Positions 1 to 64,000 of a DNA stretch of 64,000 nucleotides are shown here, piece after piece. Under the pieces are notes generated by a model, which worked only from the letters and a program-made list of their open reading frames with translations, searched no databases and was not told the DNA's origin. Positions within the stretch are counted from its first letter, which is position 1. Every line of letters starts with the position of its first letter. A program made the position numbers and the translations under genes. Origin of the DNA: Trichosphaerium sp. ATCC 40318 (taxonomy: Eukaryota; Protista; Tubulinea); assembly GCA_038496445.1 (NCBI GenBank), contig JALMLS010000138.1, positions 62,001 to 126,000 on the forward strand. Direction: 5' to 3'.

Positions 1-1305
1 TCACTTGGAATGTTTTTAACGTATGCTACAGTACATAAGTATCATAAAAAATACGTATTCACGTTGAGTGTCAATGCACAAACGCCATTTGTAAGTAAAC
101 AAGTAAATTCCAAAAAAAAATTGAGTGTTCGTAGAAGCAGCTTACCATTATGACCTCTGGTACTTTACAAGTACATTGTTGCAAAAGAATAGGCCAGAAT
201 TCATTTGTGAATGTTGTAATCGTTTGAGGATTTTTTAAAATCAAAGGTGGTAATAGTTGTGTTAGAGACAAGTGAAGCATATCAAGCCTACTCATATCAT
301 TTCCTATTTCCAATATCATATCTACGAATTATTATCAACATAAAAACCTTGTAAGAATGACGACACGTGTAATAACACGTGTCATGATAAAGTTTGTACG
401 AGAGGAGAGCAGAACAGATCCACTAGAATGAAGAACAATTGAATCAAAAAAAAAAAAAAACAAGTTGTTTTTACATCGAGAATTTTACCTTGATATGGTG
501 CTTCATCCGCTCCAATAGACTTATTTAGCAACTCACCAAACCCAACAAAACATCTCAAGAACACTGGCGTCTGTTCTTGGCTGGTAGGTTCCACCAAAGG
601 CCGTTTTTCAAAAATTTGTCGGACTTGTGTTAAATCTGCATTATTGTTAATTACAATTCAAAAAAAACGCGCCAAATGATAACTACGCGTAGCCTTTCGT
701 TTAAGACCCAATTGTGATGATTTTTAACAAAAAGTATTGATTTTTACAAACGTGCCTTGTAATGTAGCGAGTAAATCTTGAGCAAATACGATAGACGAAC
801 TCGCTTCTAGGTGAGACAATAGAGCTACTAGACTGTTCATTACAGATTCTGTAGAAGCCCTATAATGCTATCAGACTATTTCCAAAGCGTGCTAGTACAT
901 AACACCGGCGTCAAAAGCCAAAATAAAATGTTACAACCGCGTTAGGCGCTACTCACCTTAGACTTGGTTCACATAGCAATGGCACCATTCTCCATACGCA
1001 TGGGCCCACTTTCGCAATGCTACGGCAATTTCCAGCATAAGCCACTGTCCAAAACTTCACGCATGTGACAGTTAGTATCAACTCTGCTACGTGCTTTATA
1101 ATATCAACGTCTAGGTATTAATTAAAACCGTTTTAACGCCTATTCTTCGAAAATACAGACCACATCCTTTATCTAGGAAACCAAGCAGTTTAGGAACGTT
1201 TGCCTGTATTACTGAGGCTATTTTCGCGTTCGGTAAGCTATTGGGGCCGTCTTTCAGACACGGCACCATTTCAACGACTATGTTTTCCAACTCTTCAACG
1301 CTCAT
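1..1305 (-). pseudogene. Multi-exon helical-repeat (HEAT/ARM-like) protein gene, possibly degraded; may continue past the window start
   Basis: Minus-strand exon-like fragments separated by splice-like T-rich gaps give Leu-rich amphipathic segments (MSVEELENIVVEMVPCL; NSLVALLSHLEASSSIVFAQDLLATLQ; LDMLHLSLTQLLPPLILKN). A clean frame could not be assembled. Confidence 0.3.
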
Positions 1306-1602
1306 ATTTACAACCGTATTGTTTTAGTGTCGCCTGCATATCTCTATCAAAATTAACTTTTTTGACTTTGGTGATTTTTTTTGGCAGAAATTTCGAGTTT
1401 TTTCGGCAATTCTCACCATTCTTTCACTCTGCACTAGAACTATCTGGTTGGGATCAATGTGTTTGTCTCCTACTGAGATTGTCTTAGGTGTAATATTGGT
1501 CTTAAGACCATATTCTGCCTTTTTGTACCAACAAAGTACAAAAAAGTCAATTCAGCGTATTGCTCCAATCAATTAACCGCTTGCATCAAAACTGTTGCTC
1601 TT

Positions 1603-3088
1603 ATGGCTAAGAAACATGATTTGGAAAGCATTTTAGACGAATTTGGCATAGAAAAGTATTATCGCACAATGAAAAACGTAACAACACCTCTAGAGACGTT
1701 GATAAGATACAAACACTACAAAGCAGCTATAAGGTTAGTTCATGCCTACTCAAACAACGGTTTTGCTAGTGCTATTGACATAAGTACGTCTATTACTCCC
1801 CAAGCGCGTAAATTAACGTATTTACAACGTTTAGAGTCATTACTACCAATTATCGTTTCAGCACGCAAAGTTCGTTGGTCAATAAAAGTAGAACTCTTGG
1901 AACTTATGATTCGGGAGCTGGTTGAAGCACATTCTATTTCATTTGAAACAGCAAACTTTATTGTAGAATACGCTTGTAAATCAGGAAAGCTATGGTTTTT
2001 AACGTACGTTATACACAATCTGTTGCCAAATAAACATCCTATCACGTGACTTTAAACTTAAAAAAAAAAATCAACTTTTTGGTTTGGTGTCTAGTTGTTA
2101 AGGACACGGGATTTATTCACAACCTTTCGTCATGTTCTAATTACTATTATATTCTAACCATAATACAGTATGATATTAGCAACATTCCAAGAGTTAGGTT
2201 TAATGTGTGAAGATTTTGGTTACGCTAGTAAGTCTATGTTTCCGAGCTAAAGAGGCTGGATTTCTTGGTTTTTTAATAACTATAAACTAGTCACTAAAGA
2301 AGCAACGATTGCATTCTATGCTAATCCTTACCCGCATAAATTTAAAGTAAACTACAATACTATACAACGCATTATGGAAGGGCATCCAAAAGAAGCAGTT
2401 ATTGCTCTAGCTAAAGGGTATATCAAAAATCCATTCAAGATGTCAAAGGTAGATGCTTTTGTAATAGTGTTTGCATTGTTCAAATCATGGTCTTCAACTT
2501 TCTTATTTTTAAATTATCGGTATTGTAACTAACATTAGCTACGTAGCTTCTTACAATCACTGTTCGTAGTCAGAGTGTTGACATGAAATGCATTGAAGCC
2601 ATGTTTCATATTTTGAACAAGCCAAGCAAAGAACTGCCTTGGAATTTTTCATACCGTGGTATGGTTTGTTCATTTGCAAGTCTTATTAATCGCTCTTTGA
2701 TTCCTAAAAACTACTCTAATATAATACATGGAATTCGAGAAGAATTGGGTAAAGAGAAGCCTTTAGAGTGGGCTCTTAAAATGCGCAACACAAACGTTAT
2801 TAACTTTTTACTTTGTTGTGGTGAAAACGCTAAAGATGTTCCTTTCATGCTTGTTGTCGAAACAATAAAGCACTATGATGTTGTACCATATCTGCCATTG
2901 ATATTATCAATGGGTAAGAAACAACGGATTGAAATTGCAACAAGACTGCCTAATGTCAGACTATTATTAAAAGGTAACAAGCTTGTATTGTAGCTAGATG
3001 TAAACTCACATGTTCTTAGATTATTCTCCAATGATGATCCCACCTTTCTCCAAAAATACAACTTACATGAGTATGTTATCAAACACAG
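1603..3088 (+). pseudogene. Ankyrin-repeat-like protein gene, disrupted
   Basis: Ankyrin-like motifs TPLETLIRYKHYKAAIRLV, VEYACKSGKLWFLTYVI and KPLEWALKMRNTNVINFLLCCGEN. In-frame TAG at 2991-2993 with the frame continuing (LDVNSHVLRLF...). Confidence 0.4.
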
Positions 3089-3103
3089 GTACATAATCCT
3101 ATC

Positions 3104-4287
3104 GTGATCAACATTGTAACCTTCTATAAAGAGAGCAACAAAAAAGACTACATTACACAAGAACTTCCAGTTGAGATCCTCAGTGCCATCACAGACTATT
3201 TGGACTTAATGTCATGGTTTTCGTTTGGTATGACCTGTAAAGGACTTACGTGGCTCCATCAAGATGCTGGTAGACTTCTTCCACATGTAATGTTAAAACC
3301 TCACACTTCAGAACCTGAAGATACGCTGCTAATTCTGAAGAGAGAAATTACTGCACGTTATAATATGTGTAATCTACATGCTAAATATGAATCGTTTGGC
3401 AGTATGCATTTCCTTTCAGGCACGTGATTAATGGCTATTAGATAAGATCAACAGAAAAACAAAGACCTACTTTTTTTTTATGTATTAGTCATCTTTCTTC
3501 GCCGTTTACGCCTATTAATTGATTATTAGCAAATGGTGGGTATTGGAAAATATGCGGAGGTGGTAGATACAAATGTTATGATGTTATGAGAGGGAGGTTG
3601 TTTGAAATAAGTGAGCATAACTACAAGTATGGTCAGTACAAAAACAAGCCAATTTCGTTTTGTGATGATCCTGAAAATTCGGCGCTACTTTGTCATGTTG
3701 ATGGACGTGGTACCATCTCGTTACCGCATGTCTCTTCTATAAGCTTTAAGCATGCAGCTAGATATGAGGATAATCAAGATGAAGTCATTATTTGTGATAT
3801 CTTCAAAACTGAACCAAAGTCAAAGATATCTGTTTATGATATTCAAACAGCAACATGTGTTAATCAGTATGACTTACAAGATAGCTATGTATATATTCCT
3901 ACTTATGACGAGAATACTATTATCGCTCCTTGTAATGATTCAGGTATTGTTGTGGTTGATAGACGCTCAAACAAAAGGGATGTGATGTCATGGGAATCTG
4001 CTTGTTACACACCTGCTACAAAAACACGTGTTACACTTTGTGACAATATCCTTATAATCCATTGTAATATGAAACCTGCAACATACATTGATCTTAGGTA
4101 TAAGAAGTCGCCATTGTATCAAGTAACAGGAGAATGTATTGTGGATACATACAACGGAAAGTATTGGAAGAAAAATGGTACTGTTTTTTTTGACTTTTTT
4201 TTTGAAACTCTCAAAATACCATTATCGTTATTGAATGACAAGCAAGCTATCAAAATATTTATTAGTAAAACTTGTGTTTCTATTTGA
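3104..4287 (+). CDS. F-box protein with WD40/beta-propeller-like C-terminus (multi-exon, boundaries approximate)
   Basis: F-box ELPVEILSAITDYLDLMSWFSFGMTCKGLTWL, followed by WD-like blade ends (ISVYDIQTATCV, VVVDRRSNK, TYIDLRYKKSPLY). Probable GC-donor intron starting at 3420. Confidence 0.55.
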
Positions 4288-4602
4288 GATATCACTTAAT
4301 GTCTAAAGGGACTACATTCAGTAAATTGCATTCATGTTTTTTTGTTCTTTTTTTTTTTGGTAACAACTAAATGTTTTGTAGCTCAAGGGACTGTCTTTCA
4401 ATGCTCTGATATAAACAGTGAAATGTGGTGTGGTTTATTTAGAAGTGTTATAAGGGCAGTTCATGGAAATGTTTTATGTACAAGATACGGTATTGGATTT
4501 GTAGTCTTAACCCCCAATTTTGATCTTTTTTAGGTATTGTCAATTTTAATTCAAAAGATGCTCAGTTCAACTCATTTGGAACGAGGTTGTAAATATTACA
4601 TT

Positions 4603-4658
4603 TGATTTTCCTGTAATTATGTTGCTAGTCACTACAAAAAATAATTGCAGGGAAATCA
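4603..4658 (+). other. Isolated intergenic hairpin with 18-bp stem
   Basis: tgattttcctgtaattat (4603-4620) pairs with ataattgcagggaaatca (4641-4658); the only two non-Watson-Crick pairs are G:U on the + strand. Confidence 0.6.
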
Positions 4659-6469
4659 GAATAAAATAGGAAAGTACCAAATCAACAGTTATACAAGTCA
4701 AAGATTTCTAAGTTCCAAAATCTGAGGTAAAATCCTATGGATTACTGTCATTTGCCACCAAATTCACGGTTTTAAGTATTTTTAAGGGTAGCCTACTATC
4801 CACGTGATTTGGTGTATAAGGTTTTTTGCAACGGGATTGTTTGTTTACATTGTTGTGTTATTGTAAAGATACTCTGTCTTATGTTTGAACTATTGTTAAA
4901 TGGCGTGTCTGTTATTATTTGTCGTTGTCTTAATAAGACCTAGCAATGTTGCCCAATTGCGTAAAACTAATATTTCCGGTTGGAATAACTTTCTGGCGAA
5001 AACTTCCTATTGGACACTGTTCAAACGGAAGTTTGGTATTTATACAGAACAATTCCGCTTCTTAGAGTACAGCCGGCGGCTGGCTATAGAAACATGGTCG
5101 CTCATGACGATCAAAAACAGCTCTCTAAAGACCTACCCACTGTTCTACTTGCTAAAATCGTTATTCACTCTGTCGAGTATGCTGAAAACCTTGCAGCAAC
5201 AAATCAACGAACAGAAGGAAGCCATACAGTAACAGGTCAAGGAAGCCATGTAGCAACTATGCAACAAGCGGAAGGACGACCAAAAGTCCATAAAAAGACT
5301 AGAAATGGGGATGAAAACTTATCAACTAGAATTAAAAAGGCTAGATCAAGTTATTAATTTCTTAAAAGCAGCACGCTACAAAACACTTGTAAGCATTGCA
5401 AGAAATACGTATTGTATTTCAAACCACAACCAAGTAAAAAGCAGGATAAATTCTGACCTTAACATTAGACTACAGCTGTTGCCTGTCTGCTTTAATCGAA
5501 AGTCTAGAGAAATAGTGAAGTAGAGTGTAAATATTTTAAATACCTTGGTTCGGGCAATGATTGCGGAGCTCACGTGAGACCAAAGCTGAGTTTGACAAGA
5601 AAATACATCAAATGAATGAACAGCGAGATAAATAGCGAGAACAACTTGAACAAGTAAAGACAGTTATGCTAGTAAATCGTAAAGCCGATAAAGAGCTAGT
5701 GGGCCGACTCGTCAAACGTGCAAGGTTACTTGAGCAAACAGTGCTCCATATAAACTTGTCACAACGATTTCAGACGTTGTCGACCTACATCGAACAAGGT
5801 ACTGCTCTTTGAGTACATTAATACGTTATTGATTGATTTACCTGAGTTCGCCAGTAATTGGAATCAGCTCAAACAAGTCTGGAATAGATCTTTTGCAACA
5901 CTGATGAACGACCCAAAGTTCAAAACTGAGCCCTTGCTTCACCGTGGAGCTGACACTTCAAAATAGTCTGCAGCTAGTAAGCAAAACAAGTTCGTGACGT
6001 ACGCAGACCGTTAGACGCAATAAACGTCTCTCCAAAGCCGTCAGCGCTGTTCTCCGTCTAACGAGTTCAGAAGGCTCTGCAAGCTCATTAAGTGCAATTG
6101 AAACTATAAATTGTAAGATTGAATCTGAAATGAACTCTTTAAATAACATTACCAAGAGTGTATGCACAAATAATATAAAGATAACAGTAGATGTTCGCCA
6201 TTGAATAAGAGTTGCTGCAATCGTTGTAGGATGATAGCAACTCCTCCTAGGAAATTAAATTCTTCTCAACTTCACTTGTATCGTTTGAAAGCTCCACACT
6301 GAGCCTAGCGTGTGACACAGCACTATTAAAACAATCAGTTAGAAACCTATGAATAAAGGCTTTGTAGGATAGAAACAAAAATAAAATGCTCAATCAAACA
6401 AAAAAAAGAAAAATTGCTGTTTTTACGTGATTAAAATTGTGTTGTACTATAAAAAAAACACTACGTACG

Positions 6470-6895
6470 TCTGTATGCTACCTCCATCGCCACCAGTGTC
6501 GTTAGCTGTCAGGTAATACGATGGTAGAGCATCTTGAGCGATAACAAAGCACAAGATAAATAGACAACGAGTAAAGAGCCTGTACCTAAATGCTCGGATC
6601 TTGCTCGGTGGAGGTTTGAGCTACAGGTCTTTGAAAACGTAATCGGCCGATTTTGGGTTACGCATACTTTTCACAAGTATGTTCCAGTTCTTGGTTGGAT
6701 AGAACCGTTGATCTACGTCGGTCAAGCATTGTGTACATCATTTTAGGTCTAGGATACTCGTCTAGACGCTTCTGGGAGAGCTTGAAGACAATGTCGCCAG
6801 TATCAAACGAAGAAAAGTTTCGTTTGTAGCTGTTGTTTTTCAGGTGTTTCATCCTTAGGATTCAACTTACTCTTCTTAGGTGGCTCAGACATCAT
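6470..6895 (-). pseudogene. Frameshifted remnant with BTB/T1-like start
   Basis: MMSEPPKKSKLNPKDETPEKQQLQTKLFFV/DTGDIVFKLSQKRLDEYPRPKMMYTML loosely resembles a KCTD-type BTB N-terminus; needs at least two frameshifts. Confidence 0.22.
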
Positions 6896-8039
6896 TTTAG
6901 ACGGTCATGATGCGAGCCTGAAGAAGTTGTAAAATTATAACAGACGTACTCTTGCACATCTACAATGTGTTAGTAGAATGTATCATTAAAAAAACTTGAT
7001 TGATTTTTGTCCAAACGGTCGCCTTAAATTCACCAGTTGCTGGTGTGCAAGGTCGTTTACAATGACTTACGAGATTGATGTAGCCATCAGATTGAGTTTA
7101 GAAGAGTTGCGAGCCATGTTGATGGTGTAGAAAATGGTTGTTTGTTGATTTCAATAATAGTCTTTGTGGTATTTATTTTCCGTTTGACTTTTCACGAATT
7201 GTTTACTGTCACGTGTGCATTCAATTAATAGTCAAAGAAAGCAATTTAAGTGAAACTCAGGGTTGGTGATTGATTTTCGCTGCTCATGGCCAGCAGCTGG
7301 CAAAAATTATATGAAGCATGATTAGTACTACGAATTTGTCTCATTTAGCTATTATTGTACCATTTCGTGCACTACCCATCAAGGTTATCACTCAAATAAA
7401 TACTCTGACACATATCGCCAGTAAACATCACCCCATAGATTGTAAGACTGAGATCATCAAATACATTGGTAAGTCATTAGGTTGACAAAAGCTCATTCAA
7501 ACCAAAAAAGCAGAAGAATACAACATCCGACCTTGCTGTACCAGTAAAGCTAATAGTTCATAGTCTTAAACAAGGCAGTTTGCACGTTCAGCTCAAACAG
7601 TATAATGTTGCCCGTAGGATATACGCAAACTACTGCGAAAGATGAGGTGACATGCAATTCTGTTTGAGGGATAAAATTACGGCACGCTTGTTATTATTTT
7701 GATGTTGGGAAAAACAGCGCCTGCTTTTTACTACCGTAAACAACTGGCTCTTAGTGATTTAAGGAATATAGTACAGTCCACGTGGATTGAATTTCTTTTT
7801 ATTAACTGCCAAGATCTAACTGACAATTTGAAACGATTTGATTGTTCTTTGAATTTTCTTGCTTTGTTTTTGCTGAATTTTCTTTTATCTTACACTTTGG
7901 ACAAGTATAAAAATCCACTTATTAGCTGTGCTTCACTTATAGTCATAAAGTTTGGAGTGGACTTTCGTTCAAATTTCCACAGTGGCTAACTATTGAGGCA
8001 ACTATACAACATAAAATACAATATATAACGCTAGATCAT

Positions 8040-9260
8040 ATGAGCGATATAAACAATTTAAATAGTAAGACAGAGCTCTTAGATATGCCGACAGAGATTC
8101 TTGCTTGTATTTTAGAGAAAGTGACTCAAAGAAGGCATTCAGTCGCATACAGTTGTCGAATATTACTTTCCATCATCCACAATATTGTTGGCTATCACAA
8201 AATCGCAATATCAACTTTAAAAGAAGCAAACGAAATATGTAAACGTCCTGGTAAGTCGCGTTACTATTTGTCTACTCTAATCTTGTACACAATTGCTTCA
8301 ATTGATAAAACTTTTTCTACTTTCATGGCACATGTCATGACCGTTTTACTGAGAAGTTGGCATTTTCGAAATGTTTTTGTTTAACAACTATCTTAGCTGT
8401 CGTAACAGTTATGATTTTTTACGTACAGTTACTTCGGTGCTAATGTTATATTCCAGGTTTTCTGAGAAATACATTCATAATTGTAAAACAAAGTAAAACA
8501 CGTGATGAAGTGGATGACATTGTAGAATCGCTTGGAGGTCTCAATACAGGCGTAGATACTTTATTTAGCAGCAACACAGACATCATTGTTGATAGCATTA
8601 TCAATTACAACAGTAAGCTCAATTGCCCGTTACTTGAAGATTTGCGATGTCGTCATGTTGTACAGTCAATATTCTTGGGTTACACTTCTGTGTCAGATTA
8701 CGGCATATCATCACTTGCTGGCGTTCATACTATATACTTGACAAAAACAAGAGTCACAGATGAAGGTATTAAAGCCATTGCAGGGGTCCATACAATTAAT
8801 ATTTCTTGGAGCCATGGAGTAACAGATGAAGGTTTTTAAGGCTTTGAAAGGAGTTCATAGCATTGAAGTGGTAGGATGTAGATATTTAACAGATGATGGA
8901 CTTAAAGGACTTGCAGGTGCACATACAATCAAAATAGCATATTGTCATGCAATAACAGATCAAGGAATTAAAGAACTAGTGGGTGTTCCTACACTTATGC
9001 TTGCAAACTGTAGTAGAATCACAGATGTAGGTATAGCACCACATGTTGCACGCGCTCATAAAATTGTTATTGAAGACTGTTATGGAGTAACTGGCGATTA
9101 CTTACAACCATTGCAGACAAAAAAAGAAAAAAAACCACAATTGAGCCCAAATGTTGAAGTAATTAACTCAGATCAACCAAATGAGTCAAACATATACAAT
9201 ATTCTCGATCAAGTCGTCACATTAGTTAATAACACCATATTGTGGTTCCTTTCATTGTAG
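8040..9260 (+). pseudogene. F-box + leucine-rich-repeat ('AGVHTI' type) protein, frameshifted
   Basis: F-box-like LLDMPTEILACILEKV and LRRs such as VTDEGIKAIAGVHTINISWSHG and LTDDGLKGLAGAHTIKIAYCHAITDQG. The +1 shift near 8835 lies in a T5 run and could be a sequencing error. Confidence 0.75.
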
Positions 9261-9971
9261 GGAAAAGTTGAGAAAATGAAAGTAGATATTGGAGATAAGG
9301 GTTTATTGGCTACATTATAACAATAAAACAAAATCTGAACTTGTTTTTTGTTGATAAGATCCCGTGCTAGCGTTGAGTTATGTATGGTCCTGGTACACTC
9401 CCGTGTTAGAGCTACAAATACTGAACAGCATGTGTCGTTTCTTTTTATTTAACCATATTATTTTGACCAATAAACAATCATCACTATATGTTCAGCAATG
9501 ACACAAATGTTTTTTACAATACGTTAGATTCACGTGTTTCCTATTGCTTTTTTGCTAGTAAAGAGTCAAAACCAGCAATCTTTATGAGCTATCCTCACGT
9601 GCTAGATTACATTTACCTAAAGCACCTTGACTGTTTGATGTAGATGCAGTCTATACTTTATACTAAAACAGTACAAGTGAGTAGTATGGTATTTTTATTT
9701 CATTGCTTTGTACTCATGCTTGTGTTTTTTTGTTTTTGTTCTGCAGATTTTTTTAACCTGTTTTTTATACAATGTGTTTTCAATGCCAGACAATCTCAAT
9801 CACATTTGTGTATGCGTATTATAATATATGTCTATAATATAGTGTGTAAAATCTTGTTATTTTGTCAAGCTAATCATCTGGAGCAGTATAGTGAATATAC
9901 TGGGTTTTTTTGTACATTTTTTTTTCTTTTGCTGTTGATGCTAACAACGTAATTTTCAACCCTTTAAGCTC

Positions 9972-12046
9972 TCACCGTAGGCGTCTGATAACTCTTCTCA
10001 TTTCAGGCGTTCTCTTAAAGTAATCTTCATCTAGTCCAAGATCAAGGGCTCTTCTTTCAAATGCCTCTGGCTCCCAATACCTCTTAATGTCTAAGCAGAA
10101 AAAACATGAGTACAAGGTATAATTCAATAAAAAGCAAAGATTGGTTTGTTTCGCTTTGTTAAAGATATACTAGATTAAAAATATACGCCTACACTATTTA
10201 CAACTTGTTAAACCCATTTTGAGGCATATTTAATAATAATGGTGAACGTGATGTAGCAACAAACATAAGTTTTAAAAAAATTCAAGAAGAGAAAAAAAGA
10301 AAGTTTATGAACATACGTGAAAGCATTGAGACACCACCAACAGCAACAGTATTCTCTCCAGTACCATTTTGAAGACAATGTACAAAATAAAGAGCACGTT
10401 TATCGACGACACGTTTATGCATAGTTGGCCATGCTTCCTATAAAGAAACATGTTAAACATATAAAACTTGGTGGAACAAAAAAAATTCGTGTTCACGCAC
10501 TGATACAAGCTCTGCAGCTTCATCAACAATATCAGAGTGCTGAGATATAGTAGATAAATCAAATTCCTAATAGAAACTTAATCCAATACTTGCAATGTAG
10601 AAGTTCAACAACACAAGCATAACTGGAAAAACTGTCCAAAAAATAAGTTTAAATTCGTAACTAACCTTCATTGGCATGGCCCTGTTCATGTCACCACGAT
10701 TAGGCATCTGTCTACTCATCATATCTTTTAAAGCCGCTCTTTGGTCGAGAGCTAATCCATCCATGGTCTCTCCAATAACAAGCTAAATACTGTCAAAAAC
10801 ATAGAGTTCAATGCACGGGTAAAACTTACTGAAAACCGATAGTCCATAAGCGCAACTTTTGTGTTCATATTACATGCAGTATCAAAAGCAGATATACTAC
10901 TTGGTCCTGTACTAACACTAGACATAATACGTGATACACTATTAACAAAAATAAGCAAAAGAGACGGCCCTGAGTGAAGTAAAAAAATAAAACATAAAAA
11001 TGATCATTTACAAGAACTAGATAGAACAAGCTTCTAAAAAACTGCTCTAGATCAATACGTACAGATGTAAATTTCTATATTTCCTAATCCCAAAATACTT
11101 ATAAGGCCACTACATACAGGTGAGCACAGAATACTTTCAAACAAAAAGATTTATGTCAATATTCTGAAAAAAGCGAGAAAAAAAAAACTGGATGCAACAG
11201 TTGACACGCACATTTTTGACTGTTCTGGAATTAAATAATCCAGCAGTTGTAGTCAACCTAGATACTCTATATTCACATAACTGGAGCTACAAAAGAGGTT
11301 AACGAGACTCAAAAAAATTAGAAAGAAAAAAATACGTACTCCGACAACATCTGGCTTTACTTCTTTAATAATCTATGCGTTGTTAGTAAACAACGGCGCG
11401 TTTTTAAGCATTTGCGACAAGGACGTTAAAAGAAAAGAGGGAAAGAACTGGTTTACACTAGAAACGAAGGGATACGGTACTGCAACCTTGACGCTTGCGT
11501 GTGAAGCAAAGTTTGAAAGCTTTCCATAAACTTTTAAATGATTTCGTAACAGCAATTCGTCGATAGCATATATTTGAGCAGTTTTAACACTACAAACCAA
11601 AATAGAGCGCAAATAAGGCGTACATCTTCTACTTGACCAGCATCGCCTACTGAAACGCTTGTGGTACCAACAACATGAATTGTACGGTCTCCACTGGTTA
11701 TTTTTAATACATTTGGTTCTACTCTTTCAATTTCTGCTCCAATGTAGGTGAACTTACTGGTAGTTGCTGTTGGACCGTTTGTGGTCTCTTTCGTTTCTTC
11801 TGAGTCGTAATTAGTTAACAATTTAGTTGATTAGCGTTGTATCGCACCAGCAACCTCCGGTTGTTCTTCTTTTTCGCTAAAAAATGAATACGTTCGAACT
11901 TGAACGGCTTTTCAAACAGTCAACGCATGGAGGTAGTATTCAAGCGTACCAGCTGATTTTACAACGCTAAACCGCTTGGTGGGCGCTTTATAACTGCTTT
12001 GTCGTTTATTTACAGCACAACGCTGTATAACACCGCGCAAGAGCAT
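9972..12046 (-). CDS. TraB-domain protein (TRABD-like) with predicted mitochondrial presequence, multi-exon; 3' end approximate
   Basis: Spliced translation MLLRGVIQRCAVNKRQSSYKAPTKRFSVVKSA|AKKEEQPEVA|...RTIHVVGTTSVSVGDAGQVED|IIKEVKPDVVG|LQLCEYR...KVALMDYRFSVSFTRAL...TVAVGG follows the TraB/PrgY motif order (VGTAHxS, PDxVxxELC, GDR, VAVVG). Introns are GT-AG. Confidence 0.72.
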
Positions 12047-12375
12047 TTGGTACTTTTGGTTTAACGATCTATGACTCATCTGCCGACTTAAGGCACACAA
12101 CCAACTGTAATTTCATTGCCGGTTCAACCAACGATTGTTGACACATTTGGTGAAAGTTAACGACAGGTGCCATCGATTGACAAAAAAAACGACACCAAAA
12201 AAGACTTGGAAGTAAAAACGTAGAAGCGCACTTCTTTTGAACTTTCAATGCGATTTCAATCTACAGAATTCTTGTAGTTAGTGGTTGACTTTTATTTTGT
12301 GAGTTTTTCTTTTTGAACATAAAATTGTTTTCACGGTACAACTTTCCCGCCACACTCAAAGCACCTCCAAATACC
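12047..12375. promoter_or_regulatory. Probable bidirectional promoter between the TraB-like gene and CSE1
   Basis: 329 bp between divergent ATGs at 12046 (-) and 12376 (+). Confidence 0.5.
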
Positions 12376-15300
12376 ATGAGTCAAGGGCTTCAACAATTAG
12401 CAAACGTATTTGAGGCTTCTTTTAAGCCTGATTTGGCTACGAGGCAACAAGGCGCGATCTACTTCAAAAAACTTTGCGAACTAACTCTAAAATAGCCGAG
12501 GCGTTCTTAAAACAAAAGGAGGGAACTCCTGGATTTCTCGTGTCAATGGTTCAAGTTGCTGCAAGCCCTCAAATACCAGAAGTAACGAGGCTTGCTTGCG
12601 CTATTCATTTGAAAAATTACGTTGGAAAACATTGGTCCGTCAACATGCAGGATAATATACCTGCTGACGAACGCGCTAAGCTTAAAGTACGCAGCACAGT
12701 ACATAATCAAAACGACGCTTTATTGATTTATCTATCTAATTTGTTCTCTGTCTGTTTACACTCTACTAGGCTGAAATGGTTAATCTCATGCTCGCTGCGC
12801 CAAAGAAAGTACAAGCACAGTTCGAAGAGGCGCTTAGAATAATCAGCGTCGATGAGTTTCCTCAAAGCTGGACCAACCTACTCCCAGTACGTCCTTAACA
12901 TCAATAGAACGTAAATATACATTTTAGCTAACGTTCTAAGGCGCTTGTGGAGAAATTGAAGCTACAGGACCCAAACCACATTTTATCGTCATTGCGTGCT
13001 ATAAACTCAATCTTGGAGAGGTATTAGAGCGTTTTTAAGGCTGTCCTTTTAGTAAAATCGTGTTCCCCGCGAAAAAAAAACACCTCAATGTACTCAACAA
13101 GCTTAACTCCTTGTATAGATATCGTTATGCTTTCAAGACTGAGTCTGTGCTAAAGGAGCTTAAATTCATATTGCCTTTAATTCAAGAACCTCTACTTCTC
13201 ATGTGCCAACAAACAGCTGCTCAAATAGATCAAAATGCAGCTAACGCGGGTAGTTTAGTTATTCTATTCAATATGCTACACGTACGGAAATATTTTGCAA
13301 TGAAAAAAAAGCAAAAAAAAGCAAAGAAACCTGCCTTAGCACGAGAAAAGAAGACTTAATAGTTTTTTGCTTGTTGTATTTTTTTTTGAGCTCCACTCGT
13401 TTTAACGCCACTTTACGCTAACCATGTTTTTTTCTTACAGAAAATTTTCGGGATTTTCTATTCATTAAATAAAGTCGATATACCTGTATATTTTGAGGAC
13501 CACCTCAAGGAATGGATGGAGATTTTCTTAAAATTTCTCAAGTATCAAACAAATGTACCTCAAATTGCGCAGTCAGAGGTACGCCTAGACTCTCACTTAT
13601 TTAAGTTTTGTTTTTCTTTCTTTCTTTAACAAAAGCACGTGCGCAACAAACACGTGTTGGAACGTACACGTTTGTTTTTCTTCTTGCTTTTTTTTGTTTT
13701 CGATGACCTAATTTTTTGGTATTCTAGGACGACATTGACCCTTCTTTACTGCATAAAGTACAAAGCGAGATTGCTCAGAACATCAATCTTTATATTGAAA
13801 AATATGAGATGGAGTTTGAACCTTTCCTTGCTACTCTCACATCAGCTGTTTGGGAACTTCTCAAAAAGACTTCTCAAGAACAAGCAAGTGATCTATTGGC
13901 TTCTTCTTTGATGAAGTTCTTGTCTTCTACAGCTAGATCATGTCATCATAAAATATTTGCTCAACCAGCTACTCTTAAGAGTATGATTGAAGAGGTTGTA
14001 CTACCTAACATCCAAATAAGGTACGTTAGAAAAAGAACAAACAAAATATAATTTTCATAAACTTTTTTTACTCTTTGTACTCATTTCTTCCGTTTAGAGA
14101 ATCTGATATTGAGATGTTCGAAGATGAGCCTGATAAATATATGCAAAAGGATATTGAAGGCTCTGACTTGGAAACAAGACGTCGTGGTGCTTCTGATCTT
14201 GTAGTTGGATTGCGTAAACACTACCAACAAGTACGTGTTTTGTTCTTTTTGTTGTGTGAAGTTCTCATAGTTTTATTAGCATGTGACGACCCTATGTGGT
14301 GAACATATCAACACGTTGTTTACACAATACAAAGCTAATCCAGGAACAAACTGGAAAGCCAAGGATGGTGCTATTTACCTCACAATCGCTTTGGCAGCAA
14401 CTGGTATGTACCTCTACGCACAGAAGCTACATTTATTTTATCTAAATATCTCGTCCTTATTCTTTCTTTTTTTAGGCACTACAGCGAGCGATGGCGTCAC
14501 AAATGTCAACACTGCTGTACCACTTAATGATATATTCGTGAATCAAATTATGCCTGAGCTTACAGGAGCAGGTGAGTCGCTATTTCATTTGAACAAAGAA
14601 AACCCAACCCTCGTTTTTCTCGGTTTTTTTTTGTGATTGTTTGTATTGATTGTTTTAAATAGCCCAATGTCATCCTCTCGTACTTGCGGATTGCCTAAAG
14701 TTTGTTACAAGCTTCCGTTCTACACTATTTATGACCGGTAAAGCCGCTAATGTTCAAGGATTACAACAATTGTTCCCTCACTTTATGAAGTATCTTACAC
14801 ATGAGCTCTTCATTGTACATACATACGCTGCTCTAGCTATTGAAAGGTACCTATTTTAGCCTCTATCAAAAACACACAACCCCATGGTTCACCAGTTTCT
14901 TTGCACTAGTAGTTGCTTTCTTTAAACCAAACTCCTAAAACACTTTTTTATTTATTTTGCTCTTGGGTGCTTTTTTTGTCATTACTTTGACCATGTGTTA
15001 ACCACCGTTTCTAGAATTCTGTACATGTGCTTCAAGGCAAAAGCTCTTGAGTTTATTGCCACACTCGGACCTTCAGTAGAACAGATACTAAGTAAGCTCA
15101 TTTTTATTTTTTTTTCTAATTTTTACGAATTTCTTTGCTAACTGGTTATTGCGTTTAAGGTGGATTGTTTAAAATCTTAGAGAGCGGAAATAAATCCGAC
15201 AGCGATAACAAATACGTCATGCGTGCAGTCTTGCGTGTTGTGAGCACATGTAGATCACATATGCAACCGTACGACTCTTTTGTGTTTTTTTTGTTCTTCA

Positions 15301-17225
15301 CTTTGTTGTAACTTCACGTTTTTACATTGTTTGTTAACTCTTTTTTAGACATGTTCAACTCATGTTACAGCGTATCACTGGCACATTGCAGAAACATTAC
15401 AAAAATCCATTGAACCCTAACTTCACACACAACCTCTTTGAGACAATGGCTAGTCTCGTTTCAACATTTTGCACAGCTAATCGTGCTGCTGTTCAAGACT
15501 TTGAGAAATTCTTGTTCCCTGTATTTCAAGCTATTGTTCAAGAAGAAGATCACGTGTACACACCATATGTGTTCCAAGTCATGGCTCAATTACTTGAATT
15601 CAACCAGGTACATATTATTTGTTTTTCTCAGAACAATACGTTGAAGTTTCTTCGTTTTTTTTTCTTCTTTTTCTCTACTATTTTGGGTCTTTTTTGACAA
15701 AGCTTCTAGGGTTCTCTCAACGAGTTTTACAAAAACACACTTGACTTCATCCTTCTCGCTAAGGTTTGGAAAGAGCGTGGTAATGTACCTGCTTTGATTC
15801 GTGTCATATCAGCGTACTTACGTATCGATGTAAAATATGTTCTAGACAACAACAAACTCGCACCAATACTTGGTACGATTTCTTTTTAACTTTCGTTTCA
15901 GCTATTATGCTCGCGTAAACTTGTTGTTATTTATTAAATTCACGTGTCACGTGAGTTTCACGTGACTAGTGTTTGCTGCAACAGTAAAATAATATTAACG
16001 CTTTTTTTTTGTTGTTTTTTGATTTTTTTGTCTTTTTCTTACTTTGTATTCCCGTTCTAGGTATCTTCCAGAAACTCATTTCTTCCACTGCTCTCACCCA
16101 TCACGCTTTTATGCTTTTGGAGGCTATTATCTTATATGTACCACCAGAGGCTCTTGCACAACCTATTGGAGGTCAGCATGTATTGCCAATCATCTTTAGA
16201 CTGTTGTTTGGACGTTTGACAAGTGAGAAATTGAGCATTTCCTTCAACAATCACTTTATCGTCTTTTTGAGCTTCCTTATCGGTACGTTGATACATCATC
16301 TCTTTATAACAGACGTTCTAGCTAAAGTTTTTTTTTCCACGATTTTTTTTGTTGTTGTTCTTGCTGATCATGTTCTAGGCAAACGTGGTGTTGATTTTAC
16401 TATTCAAACTATGAATGGTATCCAAGCCAATAGTTTCCAAGCGGTATGTATTGTATTTACCATGTCGTATGGTGGTATCTTGTTCGATAATTGCTAATGT
16501 TTTGCTTGTTTTAGGTTTTCAAGAAATTTGTTCTACCTAAATTCAAAGGTGTTTCTGGCACTCTTGAGCGCAAGATGTTGACTATTGGTATGTCTAAGCT
16601 CTTGACTGAGTGTAAGGATATGCTTGGTGGATCATTATCCGAGTATTGGGGTAAAACGTTATCAGCTTTACTTGAGATGTTATCTAAAGGAGTAAGTTTT
16701 TTTTACGAATTTTCTTCTTGTTGTTGTTAGTGTTCTTATTATATACTATAGACTGATTTGACTGTTGATACTGCTCCATCTGCTGAGGGTACTCAAATTG
16801 TTAAAGTAATTCCAGATGAGACTGTATCGAACGCGTACGTTTTAGAGCCAGAAGGCAACATTGTCACATGCCATTTGTTTTGTAATTTTTTTTGGGCTTC
16901 ATTCAAGAACTTCTTAAAGGATTATTGTTTTTTGTGCTAACTTCATGTTCTAGATACTCCACTGTATTTTCTCCACTCATTCACGGAGTAAAAGCTGAAC
17001 TTGTTGATCCTTTCGCAGAAGTTAAGAGCGCTAAAATGTACTTAATCACAGCACTCTCAAAGCTCTCCCAACAAGTCTCTGTACGTGTTTTTTTTTTTGT
17101 TTACTTTTTCTTTTTTTTTTCTGACTTTCTCTCTTCAGCTACAACAACAACTTTCACAGCTTCCAGGTGATCAACAAGTATTACTACAGAATTACTGTAA
17201 GGCTGCAAATGTCCAGATTCGGTAA
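12376..17225 (+). CDS. CSE1: Exportin-2 / importin-alpha re-exporter, ~20 exons
   Basis: IBN_N start (RQQAEAFL...RLACAIHLKNYVGKHW) and signature segments FYSLNKVDIPVYFEDHLKEWM, DIEMFEDEPDKYMQKDIEGSDLETRRRGASDLV, NWKAKDGAIYL, VHTYAALAIE, NPLNPNFTHNLFE, WKERGNVPAL, GIFQKLISS. Ends ...NYCKAANVQIR*. Confidence 0.95.
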
Positions 17226-17716
17226 AAAAAAAAAAAAATCGCTTGAAGCATCCTGTTAAGGAGCACTTCTTTGAAATGACTTATTCATTTTTCTGCACAA
17301 AAAAAAACAAGAGTAGATTGTCGTATTTTTTTTAAATGTCTGCTTGCTGTAGTGAAAAATAAAGAAATTGTTTCTTCCATCCTTAGTTTTAACACCAAAC
17401 TTGAAATGACCTTGAACCAAGTTAGTAGTACATTGTAGATCATATCAATACTGCTCTATGTACACGTGAACAAGTCAAATTCCACATTGTGCAAGTATGT
17501 TTGGCAAATATACAATTATAAGCACATAAAAGAGTGTCTAAGCCTAATTAAACAATAGCGAAGCTCAGTATGTACAAAATATTTCAACCTATACTTCCTG
17601 TAGTTATCTCCAATGATGCGTTGAGCGGTGAGCTATCTCACAAATTTGGCCAATCGGCCAGGAATTTCGGAATGGTTTCAAAACGCCCAATTTGTCAGGT
17701 TTGTTCCAAAAGCACT

Positions 17717-19090
17717 ATGTTCAGCAGGCCCGGAAAATTAGGCATAGCACTAACACAAAATAGCGCTATTTCACGGCAACTCCTAGATACCTCCTGCACA
17801 GTAACGTTCAGCGTTATTGGTAAATCAGATGGTTGTGAATTCCTTGTTATTCCACCATTTATGCACGTGCTTGTACAACTACCAAGTAGTTGTTACAATT
17901 AAGCTACAGATAGTCGGCAGCGGGTAAATACAGGCATTTTGCGTATTTGTTACTTAACTCACTATTACAACGCTTATTTCTACTTTACTAGGTGAAGTAG
18001 TATGCACCATATAATAGCCCAAGGACTGCTTGTATTCTCGCCGTTGAGTTTATTACTTGGAGTGAGAGAACATCAAAAGTTAGAAGTTATACGCTCAGCG
18101 CCACTTGTTACTGTAAAATATCGCGTAAACCAATGAGTTTACGTCATTTTAGATATCTGATTTACAAAATCATTTTAAAAGCGAAGATGTGGCTCCATAC
18201 TACTGTAAATTCTACGGAAATATAACTTTAGATGAAGGTAAAGAAACAGACGACCCTTTTGTAGTAAAGTGCGTTAAATACCTCTATTCTTCTCTTAATA
18301 CGCGTCATACACCGTAAATAGCCTATTAAAAGTTTCTAAAGGACAAGATCAGTACAAGCAGCCGCTATTGTTCCAAATTACGCTAGGCGCTTAATCGACA
18401 TAATACCAACTCACAAGCCGTGGCATCTTCGTTGCGAGAAGAATCCTCAAGCTACATTGGCAATAACAGACTATGCAAGATTTCGAATGTCAATTGATTT
18501 TGAACAAGTAGAAAGTGTCGAAGATTTTGACATTTCGCTCTTCTATACTTCTATAGGGTTAGCTATGTTTGGTATTGTATATCCATATAATCAAAAGTTT
18601 GAGACAAAGTCATTAAAGAATAATTCAAAGGTCTTTGTAGCAAGTCAAGTGGTGCGCGTTCTGTTTTGTTTTTTGAAGTCAGAAAAAAAAAAGAAAAAAA
18701 GTTCAATTTCTTCTTCTCAAAGCGTATCTCAATTCAAAAATATTTTAAATTGCTATTACATAAGCTCTTTAATATGATTATGATCACTTAAAACAATATA
18801 TAGTTTTAAAACTTTACTACTATGAGCAATATACGCATGTATTGTTCTTCCATATTCTCATTTTTTTCTTGTAGATTAAAACGCCAAATGGTCTAGCGAT
18901 GACACCTCATAATTGGTATTCATTACCGTATATCCTCGGACAAGTACCACAAAAGATTTTAAGAAGAGAAGAACCTGAAATGAGTGAGCTACAAATGATT
19001 TCTGAAATAGAACTACAAAGAAATAAGTATTTCCAAATGTCTGCAATAACTGGTTGTTTTGGACTGTTATTGTATAATATCTTCGATTGA
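17717..19090 (+). pseudogene. Multi-exon membrane protein with possible GIDE (MUL1/SP1-type) domain, apparently disrupted
   Basis: Exon fragments LEVIRSAPLVT|ISDLQNHF...YCKFYGNI; FETKSLKNNSKVFVASQV; LPYILGQVPQKIL...FQMSAITGCFGLLLYNIFD* (C-terminal hydrophobic segment). Stops occur in the 5' part. Family call is tentative. Confidence 0.25.
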
Positions 19091-20448
19091 TAGTAAATAG
19101 TAAATAAAAGAGGTATTCGCAGTACTTCAAAATATTGTCTCCCAAGGATGTAACATGCTCAGAAGATGTATAGTTTGAATTATTTGAGATAGCTGCAAAT
19201 GTTTCACAACTGCACTACAGCTTCTCTGGAGATGTTGTACATAACTGCTTCACAACAATATTACTATATTTATATCGTATTTGCGATACTGGTATTGGAG
19301 GACAGAATCTGGGACTACGCTTGTATCACTAAAAAAGAGTTGAACTTTTTTTTCTGTCAAACACATTTGCTGAGCTCGCAGTAGTTAAGTTTTACCAGCT
19401 TAGGAATTCTCTGAGTCAAGTATTTTCTAGTGAGGGCTTTGCGCATCTGTGCTGAAATAAAGTGCTATGCAAAATTAGAACTGAGGATTCTTTGTCTTAC
19501 GCTACTTTTTTTCAGACTTACAATGTTAATATCATTTATTTTAGGATTAACACAGCAACTTGTACGACAGTGATATGTAGTTTGATTTGATGATTGACTA
19601 GTATAGTTTTAAGACTCTGAAAACTTAAAACTGGTATATGATAAACTTGAGACATTCTGGAGTGAATCCAAGCTCTTCGTCTGTATTACCGTATTGGCAG
19701 TAAGTGAGCAAGTTTGTTTCGTCCACTTGTAAACAAAGCCATCGTTGTGCGATTACCATCTAATTACCCATGGCCAAACGGTTAAGAATATTGTATTTTA
19801 AACTCTGAAGAATGTGGCTCCATGATACATGCAATGTTTGTTGGTTTTTGGCTAATAATGGTTTCTTGGCAAACACCAGGTGAAAAAATTACTGAGAAAG
19901 CGGAATGTGTACCCGTGAATAAACAAACCTGCAATGCAAGTGTGGAGGTTCTATAAAGAACGAACGTATGGGTTTTTTCTTCGTAACCAGTTTACTAACA
20001 GTTACCTGCAATAGATCCCTGGTGTTCACTATGTTAACTATATGGTTAAGGAAACGTTTGGTCGCTCAGACGGCTGGTATGAAATATGTACTTAAAAATA
20101 AAAGTTGTTCTGAAATAACTTATTTGTTCCAACACCCGTAATTCATCTTATAATACAAGGCTTTATTCTGTTTCGTAATTATTAATACACGGTATTACAT
20201 ACGTTGTGCGAGGTTTCTTTCGTTGTAGTTTTCTTAACGGTACAGCAGCCAAAACGATAGCGGGAGAGGTTAAAATTGCTATGGCTTTGATTTGATCTTT
20301 TTTTCTGGTTGGTCAAATCAGTGGCACTTTTGTATTGTACGTCCTTAGAATATATCCGAGGGGTTTATAACTGCGTTGAGTATCATGTACAACGTAGTAA
20401 ACTCTGCCGTAGATTTTGTACAAGGTTTTAATGTTCAAGTCTTCAGAT

Positions 20449-20826
20449 TTAGTTTAAAATATACATCAAATTCATCTGGTGTGTATTGTGAAGCGAGGAC
20501 GTATCTGTCAAGCTTTTGATTTGTTTCCCTGCTTTTAATTCTAACCTGTGAGGTCTGATTAAAGCGTCAACCTGCTCTTGAGATGTGTAGAATGCCGCTG
20601 GGAACTTATATTCGTATGCAAACGCATTTCGTCTATATTTTGCAATACCGTTCTGTAGTTGATATCTTCGCTTCACACGTTCTCTATTTGATGTATTTTT
20701 GTATGGTACGTTGATACAGTGGAAGTACAGTGTATTTTTGTTCATTTTGGTTTTGTTAGATTTTTTTCGAGCATCACGTGATAAGGGTGAGCGAAAGAGA
20801 AATACTTGTTCTTGAATGTTCTCCAT
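20449..20826 (-). CDS. 125-aa basic intronless protein of unknown function, paralog of 40159-40533
   Basis: ATG-to-stop ORF. The first ~88 aa are nearly identical to the inverted copy at 40159, and the upstream DNA (~20826-21110 vs ~39880-40159) is also homologous. Confidence 0.6.
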   Translation of the reverse strand: MENIQEQVFLFRSPLSRDARKKSNKTKMNKNTLYFHCINVPYKNTSNRERVKRRYQLQNGIAKYRRNAFAYEYKFPAAFYTSQEQVDALIRPHRLELKAGKQIKSLTDTSSLHNTHQMNLMYILN

Positions 20827-21489
20827 TTGTTATTTTTTCAAATCTCGTAATTCTGGTGAGGTTGGTGTTGCTTTAATTGTTGATATTGTGTGTACTGATC
20901 TTTCAGTGTAGGTTCGAGCAGAACACAACAAGGTGAACTACTATTACGCAACATCTTAGAAACTACAAACAGCAAAAATAAGCGTTTGTAGTACTCAAAT
21001 AACTTTAGTCACAAATAAGCGAGAACACTAAGACTAAATAAGATTGCCGCAAGCTTCGGCTTTTTCACAGAAGTCAAAAAGAAGATCACGAAACTCCACG
21101 GAGATTTTCAGAGGTACTGTACAGCGGTATCCGCGTGATATTAATATGGTATTGCGTTTATAGTCTTATTTTGGCAAAAAAAGCGAGCGGAACAGAAATT
21201 CAGATTAAGAGTTTTCTCCGCTAGAAAAAAACCCACGTGATTTCTTTTTCAGGTTTTAGGTAGTTTAAGGGTTTTTTTTCAGTTCTTCTCCGATTCTCTC
21301 CGATTCAATAAATTACTACAACTTTCGCTCACGTATTTTCTCTTGATCACATTAATCGATAACACATAGCACATAGTAACACCAAAGTTTGCCTGAAGTT
21401 CTAAAAAAAGATAAAATGGCTTTTTTAACCTTTTATTTCTACATTGGTACCAAAGCAGCATGTACAAATTACAGCTTTTCATCCTTCGT

Positions 21490-22557
21490 TACATAGCAGT
21501 TACCGCCAACAAAGGCCATAGGAGGAATCCTAGGTCGTGTTATTTGGAGTTTAAATCTGCTTGTTGACCGCTTTGAGGCCAAGAGGATACATCAATAGGC
21601 TCCCTTTTTCTCGCATTTTGAATCACACTTTTCTACAGGTTTCATATTTCGAGCAATGAAGCAACACATGGCAACTTTTTCGCAGCAAAGCTAGGTTCTA
21701 TGTCAACAGCAGATCATAAGGCGGCCAGAAATATAGGAGGAAATATAAAACTATACGTAAACGACTACAACATGATCACAGAGGCGAATGAGTGGCCGAT
21801 ATACAAAGTAACGTTTGTTATTTGTATGTTGTCTAATACATATCAGACGTTTATTGGCAATCTGTTGTCTCAAGGCGCTCCAATCGATGCCATTGGTATA
21901 GTCCAGCCATTAAATGTGAAAGAACGCCTTGATCAGCTCTCCACTTTTACAAGCAATGGAAAACAAATACCAAGTACTACTTTTATATTTGATTGTTCTA
22001 ATTTGCATAGTTACTGTGACCGAGTATGATAGTGTTAACATAAACGAAAATATAAGAGCAGATAATCTAGAACATGTATATTATACTGCATACGGACACT
22101 CCAATGTAGAAGCTGATTGATATACACTTACTGTACTACTAATGCTTACGAGTGCTAGGTCAAGTGTCTTAACACAAGTCATATACTTGACAAAGGACCC
22201 TTCAAACTATTAATGACATTAGTTATTAATGACAGATGATACTCATGTGGGCTTTTGGGTAACTTTTTTTTTTATTCTCATATTATTCCTACTAAACTGT
22301 CTCTTTAGCAAGGTGCACACTGGCGTGAAAACGCTCATATTGTTAACCAAAATTGGAGCCTGAATGAAGCCGGTCGTAGATATCAATCGCTCATGGACTT
22401 ATGGAAACAAACGAGAACAGATGGAAACGGAAGAGTTGAAACCCGAGGATATCATGGCACTTACTACATTACTGTCACAAAGAATGGTATATCCAGTACC
22501 ACATGCTTAGAACTATCAAGCACAATGAGACGTAAATCCGTAACTGTACGCTTGTAG
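21490..22557 (+). pseudogene. GH10 endo-1,4-beta-xylanase, C-terminal half
   Basis: LVDRFEAKRIHQ*...NEATHGNFF (acid/base NE), KLYVNDYNMI, GAPIDAIGI, VTEYD (nucleophile), LMWAFW, HIVNQNWSLNEAGRRY, TDGNGRVETRGYHGTYYITV. The QxH motif is missing; stops and deletions are present. Confidence 0.85.
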
Positions 22558-22599
22558 AGTGTAATTCACAGCAATAAACGTGTGAAAAATCACTTCATC

Positions 22600-23441
22600 A
22601 CATGTTCTTTGGTTTGTTGCTGTAATCCCAACAACGCACACTAAATATTCCTTTCACTCAACAGCATAACGCTACTTTTGTTAGTGCTAAAGCTAGGTTT
22701 TCGAGATGGTTTGTGTGCAAAGGTAACCGCAGTAGCTTACAATTACCTGTCCTTGATTTGGTTCGATCTCTGGCTATTTTCCTTGATTCTCTGGTACACC
22801 ACAGTTAAAACTCTCTTCAAGAACCTTTGGTAATTGATTGCATCGGAGTTTGTTCTTCCAATCATGTTATTGGCGACAGCTGTGCCGAAACAGAATTCTG
22901 TCTATTGTTGAGAAATTTGAACAGAAGCGCCCGAAACAAGTTGACCGTTACCATCTATAACCCTGATTCGAAGGTTACTCTTTCGTATTTTATCAAGCGA
23001 AAATGTAGCATCGATTTGTTTCCATCTATTCGCCATAGTAGAGGCTGTAGCCATCGTAACATACGAGTTAACACCTCCCTTTGTGGAGCTGGAAAAAAGT
23101 CAGAAAGGAGTTCACAATAGTCAACGCACAAGGCAGTAACTTTGAAAGTTTCATCTGATCTTGTAAGGATGTAACATGAGAAAGAGCGCTCTTGTCCTCC
23201 TTGGTCAGCCTCGGGATAAAGCAAGTTTAATCCACCGTCTTTCAGGTTAAACTAAATACCGGCGAATGCTCCATTTCTTTATCGATAGTTAACACTTCGT
23301 AGTAAAGGGTAACGAACCTGTTGAATATTCTAGCACTGAAAGTTCCTTGTTGGACTGGTACCTCCATCTGAAAGTTTATTCGCAATACAGAGCGAGCATA
23401 GACATTAGAATGCAAAAGAAATCTTTGAGAAGTGTTGCCAT
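22600..23441 (-). pseudogene. GH10 xylanase, N-terminal half (signal peptide, CBM-like remnant, start of catalytic barrel)
   Basis: MATLLKDFFCILMSMLALYC (signal-like), then DKIRKSNLRIRVIDGNGQLVSGASVQISQQ*TEFCFGTAVANNMI...YQRFL/FNCGVPENQGK*PEIEPNQGQ, matching the GH10 FGxA and ENxxKW...EPxxG motifs. Not in the ORF track. Confidence 0.8.
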
Positions 23442-24740
23442 CTTAGTGCGTTTATAGTTTGTATTGGTATCGAACCTAGCGCAAGTTGTGATCCGCTGTA
23501 CAAGTGTAAGTTGAACGCTAGGAACAGATACTCCTTAGTATGTGTCTTGATAATCGGTTTGCTGATAGAAAACTTCGTTATATTTTACACGTATGCGCAA
23601 AAGTGACATCACGTTATTTTCAATTTAAAAAGGTATCAGTGGGTATATTGAATTGGTGTATAGATACACTCTATCTATCTAGATGGCAGAAAAGAACATT
23701 TTGTGAACCGGTTTGGTTATATCACGTTTCTTGCAGTTCATATTTGATCATGCGTATACTAGCCTGTGTTGATAGCTAGATTTATACACGGCGTTGTTTT
23801 TGTTTCGCCGACATCAGATATCAATACCGTGGACAGAGAGGAGGTTCGAAGTAATGCAGAAACATAGCAACAAAGAGATTTTGTTTGGTGCATGGACCTG
23901 AGATTTCACCATAGTAGCTGACTGCTCATGGCGTACTTAGTTATTGGTAACCGTTTGCAAAAGACTATTTGTTGTTCTTGAAAGATGCTATACAGCCACC
24001 CTTTAGTGTTGGCATTAACGATAATGAACACCTTACTGTTCATTTGTAATAGAGCACAATCTACTTTTGTATTTCTGTTTTTTTAGATAAGCATATTGTT
24101 TGTATCAATCCACACCGTATAAAATGGATACTATAGAAACGTATCCATTCATTTATAGTACAGCCTGTATCAGTTTCAATACTACAGTTTCCCGGCTTTT
24201 AAGTTTATCCGGCGCCTGTATATCTTAGTTAGTAACAAAACTGAGAAATTTCATAATACTTGTCACTTACCGCTTTTTATTATCGGATGTACATCACTTT
24301 CTAATGCTTGTATTGCTTCATTCTCAGATACGAGAAAGCTAATGACTAGCCTTTATTCAGTTGTCCCTTACACCTTTGTACCTCTAATGTCTTTATGAAC
24401 CTTGACGTAAGCTATCATTTTGCAATCAATCAAAAAATTATGTATCCTGACGCACACTGGAGAGGCGTGTGAGAGAAAGCAGTTTAAAGTAAATGTCTTG
24501 TTGTTTCAGAACCTTGCAAGAATTTCATAGTTTCTAAAGCCTGGAAATTCCCAGACATTTCAGAAGTGTCTCAAATCCACCACCTTACCCTCTCATTTTG
24601 TTTACGCTTTTTCGTTGTATAACTCCACTTAATATGTCAGTCATGCAGTGAAAAACACAAAGAAACAAAAAAGTTTGGTTTTGTCAACCGCAAGTGACTT
24701 AACACGTTCCCTTGAACCAAAAATAGGAAGCACAATAACC

Positions 24741-25356
24741 ATGGAAGTAAGTTACTATCATCTTTACGTGCGCTAAGCGCGTTTGTGCATTATCGTTAAT
24801 TTACCCTCAAAGTACTCTAAAGGCGCTTAATACTAATTTAACCACGTAGAACACCATTACAACTTATCTACCACCCGAATTAACAGAAAAAGTGTTAACA
24901 TTCCTAAACGCCCCTTCTCTAGTCGCTATATCATCAACAAGTAAACAGTAGTGCGTCAGGCAACATTTAAAGCGTCTTAAATAATTGTTCAACTAATTTC
25001 GATAAAACAGCAACGCTTTGGCCTCAAGTAACCGTGTTTGGCGTCAAATCGTACAGAATTCATATGGTATAGATGCAGGCACCGTACAGAGTACCGTAGA
25101 GTCATGGAAGGTGTACTACAAGACTTTATACAACTGCAATGGGATGTACGAGGGTTATTGTACGTATTCAAGTAGCTATAATCACTATCATATGGGAGCT
25201 TTGATATCAAATGATTCTACGACGCTTGAGTGGAGTGGCAACTTTTTTTGGCCTTATTTCGCTGTGCAAGGCAGACTTTCTTTTCCTGAAGCAGAGAGCC
25301 GTTTTGAGCAAAGAAAAAAAACTGAACTACAAGTTGATAAGGACAACGAGCGATAG
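24741..25356 (+). CDS. F-box protein (at least 3 exons; 3' end uncertain, overlaps the duplicated segment)
   Basis: ME|NTITTYLPPELTEKVLTFLNAPSLVAISSTSKQY|NALASSNRVWRQI...WKVYYK is a canonical F-box, assembled across two GT-AG introns. Confidence 0.7.
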
Positions 25357-26698
25357 TACGAACAAAACTCTTTTATTGATTTCCTGTTTTTTTCTTGCTT
25401 TTGGTTGAACGTTCCTCACAGTTACCACAAAAACCTTTGTCCGTAAATACACGCTAAAATTGTATAATCATATTAAGACAAAGCTGTATAGACACTCTTG
25501 CGGGTTGTCTAACTTTGTGGCAAGGCTGGGCGTCAACTTAAGAATAGCTTAGGGATAGTTTTTTTTTAAGTGACTTTGTAAGTTCTTATCGCTTATTGTC
25601 TTTTTTTATTTAGTATTGTTGAGTATCTACTCAATGTAGGTCGAGGTATATGTATACCAACTTTCTATTTGGTAAAGTCATTTGATGAAGGCTCTGTGAT
25701 ACTTGGATCTTACTGGGCTAATATTCACAGCCCGAAACTTTTGTACCTAGTCCATACTGATGTCACTCATTCTGCAAACCTATTCCTACAGTACTCAAAC
25801 GGTAAGTGTTTTATATTATAATTAATACGTTCAATTGATCAAACCAAATAGTTTCTGACCAAGTTATCAATACAGTACCATTACTTTTTCTTTTTTCTTC
25901 TTTTCCACATTTTTTTATCTTCAAATCACTGTACTTTATCATTGCATTTCTGTGCTATGTTTAGTTCTCAATAACTACCTTGGGCATTGTATTATACTGT
26001 AAAGTGTCAATACTGCTCTTTGATACATTTATTTGAGCGGTAGAACAACTTTAGTTTGTGAATCTGTGCTAAGTTTGTTTTTAGACAAAGAGAATCAACA
26101 TCCAATGATCTTCAATGGCACCACAGTTACTGCAGAATACATAAACAAAGCAGTCGTAAATAGTTACACTGCGTGTACGCTTGAAATTTATGAACTTGAT
26201 ATGCAAGACTCTAGTACTGCTATTGAATGTGCCGAGTATACCGATGATCGGTTGGCAATTGTTACTGCTTGTTATACAGTTGGTGATAACAAAAAAGGGT
26301 TAAAAGGTTACCTAGTTAATCGTCGTTATAAAGTACTACAACAGAATAAGGTTGGAAAGTACGCTACTTTAACTCCAACTGATGAACGACATATGCTTGT
26401 GTTGGAAGACTTTGTATTTTGGATTCGTGGAGAAAAGATATTTGGTTTTCAAGATGATGGACAATGTTGTTTTCTAAAGGCAACTAAATAGGAACCAATG
26501 AGGATATGCTCTCACAAACTAATAGCTAAACAAGCTCTACTTGTTGACATTTGAACATGATAGCAATCTTTATTGTAAGACAAAGAAATACAGTGCATGG
26601 CTCGTCTACCAAATTACCTTTCGACTTGTCTTCAATTTCTGTGTTTACAGTCTTATCCCAGTTGTCTATCGTGCCAATGTATTAACAAGGCACAAACA
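25225..26698 (+). repeat. Direct duplication, copy A (partner 27624-28970)
   Basis: Near-identical from 25225 to ~25600, indel-rich to ~25800, only ghost similarity in the middle; 26597-26698 is identical to 28869-28970. Confidence 0.85.
26033..26491 (+). CDS. Hypothetical protein fragment (152 aa)
   Basis: Open frame with protein-like composition, a non-ATG start and no recognised motif. Confidence 0.25.
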   Translation: MSGRTTLVCESVLSLFLDKENQHPMIFNGTTVTAEYINKAVVNSYTACTLEIYELDMQDSSTAIECAEYTDDRLAIVTACYTVGDNKKGLKGYLVNRRYKVLQQNKVGKYATLTPTDERHMLVLEDFVFWIRGEKIFGFQDDGQCCFLKATK

Positions 26699-26941
26699 AT
26701 GTTAAAGAATAACATAAACAAAAAGCTCTGCCAAAAGTTAAAGCAACACCCGTATTCTTTATGTTACCGCAGAAGCCCGTTACTAGGTGTCTCGAGGGAA
26801 AAATCAATTAAAACAATGAAAATTCTGTTTCGCTCTGGCGAGTGTAATGGTACGGTTAATTCGTAAAAAAGCCGTCTGAGATTTGCCTACCAAAATTAGG
26901 GCTTTAAAAGCCAACAATTATTACGACCATATCACGCGTTT

Positions 26942-27628
26942 ATGGCGGAGCCGCAATCTTCGTCGGTTAATTTACACTATGTTAACCGTTTGGCCTCTGG
27001 TTACCAACATTCAATGGTAATTGCAGACGATGGCTTTGTTTACACGTGGGGACGAAACGATGAGCGCCAATTGGGTAATACAGACAAAAATGAGAGTTCT
27101 ATCGCAAGACCAATAAAATCACTCATAAATATCGTCTGTATTGCTGCTGGATACCAACATAACCTTGCAGTTGATTCAAACGGTATTGTGTATGCATGGG
27201 GCTGTAATTTAGATGGTGAATTGGGTCTGGGTCACTTTAAGTCACCTGTATCGTCACCAACACGTGTTCCAAATCTCAACAAAATCACTCAAGTCTCTGC
27301 CTTTTTTGTGAGTATGACGTTATCAAAATCAGGTCATGTCTACTCTTGGGGAGATAACAGATATCAAGGATTGGGTCATTCATTCGACAAGAAGACAGTT
27401 TCATCACCAGCGGTTATTCCAAATCTTCAAAATGTTCAAAAAATTAAAACTAACTTGCGTGTAAGTGGAGCAATGACATCAACAGGTCATATCTTTCTTT
27501 GGGGAACAACAGAAGATGAACCAAATGATAAATCATTATTCTTGAATCCAAATACAATTTCACGTGTTCCAAGTATTGATGCCACTGATCATTGCCATTG
27601 GTGCTCATCACGTACTTGTTCTCCTTGA
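26942..27628 (+). pseudogene. RCC1/BLIP-II repeat protein, truncated at a duplication junction
   Basis: LASGYQHSMVIADDGFVYTWGRNDERQLG, IAAGYQHNLAVDSNGIVYAWGCNLDGELGLG, GHVYSWGDNRYQGLG. The fifth repeat (IAIGAHHVLVL) is +1 shifted near 27590 and ends at the repeat junction. No introns. Confidence 0.85.
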
Positions 27629-28970
27629 GTGGAGTGGCAACTTTTTTTGGCCTTATTTCGCTGTGCAAGGCAGACTTTCTTTTCCTGAAGCAGAGAGCCG
27701 TTTTCATCAAAGAACTCAATAACTCAAATTGATAAGGACAACGAGCGATAGTACGAACAAAACTCTTTTATTGATTTCCTGTTTTTTTCTTGCTTTGGTT
27801 GAACGTTCCTCACAGTTACCACAAAAACCTTTGTCCGTAAATACACGCTAAAATTGTATAATCATATTAAGACAACCTGTAAAACACTCTTGCGGGTTGT
27901 CTAATTTGTGGCAAGGCTGGGCGTCAACTTAAGAATAGCTTGGGAATTTTTTTTTATGACTTTGTAAGTTCTTATCACTTATTGTCTTTTTTTATTTACT
28001 ATTGTTGAATCTACTCAATGTAAGTCGAGGTATATTATACCAACTTTCTATTTGGTACTTTGATGAAGGCTCTGTGTCTTGGATCTTTGGGCTAATATCT
28101 ACAGCAAACTTTTGTACCTAGTCCATACTGATGTCACTCATTCTAAAAACCTATTCCTACAGTACTCAATGCGGAGGTAAAATAAGACAGAAAAATAAGT
28201 ACTTATCAAAAGCTGTGGTTGATCCCAATCGTGATTACAGTACCAAGTTTTTCTTTTTTCCTGAACATCTTGATATCATTCAAATCCCTGAACCTTTATC
28301 ATACACCAAAATTTAGTTAACAACTTCCTTGGGTCAAAGCCATACAGACTACAATACTGTATGTTTAATCATTTAGTGTAGCTAATAGTGATAAAGAAGT
28401 ATGACCAACCTGTGATAATCGTTCTGACAACATAGAAATGATCCAAGAGCAGCAATGCCTCAAAATTATGGATAAATAAACCAAATGTTTCGTAATTGAC
28501 AACAAGGTACGCAATAAAAAAATGTTTATTTGTATTAATTAACTGGTTTTGAATACCATAACTTATCTAGTACACTATTGTGACTGCATTCAGATGTTGC
28601 TAAAGTAAATATACAAGCTACCTTTTTTTATTGATTATAAACTGCTGTTAGAAGCCAAAAACGTCTGAAAGTACGTACAATCAAGTGAAAAACATTGAGT
28701 GTGTGAGTACTTTGATATCAGCAGGGTATTGGTTTTCAAGAGACAAAAATTTGGATTCAAACTGAACTATGTGTGTTGACTTGAATGATGTCACAGGCAA
28801 GGTTATGAAAAGGCTTGGTTCACTGTACTTGAGCGTCTTGACTTTATTGAGACCAAGACAAACAATGTATGGCTCGTCTACCAAATTACCTTTCGACTTG
28901 TCTTCAATTTCTGTGTTTACAGTCTTATCCCAGTTGTCTATCGTGCCAATGTATTAACAAGGCACAAACA
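27624..28970 (+). repeat. Direct duplication, copy B (partner 25225-26698)
   Basis: Starts cttgagtggagtggcaac exactly as 25225 and shares an identical 102-bp 3' block. Confidence 0.85.
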
Positions 28971-29117
28971 TGTAATACATGACATGGGAGAGTTTAAATA
29001 CATTAAATCACGTAGAACGTGGGAAGGATGGTACAAGACCAAGGTGAGTTTTAATGATTGGTCACAGGTGAAGTCCTAAAGTTAATGCATGGTATATTGA
29101 AACTGCTAAAGACTCAA

Positions 29118-31399
29118 GTTATCAGAAATTAAAGTAAATCGTGACAACACAATGGTACAAATACAAATTGCGGTGATTTTGGCTTTTGGTAGTAAAATAT
29201 TAAGTTTGTAACTATTCACAAACAACGGCTATTGGAGTAAGTATGAGAGTATTTAAATTACTCTACATACGTGGTGAGCGATAGAACCTTGTGTATCGTG
29301 AAATGTGATTGTAGTTTTCTATCACCATTTTATTTTCAGAAATCCTTTCAAATGAAGCAACACGTCCCATATCATCTCTGTCGCTGTAATATTATCTCTG
29401 GTATCATTGTGTACATGTCAAAGAGATCCTGGGTTTTATTTGGAGTAGCTACCCGCCCCAACTATTGTTAAGTATCCTCATCAGACTTATCTTTCAGTGG
29501 TACAAAATATAATTAGCGCTTCTATCACGTGACAATACAACAAACACTAAAACTCCACCTAGGGCTTGGTAATATTTTCGATGTTCCTTTCAATATCAAT
29601 CCAAATCCCATGCGACCGCCAGTTGTCCCAATAAGCATGTCCTTTTTTTATTTTCTGTTTTTCTGGTGTTTTATTTTTTTGTCTATCGTGTCAACAAAAT
29701 GGCGGTTTGGCGTTTACTTGTTTCTTGCTTCATTGGCGGTTTACGTTCAATCTCGGCTAGGCGTTGCTTAGGTTTACAAAACGAATAAATTCCACGCGAA
29801 AAGTTGTGCTTTTTATGGATCCATAAAACCTTTGACTTTTTTTGTTCAAATATCAGTTCATCCGTATCCGCTTTTTTCCATATTTGCTAAACAGCTTCAC
29901 TTTTGGTCTGTTTACACACTTAAAAGTCATTGCAAGCTGAAAATGCTTTGTTAACATCTCTACCGACAAATAAAAAACAAGCTTAACCCTTTGGAGTCCT
30001 TTTAATTCAAGCACTCTTTTAGTCAACAATGAAATATTTATTCTTATTAGTACCTTCATTGGATGGCCAAAATATTCTCGTTGGATATAATTTCTTTTTC
30101 GCTACAGATTTATCACTGAGAGACTTCGATGGCAATGAGATTTGTTCTGGTGTTGTAGATAATGCAGCAATTTATTTTGGACACTTCATTGACGAAACTG
30201 ATTTTTTCGCAATTGGACCATTCGCCCACTAATTATGCGTTTCCACCTTGATGTCACAAATATCAACGATTGCGTATCTGGTCCAATATCAAGTTGCGTT
30301 GTGAGCACTCCCTCATCTGAAATAACTTCCAGTACGCTGGTCTATTTTGTGACCTTTTTTTTGTTTGAAAGCTGTACCATCCTAGTTCACTCTTATTTTC
30401 CAATTGTTATTTATGTATTTGTCGGTTTATCAAACAACATTTTCATGAAGCTGGAACAATAATTGAAAAACTGTACAGCATGAAAATCACGTGATGGTTT
30501 TTTTAGTATTTTCTCAATTGCAGAATTTAATTGTCTTTTAGTAACAAATGGAGGAAGTGGTACAATGTACATTGCTATTTTGCAAGATGGGTCTACATCC
30601 TTTTATGAAGTTGAAATCTCTACTCTAACAACAATTCCTTGTGAACTTGATACATCAACACTTACTCAACTTGGAGATTCAGTTGGAGGTCGATTTACTA
30701 TTACTGTACTCGATGAAGATAGACTGCTTGCAACAAATCTGTCTTCAAAAGATACAATCACTATTGATAGGATCACAGGTATGAAGTTTGTATTGAAGAT
30801 TTTCTTGTAAACCACAAACTTAAAAAGGTTCCAGCCTTGAGTGGTGTATTGTTTTTTTCCAAGTCAGTTTTAGAAAGCAAAAATGCCGTTAAATTAAATT
30901 GGGTATTGACGTATTTAATTGTTGATGTTTTTTTCGTTTGTTATAATGCAACTATACTCAATGAACTTATCCTAAAATAGGTGAGCAAGTGCCATACATT
31001 ATGGCTCCAACTGATTTTCCTGCGTTTCCGTTTGTAATAGCACCTATTTTTTACCCACGTTCATCTCCCCCATGTGTTACTGTACGATTTCTGGTGTTAT
31101 TTTCTTTGACTTACAATGTAATAGATCACACCAGAGATGAATGCACTCAGAATTCAACTATTGTCTCAATAAACACACTTCATTTCTTGTAACATAGCTT
31201 AACATTTCTTCCTTGGTTCCTCTTGATGCCTTGCTGAAACCTTTTTTAACATATTTACATGGCTTTTAACCCAATTTTCATACCATTGTTGGTCACGTGG
31301 CGCTTGGAATTAACACGTTTGGTTAAGTCATGCTTGACTATGTACAAATTAAGATAACATAAACCAGCGTGTACAATGGACAACACCAATAAACAAAGC
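29118..31399 (+). repeat. Left arm of a ~2.2-kb inverted duplication
   Basis: Reverse-complement homology to 35185-37308 along most of its length, including exons, introns and flanks, with indels. Confidence 0.9.
29352..31172 (+). pseudogene. Disrupted copy of the 6-exon secreted protein gene at 35353-37082
   Basis: Same exons as the minus copy, with indels in exon 1 and an in-frame TAA at 30230-30232 (CAA in the other copy). Confidence 0.75.
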
Positions 31400-32203
31400 T
31401 TGAATCAAGAAAGCGAAGCTTTCCAATTTCAACGCTTGCCTCCGAGAGACGTTAACGTATATTCTATGTCAATTAGACAGAAAACACCGTATTATAGCGT
31501 CCTCTGTTTCTCATATGTTTACTAGCATCATTCTCTGCAATATTGGGTTCCATAAAATCACTTTAAAGGCGTCGTCAGAGTGTAGTTTCCTAAAAGGCTG
31601 CCCACTTCTTAAAAACACAAGAATAGATTGTACAGGATTGACACTTGCTCAACTTGACTTGCGTTGCCTTTATGGTGTCAGGTGCATAGACCTCGAACAA
31701 ACAGACATTACGGATGATGATATTTTAGCACTAGCACAAGGAGAGCACTGTATTCATTCTATTAGTTTGGGGTACACAGCAATAACTGACGCTTCATTAA
31801 TAGCATTGAGTGCTGTACATACGATTGATATTTCTAACTGTCAAATTACTGTTGAAGGAATTAAAGCACTCAAAGATGTTCAAGAACTTACACTAAGTGA
31901 TCCTCAAGAATCTTAAACTATCTTGGTAATGTACACACTCTTGTTGTTTACTCGGGAAGAATCATTCAAGATGATGACCTTAAACATTTAACCAATGTAA
32001 GCATCTTACGATCGGGTGGTTGCGGCAAGATAACAGATGCAGGTTTTGAGAATTTGCTTAACCTCGAGCACTTGAAACTGTTTTTATGTCGTTCAGTTAC
32101 AAACGATTGTTTGAAATACCTGACTTCTCTCAAAACAATTACAACTTTGGGAACTAACATTACCCAAGACAAGGTCGAGGCATTGGGTATAACTTGGATT
32201 TAA
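31376..32203 (+). pseudogene. F-box + LRR protein, frameshifted and internally deleted
   Basis: FQRLPP/ETLTYILCQLD (2-nt insertion), ITDASLIALSAVHTIDISNCQITVEGIKAL, ITDAGFENLLNLEHLKL...EALGITWI*. No introns. Confidence 0.75.
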
Positions 32204-32545
32204 CTGAGAGTCGTGGGTCATTAATAAAGTAATGTTTAACTTAATCACAAGCCATGAAATTTCAATCACCCCAACACCTATGTAACGTGCTTGGCAGAAT
32301 ACCAATTTGTACTTGCACGACAATAACTTTGGTATTCATGTCAGGAAATTCAAAACACGTGTAGGCTAATAATTGACAGGCAAAGTACGATTTCTTTTTT
32401 ATTCATTGTCACGTGATATATTTTTAGACAGTTTTTCTGTTCCTTGCATGTCTATGTGCGCTGGTTCCTACCATTACACTAAAACATGCGCGCAGGTTTT
32501 TATATGCTGAGTTTTCGTGTCGAGCTTAACTACGTTTACTAAGCA

Positions 32546-33848
32546 ATGCAGTCAATAATCAATTATTGCTCTGTGATAATGTCTAGCGTACAAAATGATG
32601 ACACAAATTCTCGGTTCGCCGAAACAATACCAACAGAGCTCATCGCAAGTATTTTTGAGTATACCACGAATGTAAAGCGATATACAGTTGCTCAGACATG
32701 CTGGCTATTCTACGACATTATTCACAAACATGTTGTTACGGTAGGATAATTGTACGCTCATCAGAGTCCATAAAGCTGCTGAGCGATAAGAAATCGCTTT
32801 TAACCAATACAGTTGTATCAAATCAAGAAAGGCAATGCCACGTTCATTGGCAGGTGTTAAGCGATTATCATTGTGGTACTTAAAAGTGACTGACAAGTGC
32901 TTTGAGATACTTGCTGGTATTAAGGAATTAGATGTATTCTGCTGTAGCAATATTACAGATGAAGGTATACAATTCTTATCCGGCGTACATACTATAAATA
33001 TGAGCTGCATGTACCAACTAACAGATAAGTCATTGGAAGCTATCTCAAGTGCTTACAAAGTAGACATTACACATTGTTTTCGTATCACTGATGAAGGATT
33101 GAAATCACTTACTGGTGTTCAATGGATAAATATCAGCTGTTGCCATGTTACCGACAATGGTGTTAAATCACTGCTCGGGGCTCACACAATAATGTCACGT
33201 TGTAACAACATTGATGGTTCTTGTTTTACGCACTTGGCTAAAATGGTGAAATGAGTCTTCGTGTCATTGATTTTGTAAGAATGTTATTCCTGGTCACATA
33301 AAACATTTGTCAGGAGTACACGACATTAATATACGTGGGTTGATGGTTAAAAATGAATACGTCATAACTCTTGTTGGTGTTAGTGTACTCTCATTGTCTC
33401 AGTGTAAACAGCTTGCTGTAGCTTCAATATCAGCATTTTCTGGGATTCACACCATCTCTTTTGGATTATTTAGTCATTCAAGACTGATGGCTTGAATGTT
33501 TATCAAGGGGTTCACAAAATACTCATGTGCTATTGTAGAAGTGTAACCGATAACAGATTGAAATCACTTGTAGGAGTTCATACTATAGGCTTAGTTAATT
33601 GTAGAAGTATCACAGATGAAGGTCTTATTCACCTTGCTGGTGTACATACAATAGGGTTGAAAGGATGTGTCCTAGCAACAGATAGAGGCATTAGGGCGCT
33701 TGCTGGTGTTCATGCAATAAATCTATGTGATTGTTCTCTTGTAACAGATGAAGGGATATCAGCGTTCAAAGGTGCTTTCAAAATTATAATAATAGGTACA
33801 AAATGTACAGAAGATGATGTCATTGCATTGGGTGCAAAATGCAATTAA
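32546..33848 (+). pseudogene. F-box + LRR ('GVHTI') protein, several frameshifts
   Basis: FAETIPTELIASIFEY, then more than ten repeats such as ITDEGIQFLSGVHTINMSC and ITDEGLIHLAGVHTIGLKGC, split over several frames with no splice-like gaps. Confidence 0.8.
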
Positions 33849-34149
33849 TCAAATAATAAATCCTTTTGTTGGTAATACTTAAACAATAATCAGCGCTTTG
33901 TCTTATTACAAAGCAAACCCATTTTAGAACTCCTGTTGTGTTAAAACAAATACTTTAAGATTAGCTCATTACGGATAAACATCGGTGTTTAGTTCTTCGA
34001 AAGACACAACTGTGTAGCACAATGCTATTGAATTTAAGTCATCCACATGCGACACGCTCCATATTAAGGTAACTATGTAACATTATAACTATACAACGCT
34101 GAACACAAACGCAAACCCAATTCAAAAAATAAGGTTCCCAAAGACTACC

Positions 34150-34986
34150 ATGAGTCAACCCAAAAAAGCTAAAATATCACGTGATACAAACCCAAGCTCA
34201 ACCATTTCTCCTTTCGAGATATATGATACAGTATCGCTGATAACGAAAATGGCGTTTTCAGTCATTAAACTATACGATGTATGCTCTTGGACGCGACTAA
34301 ACACAATATTCCACGAGGTGATTAACGAAGAGTCTACAATGTTATATTACTACAAGAAACATTTTGTTGACTCCGAGAAGACTGAAGAAAACCTCCCAAC
34401 TCCATCATTAGCGAAGATATATCTACACAACCGGCTTAGATTTGAACACAAATTTAGTTGGTCTTATTCTTTCTCTTACAATGTATATGATGGATTCAAA
34501 GGTCCAAACATTTCATTTGAAAAGTTTAAACTAAACAAGAAGTATGGAATACCAAGTTTTTTTTTCCACAAAGTGGAAGCAAAATTTCAAGAGGACTATG
34601 GCATTAACGAACGTTTGACAATAGAAGTAACAGTATTCCCATCAAAAGCTGCTATTGGTACAAATTCAATAGAACTTTGCTTTTCTTTTATAACACCTGA
34701 CAACAATGGAGATGATTATGTCAGCGTGAATTTGCAAAATGAGGTTGCAATTGAGTGTGATGCAGAAAAGTCCACCATTAAAATAAATCAGGAACAAGCA
34801 AATTTATTAGTTGAGCTTCTACAAAATCATGTAGAAGACTATGAAATGGATTCTAAACCATATGATCCAAAGGATATTGTGGGTTTGGTTCTTTGTTGGA
34901 TGTGTAAATGTACTCAAGATGTACCAGTTGACAGAATGAAGGATGGATGGTATTTAAAATCTAACACGAAGATAGAACACATTTAA
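34150..34986 (+). CDS. 278-aa intronless hypothetical protein with NLS-like start and degenerate F-box-like region
   Basis: Intact ATG-TAA ORF followed by AATAAA (~35033). PKKAK at the N-terminus; FEIYDTVSLI...WTRLNTIFHEVI...YYYKKHF has F-box-like spacing. Confidence 0.6.
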   Translation: MSQPKKAKISRDTNPSSTISPFEIYDTVSLITKMAFSVIKLYDVCSWTRLNTIFHEVINEESTMLYYYKKHFVDSEKTEENLPTPSLAKIYLHNRLRFEHKFSWSYSFSYNVYDGFKGPNISFEKFKLNKKYGIPSFFFHKVEAKFQEDYGINERLTIEVTVFPSKAAIGTNSIELCFSFITPDNNGDDYVSVNLQNEVAIECDAEKSTIKINQEQANLLVELLQNHVEDYEMDSKPYDPKDIVGLVLCWMCKCTQDVPVDRMKDGWYLKSNTKIEHI

Positions 34987-35352
34987 GGTTAATACAATCA
35001 AAAGCAAACTATGTTTATGTAGAAGTGAATCGAATAAAAAAATCACAAAACAAGTTTGGCTGTACGTGTTTTACAAACATTTGGGTAACCTTCAGTTTGA
35101 CTTTTTTGTAAATCAACAACAACAACCTACAGAGCTTACGAACAACATGGCGAGCAGCAATCACCCATCCCACCTAAAATTTTCCTTTGTTTATTCGTTG
35201 GTTTATGTTATCTTAATATGTACCTTAGCTAAGTATGACTTAACTAATACCTGTTAAAAGCCATGTAAAGATGTTAAGAAAGGTTTCAGCAAGGCATCGA
35301 CAGGAACAAACGAAGAAATGTTAAGCTATGTTACAAGAAATGAGGTGTATGT

Positions 35353-37082
35353 TTATTGAGACAATAGTTGAATTCTGAGTGCATTCATCTCTGGTGTGAT
35401 CTATAACATTGTAAGTCAAAGAAAATAACACCAGAAATCGTACAGTAACACATGGGGGAGATGAACCTGGGTAAAAAATAGGTACTATAATCTGAAACGC
35501 AGGAAAATCAGTTGGAGCCATAATGTATGGCACTTGCTCACCTAGTTTAAGATAAGTCCATTGAGTATAGTTGCATTAAAACAAACGAAAAAAACATCAA
35601 CAATTAAATATGTCAATGCCCACTTTAATTTTAAGACATTTTTGCCTTCTAAACTGACTTGGAAAAAAAAAATACACCACTTCCGGCTGGAACTTTTTTA
35701 AGTTTGTGGTTTACAAGAAAATCTCCAACACAAACTTCATACCTGTGATCCTATCAATAGTAATTGTATCTAATGTCGCAATATTTGTTGCGAGCAGTCT
35801 ATCTTCATCAAGTACAGTAATAGTAAATTGACCTCCAACTGAATCTCCAAGTTGAGTAAGTGTTGATGTATCAAGTTCACAAGGAACTGTTGTTAGAATA
35901 GAGATTTCAACTTCATAAAAGGATGTAGATCCATCTTGCAAAATAGCAATGTACATTGTACCACTTCCTCCATTTGTTACTAAAAGACAATTAAATTCAA
36001 ACAAAAAAAAAGGTCACAAAATAGAACAGCGTACTTGAAGTTATTTGGAATTTTAAAGGTGAGGTAGTACTCACTCCACAACTTGATATTGGACCAGATA
36101 CGCAATCGTCGATATTTGTGACATCAAGATGGAAACGCATAATTTGTGGAGATGGTCCAATTGTGAAAAAATCAGTTTCGTCAATAAATTGTCCAAAATA
36201 AATTGCTGCATTATCTACAAAACCAGAACAAATCTCATTGCCATCGAAGTCTCTCAGTGATAAATCTGTAGGGAAAAACTCTGTATATCCGACAAGAAAT
36301 ATCCGGCCATCCAATGAAGGTACTAATAAGAATAAATATTTCATTGTTGACTAGAAAAGAGTGCTTGAATTAAAAGGACTCCAAAAGTTTAAGCTGGGTT
36401 TCCATCGGCTGGGTAAACCGAATGTAGATGCTAATAATTACAACACATATAATCCATTCATTTACTTGGGCGACAGTTAGCTGGTACCCAGCTAAGCCAG
36501 TGAGCAACGCTAATATTTAATTTGTGGGTTTTTTAGAAATTGCGATTTAGGTCACATGTATCACGTATGCTTCCCACATCATTGGCGTGGTATCTGATTT
36601 TGAACTACTATTTGCTCAACTATGTAGATAGCTTAAACTCGGGAGTATGGACCAAACATGTGACCTAGTTTGAAAAAAATTTTGACGGAATAGTCAAAGT
36701 TGTTATGTCAACTTTTCGCGTGGAATTTATTCTTACGTATGCCATTTTTTTGACACGATAGACAAAGAAAAAACACCAGAAAAACAGAAAATAAAAGAAG
36801 GACATACTTATTGAGACAGTTCGCATGGGAGTTGCGTCGAAAGTAAAAGGAACATCGAAAATATTAACAAGCCCTAGGTGTACTGCTTTAGTGTTTGTTG
36901 TTTGTCACGTGATAGAAGCGCTAATTATATTTTGTACCACCGAAAGACAAGTCTGATGAGGATACTTCAACAATGTTTGTAGCTGCTCCAAATAAAAACC
37001 CAGGATCTCTTTGGCATGTACACAATGATATCAGAGATAATATTACAGCGATAGAGATGATATGGGTAACGTGTTGCTTCAT
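35353..37082 (-). CDS. Secreted acidic beta-rich protein, ~290 aa, 6 exons, unknown family
   Basis: Phase-compatible splicing gives MKQHVTHIISIAVILSLISLCTCQ (signal)...SFG|VHLGLVNIFDVP...|IPSLDGRIFLVG...|ITNGGSGTMYIAIL...DRIT|GEQVPYIMAP...CVT|ITPEMNALRIQLLSQ*. Confidence 0.7.
36548..36667. mobile_element. Candidate 120-bp MITE in an intron
   Basis: TAGGTCACATGT (36548-36559) and ACATGTGACCTA (36656-36667) form a perfect 12-bp inverted repeat, read as a 10-bp TIR plus TA flanks. It lies in intron DNA not shared with the paralog. Confidence 0.4.
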
Positions 37083-38329
37083 TTGAAAGGATTTCTGAAA
37101 ATAAAATGGTGATAGAAAACTACAATCACATTTCATGGGACGCGGTTATCGCTCACCATGTATGTAGAGTAATTTAAATACTATCATACTTACTCCAATA
37201 GCCGTTGTTTGTGAATAGTTACAAACTTGATATTTTACTACCAAAAGCCAAATCACCGTACTTTGTATTTCTAGCATTGTGTCACGTGTTACTTTAATTT
37301 CTGATAACAGAGAGGTTAGCAAGTTTTAAAAGATCTAGCAGTGCTGTCAAATGATGTATATCTATCGCCATTGGAACTATTGCTGTGAACGTGTAGCGCT
37401 AAACACGCTATGAGCTCAAGCGATGTTTGCCACATTTGTAGAAGATAAAACCAATAGAATTTAAATTGACAAGCGCTATTACTTACACTCACAGCAGCAC
37501 TCTCATAGCATCAAAAGGGGTTCTAACATGCGAAACTCATAGTAAACAATGGTTTGCTTTGTAGACGAAGTGCTTGGTTAACACACCTCAAGCTAAAGGT
37601 AGTTTGTTGAACTTTTCTAAACATTTTAGATTGGACAACATGTCAATATTAACAACGTTTTTGATAATACATCACCAGATTTACTCAGGGCATATTCGTA
37701 TCCTATAGCATAATGGACAATAGAAGCAAAGAGATGTTACATTTGACAAGTTGCAATCGCGTTAGTCGTTTGACGTAAAACATGAACTAAAATCTCTGGT
37801 GGAAAGTCTAAAAAGAGTTTGTGCTTGTGGAATGTTAAATGTTGAACAGAGCGATTGGTATAGCATACCTTGACAGTCGGTATCTGGACGTTGATTCGAC
37901 ATATTGTAGCTATAAGTTACAAATTTGAGGTGCACCCTACATTGTACTACGAAAAGTTCTAGACAAGTCATGGTTGTAAGCAGTTTTTTTTAGCACAATT
38001 GTGAAAGCAGAATTTTTTCGTGTTCGAGATGGTTTGTGAGCACAGGTACCCCACCAGATTATACAAGCTATTGTGTTAGTGTATTTTATTGGGGTAATTT
38101 GTGTGGTAAGAGTAGAAGTCACGTGCTTGGTACTAATTGGGTGTTAGCTTTTGAAACTAGGTTAACGTTAACAAAAAACAGCGTTTTTCGAGTGAAGCCA
38201 GTTGATAAAACCTAAACGGGTTTTACCTCACAACTTTTTATAAGCGTTACAATACATCTAGTCACTGTGGACAAACAATCATCCAAGTTGGCATCTGATA
38301 CTTTGAATCAAAGGTAAACGTTGTTTACC

Positions 38330-38922
38330 TAATATCAGCTGCAGTCAAAGCATTCGCTGGTGTTCATACTATTGAGCCTCGCCATGTGACAGATGAAGTA
38401 TATATACCTACTGGCGTTCATACTATTACCTTGATAGCATTTTAGTAGCTGATGAAAGTGTCAAGGCACTTATTGGTGTTCATACTCTCAACCTTTGCAA
38501 ACTATAGTTACACATGAAACAATCCGCAATCTTGTTGGTGCACACAAAATCAACCTCAAAGAATGCGATGGCGTTACTGTTGATGGAATCAAAGCACTCA
38601 AACATGTCCATAATATTTGTTTTTCTGACCTTGAAGGCTCTTGGTTCGTAATGGACACATAGCAAACATTATTGTCCCAAATGTAACAGATGATGTATTC
38701 AAAGCGTTGATCAATGTAAAATGTCTTAGCATTTGTAACTGCTACGAGATAACTGATATGGGATTGAAGACTTTGGGTAGTCTTGAACACTTCAAACTGT
38801 TCACGTGTAATAAATGAATGCTGAAATACTTTAAAGCTCTAAAAAGTTCTACAGAAATTTACACTAACTATATTGCACGAAAGGTTGCTGAATCAATGAG
38901 TATTAAATTTGTTGGCTTCTAA
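38330..38922 (+). pseudogene. Heavily decayed LRR ('GVHT') gene
   Basis: KAFAGVHTIE, KALIGVHTLNL, VTVDGIKALKHVH, ITDMGLKTLGSLEHFKL in shifting frames. The tail resembles the 31376 copy. Absent from the ORF track. Confidence 0.7.
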
Positions 38923-40158
38923 AGTTTACAAAGAGCGAATCAAATCAAATATTTGATCGTTGTAAATACATCAACCCTGATTAGACAAGATCCTTCTCTC
39001 AACGTCACCACTTGGCCGCGCAAACACACAGGCTCTGAGATCCTATTATTACCATTATTAGACAGCAAACAATAGACTCTAGAATGTCTACTGAATCTTC
39101 AAACAATAACTTTTGATTAATATATGACGTAGGTTTACTAAGCCTCCTCTTTCTGTATTGCGCTCTTATCTGAAACTTTATATAACGCCATTTATCAAAG
39201 TTCTGCTTGGGAGATTATTACTAATACAATACTGCAATGGTAGCTATGTTGATACAGTCAGAATGAATACTGAGAGTAACCAAGCTTTAGTACACAAATA
39301 ATCTGGTTGAAACTATGTCACGCGAACACCAGTCACGTTTTTTGAGTCACGTGACAAAACAACAAAAGGTGTATACCAACTACTTATTTAGGTGACATTC
39401 AGCAACAACAGTTTAGTTCGTAACACGTGTTAAAAAGAAAAAAACGTGCCGTGACGTTCTTGATATTAAACGCTATATTCAGTCGCAGATATTTTTCACT
39501 TATAAACAGTCGTAACAATGCCAGTAGATGCTGTGTGCATAAGAATAAAAAGGGGCAAGCCAAAGTTTCTCTGAAATACGAAAAGAATGACGAGCGTGTA
39601 ACTGCTTGTCACGTTTTTGTTTTAAAGCATTCATGTGATTTGAGATCGTTTTCACAAAAAACAGTCTAGAGGCGTAATGTGAGAGCGAGGGAAAAAAGTA
39701 TCGGGCGAAACATGACCAAGTTGCGGGCACTCACATCAGAAGTTCCAAAAACCGACGCACAGTGTTTCTAAAGCGCGCTTTTGTTGCCTGAAAAAAACCA
39801 ATAACGTTTCGGCGTGGTTTTTACCCAAATATACTTAAAAAGTGCTACATTACTAATACAACATACTAGTATGCTTAAAACAACTCCGTGGACTTTCGTG
39901 TGGTCACTGCCAACCTTCAGTGAAAATCGCTTGATGTGTTGTCATTAACAGGTTTCATTTCATGTTCCTACTGTCGCCACAATACAGTGATGTAAGTCAA
40001 GAGTCTTAACACAATACCATGTTTGTAGTTTTTGTTGTATGGCGCAATCATAGTTCACTTCTCATGTGATCTGCTCGAACCTACACTGAATGACCAGTAC
40101 ACAATATATCAACCATTAACGCAACACCAACCCCAAATACGACATAAAAAAAGAATAA

Positions 40159-40533
40159 ATGGATAACATTCAAGAACAAGTATTTCTCTTTCGCTCGTCC
40201 TCAGCACGTGATGCTCGAAAAAAATCTAACAAAACAAAAACAAACAACTCTACTCTATACTTCCACTGTATCAACGTACCATATAAGAATACAAACAGAG
40301 AACGTGTGAAGCGAAGATATCAACTACAGAACGGTATTGCAAAATATAGACGAAATGCGTTTGCATATGAATATAAGTTCCCAGCGGCATTCTACACATC
40401 TCAAGAACAAGTTGACGCCCTTCTAGCGCCTAATCGATTGAGACTACATACAATAAGACAATATAAAGTTATGCCAGATACGCTATCACGACACAAAACA
40501 AACAAGATGAACTTGCAGTATATTGTAAACTAA
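40159..40533 (+). CDS. 124-aa basic intronless protein, inverted paralog of 20449-20826
   Basis: Shared core RERVKRRYQLQNGIAKYRRNAFAYEYKFPAAFYTSQEQVDAL and C-terminal MNLxYI(L/V)N. Confidence 0.6.
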   Translation: MDNIQEQVFLFRSSSARDARKKSNKTKTNNSTLYFHCINVPYKNTNRERVKRRYQLQNGIAKYRRNAFAYEYKFPAAFYTSQEQVDALLAPNRLRLHTIRQYKVMPDTLSRHKTNKMNLQYIVN

Positions 40534-41374
40534 AAAATAAGCAGAAGAGGCAAAATCACTTCTTCAAAATGTACAATAACCCTTACAGCGGTATCAACCG
40601 CATTGTATAATATAATAAAAATACACTACAACGAAACAAAACTCCTATGGTTTAGCTCAAAACAACATTTTCGCTACCTTTTTGTGACAGAAAAAAAAAA
40701 AAAATAAAGCCACACTCTACCAAGTAACCGCTTACAAAATCTTTCATTGGTATAACACAACGCCAACTAGGAACTTTTTGGTGCTCATACTATTTAAAAA
40801 CTTCGACCCGAACCATCACGTGCAATACTTAAAGTAAACTACCAAATCACGTGGTAGAAGGTGAAAAATGAACTCTTTAGGATATTAATACGAAGTACGT
40901 TAAGAAAGGATGGTGGCTTTGTCTACGTTCATAAAAGCAGAACTACCCTTCGCTTCTAAAAGATGTCCGAAAATAAGCTACATGTAAACTGCCAACTTTT
41001 CCAGAACCTCCCTAAAAAATCAGCTCACAAACATCCATATCATTTATAGCTTGCGCTCCATCAAAGAAGATACGCTCACAACCACGTACGTTATAACTAC
41101 ATACTACGAGGTCGTTAATTGGAACTACCAAACAAAAGTGCACTAGTTGGGAAGGGTGCTAAAATTGGATTAACAAAAGTCCGCTTTTTTTTGCATTCTG
41201 AATTATTTGAGTTTTACGTTTTATCAGGTTCAGATTGTGTTTATGAAAAAAATACGGAGGCTTCAAATTATCAACAGTCGTAAGTGACGTGATCACATGG
41301 TATTTGTAGGAATGGTTTTATTTTTATGCATACAAAGTTCTCACAAACAAAAAAAAAATTAAATTGTTTGACTT

Positions 41375-42717
41375 TTAATCCGATTTACTCTCAGAAGGCA
41401 ATTGAAGGCCTAGAATATCGGCTAAAGCAATATTGCTTCTTGTCAATGAAGCCAAGTACATAACCATAACGGAATCATGAATACCAGCTAATATAAGTAA
41501 GAATCAAGTCATATAAAAGCAACTGGGAGTTCTTTTGTCTCCAACAACAAAAAGAGATCAAAAATAGCTCTACGTGAAGCTAATCAAGTTGAGATAACGT
41601 ACAAGTAAAGAGTTTTTCGAAAGCAGGATCAGAAGTTGGTAGTTTGCCCAAAGCGTGATGTATTTTTCTCCCAATCTCTGGTGAACCTTCTGTTTTACCC
41701 TCCTACAAAGTATTACAACAAACGGTACAATATAACCATTTTGTAGAATGCCAAAAAACAAAGGAAAGAGAGCGCGTACCACTACGCTGTCTACGTATGT
41801 TGAAATTTTATCTACAAGACCTTGAAGTTGCTCTATAGATCCCATGAGAGACATGGCATTATCACCAAGTTTTGCTGATTCATCATTTGAGTGTAATAGC
41901 GGTAAATTTACTACCAAATACGTTAGCAGTTGTAAACATGGCGTCTCAGCAAGTTTTCGTTTCGTTCTGTTGTTTTGTTGAAAAAAAATAGTAAAGGCCG
42001 CGTTTAACGCTCAAATACGCGTACGTTCGCCTAACTCTTGAGTAACAACAGTTGGGAGAGGGTAAAATTGGGCTTGAATTTGCTCAGACTTGTCATCAAG
42101 CATAGTGAGTGGATCGTTGTAGTATGCCTGTGCAGCTGGCTTTACAGTTGAAGGTAGCGCAGGAATGAGCATATGGATTGGGCTACATAAAGTTAGTACA
42201 TATCGTTCTATAATGATTATCAGGGAATACACAGCGATTTTAACGCTTTTGCCAAGGTTTTTAAAACTTTGTATTGCCAATTATTAAATTGCGCTCACCT
42301 TTTGGACATTTGCATGCCGTAGAAATCATGTAGGAGTACAGAAGCGCCTGTAACTTCGCTACCGCTCGAGTACCATCCAACAATTTCGTATTTTGGGTGT
42401 AATCGTTTCAAAAGATCTGCCATTGAACGCATAATTTCAACATCTACGGCGATACTATCTTTTTCTGTGTGAGGTACAGGGAAACAATGATAAACCTCCA
42501 CAGAGTTCGTTAACTCATCAAATGTGCCTAATAGGGTACCAATAACCTGTTTCATAATTTATGAGCATAAATCCTGTTATCTATGTGTATTTACCCTTTC
42601 AGCGTTCTCTGGACGGCGTAGGTAGTGATCCAATACGGTAAATAAGACCACAGGAGCAACAGACACCTTTGAGTACGGTGCTCTCGTATTTTTCAAGAAA
42701 AGCGGTTGAGTGGTCAT
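41375..42717 (-). CDS. EIF3F: Eukaryotic translation initiation factor 3 subunit F (MPN domain), multi-exon
   Basis: PVVLFTVLDHYLRRPENAER|VIGTLLG...CFPVPHTE...EIVGWYSSG...SVLLHDFY; QAQFYPLP; DSVMVMYLASLTRSNIALA...SKSD*. Confidence 0.9.
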
Positions 42718-43131
42718 TTGTAATGTGTGATGAACGAAAAAACAGCTTGTGGAAGAATATTGTGAAGCGAAGGAAAATCGCAAGAAATTGTAACTCTTTG
42801 CGACGCATTTTATTAACGCTGAATAACAAATTCCACCGACCCTTGTAACAACTGCACAGCTTAACACCTCCGCGCACTAAAAGCCTGCAGCCGAAAAAAC
42901 ATGTGCTTACCATTCGACCAACTAAAAAAGGTAGACGAATAAACCGCCAACTTATGTGACCTGTGTAATGAATCAAAAGGCGTCCAACGGACTCAAAAGG
43001 GTAGGCCAGACAAACGCGCAGCGAATGGTCACAAACGACAGTAACACAAGGAAACAGTACAACACTAAAGACAACAACTTTAAAGAGGTTTATTGAGCTA
43101 CAACAATAAGATAGAGCAAATAGTAAGGCAT

Positions 43132-45437
43132 CTAAGCGTTCACTACAAAATACGTTAACATTTTGTAATAACAATCTACTAAAAATAACAAACGTACTGT
43201 AAGTGCTAGAGTCTACACCACCTTCAGGGTACTCTGGAACAGTAACGACGAACTTGCTTTGAATCTCAGCGAGAGTTGCCTAAAAAGAAATTCATTAGCA
43301 ACCATTCTTCTTTCGTTGTGTCCTTCTTATGCCGTACCTCATCTACATCATCAGCTACAAATGAAATAGCCAAACCTTTGGTACCGAAACGACCAGCACG
43401 ACCGACCTAAGGAAGAGGTAAGGGACAAGCTCCAAGAGTAGCAAAACAAATGAACTAACTAAAGTTTTTTCGCTTCTTGCGCTAAAAAAAAAACTCCAAA
43501 AAACAACGTACGCGATGCAAGTAAGTATCAGTGTTGTTCTTTTCAGTTTCGTTGTAGTTCTTTGGCAAATCGTAGTTGAATACTACATTAACCTTTTCAA
43601 AATCGACACCACGACCAAAGAGATCAGTAGCTACCATAATACGGGATTTAAACTCTTTAAACTTTTTGTATTGAGCAATACGATCAGCTTGCTTCATACG
43701 ACCGTGGGTACAGATCGAAGGGAAGTTACACTCGCGCAAGAGCTTGTCGAGCATAGTTGCACGCCTATAGTCTCGAATTTAGCAATCAAACGTTTTTCGC
43801 CGTTTTGTATTTTGGAGTAACGTACCTAACTGATGAGACAAAGATAACTACTTGATTAAACTCAAGGTCATCAAGAAGAGCAACAAGTTGTCTATTTTTT
43901 TCATCCTCCTTCAATTTGATATAATACTGTTGGAGACCATCTAAGGTGAGTTTACCGTCTGAAATGTAAATTTCCAATGGCTAGAAAAAGAAGGTCAGAA
44001 TAAGTTCTCAGAGTTCCAAAAAACGCTAAGCGTACGTTGTGCATGAATTTTTTGCAAATTGGACGAATATCGTCTGAGAGGGTAGCAGAGAACATCATGA
44101 CTTGTTTATCGTGAGGTGTCATCTTAAAGATCTTCTGGACATCACGACGCATGTCTAGGAGTACAATTAAGAACAAAAAAGATAACAATAATACAAGGAG
44201 AAATTTTTTTTCGTACCGATTGTGTCTAACATCTTATCGCACTCATCAAGAATAAAATGCTTTATATTGTCAAGTTTAAGTGTTCCTTCAGTGATAAGTT
44301 GAAGAAGACGGCCTGGTGTGCCGATAATAACGTGTGGTGGCCCGTCATTCAACATTTTACGGTTTTCAACAACTGGGATACCACCGTACACAACACCTGT
44401 TTTAATATCTGGAAGGTATTTCTAGTATAAGAAATAAGTAATCAGACAAGTAACAAGAAGTAAAGAAGTAAAACCAGCAACAAAGAAATTGAAAAAAACG
44501 AAAAAAAAGCCAAAAAAAGTAAAAAAGATTATTTACCTTGAAACGACGGAACTCGGTTTCAATTTGGTATGCAAGTTCTCTTGTGTGGCAAAGAACAAGG
44601 GCAGCTACAGCTGGTGGATCTGCAGGCTCAATAACGTGCAATACAGAAAGCACAAAAACAGCTGTTTTGCCCATTCCTGATTTCGCTTGGCAAATGACGT
44701 CTGCTCCAAGGATCGTCTGTGGAATACACTCGTGTTGCACCTGGGAAGGGTGTTCGAAACTAAAATGAAGAGTTAGTTTAAAATACGAGTAAGAAAGGCC
44801 GATTTTGGAGGGTTTTTAGAGCGTGGAAGTAGAGTTGGAAAGATATTTAAAAAAAGAAAATATTTAATCGTTGAGTCTGATAAAATAACTTGTAAAGCTA
44901 TTTTACGTTCTCTTTGTTGTAGTTTGAGCTAAACGGCGAGATTTTTTTTGTAGAGTTTCAAAGCTTTCGCATTGCAGAATCTTTGGCGAGTTTTGTTTCA
45001 TTTGTTAGCTGATTTTGCTGTACGCAAGAACAATTTGGGTTAAAGTGCGTCATTACTTCAATTTTTGCTTTCAAATTAAATTATACGGCCTACGGGTTGT
45101 ATAACGTACCCAGAGTCTTCAATTGCTCTGACAAGCTCTGGTTTCAAGAGGAACTCCTTAAAGCCAGAACTGTGCAAAGTGTGTGGTATATCGCTACCTC
45201 TACACGGACAAGGAATAAGGATGATGAACTAGTTGAAAAAGCAAGATCGTCGCGAGTCTGAATAAAGCGTCGTCCGAGTGTCTGCCCACCATAACCAGTC
45301 TCTTCGCGATTTTTCTGACGTATCAATTGCTAATTTGCTTACTTTTTGGTGCTGCCTTGTTGCTTCTCTTGTGGTTGGTCATCGTCGCTGTCGTAAGCTG
45401 CTAACTCATCTAACAAATCGTCTCTTTCTGTAGCCAT
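43132..45437 (-). CDS. UAP56: DEAD/DECD-box RNA helicase UAP56/SUB2, ~10 exons
   Basis: KKGS...[85 protein letters not shown]|[14 protein letters not shown]; ends SSTYMNA*. Confidence 0.97.
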
Positions 45438-45871
45438 GTTGTAGTAGTAGAAGTGAAAAAATTCTAAATGACTTGAGTAAACGTCTACTTTAAGTCCTGG
45501 TCTACTACGCCGTTTAGAACGTAATAGCCTAGGCGTTGGGCGGCTGTGGAAGAAACAACGGACAAATTATGTAAAAACTGCTAGTATGTTTGCTTTAACC
45601 GTTGACTTCGGCGCAATCTCATCGATATCAACAATATGAGTGTTTTCTGAGTGCATTCCGTGTCAAGTCTGTCTCAATTGAATTTCTTATGCGTTCTGGG
45701 TTCGTCTTGAGAGCTTGGTGATGGCATCACGCAATGCCCAAAAAACTGAAAAGGAAAGAAGTAATCTATCCTTAACTGCGCGTCACTAAAAAAAGCTACC
45801 GCACTAACATAAAGACGCTTGTCTGGGCAATATATCAAGTTGTTTTAGAAGCGCCTCTCGCACTTGTAACT
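45438..45871. promoter_or_regulatory. Probable bidirectional promoter between UAP56 and the giant surface-protein gene
   Basis: 434 bp between divergent ATGs at 45437 (-) and 45872 (+). Confidence 0.45.
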
Positions 45872-48800
45872 ATGAATAATAGCGAGAGAAAAAGAAGACT
45901 ACCAATAACGCTTCAGGTTAGTATCTGTACCTATATTAAACCAATAGAAACGATTTACAGCAAGCGCCGTTTCGCGAAATGATTTTCTGTTTTTAACTAA
46001 CAAAACATTACAGGTTATTGTCCTAATACTGGCTACAATATGCCTTCAAGGTACATATCAAAGAAAATACAGGCTTTTGATCAATTTCTGTTTATTTTTG
46101 ATAAACTCGCGGGTAAACTCCCTAACAGTTGTAGTGAACGCTGTTGCAAGCATATTAAGCACCAGCCAAGTGTTTTCGAACCCAATACTAAATCCCCCAA
46201 CTTTAACGGCTTCGGGTAGACTTGCTGATTTAACATTTCGTATAACAGTGAACGAGCCATGTCAATTGGTATGTTTTTGTGTAAAGATATTCAACACAAC
46301 GTTTGGTAGAATTGTAAACAAAAAATCACCTAAATTTAGAAGTTGTTTACCTTCTAACTTTATAATCAAAGTCTGGCCCAGCTCCATACGATGATTCAGA
46401 TAATATAACAGTAGTATCAAACACAGGAGATGCTATAGGGCTATTATTCACGTCACAAGACTCAAGTATTCCTCCATCGGGAGAGATAACGAATGTTCCT
46501 TTTCAAATGAACTTTCGTTATACATTACCTAATACACCAGAGAATTATACACTCGTTACTTTCACTGTAAATGAAGGATTTTGTATTTCTCCTGAAGGCC
46601 CCAGTGATGCTTCTTCGGAGTCTCATCCAGTAGATTTCTTACCACCTCAAGTATCTACTGTTGTGGCTCAGCAATTAGTACGACGTTGCTACTGATATCG
46701 ATTTATTGAGCTTTTTTTTTTGTTTGGATTTTTTTACATTGCAATACTAAATTGGCTTAGAATGGAGATCCTATTGTATCTGGTATTGCTGGATCTACTC
46801 TTAAGGTAGTATTTAATATTGAAGAAGAAAATTTCGTGTTGTTCGATGACACCATTGGAGGTGCTCAGAAGGACAACCTGAGAATTGGTAATAGTTAGTA
46901 ATTTTTATCATTCTAATTTAGTGTGTAGTTGACAATGGCGCTGCAGAGACTCTTAATTCTACGGAACTAGAATCGATTGTAACGTCTGTACAAGTTACTA
47001 CTACTACTGTTGCGTTTGATTTGGATTTTTCGGGTACACCACCTGATGACTCTTCATCGTACACGTTTAGTTTAGTAGATGATACTGTAAGTACTTTAGC
47101 TTTTTTTTGTTGTCAGAAGTATGTCATACAGCTTTCTTATACAGTATTTTAGACGCCTCTCACTGATAGCGCTGGGAATACTTATTTAGAAACACGTGAT
47201 GGACAGCGTCTTACTATATTAGTTGATAACAGAAAGCCTGTTCAAACAAGTTTTGTTGCTCTTCCTGATTTTTTTCAAAATTTGGTATGTTATCCCTGAA
47301 TGTTTTCTTGCTTGTTGACTCTTGTGTTAAAAGGGGAAATTGCCAATTCAATTTCGTGTTGTGGCTACCTTCTCAGAAGCTCTTGGAACAATATCAGGAG
47401 CTGATCTGGTATTGAGGTCTGAGTCTGGTGAAATCATTTCAGATTCTTTGAGTACGTACTTGGATGTTTTTTTTTGTTCTTAATTCTATTCTTAGCTACT
47501 GTTGTCCATGCGTTTCAAGGTGGCACGACACATGAGTTTCGTGTTACTGTCTCAACTACAGCTACACCTACAGTGAATATTGGGTTGTATCTACCTACAA
47601 TAACAGACGCTCAAGGGAATCTTTACGAAGACCCAGAATTTGGTATTTTGGGACAATATGTTGACTTGGATCTTATCGTACGTCGATTTCTGATATTAGT
47701 AGTGACTTTACACCCAAAAATGAGAATTTTGGTTTTTTTTGGGAGCTAGGCTTTCGCCTAAAGGAGAAACCTCGCAAAAATAAGTGGTTCATTTCGTCAC
47801 TTTTACTTTCTTTTCGAAAAATAATAGAAAAGAAAACCACATTTTTTTTTTGGTCAATCGCATCGTGGTTAAATGTTGTACTTTGTTGTATTCAGTGAGG
47901 ATGCAAAATAGAGTTTGTGCTTCCTCTTTTAATAATGTAATGGCAACATAATCAACTTTCACGTGATATCTCTCAGTTCGATTCTGAGTTAAAAATAACT
48001 TCTTTGCGCAGCTCGCTATCATCCTTTTTTTTTTGTTTTGTTTCAAATGATGATGCTAATGTGACTTTTAGCTGCCGCTTATTTCCGCAACGAATCCATT
48101 AGAAGGTTCTAAGATACAAGAATCTTTTCCTCTTGTTGTTACCTTCTCTGAGCCCGTAAAGAATGCTCGAGTGGATGACTTGGAAGTTAAATTACTAAAT
48201 GGAACAGAACGTAAGGATTTTTTTTTCATTTGTTGCTTTGGCGAGTATCTTACATTTTCACTTCCTAGTTATTGATGCCGTAACAAATGTGACCATAAAC
48301 TCATTCCAAAGTCAAGTCACATGGGATATTCTCCTACCAATTACTGATGATTACGTAAGTAGTGTTAAATGCTTTTTAAAGACCTTTGTCTTTTTTTCTT
48401 CGTCGTTCAGAGATTCGATTTCTGAGTGGCACTTCTCTGTTGAAACTTATAAACAACTTCAGGACACTGTAACGTTTATTGTACCGGATGTACTTCTTGG
48501 TTCTCAAATTATTGATATTGCAGAAAATCCATTTGTTGGAAGTGTTAGAAGTGGTGGTTCTGTTAGAGGAGAACCTTTTCTTACACTTACAGTCGATTTT
48601 GCACCACCTGTATTTGATCCAAGTATACCTGCCGTTGTTTCTTCTTCTGTTCAAGGCAATCCGTTTAGTCATTCTATTGGATTTGATGAAGATGTTACTG
48701 GCTTGACTGTGGATGATTTTGTGTTAATTCAGACAGATGAAAGGTTTGTTCTTTCTTTTTTTTTCTTCGTCGAAACTCGGCGCCTCATTGGGTTTTCTTT

Positions 48801-51800
48801 TCTTGGTTGTCTTTTGCTGACAAAGACTAGTGGTAATCAACCAAGATATGAAGTGAGTGGTTTCCAAGGATCAGGAGATTCGTACTCGTTTCAGATTGAT
48901 AAGACAGCTGCTGCGAGTGATACTCAAATGTGTCAACGTGGCACAATCGGTCAGGAGACTTGGCCAATTCCTGTCAATGGCACTGCTATCGCGTGTACTA
49001 CTAGACCAGATTCTCCTGTTGGAGGCTACACTGATGTATCTGGAACACTTGACGTGTTCATCAACGGAACTTTCTCTGATACAACTGTACCATCGAATGA
49101 GTTCGTCGATTTAGGTCAAGGCGGTTCAACAAATGTCGTTTATACAATTGATCAAGCTCGCCCTGAAGTATTTGATGTATGAACGTTTTTTACTTGTAGT
49201 AGTGATCTTATTAATGTTGTGCTTAGTGCGGCGTTGAGTTGTTGGATGGAACACCTCAGAATTTAACTGATTCGCTTGGTATTCAATTTGCTATTGTTTG
49301 TCGTTTCTCTGAACCAGTTATTGATGTACCTGGGCTTGTTGCTCAAGTAAGCGATGGTGGAGACCTTTTTGAGAGTGCAGGTTCTTTTGTGAAGAATTTT
49401 ATCAGCACTTCTGATGGGTATTCAACTGGAAGGTGGGCAGTCAATCTAAAGCCAAAGTAAGTTTGTCTCTCGATAGTGTATTTTCTTATTCTTTTCTTAA
49501 GTGCCAACACTACCTCATTTGTATTCTCTTTGCCTGAGAATGAAGTAACTGATCCCCATGGTCTTGGCTTACTTCCTTACTCCGTAACTATTGGATCTGT
49601 TGACACCACGGGACCAATGATAATTGGCTTTCAAAAAGATCCTGTGACCCACCCAGACGGTAGTGTTGGAGATACTGTAGGATCACCTTTTGCTAAACGC
49701 ATGAGATTTCTGGTCAACTTCTCTGAGCCAGTTGAGTGCGTCTATTACATTATAGAAGAGCCATATGTGTGACTATTAATCTGATCAATTTTCATAGGAC
49801 TCCTGAACCTTCAGCGCTTAGTTTTACTGGATTTCAACCAGGAGATGTTGTTTCACAAGAGTTTACTTTGGATTCAGGAAACAGGTATTTTTGGGATATT
49901 GTCATGGCTGATGGTGTTACTACATCATTTACATTGACTTTTCTTGATAATCCAACCGTTTCAGTCCAAGATTTAGGTACCTAAATGCTTATAGTTTTCT
50001 TGAGGTTTTGTTTCTCTTAAATGTTGTTTGGCTAATTTGTTTTCTTTAAAACAGCGAATCCTTCGAATGGGCTTGAGAGTTTTGGTCCCTTGACTTTCTT
50101 TGTGGATTCTGCTGGTCCAGTTGCTATATCTCCTACATCAGGAGCTGATTCAGTTCGGGTGGTATGAGTTTTCAACACGATTGTGGGTTTTCTCTAACTC
50201 GATTTTTCAAAAAAGGGAGGACAAGCCGAGGAGTTTGACTTTCAAGTATCTTTTTCTGAACCGGTTACTGGGTTTGCTGCATCATCTCTGAATATCACAA
50301 AGTTGGATGGAGTATCTGATACAACGAGTTATACTGTTTCAGAACCAGTATCTTCGAGTAAGACTTGTACCTTTTTAAGAGCCATTTTTTTTTTCTTACT
50401 TTATTACGTAGACGGAGGAAATACTTGGACTTGGACTATATCAGGTGAAAACACTCCTTCAGGTGACGGTAGTCCCATACAGATTACCTTTAACGATGCA
50501 GTATCTTCCACAGTTACCGTGAGTACTGTTATTTTGAACTCAACGGTCAACTTGCTCTATCTAACCTACTTTAAAGGATACGACTGAAGAGAATTTCTTT
50601 GAGTCTACCGGATTAGTTTACAATTATGTATTTGATACTGTTGGACCTACACTCACTTCTATCGATGCTACGTCGTCTGAAGGCCCAGGTGGAGCGTTTT
50701 TAAGATCTAACACAAATATGCCTGTCCACTTGACTTTTGATGAAGTCATCGGTGTAGTTGGCCAATCAAATCAAGGAGAGTTGTTGGCCAGTCATTTCAG
50801 ATTCACTGATCCCGATAACAGTAATGCTGATGTTGATGTATCTTCGTACTTGACTATTCAAAATCCAACTTCTCCAAGTCTTGCTGATAATATAAATTGG
50901 AGAGCGGCAATAGCACTGGATGCTGTACGTGGTGGTAGACTTTTTCTTTTCGTACAAATCAAATCAAACTGTTGAAGCATACTTCTTTTGTTTTTTTTCT
51001 TATTACTATAGGATTCTTGTGTTAATTTTCTTTAGAGCGCTCCTGACGGTCAAAGATTGACTATGAATATTGTTTCAGATGATGGACTTGGATCTAATAT
51101 AACAGATGGTCCTTCTGACGCTCCTTTTGCCGCAAACGTGTTTGATTCTGAGAATAGTGTAACTTATACTTTCACTATTGATACTCAAGTGCGTTTTCTT
51201 CTCTTTTATTCTATCACAACACGTGTGGTTTTTTATGATTTCTTATTACTATAGATACCAACTATTACTACTTTCGAGCCTCAAGAACCCGTTGTTTTCA
51301 GTGTTAGTGGACAAGTTGAGAAGAGATCAAGGAAATTCAATTTTTCTGTGGCTCTTTCTGAAGACATTTTCTTTTTGAGTGCTGCTGAAGCTTTACAATT
51401 TATCACGTGTACCAATAATGCTGAAAATGGTCCTTGTCCTAGTAATGGGAGACCAGCCGTATCAGCTGATACACCTGGAGTTTCAGAAGAATCTGGAAAT
51501 TCTTGGACCTTTGATTTGGAATTTCTTGCTTTGGTATGACATTGTGAAAGGTGGATATCGCCTTACTTATTTGTTATTAGGATGGTGAAGTTACTATTGG
51601 TTATGATGCGAGTGTAGCATCTGATAGAGCAGGAAATAATTTAGCTTCAGATACAGTGTCTTACATTGTAGATATTGATGAGACTCCTCCAGATTTATTT
51701 TGTATGTTTGATGTTGTCAACATGTTTGCAGATTTCTTACTTATTTGTTTAGTGCTTTCGCCTCCTCAAAGCGAAACTCAACCTGGTGTCGTGCCTCTAG

Positions 51801-54800
51801 AAATTATACTCGAGTTCAACGAGGTTGTACAAAGTACGATTGCTCACCTTCTTTGCTTTCTTTTAACTAATATTTGGTTAGATGTTGATGCAAGTGATTT
51901 GACAGCTGATAATTCATCTAAGCTTAACTTTGATGGATTTGTTGCTGGTTCGGATGGTAAATCATATACATGGACTTTCAGTAATTTTGTTGAGAATGGA
52001 GACTACCATTTTCAAGTTGCTGACTCTATCTCAACAAGTATGTGATTTTGTTATATGTTTCTTTTCTAATCTCCCTTATTTAGGTATTACTGATGTTGTC
52101 GAGGGTACTGATGCTACTAGTGGATATCCTGGTATATCTTTAGTATACTCTATCGACTCATCGAATCCGTTCATGATTCAGACAGCGAGTTTTCCAAGAC
52201 CTGAGATTTCTTTCTCTAATGGACTTCTTGGTGTTAATAAACAAGATGGTCAGTGGACGTATACAATTCAGTTTTCTGAAGATGTAAACAATGTCACAGT
52301 ATCTGTACGTCAAACTTCTTGGTTTTTGTAAAGCGGAAAAATCGTACTGACGAGATTTCCTTTGACTTACTTTTTTTTTGTGATTAGAGCATTATTTTAA
52401 CACCAGAAAATAATGTGACTGCTACTCGATCTCCTGATAGTGTAATTGCATTCAACGCACAAACATATGCTTTTGATATTCAAGTTGATTGTGAACCTTC
52501 AGGAAATCCTGCAGAGGGTTGTGAGATTATGTACGTGATTGGCTATTTTCATTTTTTTTTTTCAAATTGATGAATGCTCTGATCAAAGAGCATCGGTTAT
52601 ACACCGTTTTAAGTGGTTATTTGGTTTAACCGTATACTGATTTTTTTTCAGCTGGGCGATTTCTGTAGCTCCTGGAATTGAGGATGATTTTGGGAATGAA
52701 CTTGTTGATCCTCAAGTATTTAGATACATGATGGATTTGAAGGGACCTTCGTACCTTATTAATGAAGTCACACCTTCAAATACGACTATAATAGGATCTT
52801 CTATGGATTTCGTAGCAGTATTTGATGAGAAAGTAACAGGGGTTGAACAGAGTTCGTTCAGTACAACAACAACAGGCGATTTAGTTGTTTCATCTATGTC
52901 AGAATTTACAACTGCACCTTCAGAAGGTTTAACAGAGTTCACTTCAACTATCGTATTTGATGATGAGACAGAAGGAACATTTGATATTTGTCTAAGATTA
53001 ACTTCAGGATCAGATATCACAGATGTTCTAGAACCGTTCGTAAGTCTGCTTTCTTTTTTCTTGCTTTTATTTTGTAACGCAGTTTTTCTTGTTAAGTTGT
53101 GTCTAACTTTTGTTTTTGTTTAGTCTGATTTGAATGAGTTGCAAATAACATCAAATGAGTGTATTTTATTCACTGTTGATGTGAAGAAACCTACAGTAGT
53201 ATCAACAGTAGTCAATAACGATAATGAACCGAAGGACTTCTCATACACAGTTGTGTACGTCTTTTTTTTTTTGAGCTTCACATTTTGATTATCCACTTTT
53301 TTTCCAATCTTCGATCTAACAATCAACCACTTAGATTTTCAGAGCCACTTTCAGTTGCAGAAACATCTTTCTCAGCTGATAGCGAGAATTGTCTTGGTAG
53401 TGTAACTAGAGTCGGTACGCACAAACCGAAGCAAGTGCTATTTTTTAACACAAAAATAGTTGAATCTCCAACAACTTATCGATGGGATGTTGAGACTTTG
53501 GATAATATCAACTGTATTATCACAGCTAGTATACCAACCACAAGTGTTCAGGATCTAGCAACTCCACCAAATTCAATGGTACGTAAAGAAGGTTATTTAT
53601 ACTATTTGACAACGTTCTGATTTCTGTTCTTTTTTTTAAAGGCTTCGGCAGTTTCAGAGGCGATTGTTGTGGATACAAGAAAACCTGAACTTGTTTCTCA
53701 GGCTACTACAATACCAAGCGCTTCTGGATCACTTGGTGAATCGTTTGACGTTGTTTTGACATTTAATGAGGCTATTGGCAGCGTCACTACTTCAGATTTA
53801 GTTCCTTCTGGTATTTCTGGAACAACGGTTAGTAGTGTTTCCTTTGCGAATACACTTGGACTTTCTGGACCTTTAGTGAATCAAGCTACATTCACTATTG
53901 ATAATACAGAATCTGGAGTACTTAATCTCACATTACCTGCAGATGGTACGTTAACAAAGAAGGCAGAACTTTCAATATTGTTTTTTTTCTCCAATTAATT
54001 TTTTTCAAAGCTGTTCTTGATGTCGCTTCTGTTCCTAATGGTAATGAACAAATTGAAATCAGTTATACCATTGATGTGTCTCAACCACAAGTGATCAATT
54101 CTTCATTTGCAAATGACGCTCATCTATCAACTGGATTCACGTGGACATTAACTTTTGATGAGTCTCTTGATTCACCGAATGTTACTCCTGTTATCGTTCC
54201 TTCAGATCCTAGTATATCTATTATACAGAGTGGTTTTTCTGCTAATACTATAGATTTTACAGTGGATGCTCAGAGTGGAGTTGATTTAGTTTATAATATT
54301 TCTATTCCTGACAGTAGTGTATCAGACACTGCAAACCCTGCGAACGGAAATGAGGCTTTTGATATTTCCTTTCGTGTTGATACAACTCGACCTACTGTTT
54401 CTTTTGAGCCTACTTATTTGGTTCAGCGAGGGGCCTTTGAGCTTGTCGCTGTATTTTCCGAGCCTGTTAATAATGTCCAAAGTACGTTTTATACGAGAAG
54501 ATGTAGGGTTTTTTTTCTTACTTTTTTCTTAGCTTCTTGCTTGAGTATTATCTCACCTGAATCCGTTGTTATTGGCGCTATATCAATAAATGTTGATCGT
54601 ACTAGATTCACATGGCCATTGAATTTTACAGTTTCTACAAATGAAGATATTACAGCTGATGTACAACTACTGAATAGCGGCTCTTGTAACAACATTCACG
54701 ATGATGCCTCCCCAGGTACTTCTTTTTTCTTGTAAAACCGAGGCAGCTGCAAGACAAATGAGGGCCTTCAAATTGTAAAATTTCGTTAAAATCTCGCAAT

Positions 54801-57800
54801 AATGACTCAGAAAACTGCAATGAATTCTCTTGATCATTGCTAATGCTGCATCATATTTTTTTTTTGTATCGAATTTGGCAACTCCTTGACCTTCTTGTTT
54901 AGTAAATAACTTCTTGGATAATTCTGGTGCTGTCACATACACTATTGACAGAGCACCACCTATTGTTGATGAAACAGCTGGAACAAGTGGTTTTATCACA
55001 CCTTCAGATCCAACTGCTGGACATCCTGACAATGTTGTGTTTACAATGCGTTTTACAGAGGAAGTTCAAAACGTTGTTTCAGAATCTCTTGAACAAGTTG
55101 GTGGTACTGGAAGCTTGGAATCAGCTACTCTATTATCATCACCAGATAATAGAACGTTTTCATGGGTTTTAGTATTTAACGTTTCAGGTCCAGTTGTTCT
55201 GCAGGTAAACGTTGCTTTTTGTTTTTCTTCCCTTTCCTTTTTAGTCCTTTTTTTTTGTTGCTTTCTCGTTGTTCCTTCAGTGCTCCTTATAACCTACGAT
55301 TGAAACTACTTGAATTCTATTGGTTTAGTTTATGAACGATGATTCTTATGTTTGTTTAGATAACTGATGATAATATTGTTGATTTCGCTGGAATTCCAAA
55401 TGCATTTGATGTTTCAAGCGCTTATGAGTTTAACCTCAATACTGACTTTAGACCACCTATAGTAGTAGCCTTTGACCCTCCTGAAACTCAAATTCTGGAG
55501 AATAGTCTTAACTTGTTGGTTACCTTTGACACTGTACGTCTTAACGTCTTTCATTTTTGTGCTGATAGACCCTTGGTTTTCTTTCCTTAGTGGCTTAGTT
55601 GCTCACTAAATATCTCTTTAGGCTGTGAGTATTACAGCAGACCCTATTGTAATTACATACATTGATGGTGCTGAAGGAACTATCATTGGTAATACGTTAT
55701 CTGGTAACGATGGACAATCTCTTTTGTTCCGTTTGGCGTTTACAAGAGGAGGTAATGTAAGCATTGCGCTGGTGCCTGGTTCTCTAAGGGATAGAGCTCT
55801 TACTCCTAACATATACAATAGTGTACGTATTTTTGAACTGATAAATAACTGAACTTATCACGTGCCGTAACATAACACAGTACCAAACAATCATTTTTTT
55901 TGTTTTGTTCTGACTTTTTTCTTATAAATTGTATTTAGACTGACACGTTCAACTTTATTATTGATGATATTTCTGCTCCTATTATTGAGAGTTATACACC
56001 CATTGCTGAAAATAGACCTGGTATTCGTGTTCCTCTTAACCTCACTATGAGCGTTAATTTCGATGAAACTGTTACTGGTGTAACATCAAACGATTTGGTC
56101 ATTTCAAACAGTTTGGCTGGTACTGTAAGGCTAGCTGATGGACAAGATAGTTCAACAGTAGCTCAGAACTTCACTTATGAAGTGAATTTCCAAGAAGAAG
56201 GAGAAGTAGAAATGGTTATGAATGCAGGTTCTATTGTTGATACTTCTGCTCGAACTGGAGAGAATCCTTTTGCTGGAGGAGATCCTTTCTTCTATCTAGT
56301 AGATAACACCCCTCCTTCCTGTTTTTCAACGCCCGTTTCTGGTCAAACATTACCTTCTAGTCTTGTTTGGACTGTTGTTTGCAATGAACCTCTTGTTGTA
56401 AGTCTTCTTTTTCTTTCTTCTTTTTTTTCTTTTTCTTGAAGTCTGACACTTTTTAAGGAACAAGGAGGTTCAGAATTAAGTGCTACAAGCGCTTTACTTG
56501 ATGGTACTGCTGTTGCAAGTGGTTTGCCTACATTCTCGTCGTCTCCTTCAGGAAATACATTCACCTATGAATGGACCTTTGCGTTCAACACATCTGGTAC
56601 TGCAAACTTGTCTCTGGGACTATCTCCGCTAGTTGAAGATACCGTTTACTTCAGAGCAAACCCACTCACTGCTATAACCAATCTATATAACATTGACAGA
56701 ACGCAGCCAGAGATCATTGGTATGTTACTTTTATTTCGCTGTTTCTTTGCATAATTCTTCTTTCTAGATATTTCTCCTCAGGAGAACTTTAACTACCCAG
56801 CTTCGTTCAACTTATCAGTCATTTTCGATGAACCTGTGGCTTCTCTATCAATAGCATCTCTTTCACTATCTCTAGATGGTGCTGTAGGTACAAAACAAAC
56901 CACAAACTTGATTAAACGAAAACTATAAGGGTTACTTATATGCTTTATTTTAGGTGTTGTACAAGACTACTTTTCTCCTGTTGCCAACTCCAGCGATTTA
57001 TCTGCTGGGCCTTATACATGGTCTCTGCAGTTTACTCAGGGAGGTAACATGTCTGCAGAAGTATTAGGAGTAGGTGTACTTGATGCAACATCTAATGTGT
57101 TCATTGGATCAAGACAGTATGATTATCATATTGATTTAACCCCGCCTGTTGCTTCTGTTGCGCCAAGTGTTAACGCAAGTTCTCCTCAAAACATAGGAGC
57201 AGATAATAACTTTACCATCCAAGTAGTATTTGATGAAGATGTGCGTTAAGCAAAAACTTTTGGTTTGACAAAGGAGGTTTTTGCTAAATAACTTTATAGG
57301 TTAACAATGTCGAAGATCAAGTGTTGGATGTAACACCTGACATCATATTGAACAGAGATTTTGAAGCTTTGTCACCTTCGGTGTATCAATGGACTTTTGA
57401 GTTACCTTCAGATGTAAATGAGACTATAGTACTTGGTATCACAAACCATTCTATCAGCGACAACACTGTTGTGCGTTCATCTTTGTTTACCTTTTTTCCA
57501 AGCCTTTTGGATACAAAATTGAGCTTTGCTTTCTTTTCTTATTGTCACCGTGGTACCACAATCACGTGATAATACAATCGGATTTTGTTGTTGTTATGAA
57601 CAAGTCTTGCTTATGATAATGCGTTAGGGAGCACCCAACTTATATGCAGGAAACGCTGAACTTGCTACTATTACACTTGATAATCTTAAACCTACAGTTT
57701 TATCTGAGACTCCTCTTGACCAATCTCGTCAACCAATATCTTTCTTGGTTACTAAAGAGTTCTCAGAGGATGTTATTGGTGTATCAGAAACTGACTTAAC

Positions 57801-60800
57801 TTTCTTGGTTGTATGCAAACACCTTTTTGCGATGTTTTCTTTCCTGACTTTTTCTCCTTTTAGGCGAATCCACCTAGTGTTGAATTATTCAGTGGACCAA
57901 TCCCTAGAAGCTCGTATACATGGAATGTCACGTTCCCTCCAAGTATTGCAACGGAGACTGCTATAATGTCGTTTGACGGTAGAAACGTTACTGATCTGTC
58001 AAACCCTCCAAACCCACTTCAAAATACTTCAGTATCTCTTACTACGTTAATAATTGATAATGAAGCACCACAATTACTCACAAAGCGTACTATACCTGCT
58101 ACTAGTGGGAGAATAAATTCTCCATTCCAAATAGTAGTAGACTTCTCAGAAAACGTAACAAACGTGTCTCAAGGTAGCGCAATTTTTTTTAGAGTATTTC
58201 TTAAAAAATTCTTGCTTATTCCTTCATAGATAACATGGTACTTTCGGGTACCGCTGCATCTCTTTGCAGTGTTGGAGGAACTTTTGGTGAAGGTATAGGT
58301 TCTTCTTTTACATGGAATGTCAGTTGTCCGCCTTCAATTGAAGGTTCTCTTTCATTTAATGTTGTTCCGGATAATATCACTGATAGTTCTGAGTCACCTT
58401 TTGTATTTAATGGAACACAACCAAACTTTGAGTTGGTTGTAGATACTAGAACACCTGTAATTGTCCCAGGATCGTACGTCATGACTACTTTATGTCTTTT
58501 AACAAACCTCTTTTCTTAATTTTTACTAGGGTGAGACCACCTCTTGGTACTGTTTTGAACTTGAACGCTGATCCTATTTGCTTCAATTTATCAGAGGTAA
58601 GTATTGTGTTGTATTTTATGTTAAAAGTTATTCCTCCTCCTTGATTTGGACACGTGGTTATTGCTCTTCATGACTTACTTTTTTTTTTTGTTTTAGCCAG
58701 TTCAAAACCTCAATAGATCTGATGCTTTGTCTATTATTGGTTCTGGTAATCCTAGTTCTTTAGCATTACCAGTTACTGATGGTGTCATGTATTGCTGGGA
58801 ACCTCAGTGGACTCCTAGTCAACAAGAGAATGTACGGCACATAACCAGTTTGATTTTTTGCGTTTAAGGTTCTTACTTTCGTTTTAGGGTACCGTTACAA
58901 TCAGTGTACCTGATAGTGTTGAGGATTTCGCTTTACCACCTAATGTTGTTGATCCATCTTCTCTTGTTTTTGAGTATACAACAGATTTGAAACCACCAAC
59001 AATAACTTCTGTTGAAACAACACCTCCTGGTTCATCACATGGCTTAGCCTTCCAGATGGCCCTGGAATTCAGTGAGCCTGTTACTGGAATTACGACTGAC
59101 AGTGTACCAAGAATATCTCATACAGGCACGTGTTTTTGAGTATTTCGGTGGCAGGCTTTGTCTTTCAAAACGATTCGAATGGAAAAGTCGTTCTTATTCT
59201 TCTTAAGGCACTTCTGTTGTTAGTACACCTGTGTCTTCTGATGGAGGTAAAAAATGGAGTTTCGCTGTTGAGAGTAGTGCCTTTGGAACAGCTCAAATGT
59301 TCTTTAATGGCTCAGGCGTTACAGATTTATCCGGAAATGCACCTGAAGACTCTTTCCTTACAGCAATTAATATCATAGACACTCTTAATCCTAGAGTTGC
59401 TCTTTTTGGTTGCGAAGAGGAAGTAACTCTTGGTGAAGGACCACATAACTTTACTATACTGTTTTCAAAACCAGTACAACCTCAATTCTCAGCAGAACAT
59501 ATCGATTCTACTGGTACGATTTAGCATTTAGAAACAAAAACATCACTACCTCTTTTTTTCAACTTCTAATTAAAGCCACTTTTTTTGGTGTTATCACAAT
59601 ATTTCACACTACTTGTTGCACTGCTTTAATCGTGTTCAAAACTTGTAGCACGCAATTCAGATTGAAACAGAAAAAGTTTGACTTCTTCTTTTTTTTCTTT
59701 GTTCGACTTTTGCCACGTTTTCTTGTTTAACCTTTTTCTCGTTTTTAGTGCCTTTCACGTATCTTGGTTTTGAAATGAGGACACCTTCTGCTCTTACATT
59801 CACTATTCAATTCAATGAAAGTGCAAAAGATGCGTACTTGACAGTAGGTCATAACGCAAATGCTACAATCACAGATTTCTTTGGAAACAACATTGTTGCA
59901 GCAAATTCTACTCTTTTTGATGTAGACATTGAGCCTATTCGTCTTCTTATTGTTACCCCTGATCTAAATAATGGAAGTACGCCTTCTGAGAGGATCACAG
60001 GAAGTACACCAACGCTCTCATTCACGTTTTCGAAGCCTACAACTTTTTCAGCAAGCGAAATTTCACTGCCTGCAAATAGCTCCCTTTCTCTTGTTTCAGT
60101 CTCTGCTATCACGTCTGATTACATAACTTATGATGTCAGCTTCGAGTTTGATGCTAGCAGTATAGCAACATCAAAACGTGCTTCAGAGCAATCTACGGCA
60201 GTTGACATTGATTACAGTGGAGCAATTCCAAACTCCGGAAGTGGTTCTATTTCCATCAATATTGACCCTGTGGATGTTGTTATGACAACTGTACCTGATT
60301 TATCATCTATAACTACTATTGGTGCTTCTGTTAATGTAACTATGGATTTTGGTAAAGATGTCCCAGCTCCTATTGTACGTTTATCACACGAAACACCATT
60401 CCTGTTATTTTCTTAACTTTTCTTTTTTTAAAGGTGTTTGCTTCTTGCTTTAATGGATCACGTTGGGAAATTGATCTTCATTCTACAGCTCCTAATTCAT
60501 ATTTCACATTCACTACACCTTCTCCGGATTCTTTTGATAGATATGTTTGTGGATTAGTCGAGTTTGAAATAAATTTCGGATACTATGCAAATAGGAAAGA
60601 TGTTAATAGACCTGTTTATGGTGGATATGTCATTGATAATGGTAAACCTGTATTGGATGAATTATCAACAGATCAACCTCAAGGTATTGTAAATGATACT
60701 GTGGTTGTTACACTCGCGTTCAGTGAACCCGTCAATGGATTTGGTCCGGATGACATTGAACTCTTCCGTAAGTTGTTTTTTTTTCTGAATTTTGGTCGTT

Positions 60801-61947
60801 TGTTTTTTGGCTTATTGTTTTCGTTAGCTCTTGGATCTTTTGTTATGGGTATAGAGTCTTCAGATAACCAAACATATGAAGTTACTGTGTTTGTACCAAG
60901 GCCAGAACTTGGTAAAAATGAAACGTTTTCTTTCAGAGTGCTTGGCACTTCTACAGTTGATGAAGCTGGAAACAGCTTTGATGTCTCTGCTGGGACATTC
61001 TCAGTTGTTAATGAACCAATAAAACTGACGCCGATAACTGTACGTCTTTGATACAAACTATCACACCGTCAATACTGACTGACTACCATTAGGGCAATCC
61101 TGACAATGATAACTTCCCTTGGTGGCTTATTATCCTCTTAATCGTGATTATAGTCATTCTGCTTTGTCTTACTTGCTGTCTGTTTGTGTGTTGTTTGTAT
61201 GAGAGAAGACGTCGTAGACGTTGTCCTAAGAAGGGTGAAGAAGAAGAAGATAGTGAAGAAGAAAAGACTCAAGATGCAAACGCAACTAATGAAGTAATGA
61301 GTTCTCAGAAGCATAAGGTTATAAACCCTACTCTTGAGTCTTACTCAACAGAAGTATCAGACGATGATGACGAATTATCAGACTCTATAGATAACTATGA
61401 AACAGCCTCTCACTCATCTGGAATGCCTGGTACGCTTCTTTTTTGAGAAAAATAGTTGGGCGATATTTTCTGGAATTTTACCTGCTTTCTTCATATTTTT
61501 CCTCTTTATTGCCTCGTTTTTTTTTCAAGTACTTATTTTATTGTTACAGCATTTGGCAAAGAACATAATCGTGGATGGGCAAATGGCGTCAGGAATAAGA
61601 GTGACAAGAGTGAGTCTGATGATGCAAGTTTTATGAGTTTTTCAGATTACGATGATGGAGGTCAAAAACAGACAGAGTCTACCTCTCATACAGCAACACA
61701 GGAGAATGACGACTATGAATCTAAGGATTATGATTTATCTCCTGGAGGAGGTCGTAAAGATACGTTTGACATTGATACAAGCGAACAGGTTCAAAGCCAT
61801 GTTACAGAACAAACTAATGATTCACGTGATGACGATGAGGATGTTGATAATGTATCAGATGAGCCTGATTCTTTCAGTGAGTATTCAAATACAGAGGGTG
61901 AGTCTTATGACTCTAAAAATGAATATAGTTCAATGACATATGATTAA
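45872..61947 (+). CDS. Giant type-I membrane protein with ~30 tandem bacterial-Ig-like (Big_12/Big_13-like) domains; roughly 60 exons and ~3,500-4,000 aa (estimates)
   Basis: Signal-like VIVLILATICLQ; recurring DxxxP...F(S/D/N)E(P/D)V...(W/Y)xW...V/IxDxxxN units (about 31 FSEP-type motifs counted). TM FPWWLIILLIVIIVILLCLTCCLFVCCLY plus RRRRRR, then an acidic Ser-rich tail ending SMTYD*. The junctions I checked are in phase. Confidence 0.85.
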
Positions 61948-62476
61948 TTTCATGATTTGTAAAACTGTATCTAATGTACTATTTTGTAAATACAATTTTG
62001 TTTAAACCAAAGTTCTACAATATCTATCTGTGCCATTTGTCTATGCAAGTTATGTTTGAAACAGTGAAGTAATAGAAGTTGACTTGAAGAATATTCAATT
62101 TAACATTAAGATGCACCAGAAAATGCAACGACATTGTCTATTTCTAGTAATTGCAAGACTTTCAAGACTTAGTTCAACATGTATCTATTCTCCAATGTTA
62201 CGGTAAATTATGTTTCGCGATCATATGTCTACTTTGAAAAACCCTGACAGAATCGTGTTGTTTGTTTCGGTATATTGATGACTAATGATCATGGATAACA
62301 AGTGTTGGATTAACGATCATGGAGCAATTGGTGGATTTAGCGAAAAAGAAATGAGGTAAATAGTTTATGATACTTTAGTTCAGTGAATCAGTAGACTTAA
62401 AATCGATGTAAGTGCATTCAAAACCAAATTACAAAACCTCAACCAACAACAAACCTCATCTTCAAACAAACAACAA

Positions 62477-62886
62477 ATGAACACAACAATATTATTCGTT
62501 TTGGTGACTTTGGCATTGATACCAATAGCCTTGACGACCCAATCTAAAGACTCTGAAGAAATGCCAGATATGCATGAAAAGAGATCAACTGAGGTATGTC
62601 GACACTTGCTACTTTTACATTGTATTGTTAATTAACATGCGATTTAGCAAGGACCACTGTTGTGTGGTGAAACATGTGATACAAATGGATGGTGTCCTCC
62701 TGGATGGCGTAAACGTGGTCGTGAAAAGAATGGTCAATGTATGTGAAAAATCAAAGGTTGGTAATTCTTAAATACTTACATACGATAGGTTCAACTGCAT
62801 ACTGCTACCCTGGATCTCCATTGTGCTTTCGTATCAGAAGTGATAAATGGTGTTGCTGGAGTGAAGCTGCATGTGGAAGCTGCTAA
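62477..62886 (+). CDS. 101-aa secreted cysteine-rich prepropeptide (exons 62477-62593, 62648-62738, 62789-62886)
   Basis: MNTTILFVLVTLALIPIALTTQSKDSEEMPDMHEKR-STE|QGPLLCGETCDTNGWCPPGWRKRGREKNGQ|CSTAYCYPGSPLCFRIRSDKWCCWSEAACGSC*. Two GTATGT..TAG introns in phase; AATAAA at ~62916. Confidence 0.85.
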
Positions 62887-62944
62887 GATCTTGCACTCCA
62901 ATAATGTAAAACTAAATAAAGTACCCAAGTTTTACTATTATTCG

Positions 62945-63390
62945 TTTTCATAGTTTGGTCGCATGGTCAGTTCCAATTTCAACAAGAAAGGTATGTTGTG
63001 AGTCAACCAAATAGACAGCGCATGGCAATATGATTGCCTGTAAAACCAATGAGAGTAGGCAAAATACATTAGCAATCTATGTAATTGAGCTTTAGTAGAA
63101 AACGGTTTACAATAAACGTGAAACACACTGTTCAATCGCTAAAATAATGTTCAACGTAGCGCTAAAATAAAGCAACGCAGACTTACGTTCACTTTTCAAG
63201 CAAGTGACACCACATCCAGGCAGGGCGTGGCATCCAAATGTTACAACAACATATGGTGATAGAGCGAATGGTATAGCCACGTTTAATTCGCAAAACAGCA
63301 CTAGTCCAGGCCATAACCGAAGGCAATGATTGTCACCTCCTTTTTGTCCTTATGCCATTGAGTGCTACCTTGGTATTCCAATCTAATTAG
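62945..63390 (-). pseudogene. Possible decayed multipass membrane protein fragment
   Basis: Hydrophobic segments EVTIIAFGY/GLVLFCELNVAIPFALSPYVVVTF and ANVFCLLSLVLQAIILPCAVYLVD across a splice-like gap, with stops and shifts. Confidence 0.2.
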
Positions 63391-63635
63391 CTCAGTGAGT
63401 AAACTATGAGCATAAGAAGTAAGTCAACTATTTTTTGTTGGCAAGTATTGAGCCGACCCATTTTTCTGTAGTGATTGAGAATGTAATAGTCCATTGGCCG
63501 AAGAATTGTGACTGATATTTATGCTTCATTTTGATACAACAAGTTAGTTAGTAAACTGTAGTCTGATTCTACTTGTTAGCACGTTTATTGATTCTTTACA
63601 ATGATAATTGGTACAACAAGTATGGCTTTGCGATC

Positions 63636-64000
63636 TTAGCAGCTTCCACATGCAGCTTCACTCCAGCAACACCATTTATCACTTCTGATGCGAAAGCACA
63701 ATGGAGATCCAGGGTAGCAGTATGCAGTTGAACCTAATAAAGGTTAGTACTAAGAAGTTACCTACCAACCTTTGATTTTCACGTACATTGACCATTCTTT
63801 TCACGACCACGTTTACGCCATCCAGGAGGGCACCATCCATTTGTATCACATGTTTCACCACACAATAATGGTCCTTGCTAAATCGCATGTTAATTAACAA
63901 TACAATGTAAAAGTAGCAAGTGTCGACATACCTCAGTTGATCTCTTTTCATGCATATCTGGCATTTCTTCAGAGTCTTTAGATTGGGTCGTCAAGGCAAT
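63636..64000 (-). CDS. Second, inverted copy of the cysteine-rich prepropeptide (5' end beyond the window)
   Basis: Same exon structure and identical protein over the visible part; stop at 63636-63638. Confidence 0.85.

Follow-up and report, generated by a model that had tools for sequence, protein, structure and literature searches.

At the end of the window, by which is meant the whole 64,000-nucleotide stretch of Trichosphaerium DNA analysed here (G000:C40:62001-126000 of an assembly of 70.3 Mb in 642 contigs with 36.7% GC), a short sequence occurs in two inverted copies and raises the question of whether it encodes a small secreted peptide with ten cysteines and, if so, what role such a peptide may play. 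The initial annotation of this stretch had proposed a tail-to-tail pair of small genes that the list of open reading frames fails to reveal, and two three-exon genes are indeed found in this arrangement: copy A on the forward strand (62477-62886, including the TAA stop codon at 62884-62886) and copy B on the reverse strand, extending from 63636 to past position 64000 (Table 1). Predicted splicing of copy A yields a product of 101 residues, comprising a predicted signal peptide, an acidic pro-piece, a KR site and a 65-residue mature part in which the ten cysteines, the four tryptophans and the CPPGW, KWCC and RKRGR motifs are all present. The boundary between exons 2 and 3 is in phase 1 and falls within the codon of the fourth cysteine. 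As had been suspected, the long listed open reading frames, 62574-62771 on the forward and 63679-63951 on the reverse strand, span intron 1 and exon 2 in the wrong frame.

The complete sequence of copy B, taken from the assembly, likewise upheld the earlier comparison of the two genes: their coding sequences differ in six codons (for Phe, Val, Ile, Leu, Cys and Arg), all of them synonymously, intron 1 is the same in both, intron 2 has diverged with insertions and deletions, and homology ends 4 nt past the stop codon. The arms of the resulting inverted repeat consist of a block of 225 nt with 98% identity and a further one of 135 nt with 90% identity. Upstream of copy A, an ACTTAAA motif at 62396-62402 is followed by an A/C-rich stretch ahead of the ATG. 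The spacer separating the two genes displays no coding signal and no match to an RNA family.

Table 1. Features of the tail-to-tail gene pair and of its flanks, in window positions.
Feature	Position	Strand	Remarks
Copy A, conserved upstream region and 5' leader (type I promoter)	62360..62476	+	Alignment of 41 upstream regions
Copy A, exon 1, 39-residue leader	62477..62593	+	ATG at 62477; predicted signal peptide, acidic pro-piece, KR, then STE
Copy A, intron 1, 54 nt, GTATGT..TTTAG	62594..62647	+	GT..AG
Copy A, exon 2, N-terminal half of core: three Cys, NGWCPPGW, basic loop RKRGREK	62648..62738	+	
Copy A, intron 2, 50 nt, GTATGT..GATAG	62739..62788	+	GT..AG
Copy A, exon 3, C-terminal half of core: six further Cys, KWCCW, C-terminal CGSC, TAA	62789..62886	+	
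Tail-to-tail spacer, 749 nt, non-coding	62887..63635	.	Paralogous spacers 78-86% identical, indel-rich
AATAAA, possible poly(A) signal, 29 nt after copy A stop	62915..62920	+	Kept in C149, C518 and C12 spacers
AATAAA, 46 nt after copy B stop	63584..63589	-	Read from sequence
Copy B, exon 3 and stop	63636..63733	-	
Copy B, intron 2, 53 nt, GTACGT..ATTAG, diverged from copy A intron 2	63734..63786	-	
Copy B, exon 2	63787..63877	-	
Copy B, intron 1, 54 nt, same as copy A intron 1	63878..63931	-	
Copy B, exon 1, cut by window end	63932..64000	-	ATG 48 nt beyond, at G000:C40:126048

Copies A and B are two of three adjacent members, the third beginning roughly 0.4 kb beyond the end of the window in the same contig, and the family as a whole comprises approximately 45 copies on some 20 contigs of the Trichosphaerium genome. 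The dosage amplification postulated from the two copies in the window is thus borne out on a larger scale. Degenerate codon patterns for KWCCW[S/N]EA and NGWCPPGW gave 45 exact genome matches each and none for the reversed controls, and DNA and exon-wise protein searches of the genome returned at least 50 candidates. After all loci had been fetched, 42 complete three-exon models were built, and the model is intact from ATG to stop in 42 of 49 copies. The copies on C601 and C185 carry stop codons, that on C36 is devoid of a splice donor and that on C32 consists of exon 2 only, all four being decayed. Some short contigs match loci on large contigs at 94.6-99.7% identity (C584/C15, C518/C99, C480/C152 and C524/C224) and may represent alternative haplotypes, for which reason a cautious count would be 35-40 loci. 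A search of the genome for both spliced junctions found no intron-less copies (retrocopies).

The third copy (L011:2830-3299, corresponding to G000:C40:126329-126798) has a type II leader, as described below, lies head-to-head with copy B and retains an intact core. It carries a 1-nt deletion a few codons past the canonical ATG (L011:2906), and its frame is kept only by an upstream ATG located in what is promoter sequence in other copies; this gene may have been disabled recently.

Evidence that the family is under selection at the protein level comes from the comparison of 36 copies that form its main group. These contain 35 distinct DNA sequences for the core and only six peptide sequences, with 27 of the 36 encoding the same 62-residue product of exons 2 and 3. 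Over these 62 codons, the variable sites at first, second and third positions number 7, 2 and 33, respectively, and the group means are 0.24 for pS and 0.007 for pN, which gives a pN/pS of 0.03. A minimum of five nonsynonymous and 42 synonymous changes accounts for the differences, where approximately 79% of changes would be expected to be nonsynonymous (binomial p ~8e-24); the selection on the mature part that the initial annotation had supposed is therefore real, purifying and very strong.

The gene models are conserved as well. GT..AG boundaries flank both introns in 39 of the 42, with a GC donor at intron 1 in two others and loss of the intron-2 donor in the remaining one (L019), and the reading frame closes after predicted splicing in every one of the 42. 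Since the introns of these models measure between 44 and 77 nt and differ by 15-19% in sequence, the retention of splice sites and frame provides evolutionary support for the splice model and argues against the wrong-frame open reading frames. The published draft of the Trichosphaerium genome (70.87 Mb, 37.69% GC, 710 scaffolds) contains 7,489 ORFan genes, and its introns average 75 nt (PMC10521059). As judged from sequence, these patterns show a real, translated and strongly constrained family with the predicted layout of a secreted peptide matured by a convertase.

Two types of leader feed the same core, and type I/type II chimeras also occur. The type I leader has 39 residues and a pro-piece ending in EEMPDMHEKR, and the type II leader has 34 residues and a pro-piece ending in ELSERAKR. 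The putative signal region contains a hydrophobic core of 15-17 residues with a peak Kyte-Doolittle value of 2.8-3.3 (3.3 in copy A, the leader of which is identical in 11 copies) and, by eye, small residues at positions -3 and -1 (VQS or TQS); it is followed by an acidic pro-piece of 9-13 residues. The KR site and the ensuing S/A-T-E are found in 42 of 42 models and with both leader types, while the remainder of the leader varies. For the leaders, pN/pS amounts to 0.11-0.26, as against 0.01-0.04 for the cores that they precede.

When 41 upstream regions were aligned, each leader type proved to be accompanied by a conserved upstream region of its own. Those of type II begin with a CACGTG palindrome (for example L011:2822-2848), and an ACTTAAA(T) motif located approximately 55-95 nt ahead of the ATG is common to both promoter types. 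Neither leader type was found on any other gene of the genome. A superfamily in which a shared leader precedes variable cores was also considered, and is ruled out by the confinement of both leaders to the ten-cysteine family.

The genome also encodes kexin/furin-type convertases, with three to four loci scoring above the P_proprotein cut-off. One of these, the multi-exon gene L047 (G000:C36:151711-154881), displays a Peptidase_S8 domain (33 bits), a P-domain (69 bits) and an SWGPNDDGKT motif, and is a candidate processing enzyme for the ten-cysteine precursor. In the pathway that we propose, the signal peptide would be removed in the endoplasmic reticulum, a convertase of this type would cut after KR, five disulfides would form and the peptide would be secreted in bulk from highly expressed genes, the two combinations of leader and promoter presumably serving two expression programmes for a single product.

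The product predicted to follow the KR site has 65 residues, a mass of 7.2 kDa and a pI of approximately 8, with eight basic and six acidic residues and thus a net charge of only about +2. Its ten cysteines are spaced C3C5C14C4C6C8CC5C2C, and there are four tryptophans. Within the longest loop lies a cluster of basic residues in which dibasic pairs occur in all three subfamilies (RKRGREKN, RKRGREKR and RRRGREKR), and a second cut at this position could possibly generate two disulfide-linked chains.

The recurring genomic unit is a head-to-head pair, usually formed by genes of the two different leader types, the ATGs of which lie a few hundred nucleotides apart (356 nt between copy B and the third copy, the only pair measured). 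Such pairs adjoin one another tail to tail in alternating arrays, C40 showing the strand order + - + and both C149 and C12 the order - + - +. Core sequences are closer within arrays than between arrays (nucleotide distances of 0.026 and 0.057, respectively), and partners whose leaders differ are in many cases mutual nearest neighbours in the core, which points to local gene conversion in addition to purifying selection. In copies A and B, the 98% identity of the 5' arms and the shared sequence of intron 1 fit this mechanism. The arrangement on C40 (type I forward, type I reverse, type II forward) recurs on C99 (L014:1359-2306), where the spacer is inverted relative to 62887-63635, an outcome expected of recombination between inverted gene copies. 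The tail-to-tail spacers of the C99 and C518 arrays also contain stop-ridden remnants of type II leaders (G000:C99:12786-12866 and C518:928-1008), the traces of lost members.

Searches for relatives were performed with exon pieces, that is, with halves of the core of approximately 30 residues, so that distant relatives could be missed. Within this scope all of them were blank, in agreement with the earlier statement that the family is not a recognized one. A Pfam scan returned no family at E values of up to 10, and the hits among PDB sequences were confined to chance matches of PPGW at E ~1 (AVR-Pik and MBD6). An exhaustive phmmer search with exon 3 in 1.84 billion protein representatives found no true match, not even the gene of Trichosphaerium itself; three matches that it returned were rejected as internally repetitive proteins, one of them an RCC1 protein, in which weak stretches had been summed. 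An open frame that contains exons 1 and 3 (L016:3718-4122) had no match among 5.8 billion protein clusters, and the spliced product is absent from the protein collections searched. In the JGI metagenome and viral contigs there were pattern matches but no relative, and the spliced junction of exons 2 and 3 was not found in the metagenome contigs. A feature search in the ESM Atlas returned short cysteine-rich peptides resembling lantibiotics, cyclotides and spider toxins with scores of 0.76-0.84, below the threshold of 0.85 for a lead; these were discarded as reflecting composition only. In the literature no paper was found that links Trichosphaerium to such peptides, and the paper describing its genome contains no mention of cysteine-rich peptides (PMC10521059).

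The arrangement of the cysteines was also compared with established frameworks. The CS-alpha-beta defensins (6-8 Cys) have a CxxxC paired to a CxC; the core contains the former and no CxC. The CxC is also part of the pattern of the ten-cysteine TIL domain, for which the core halves gave no Pfam match at E values of up to 10, as was the case for the defensins with the exon pieces. Three-finger proteins of the Ly6/uPAR type carry an N-terminal LxCxxC and end in CC-x(4-5)-C-N, whereas the core starts with C-x3-C and ends in CC-x5-C-G-S-C, with no asparagine; neither Pfam nor PDB gave a match to this group for the exon pieces. The saposin-like amoebapores possess six cysteines in an all-helical SapB domain of approximately 77 residues, in contrast to the ten cysteines of the Pro/Gly/Trp-rich core, and no Pfam match was obtained here either.

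Similarities to known systems are found at the level of organization. The layout in which a signal peptide and a short acidic pro-piece precede a dibasic KR and a small secreted product, predicted here in a genome that encodes a kexin-type convertase, is that of cysteine-rich prepropeptides processed by Kex2 or furin, such as the KP6 killer toxin, the yeast alpha-factor precursor and the Ustilago repellents. From these the present family differs in having no sequence similarity, another cysteine framework, one core per gene instead of tandem cores and about 45 genes for its product. Disulfide-rich host-defence peptides include CS-alpha-beta defensins, big defensins, macins such as the ten-cysteine theromacin and the chitin-binding tachycitin, also with ten cysteines. 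Like the present peptide, they typically have 60-75 residues, three to five disulfides and a mildly basic character, and are made as prepropeptides from genes that are often amplified; however, the cysteine spacing found here fits none of them, and the combination of an invariant mature part with a variable leader is the opposite of that seen in most such families. Amoebapores and naegleriapores, the saposin-like antimicrobials known from amoebae, are likewise small disulfide-containing peptides that are secreted or stored in granules. The evolutionary pattern resembles that of histones and ubiquitin, which undergo birth-and-death evolution under strong purifying selection and are often arranged as divergent pairs: in both cases dozens of loci have diverged at synonymous sites and encode an identical product, and head-to-head pairs with a short common upstream region and local gene conversion are shared as well. 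Histones and ubiquitin are intracellular housekeeping proteins, in contrast to the ten-cysteine peptide, which is an orphan and is predicted to be secreted.

Given these features, it may be asked whether the family encodes a peptide at all and whether its fold is new. A dispersed inverted-repeat DNA element with open exon-like pieces arising by chance, and thus no working gene family, would account for the inverted arrays on many contigs and for the decay of some copies (C601, C185, C36 and C32), but this explanation is very improbable, as the excess of third-position changes, the kept splice sites, the 42 intact models among 49 copies and the conservation of the KR site and of the cysteines require selection at the level of translation. 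Whichever role applies to it, the peptide is unlikely to be an unrecognized representative of an established disulfide-rich fold family, although short cysteine-rich domains often escape sequence methods, the queries covered halves of approximately 30 residues each and the Atlas returned nothing other than clusters of short cysteine-rich peptides. Against it stand the lack of any Pfam or PDB match even at E values of up to 10, apart from the chance PPGW, the dismissal of the only three matches among 1.84 billion representatives as artefacts of repeat proteins and a cysteine spacing that fits no framework checked by eye.

As to function, the copy number and the invariance of the product suggest a peptide that is needed in bulk and has to fit an unchanging partner. 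Our favoured reading, held tentatively and with a probability of roughly 0.4, is that of an extracellular effector for defence or feeding, either antimicrobial or directed at prey, which would be secreted in bulk and act on an unchanging target. An invariant core preceded by faster-evolving leaders is the reverse of what is seen in antimicrobial and toxin families engaged in an arms race, and this weakens, though it does not dispose of, a simple analogy with such families. The modest net charge of approximately +2 also counts against the favoured reading. We rank a building block of the coat or an adhesive next, as a close rival, and a signal third. A structural, adhesive or carbohydrate-binding unit of the extracellular coat would equally be needed in bulk and would be constrained by self-assembly or ligand contacts; approximately 45 copies with an invariant product resemble the multigene families of bulk structural proteins, and the core places Trp and Tyr beside Cys and Pro-Gly (GWCPPGW, AYCYPG and KWCCW), as occurs in many sugar-binding mini-domains. 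The fibrous test that Trichosphaerium carries (PMC10521059) also counts in favour of such a role. It is nevertheless the less probable of the two, since the exon pieces bear no similarity to a known carbohydrate-binding or matrix domain and pro-pieces cleaved at KR are encountered more typically in toxins, antimicrobial peptides and hormones. This prepro layout, hormone-like in its KR site, could also befit a signalling molecule, such as a pheromone, a hormone or a ligand resembling growth factors, in which a cut at the internal RKR/EKR loop might produce two chains linked by disulfides; the invariance of a ligand would fit a fixed receptor, and the dibasic sites of the basic loop are kept in all three subfamilies. 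A signal is effective at a low dose, however, and rarely needs some 45 genes, which makes this role quite improbable.

In addition to the defence or feeding role that we favour, a more comprehensive proposal can be formulated, in which an orphan five-disulfide fold encoded by about 45 genes under histone-like purifying selection, and equipped with two leader/promoter modules, would be the main secreted product of the amoeba, constituting either a new amoebozoan class of defence peptides or a coat unit, possibly in a two-chain form. Taken as a whole, this proposal is rather unlikely. To our knowledge, secreted disulfide-rich peptides of free-living amoebae are barely known beyond the saposin-like pore formers, and the commitment of about 45 genes to one invariant peptide points to an important and highly specific function outside the cell in this marine amoeba, which has been little studied. 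Short multi-exon genes of this kind are absent from the protein collections searched. With a predicted mass of 7.2 kDa, the peptide is small enough to be synthesized and tested directly, and the family offers a clean natural example of the dosage amplification of a secreted product in which purifying selection and local gene conversion operate together.

Some further observations were made in the window and elsewhere in the genome. The 24 nt that encode NGWCPPGW (62684-62707) show no difference, even at synonymous positions, among 37 of 45 copies, in contrast to the free third-position variation elsewhere in the core; this invariance could stem from a conversion hot spot, from codon preference or from a constraint at the RNA level. 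Copy A lies directly downstream of a giant gene for a putative surface protein (45872-61947), the Asp/Glu/Ser-rich C-terminal exon of which ends at 61947. Three degenerate relics of exon 3 with a remnant of the pro-piece and without exon 2 (L039, L040 and L041, at G000:C25:340996, C3:769035 and C131:123566, respectively) are located in a dispersed repeat that also has a lysine-rich open frame, and indicate that a repeated element has captured or copied the peptide gene.
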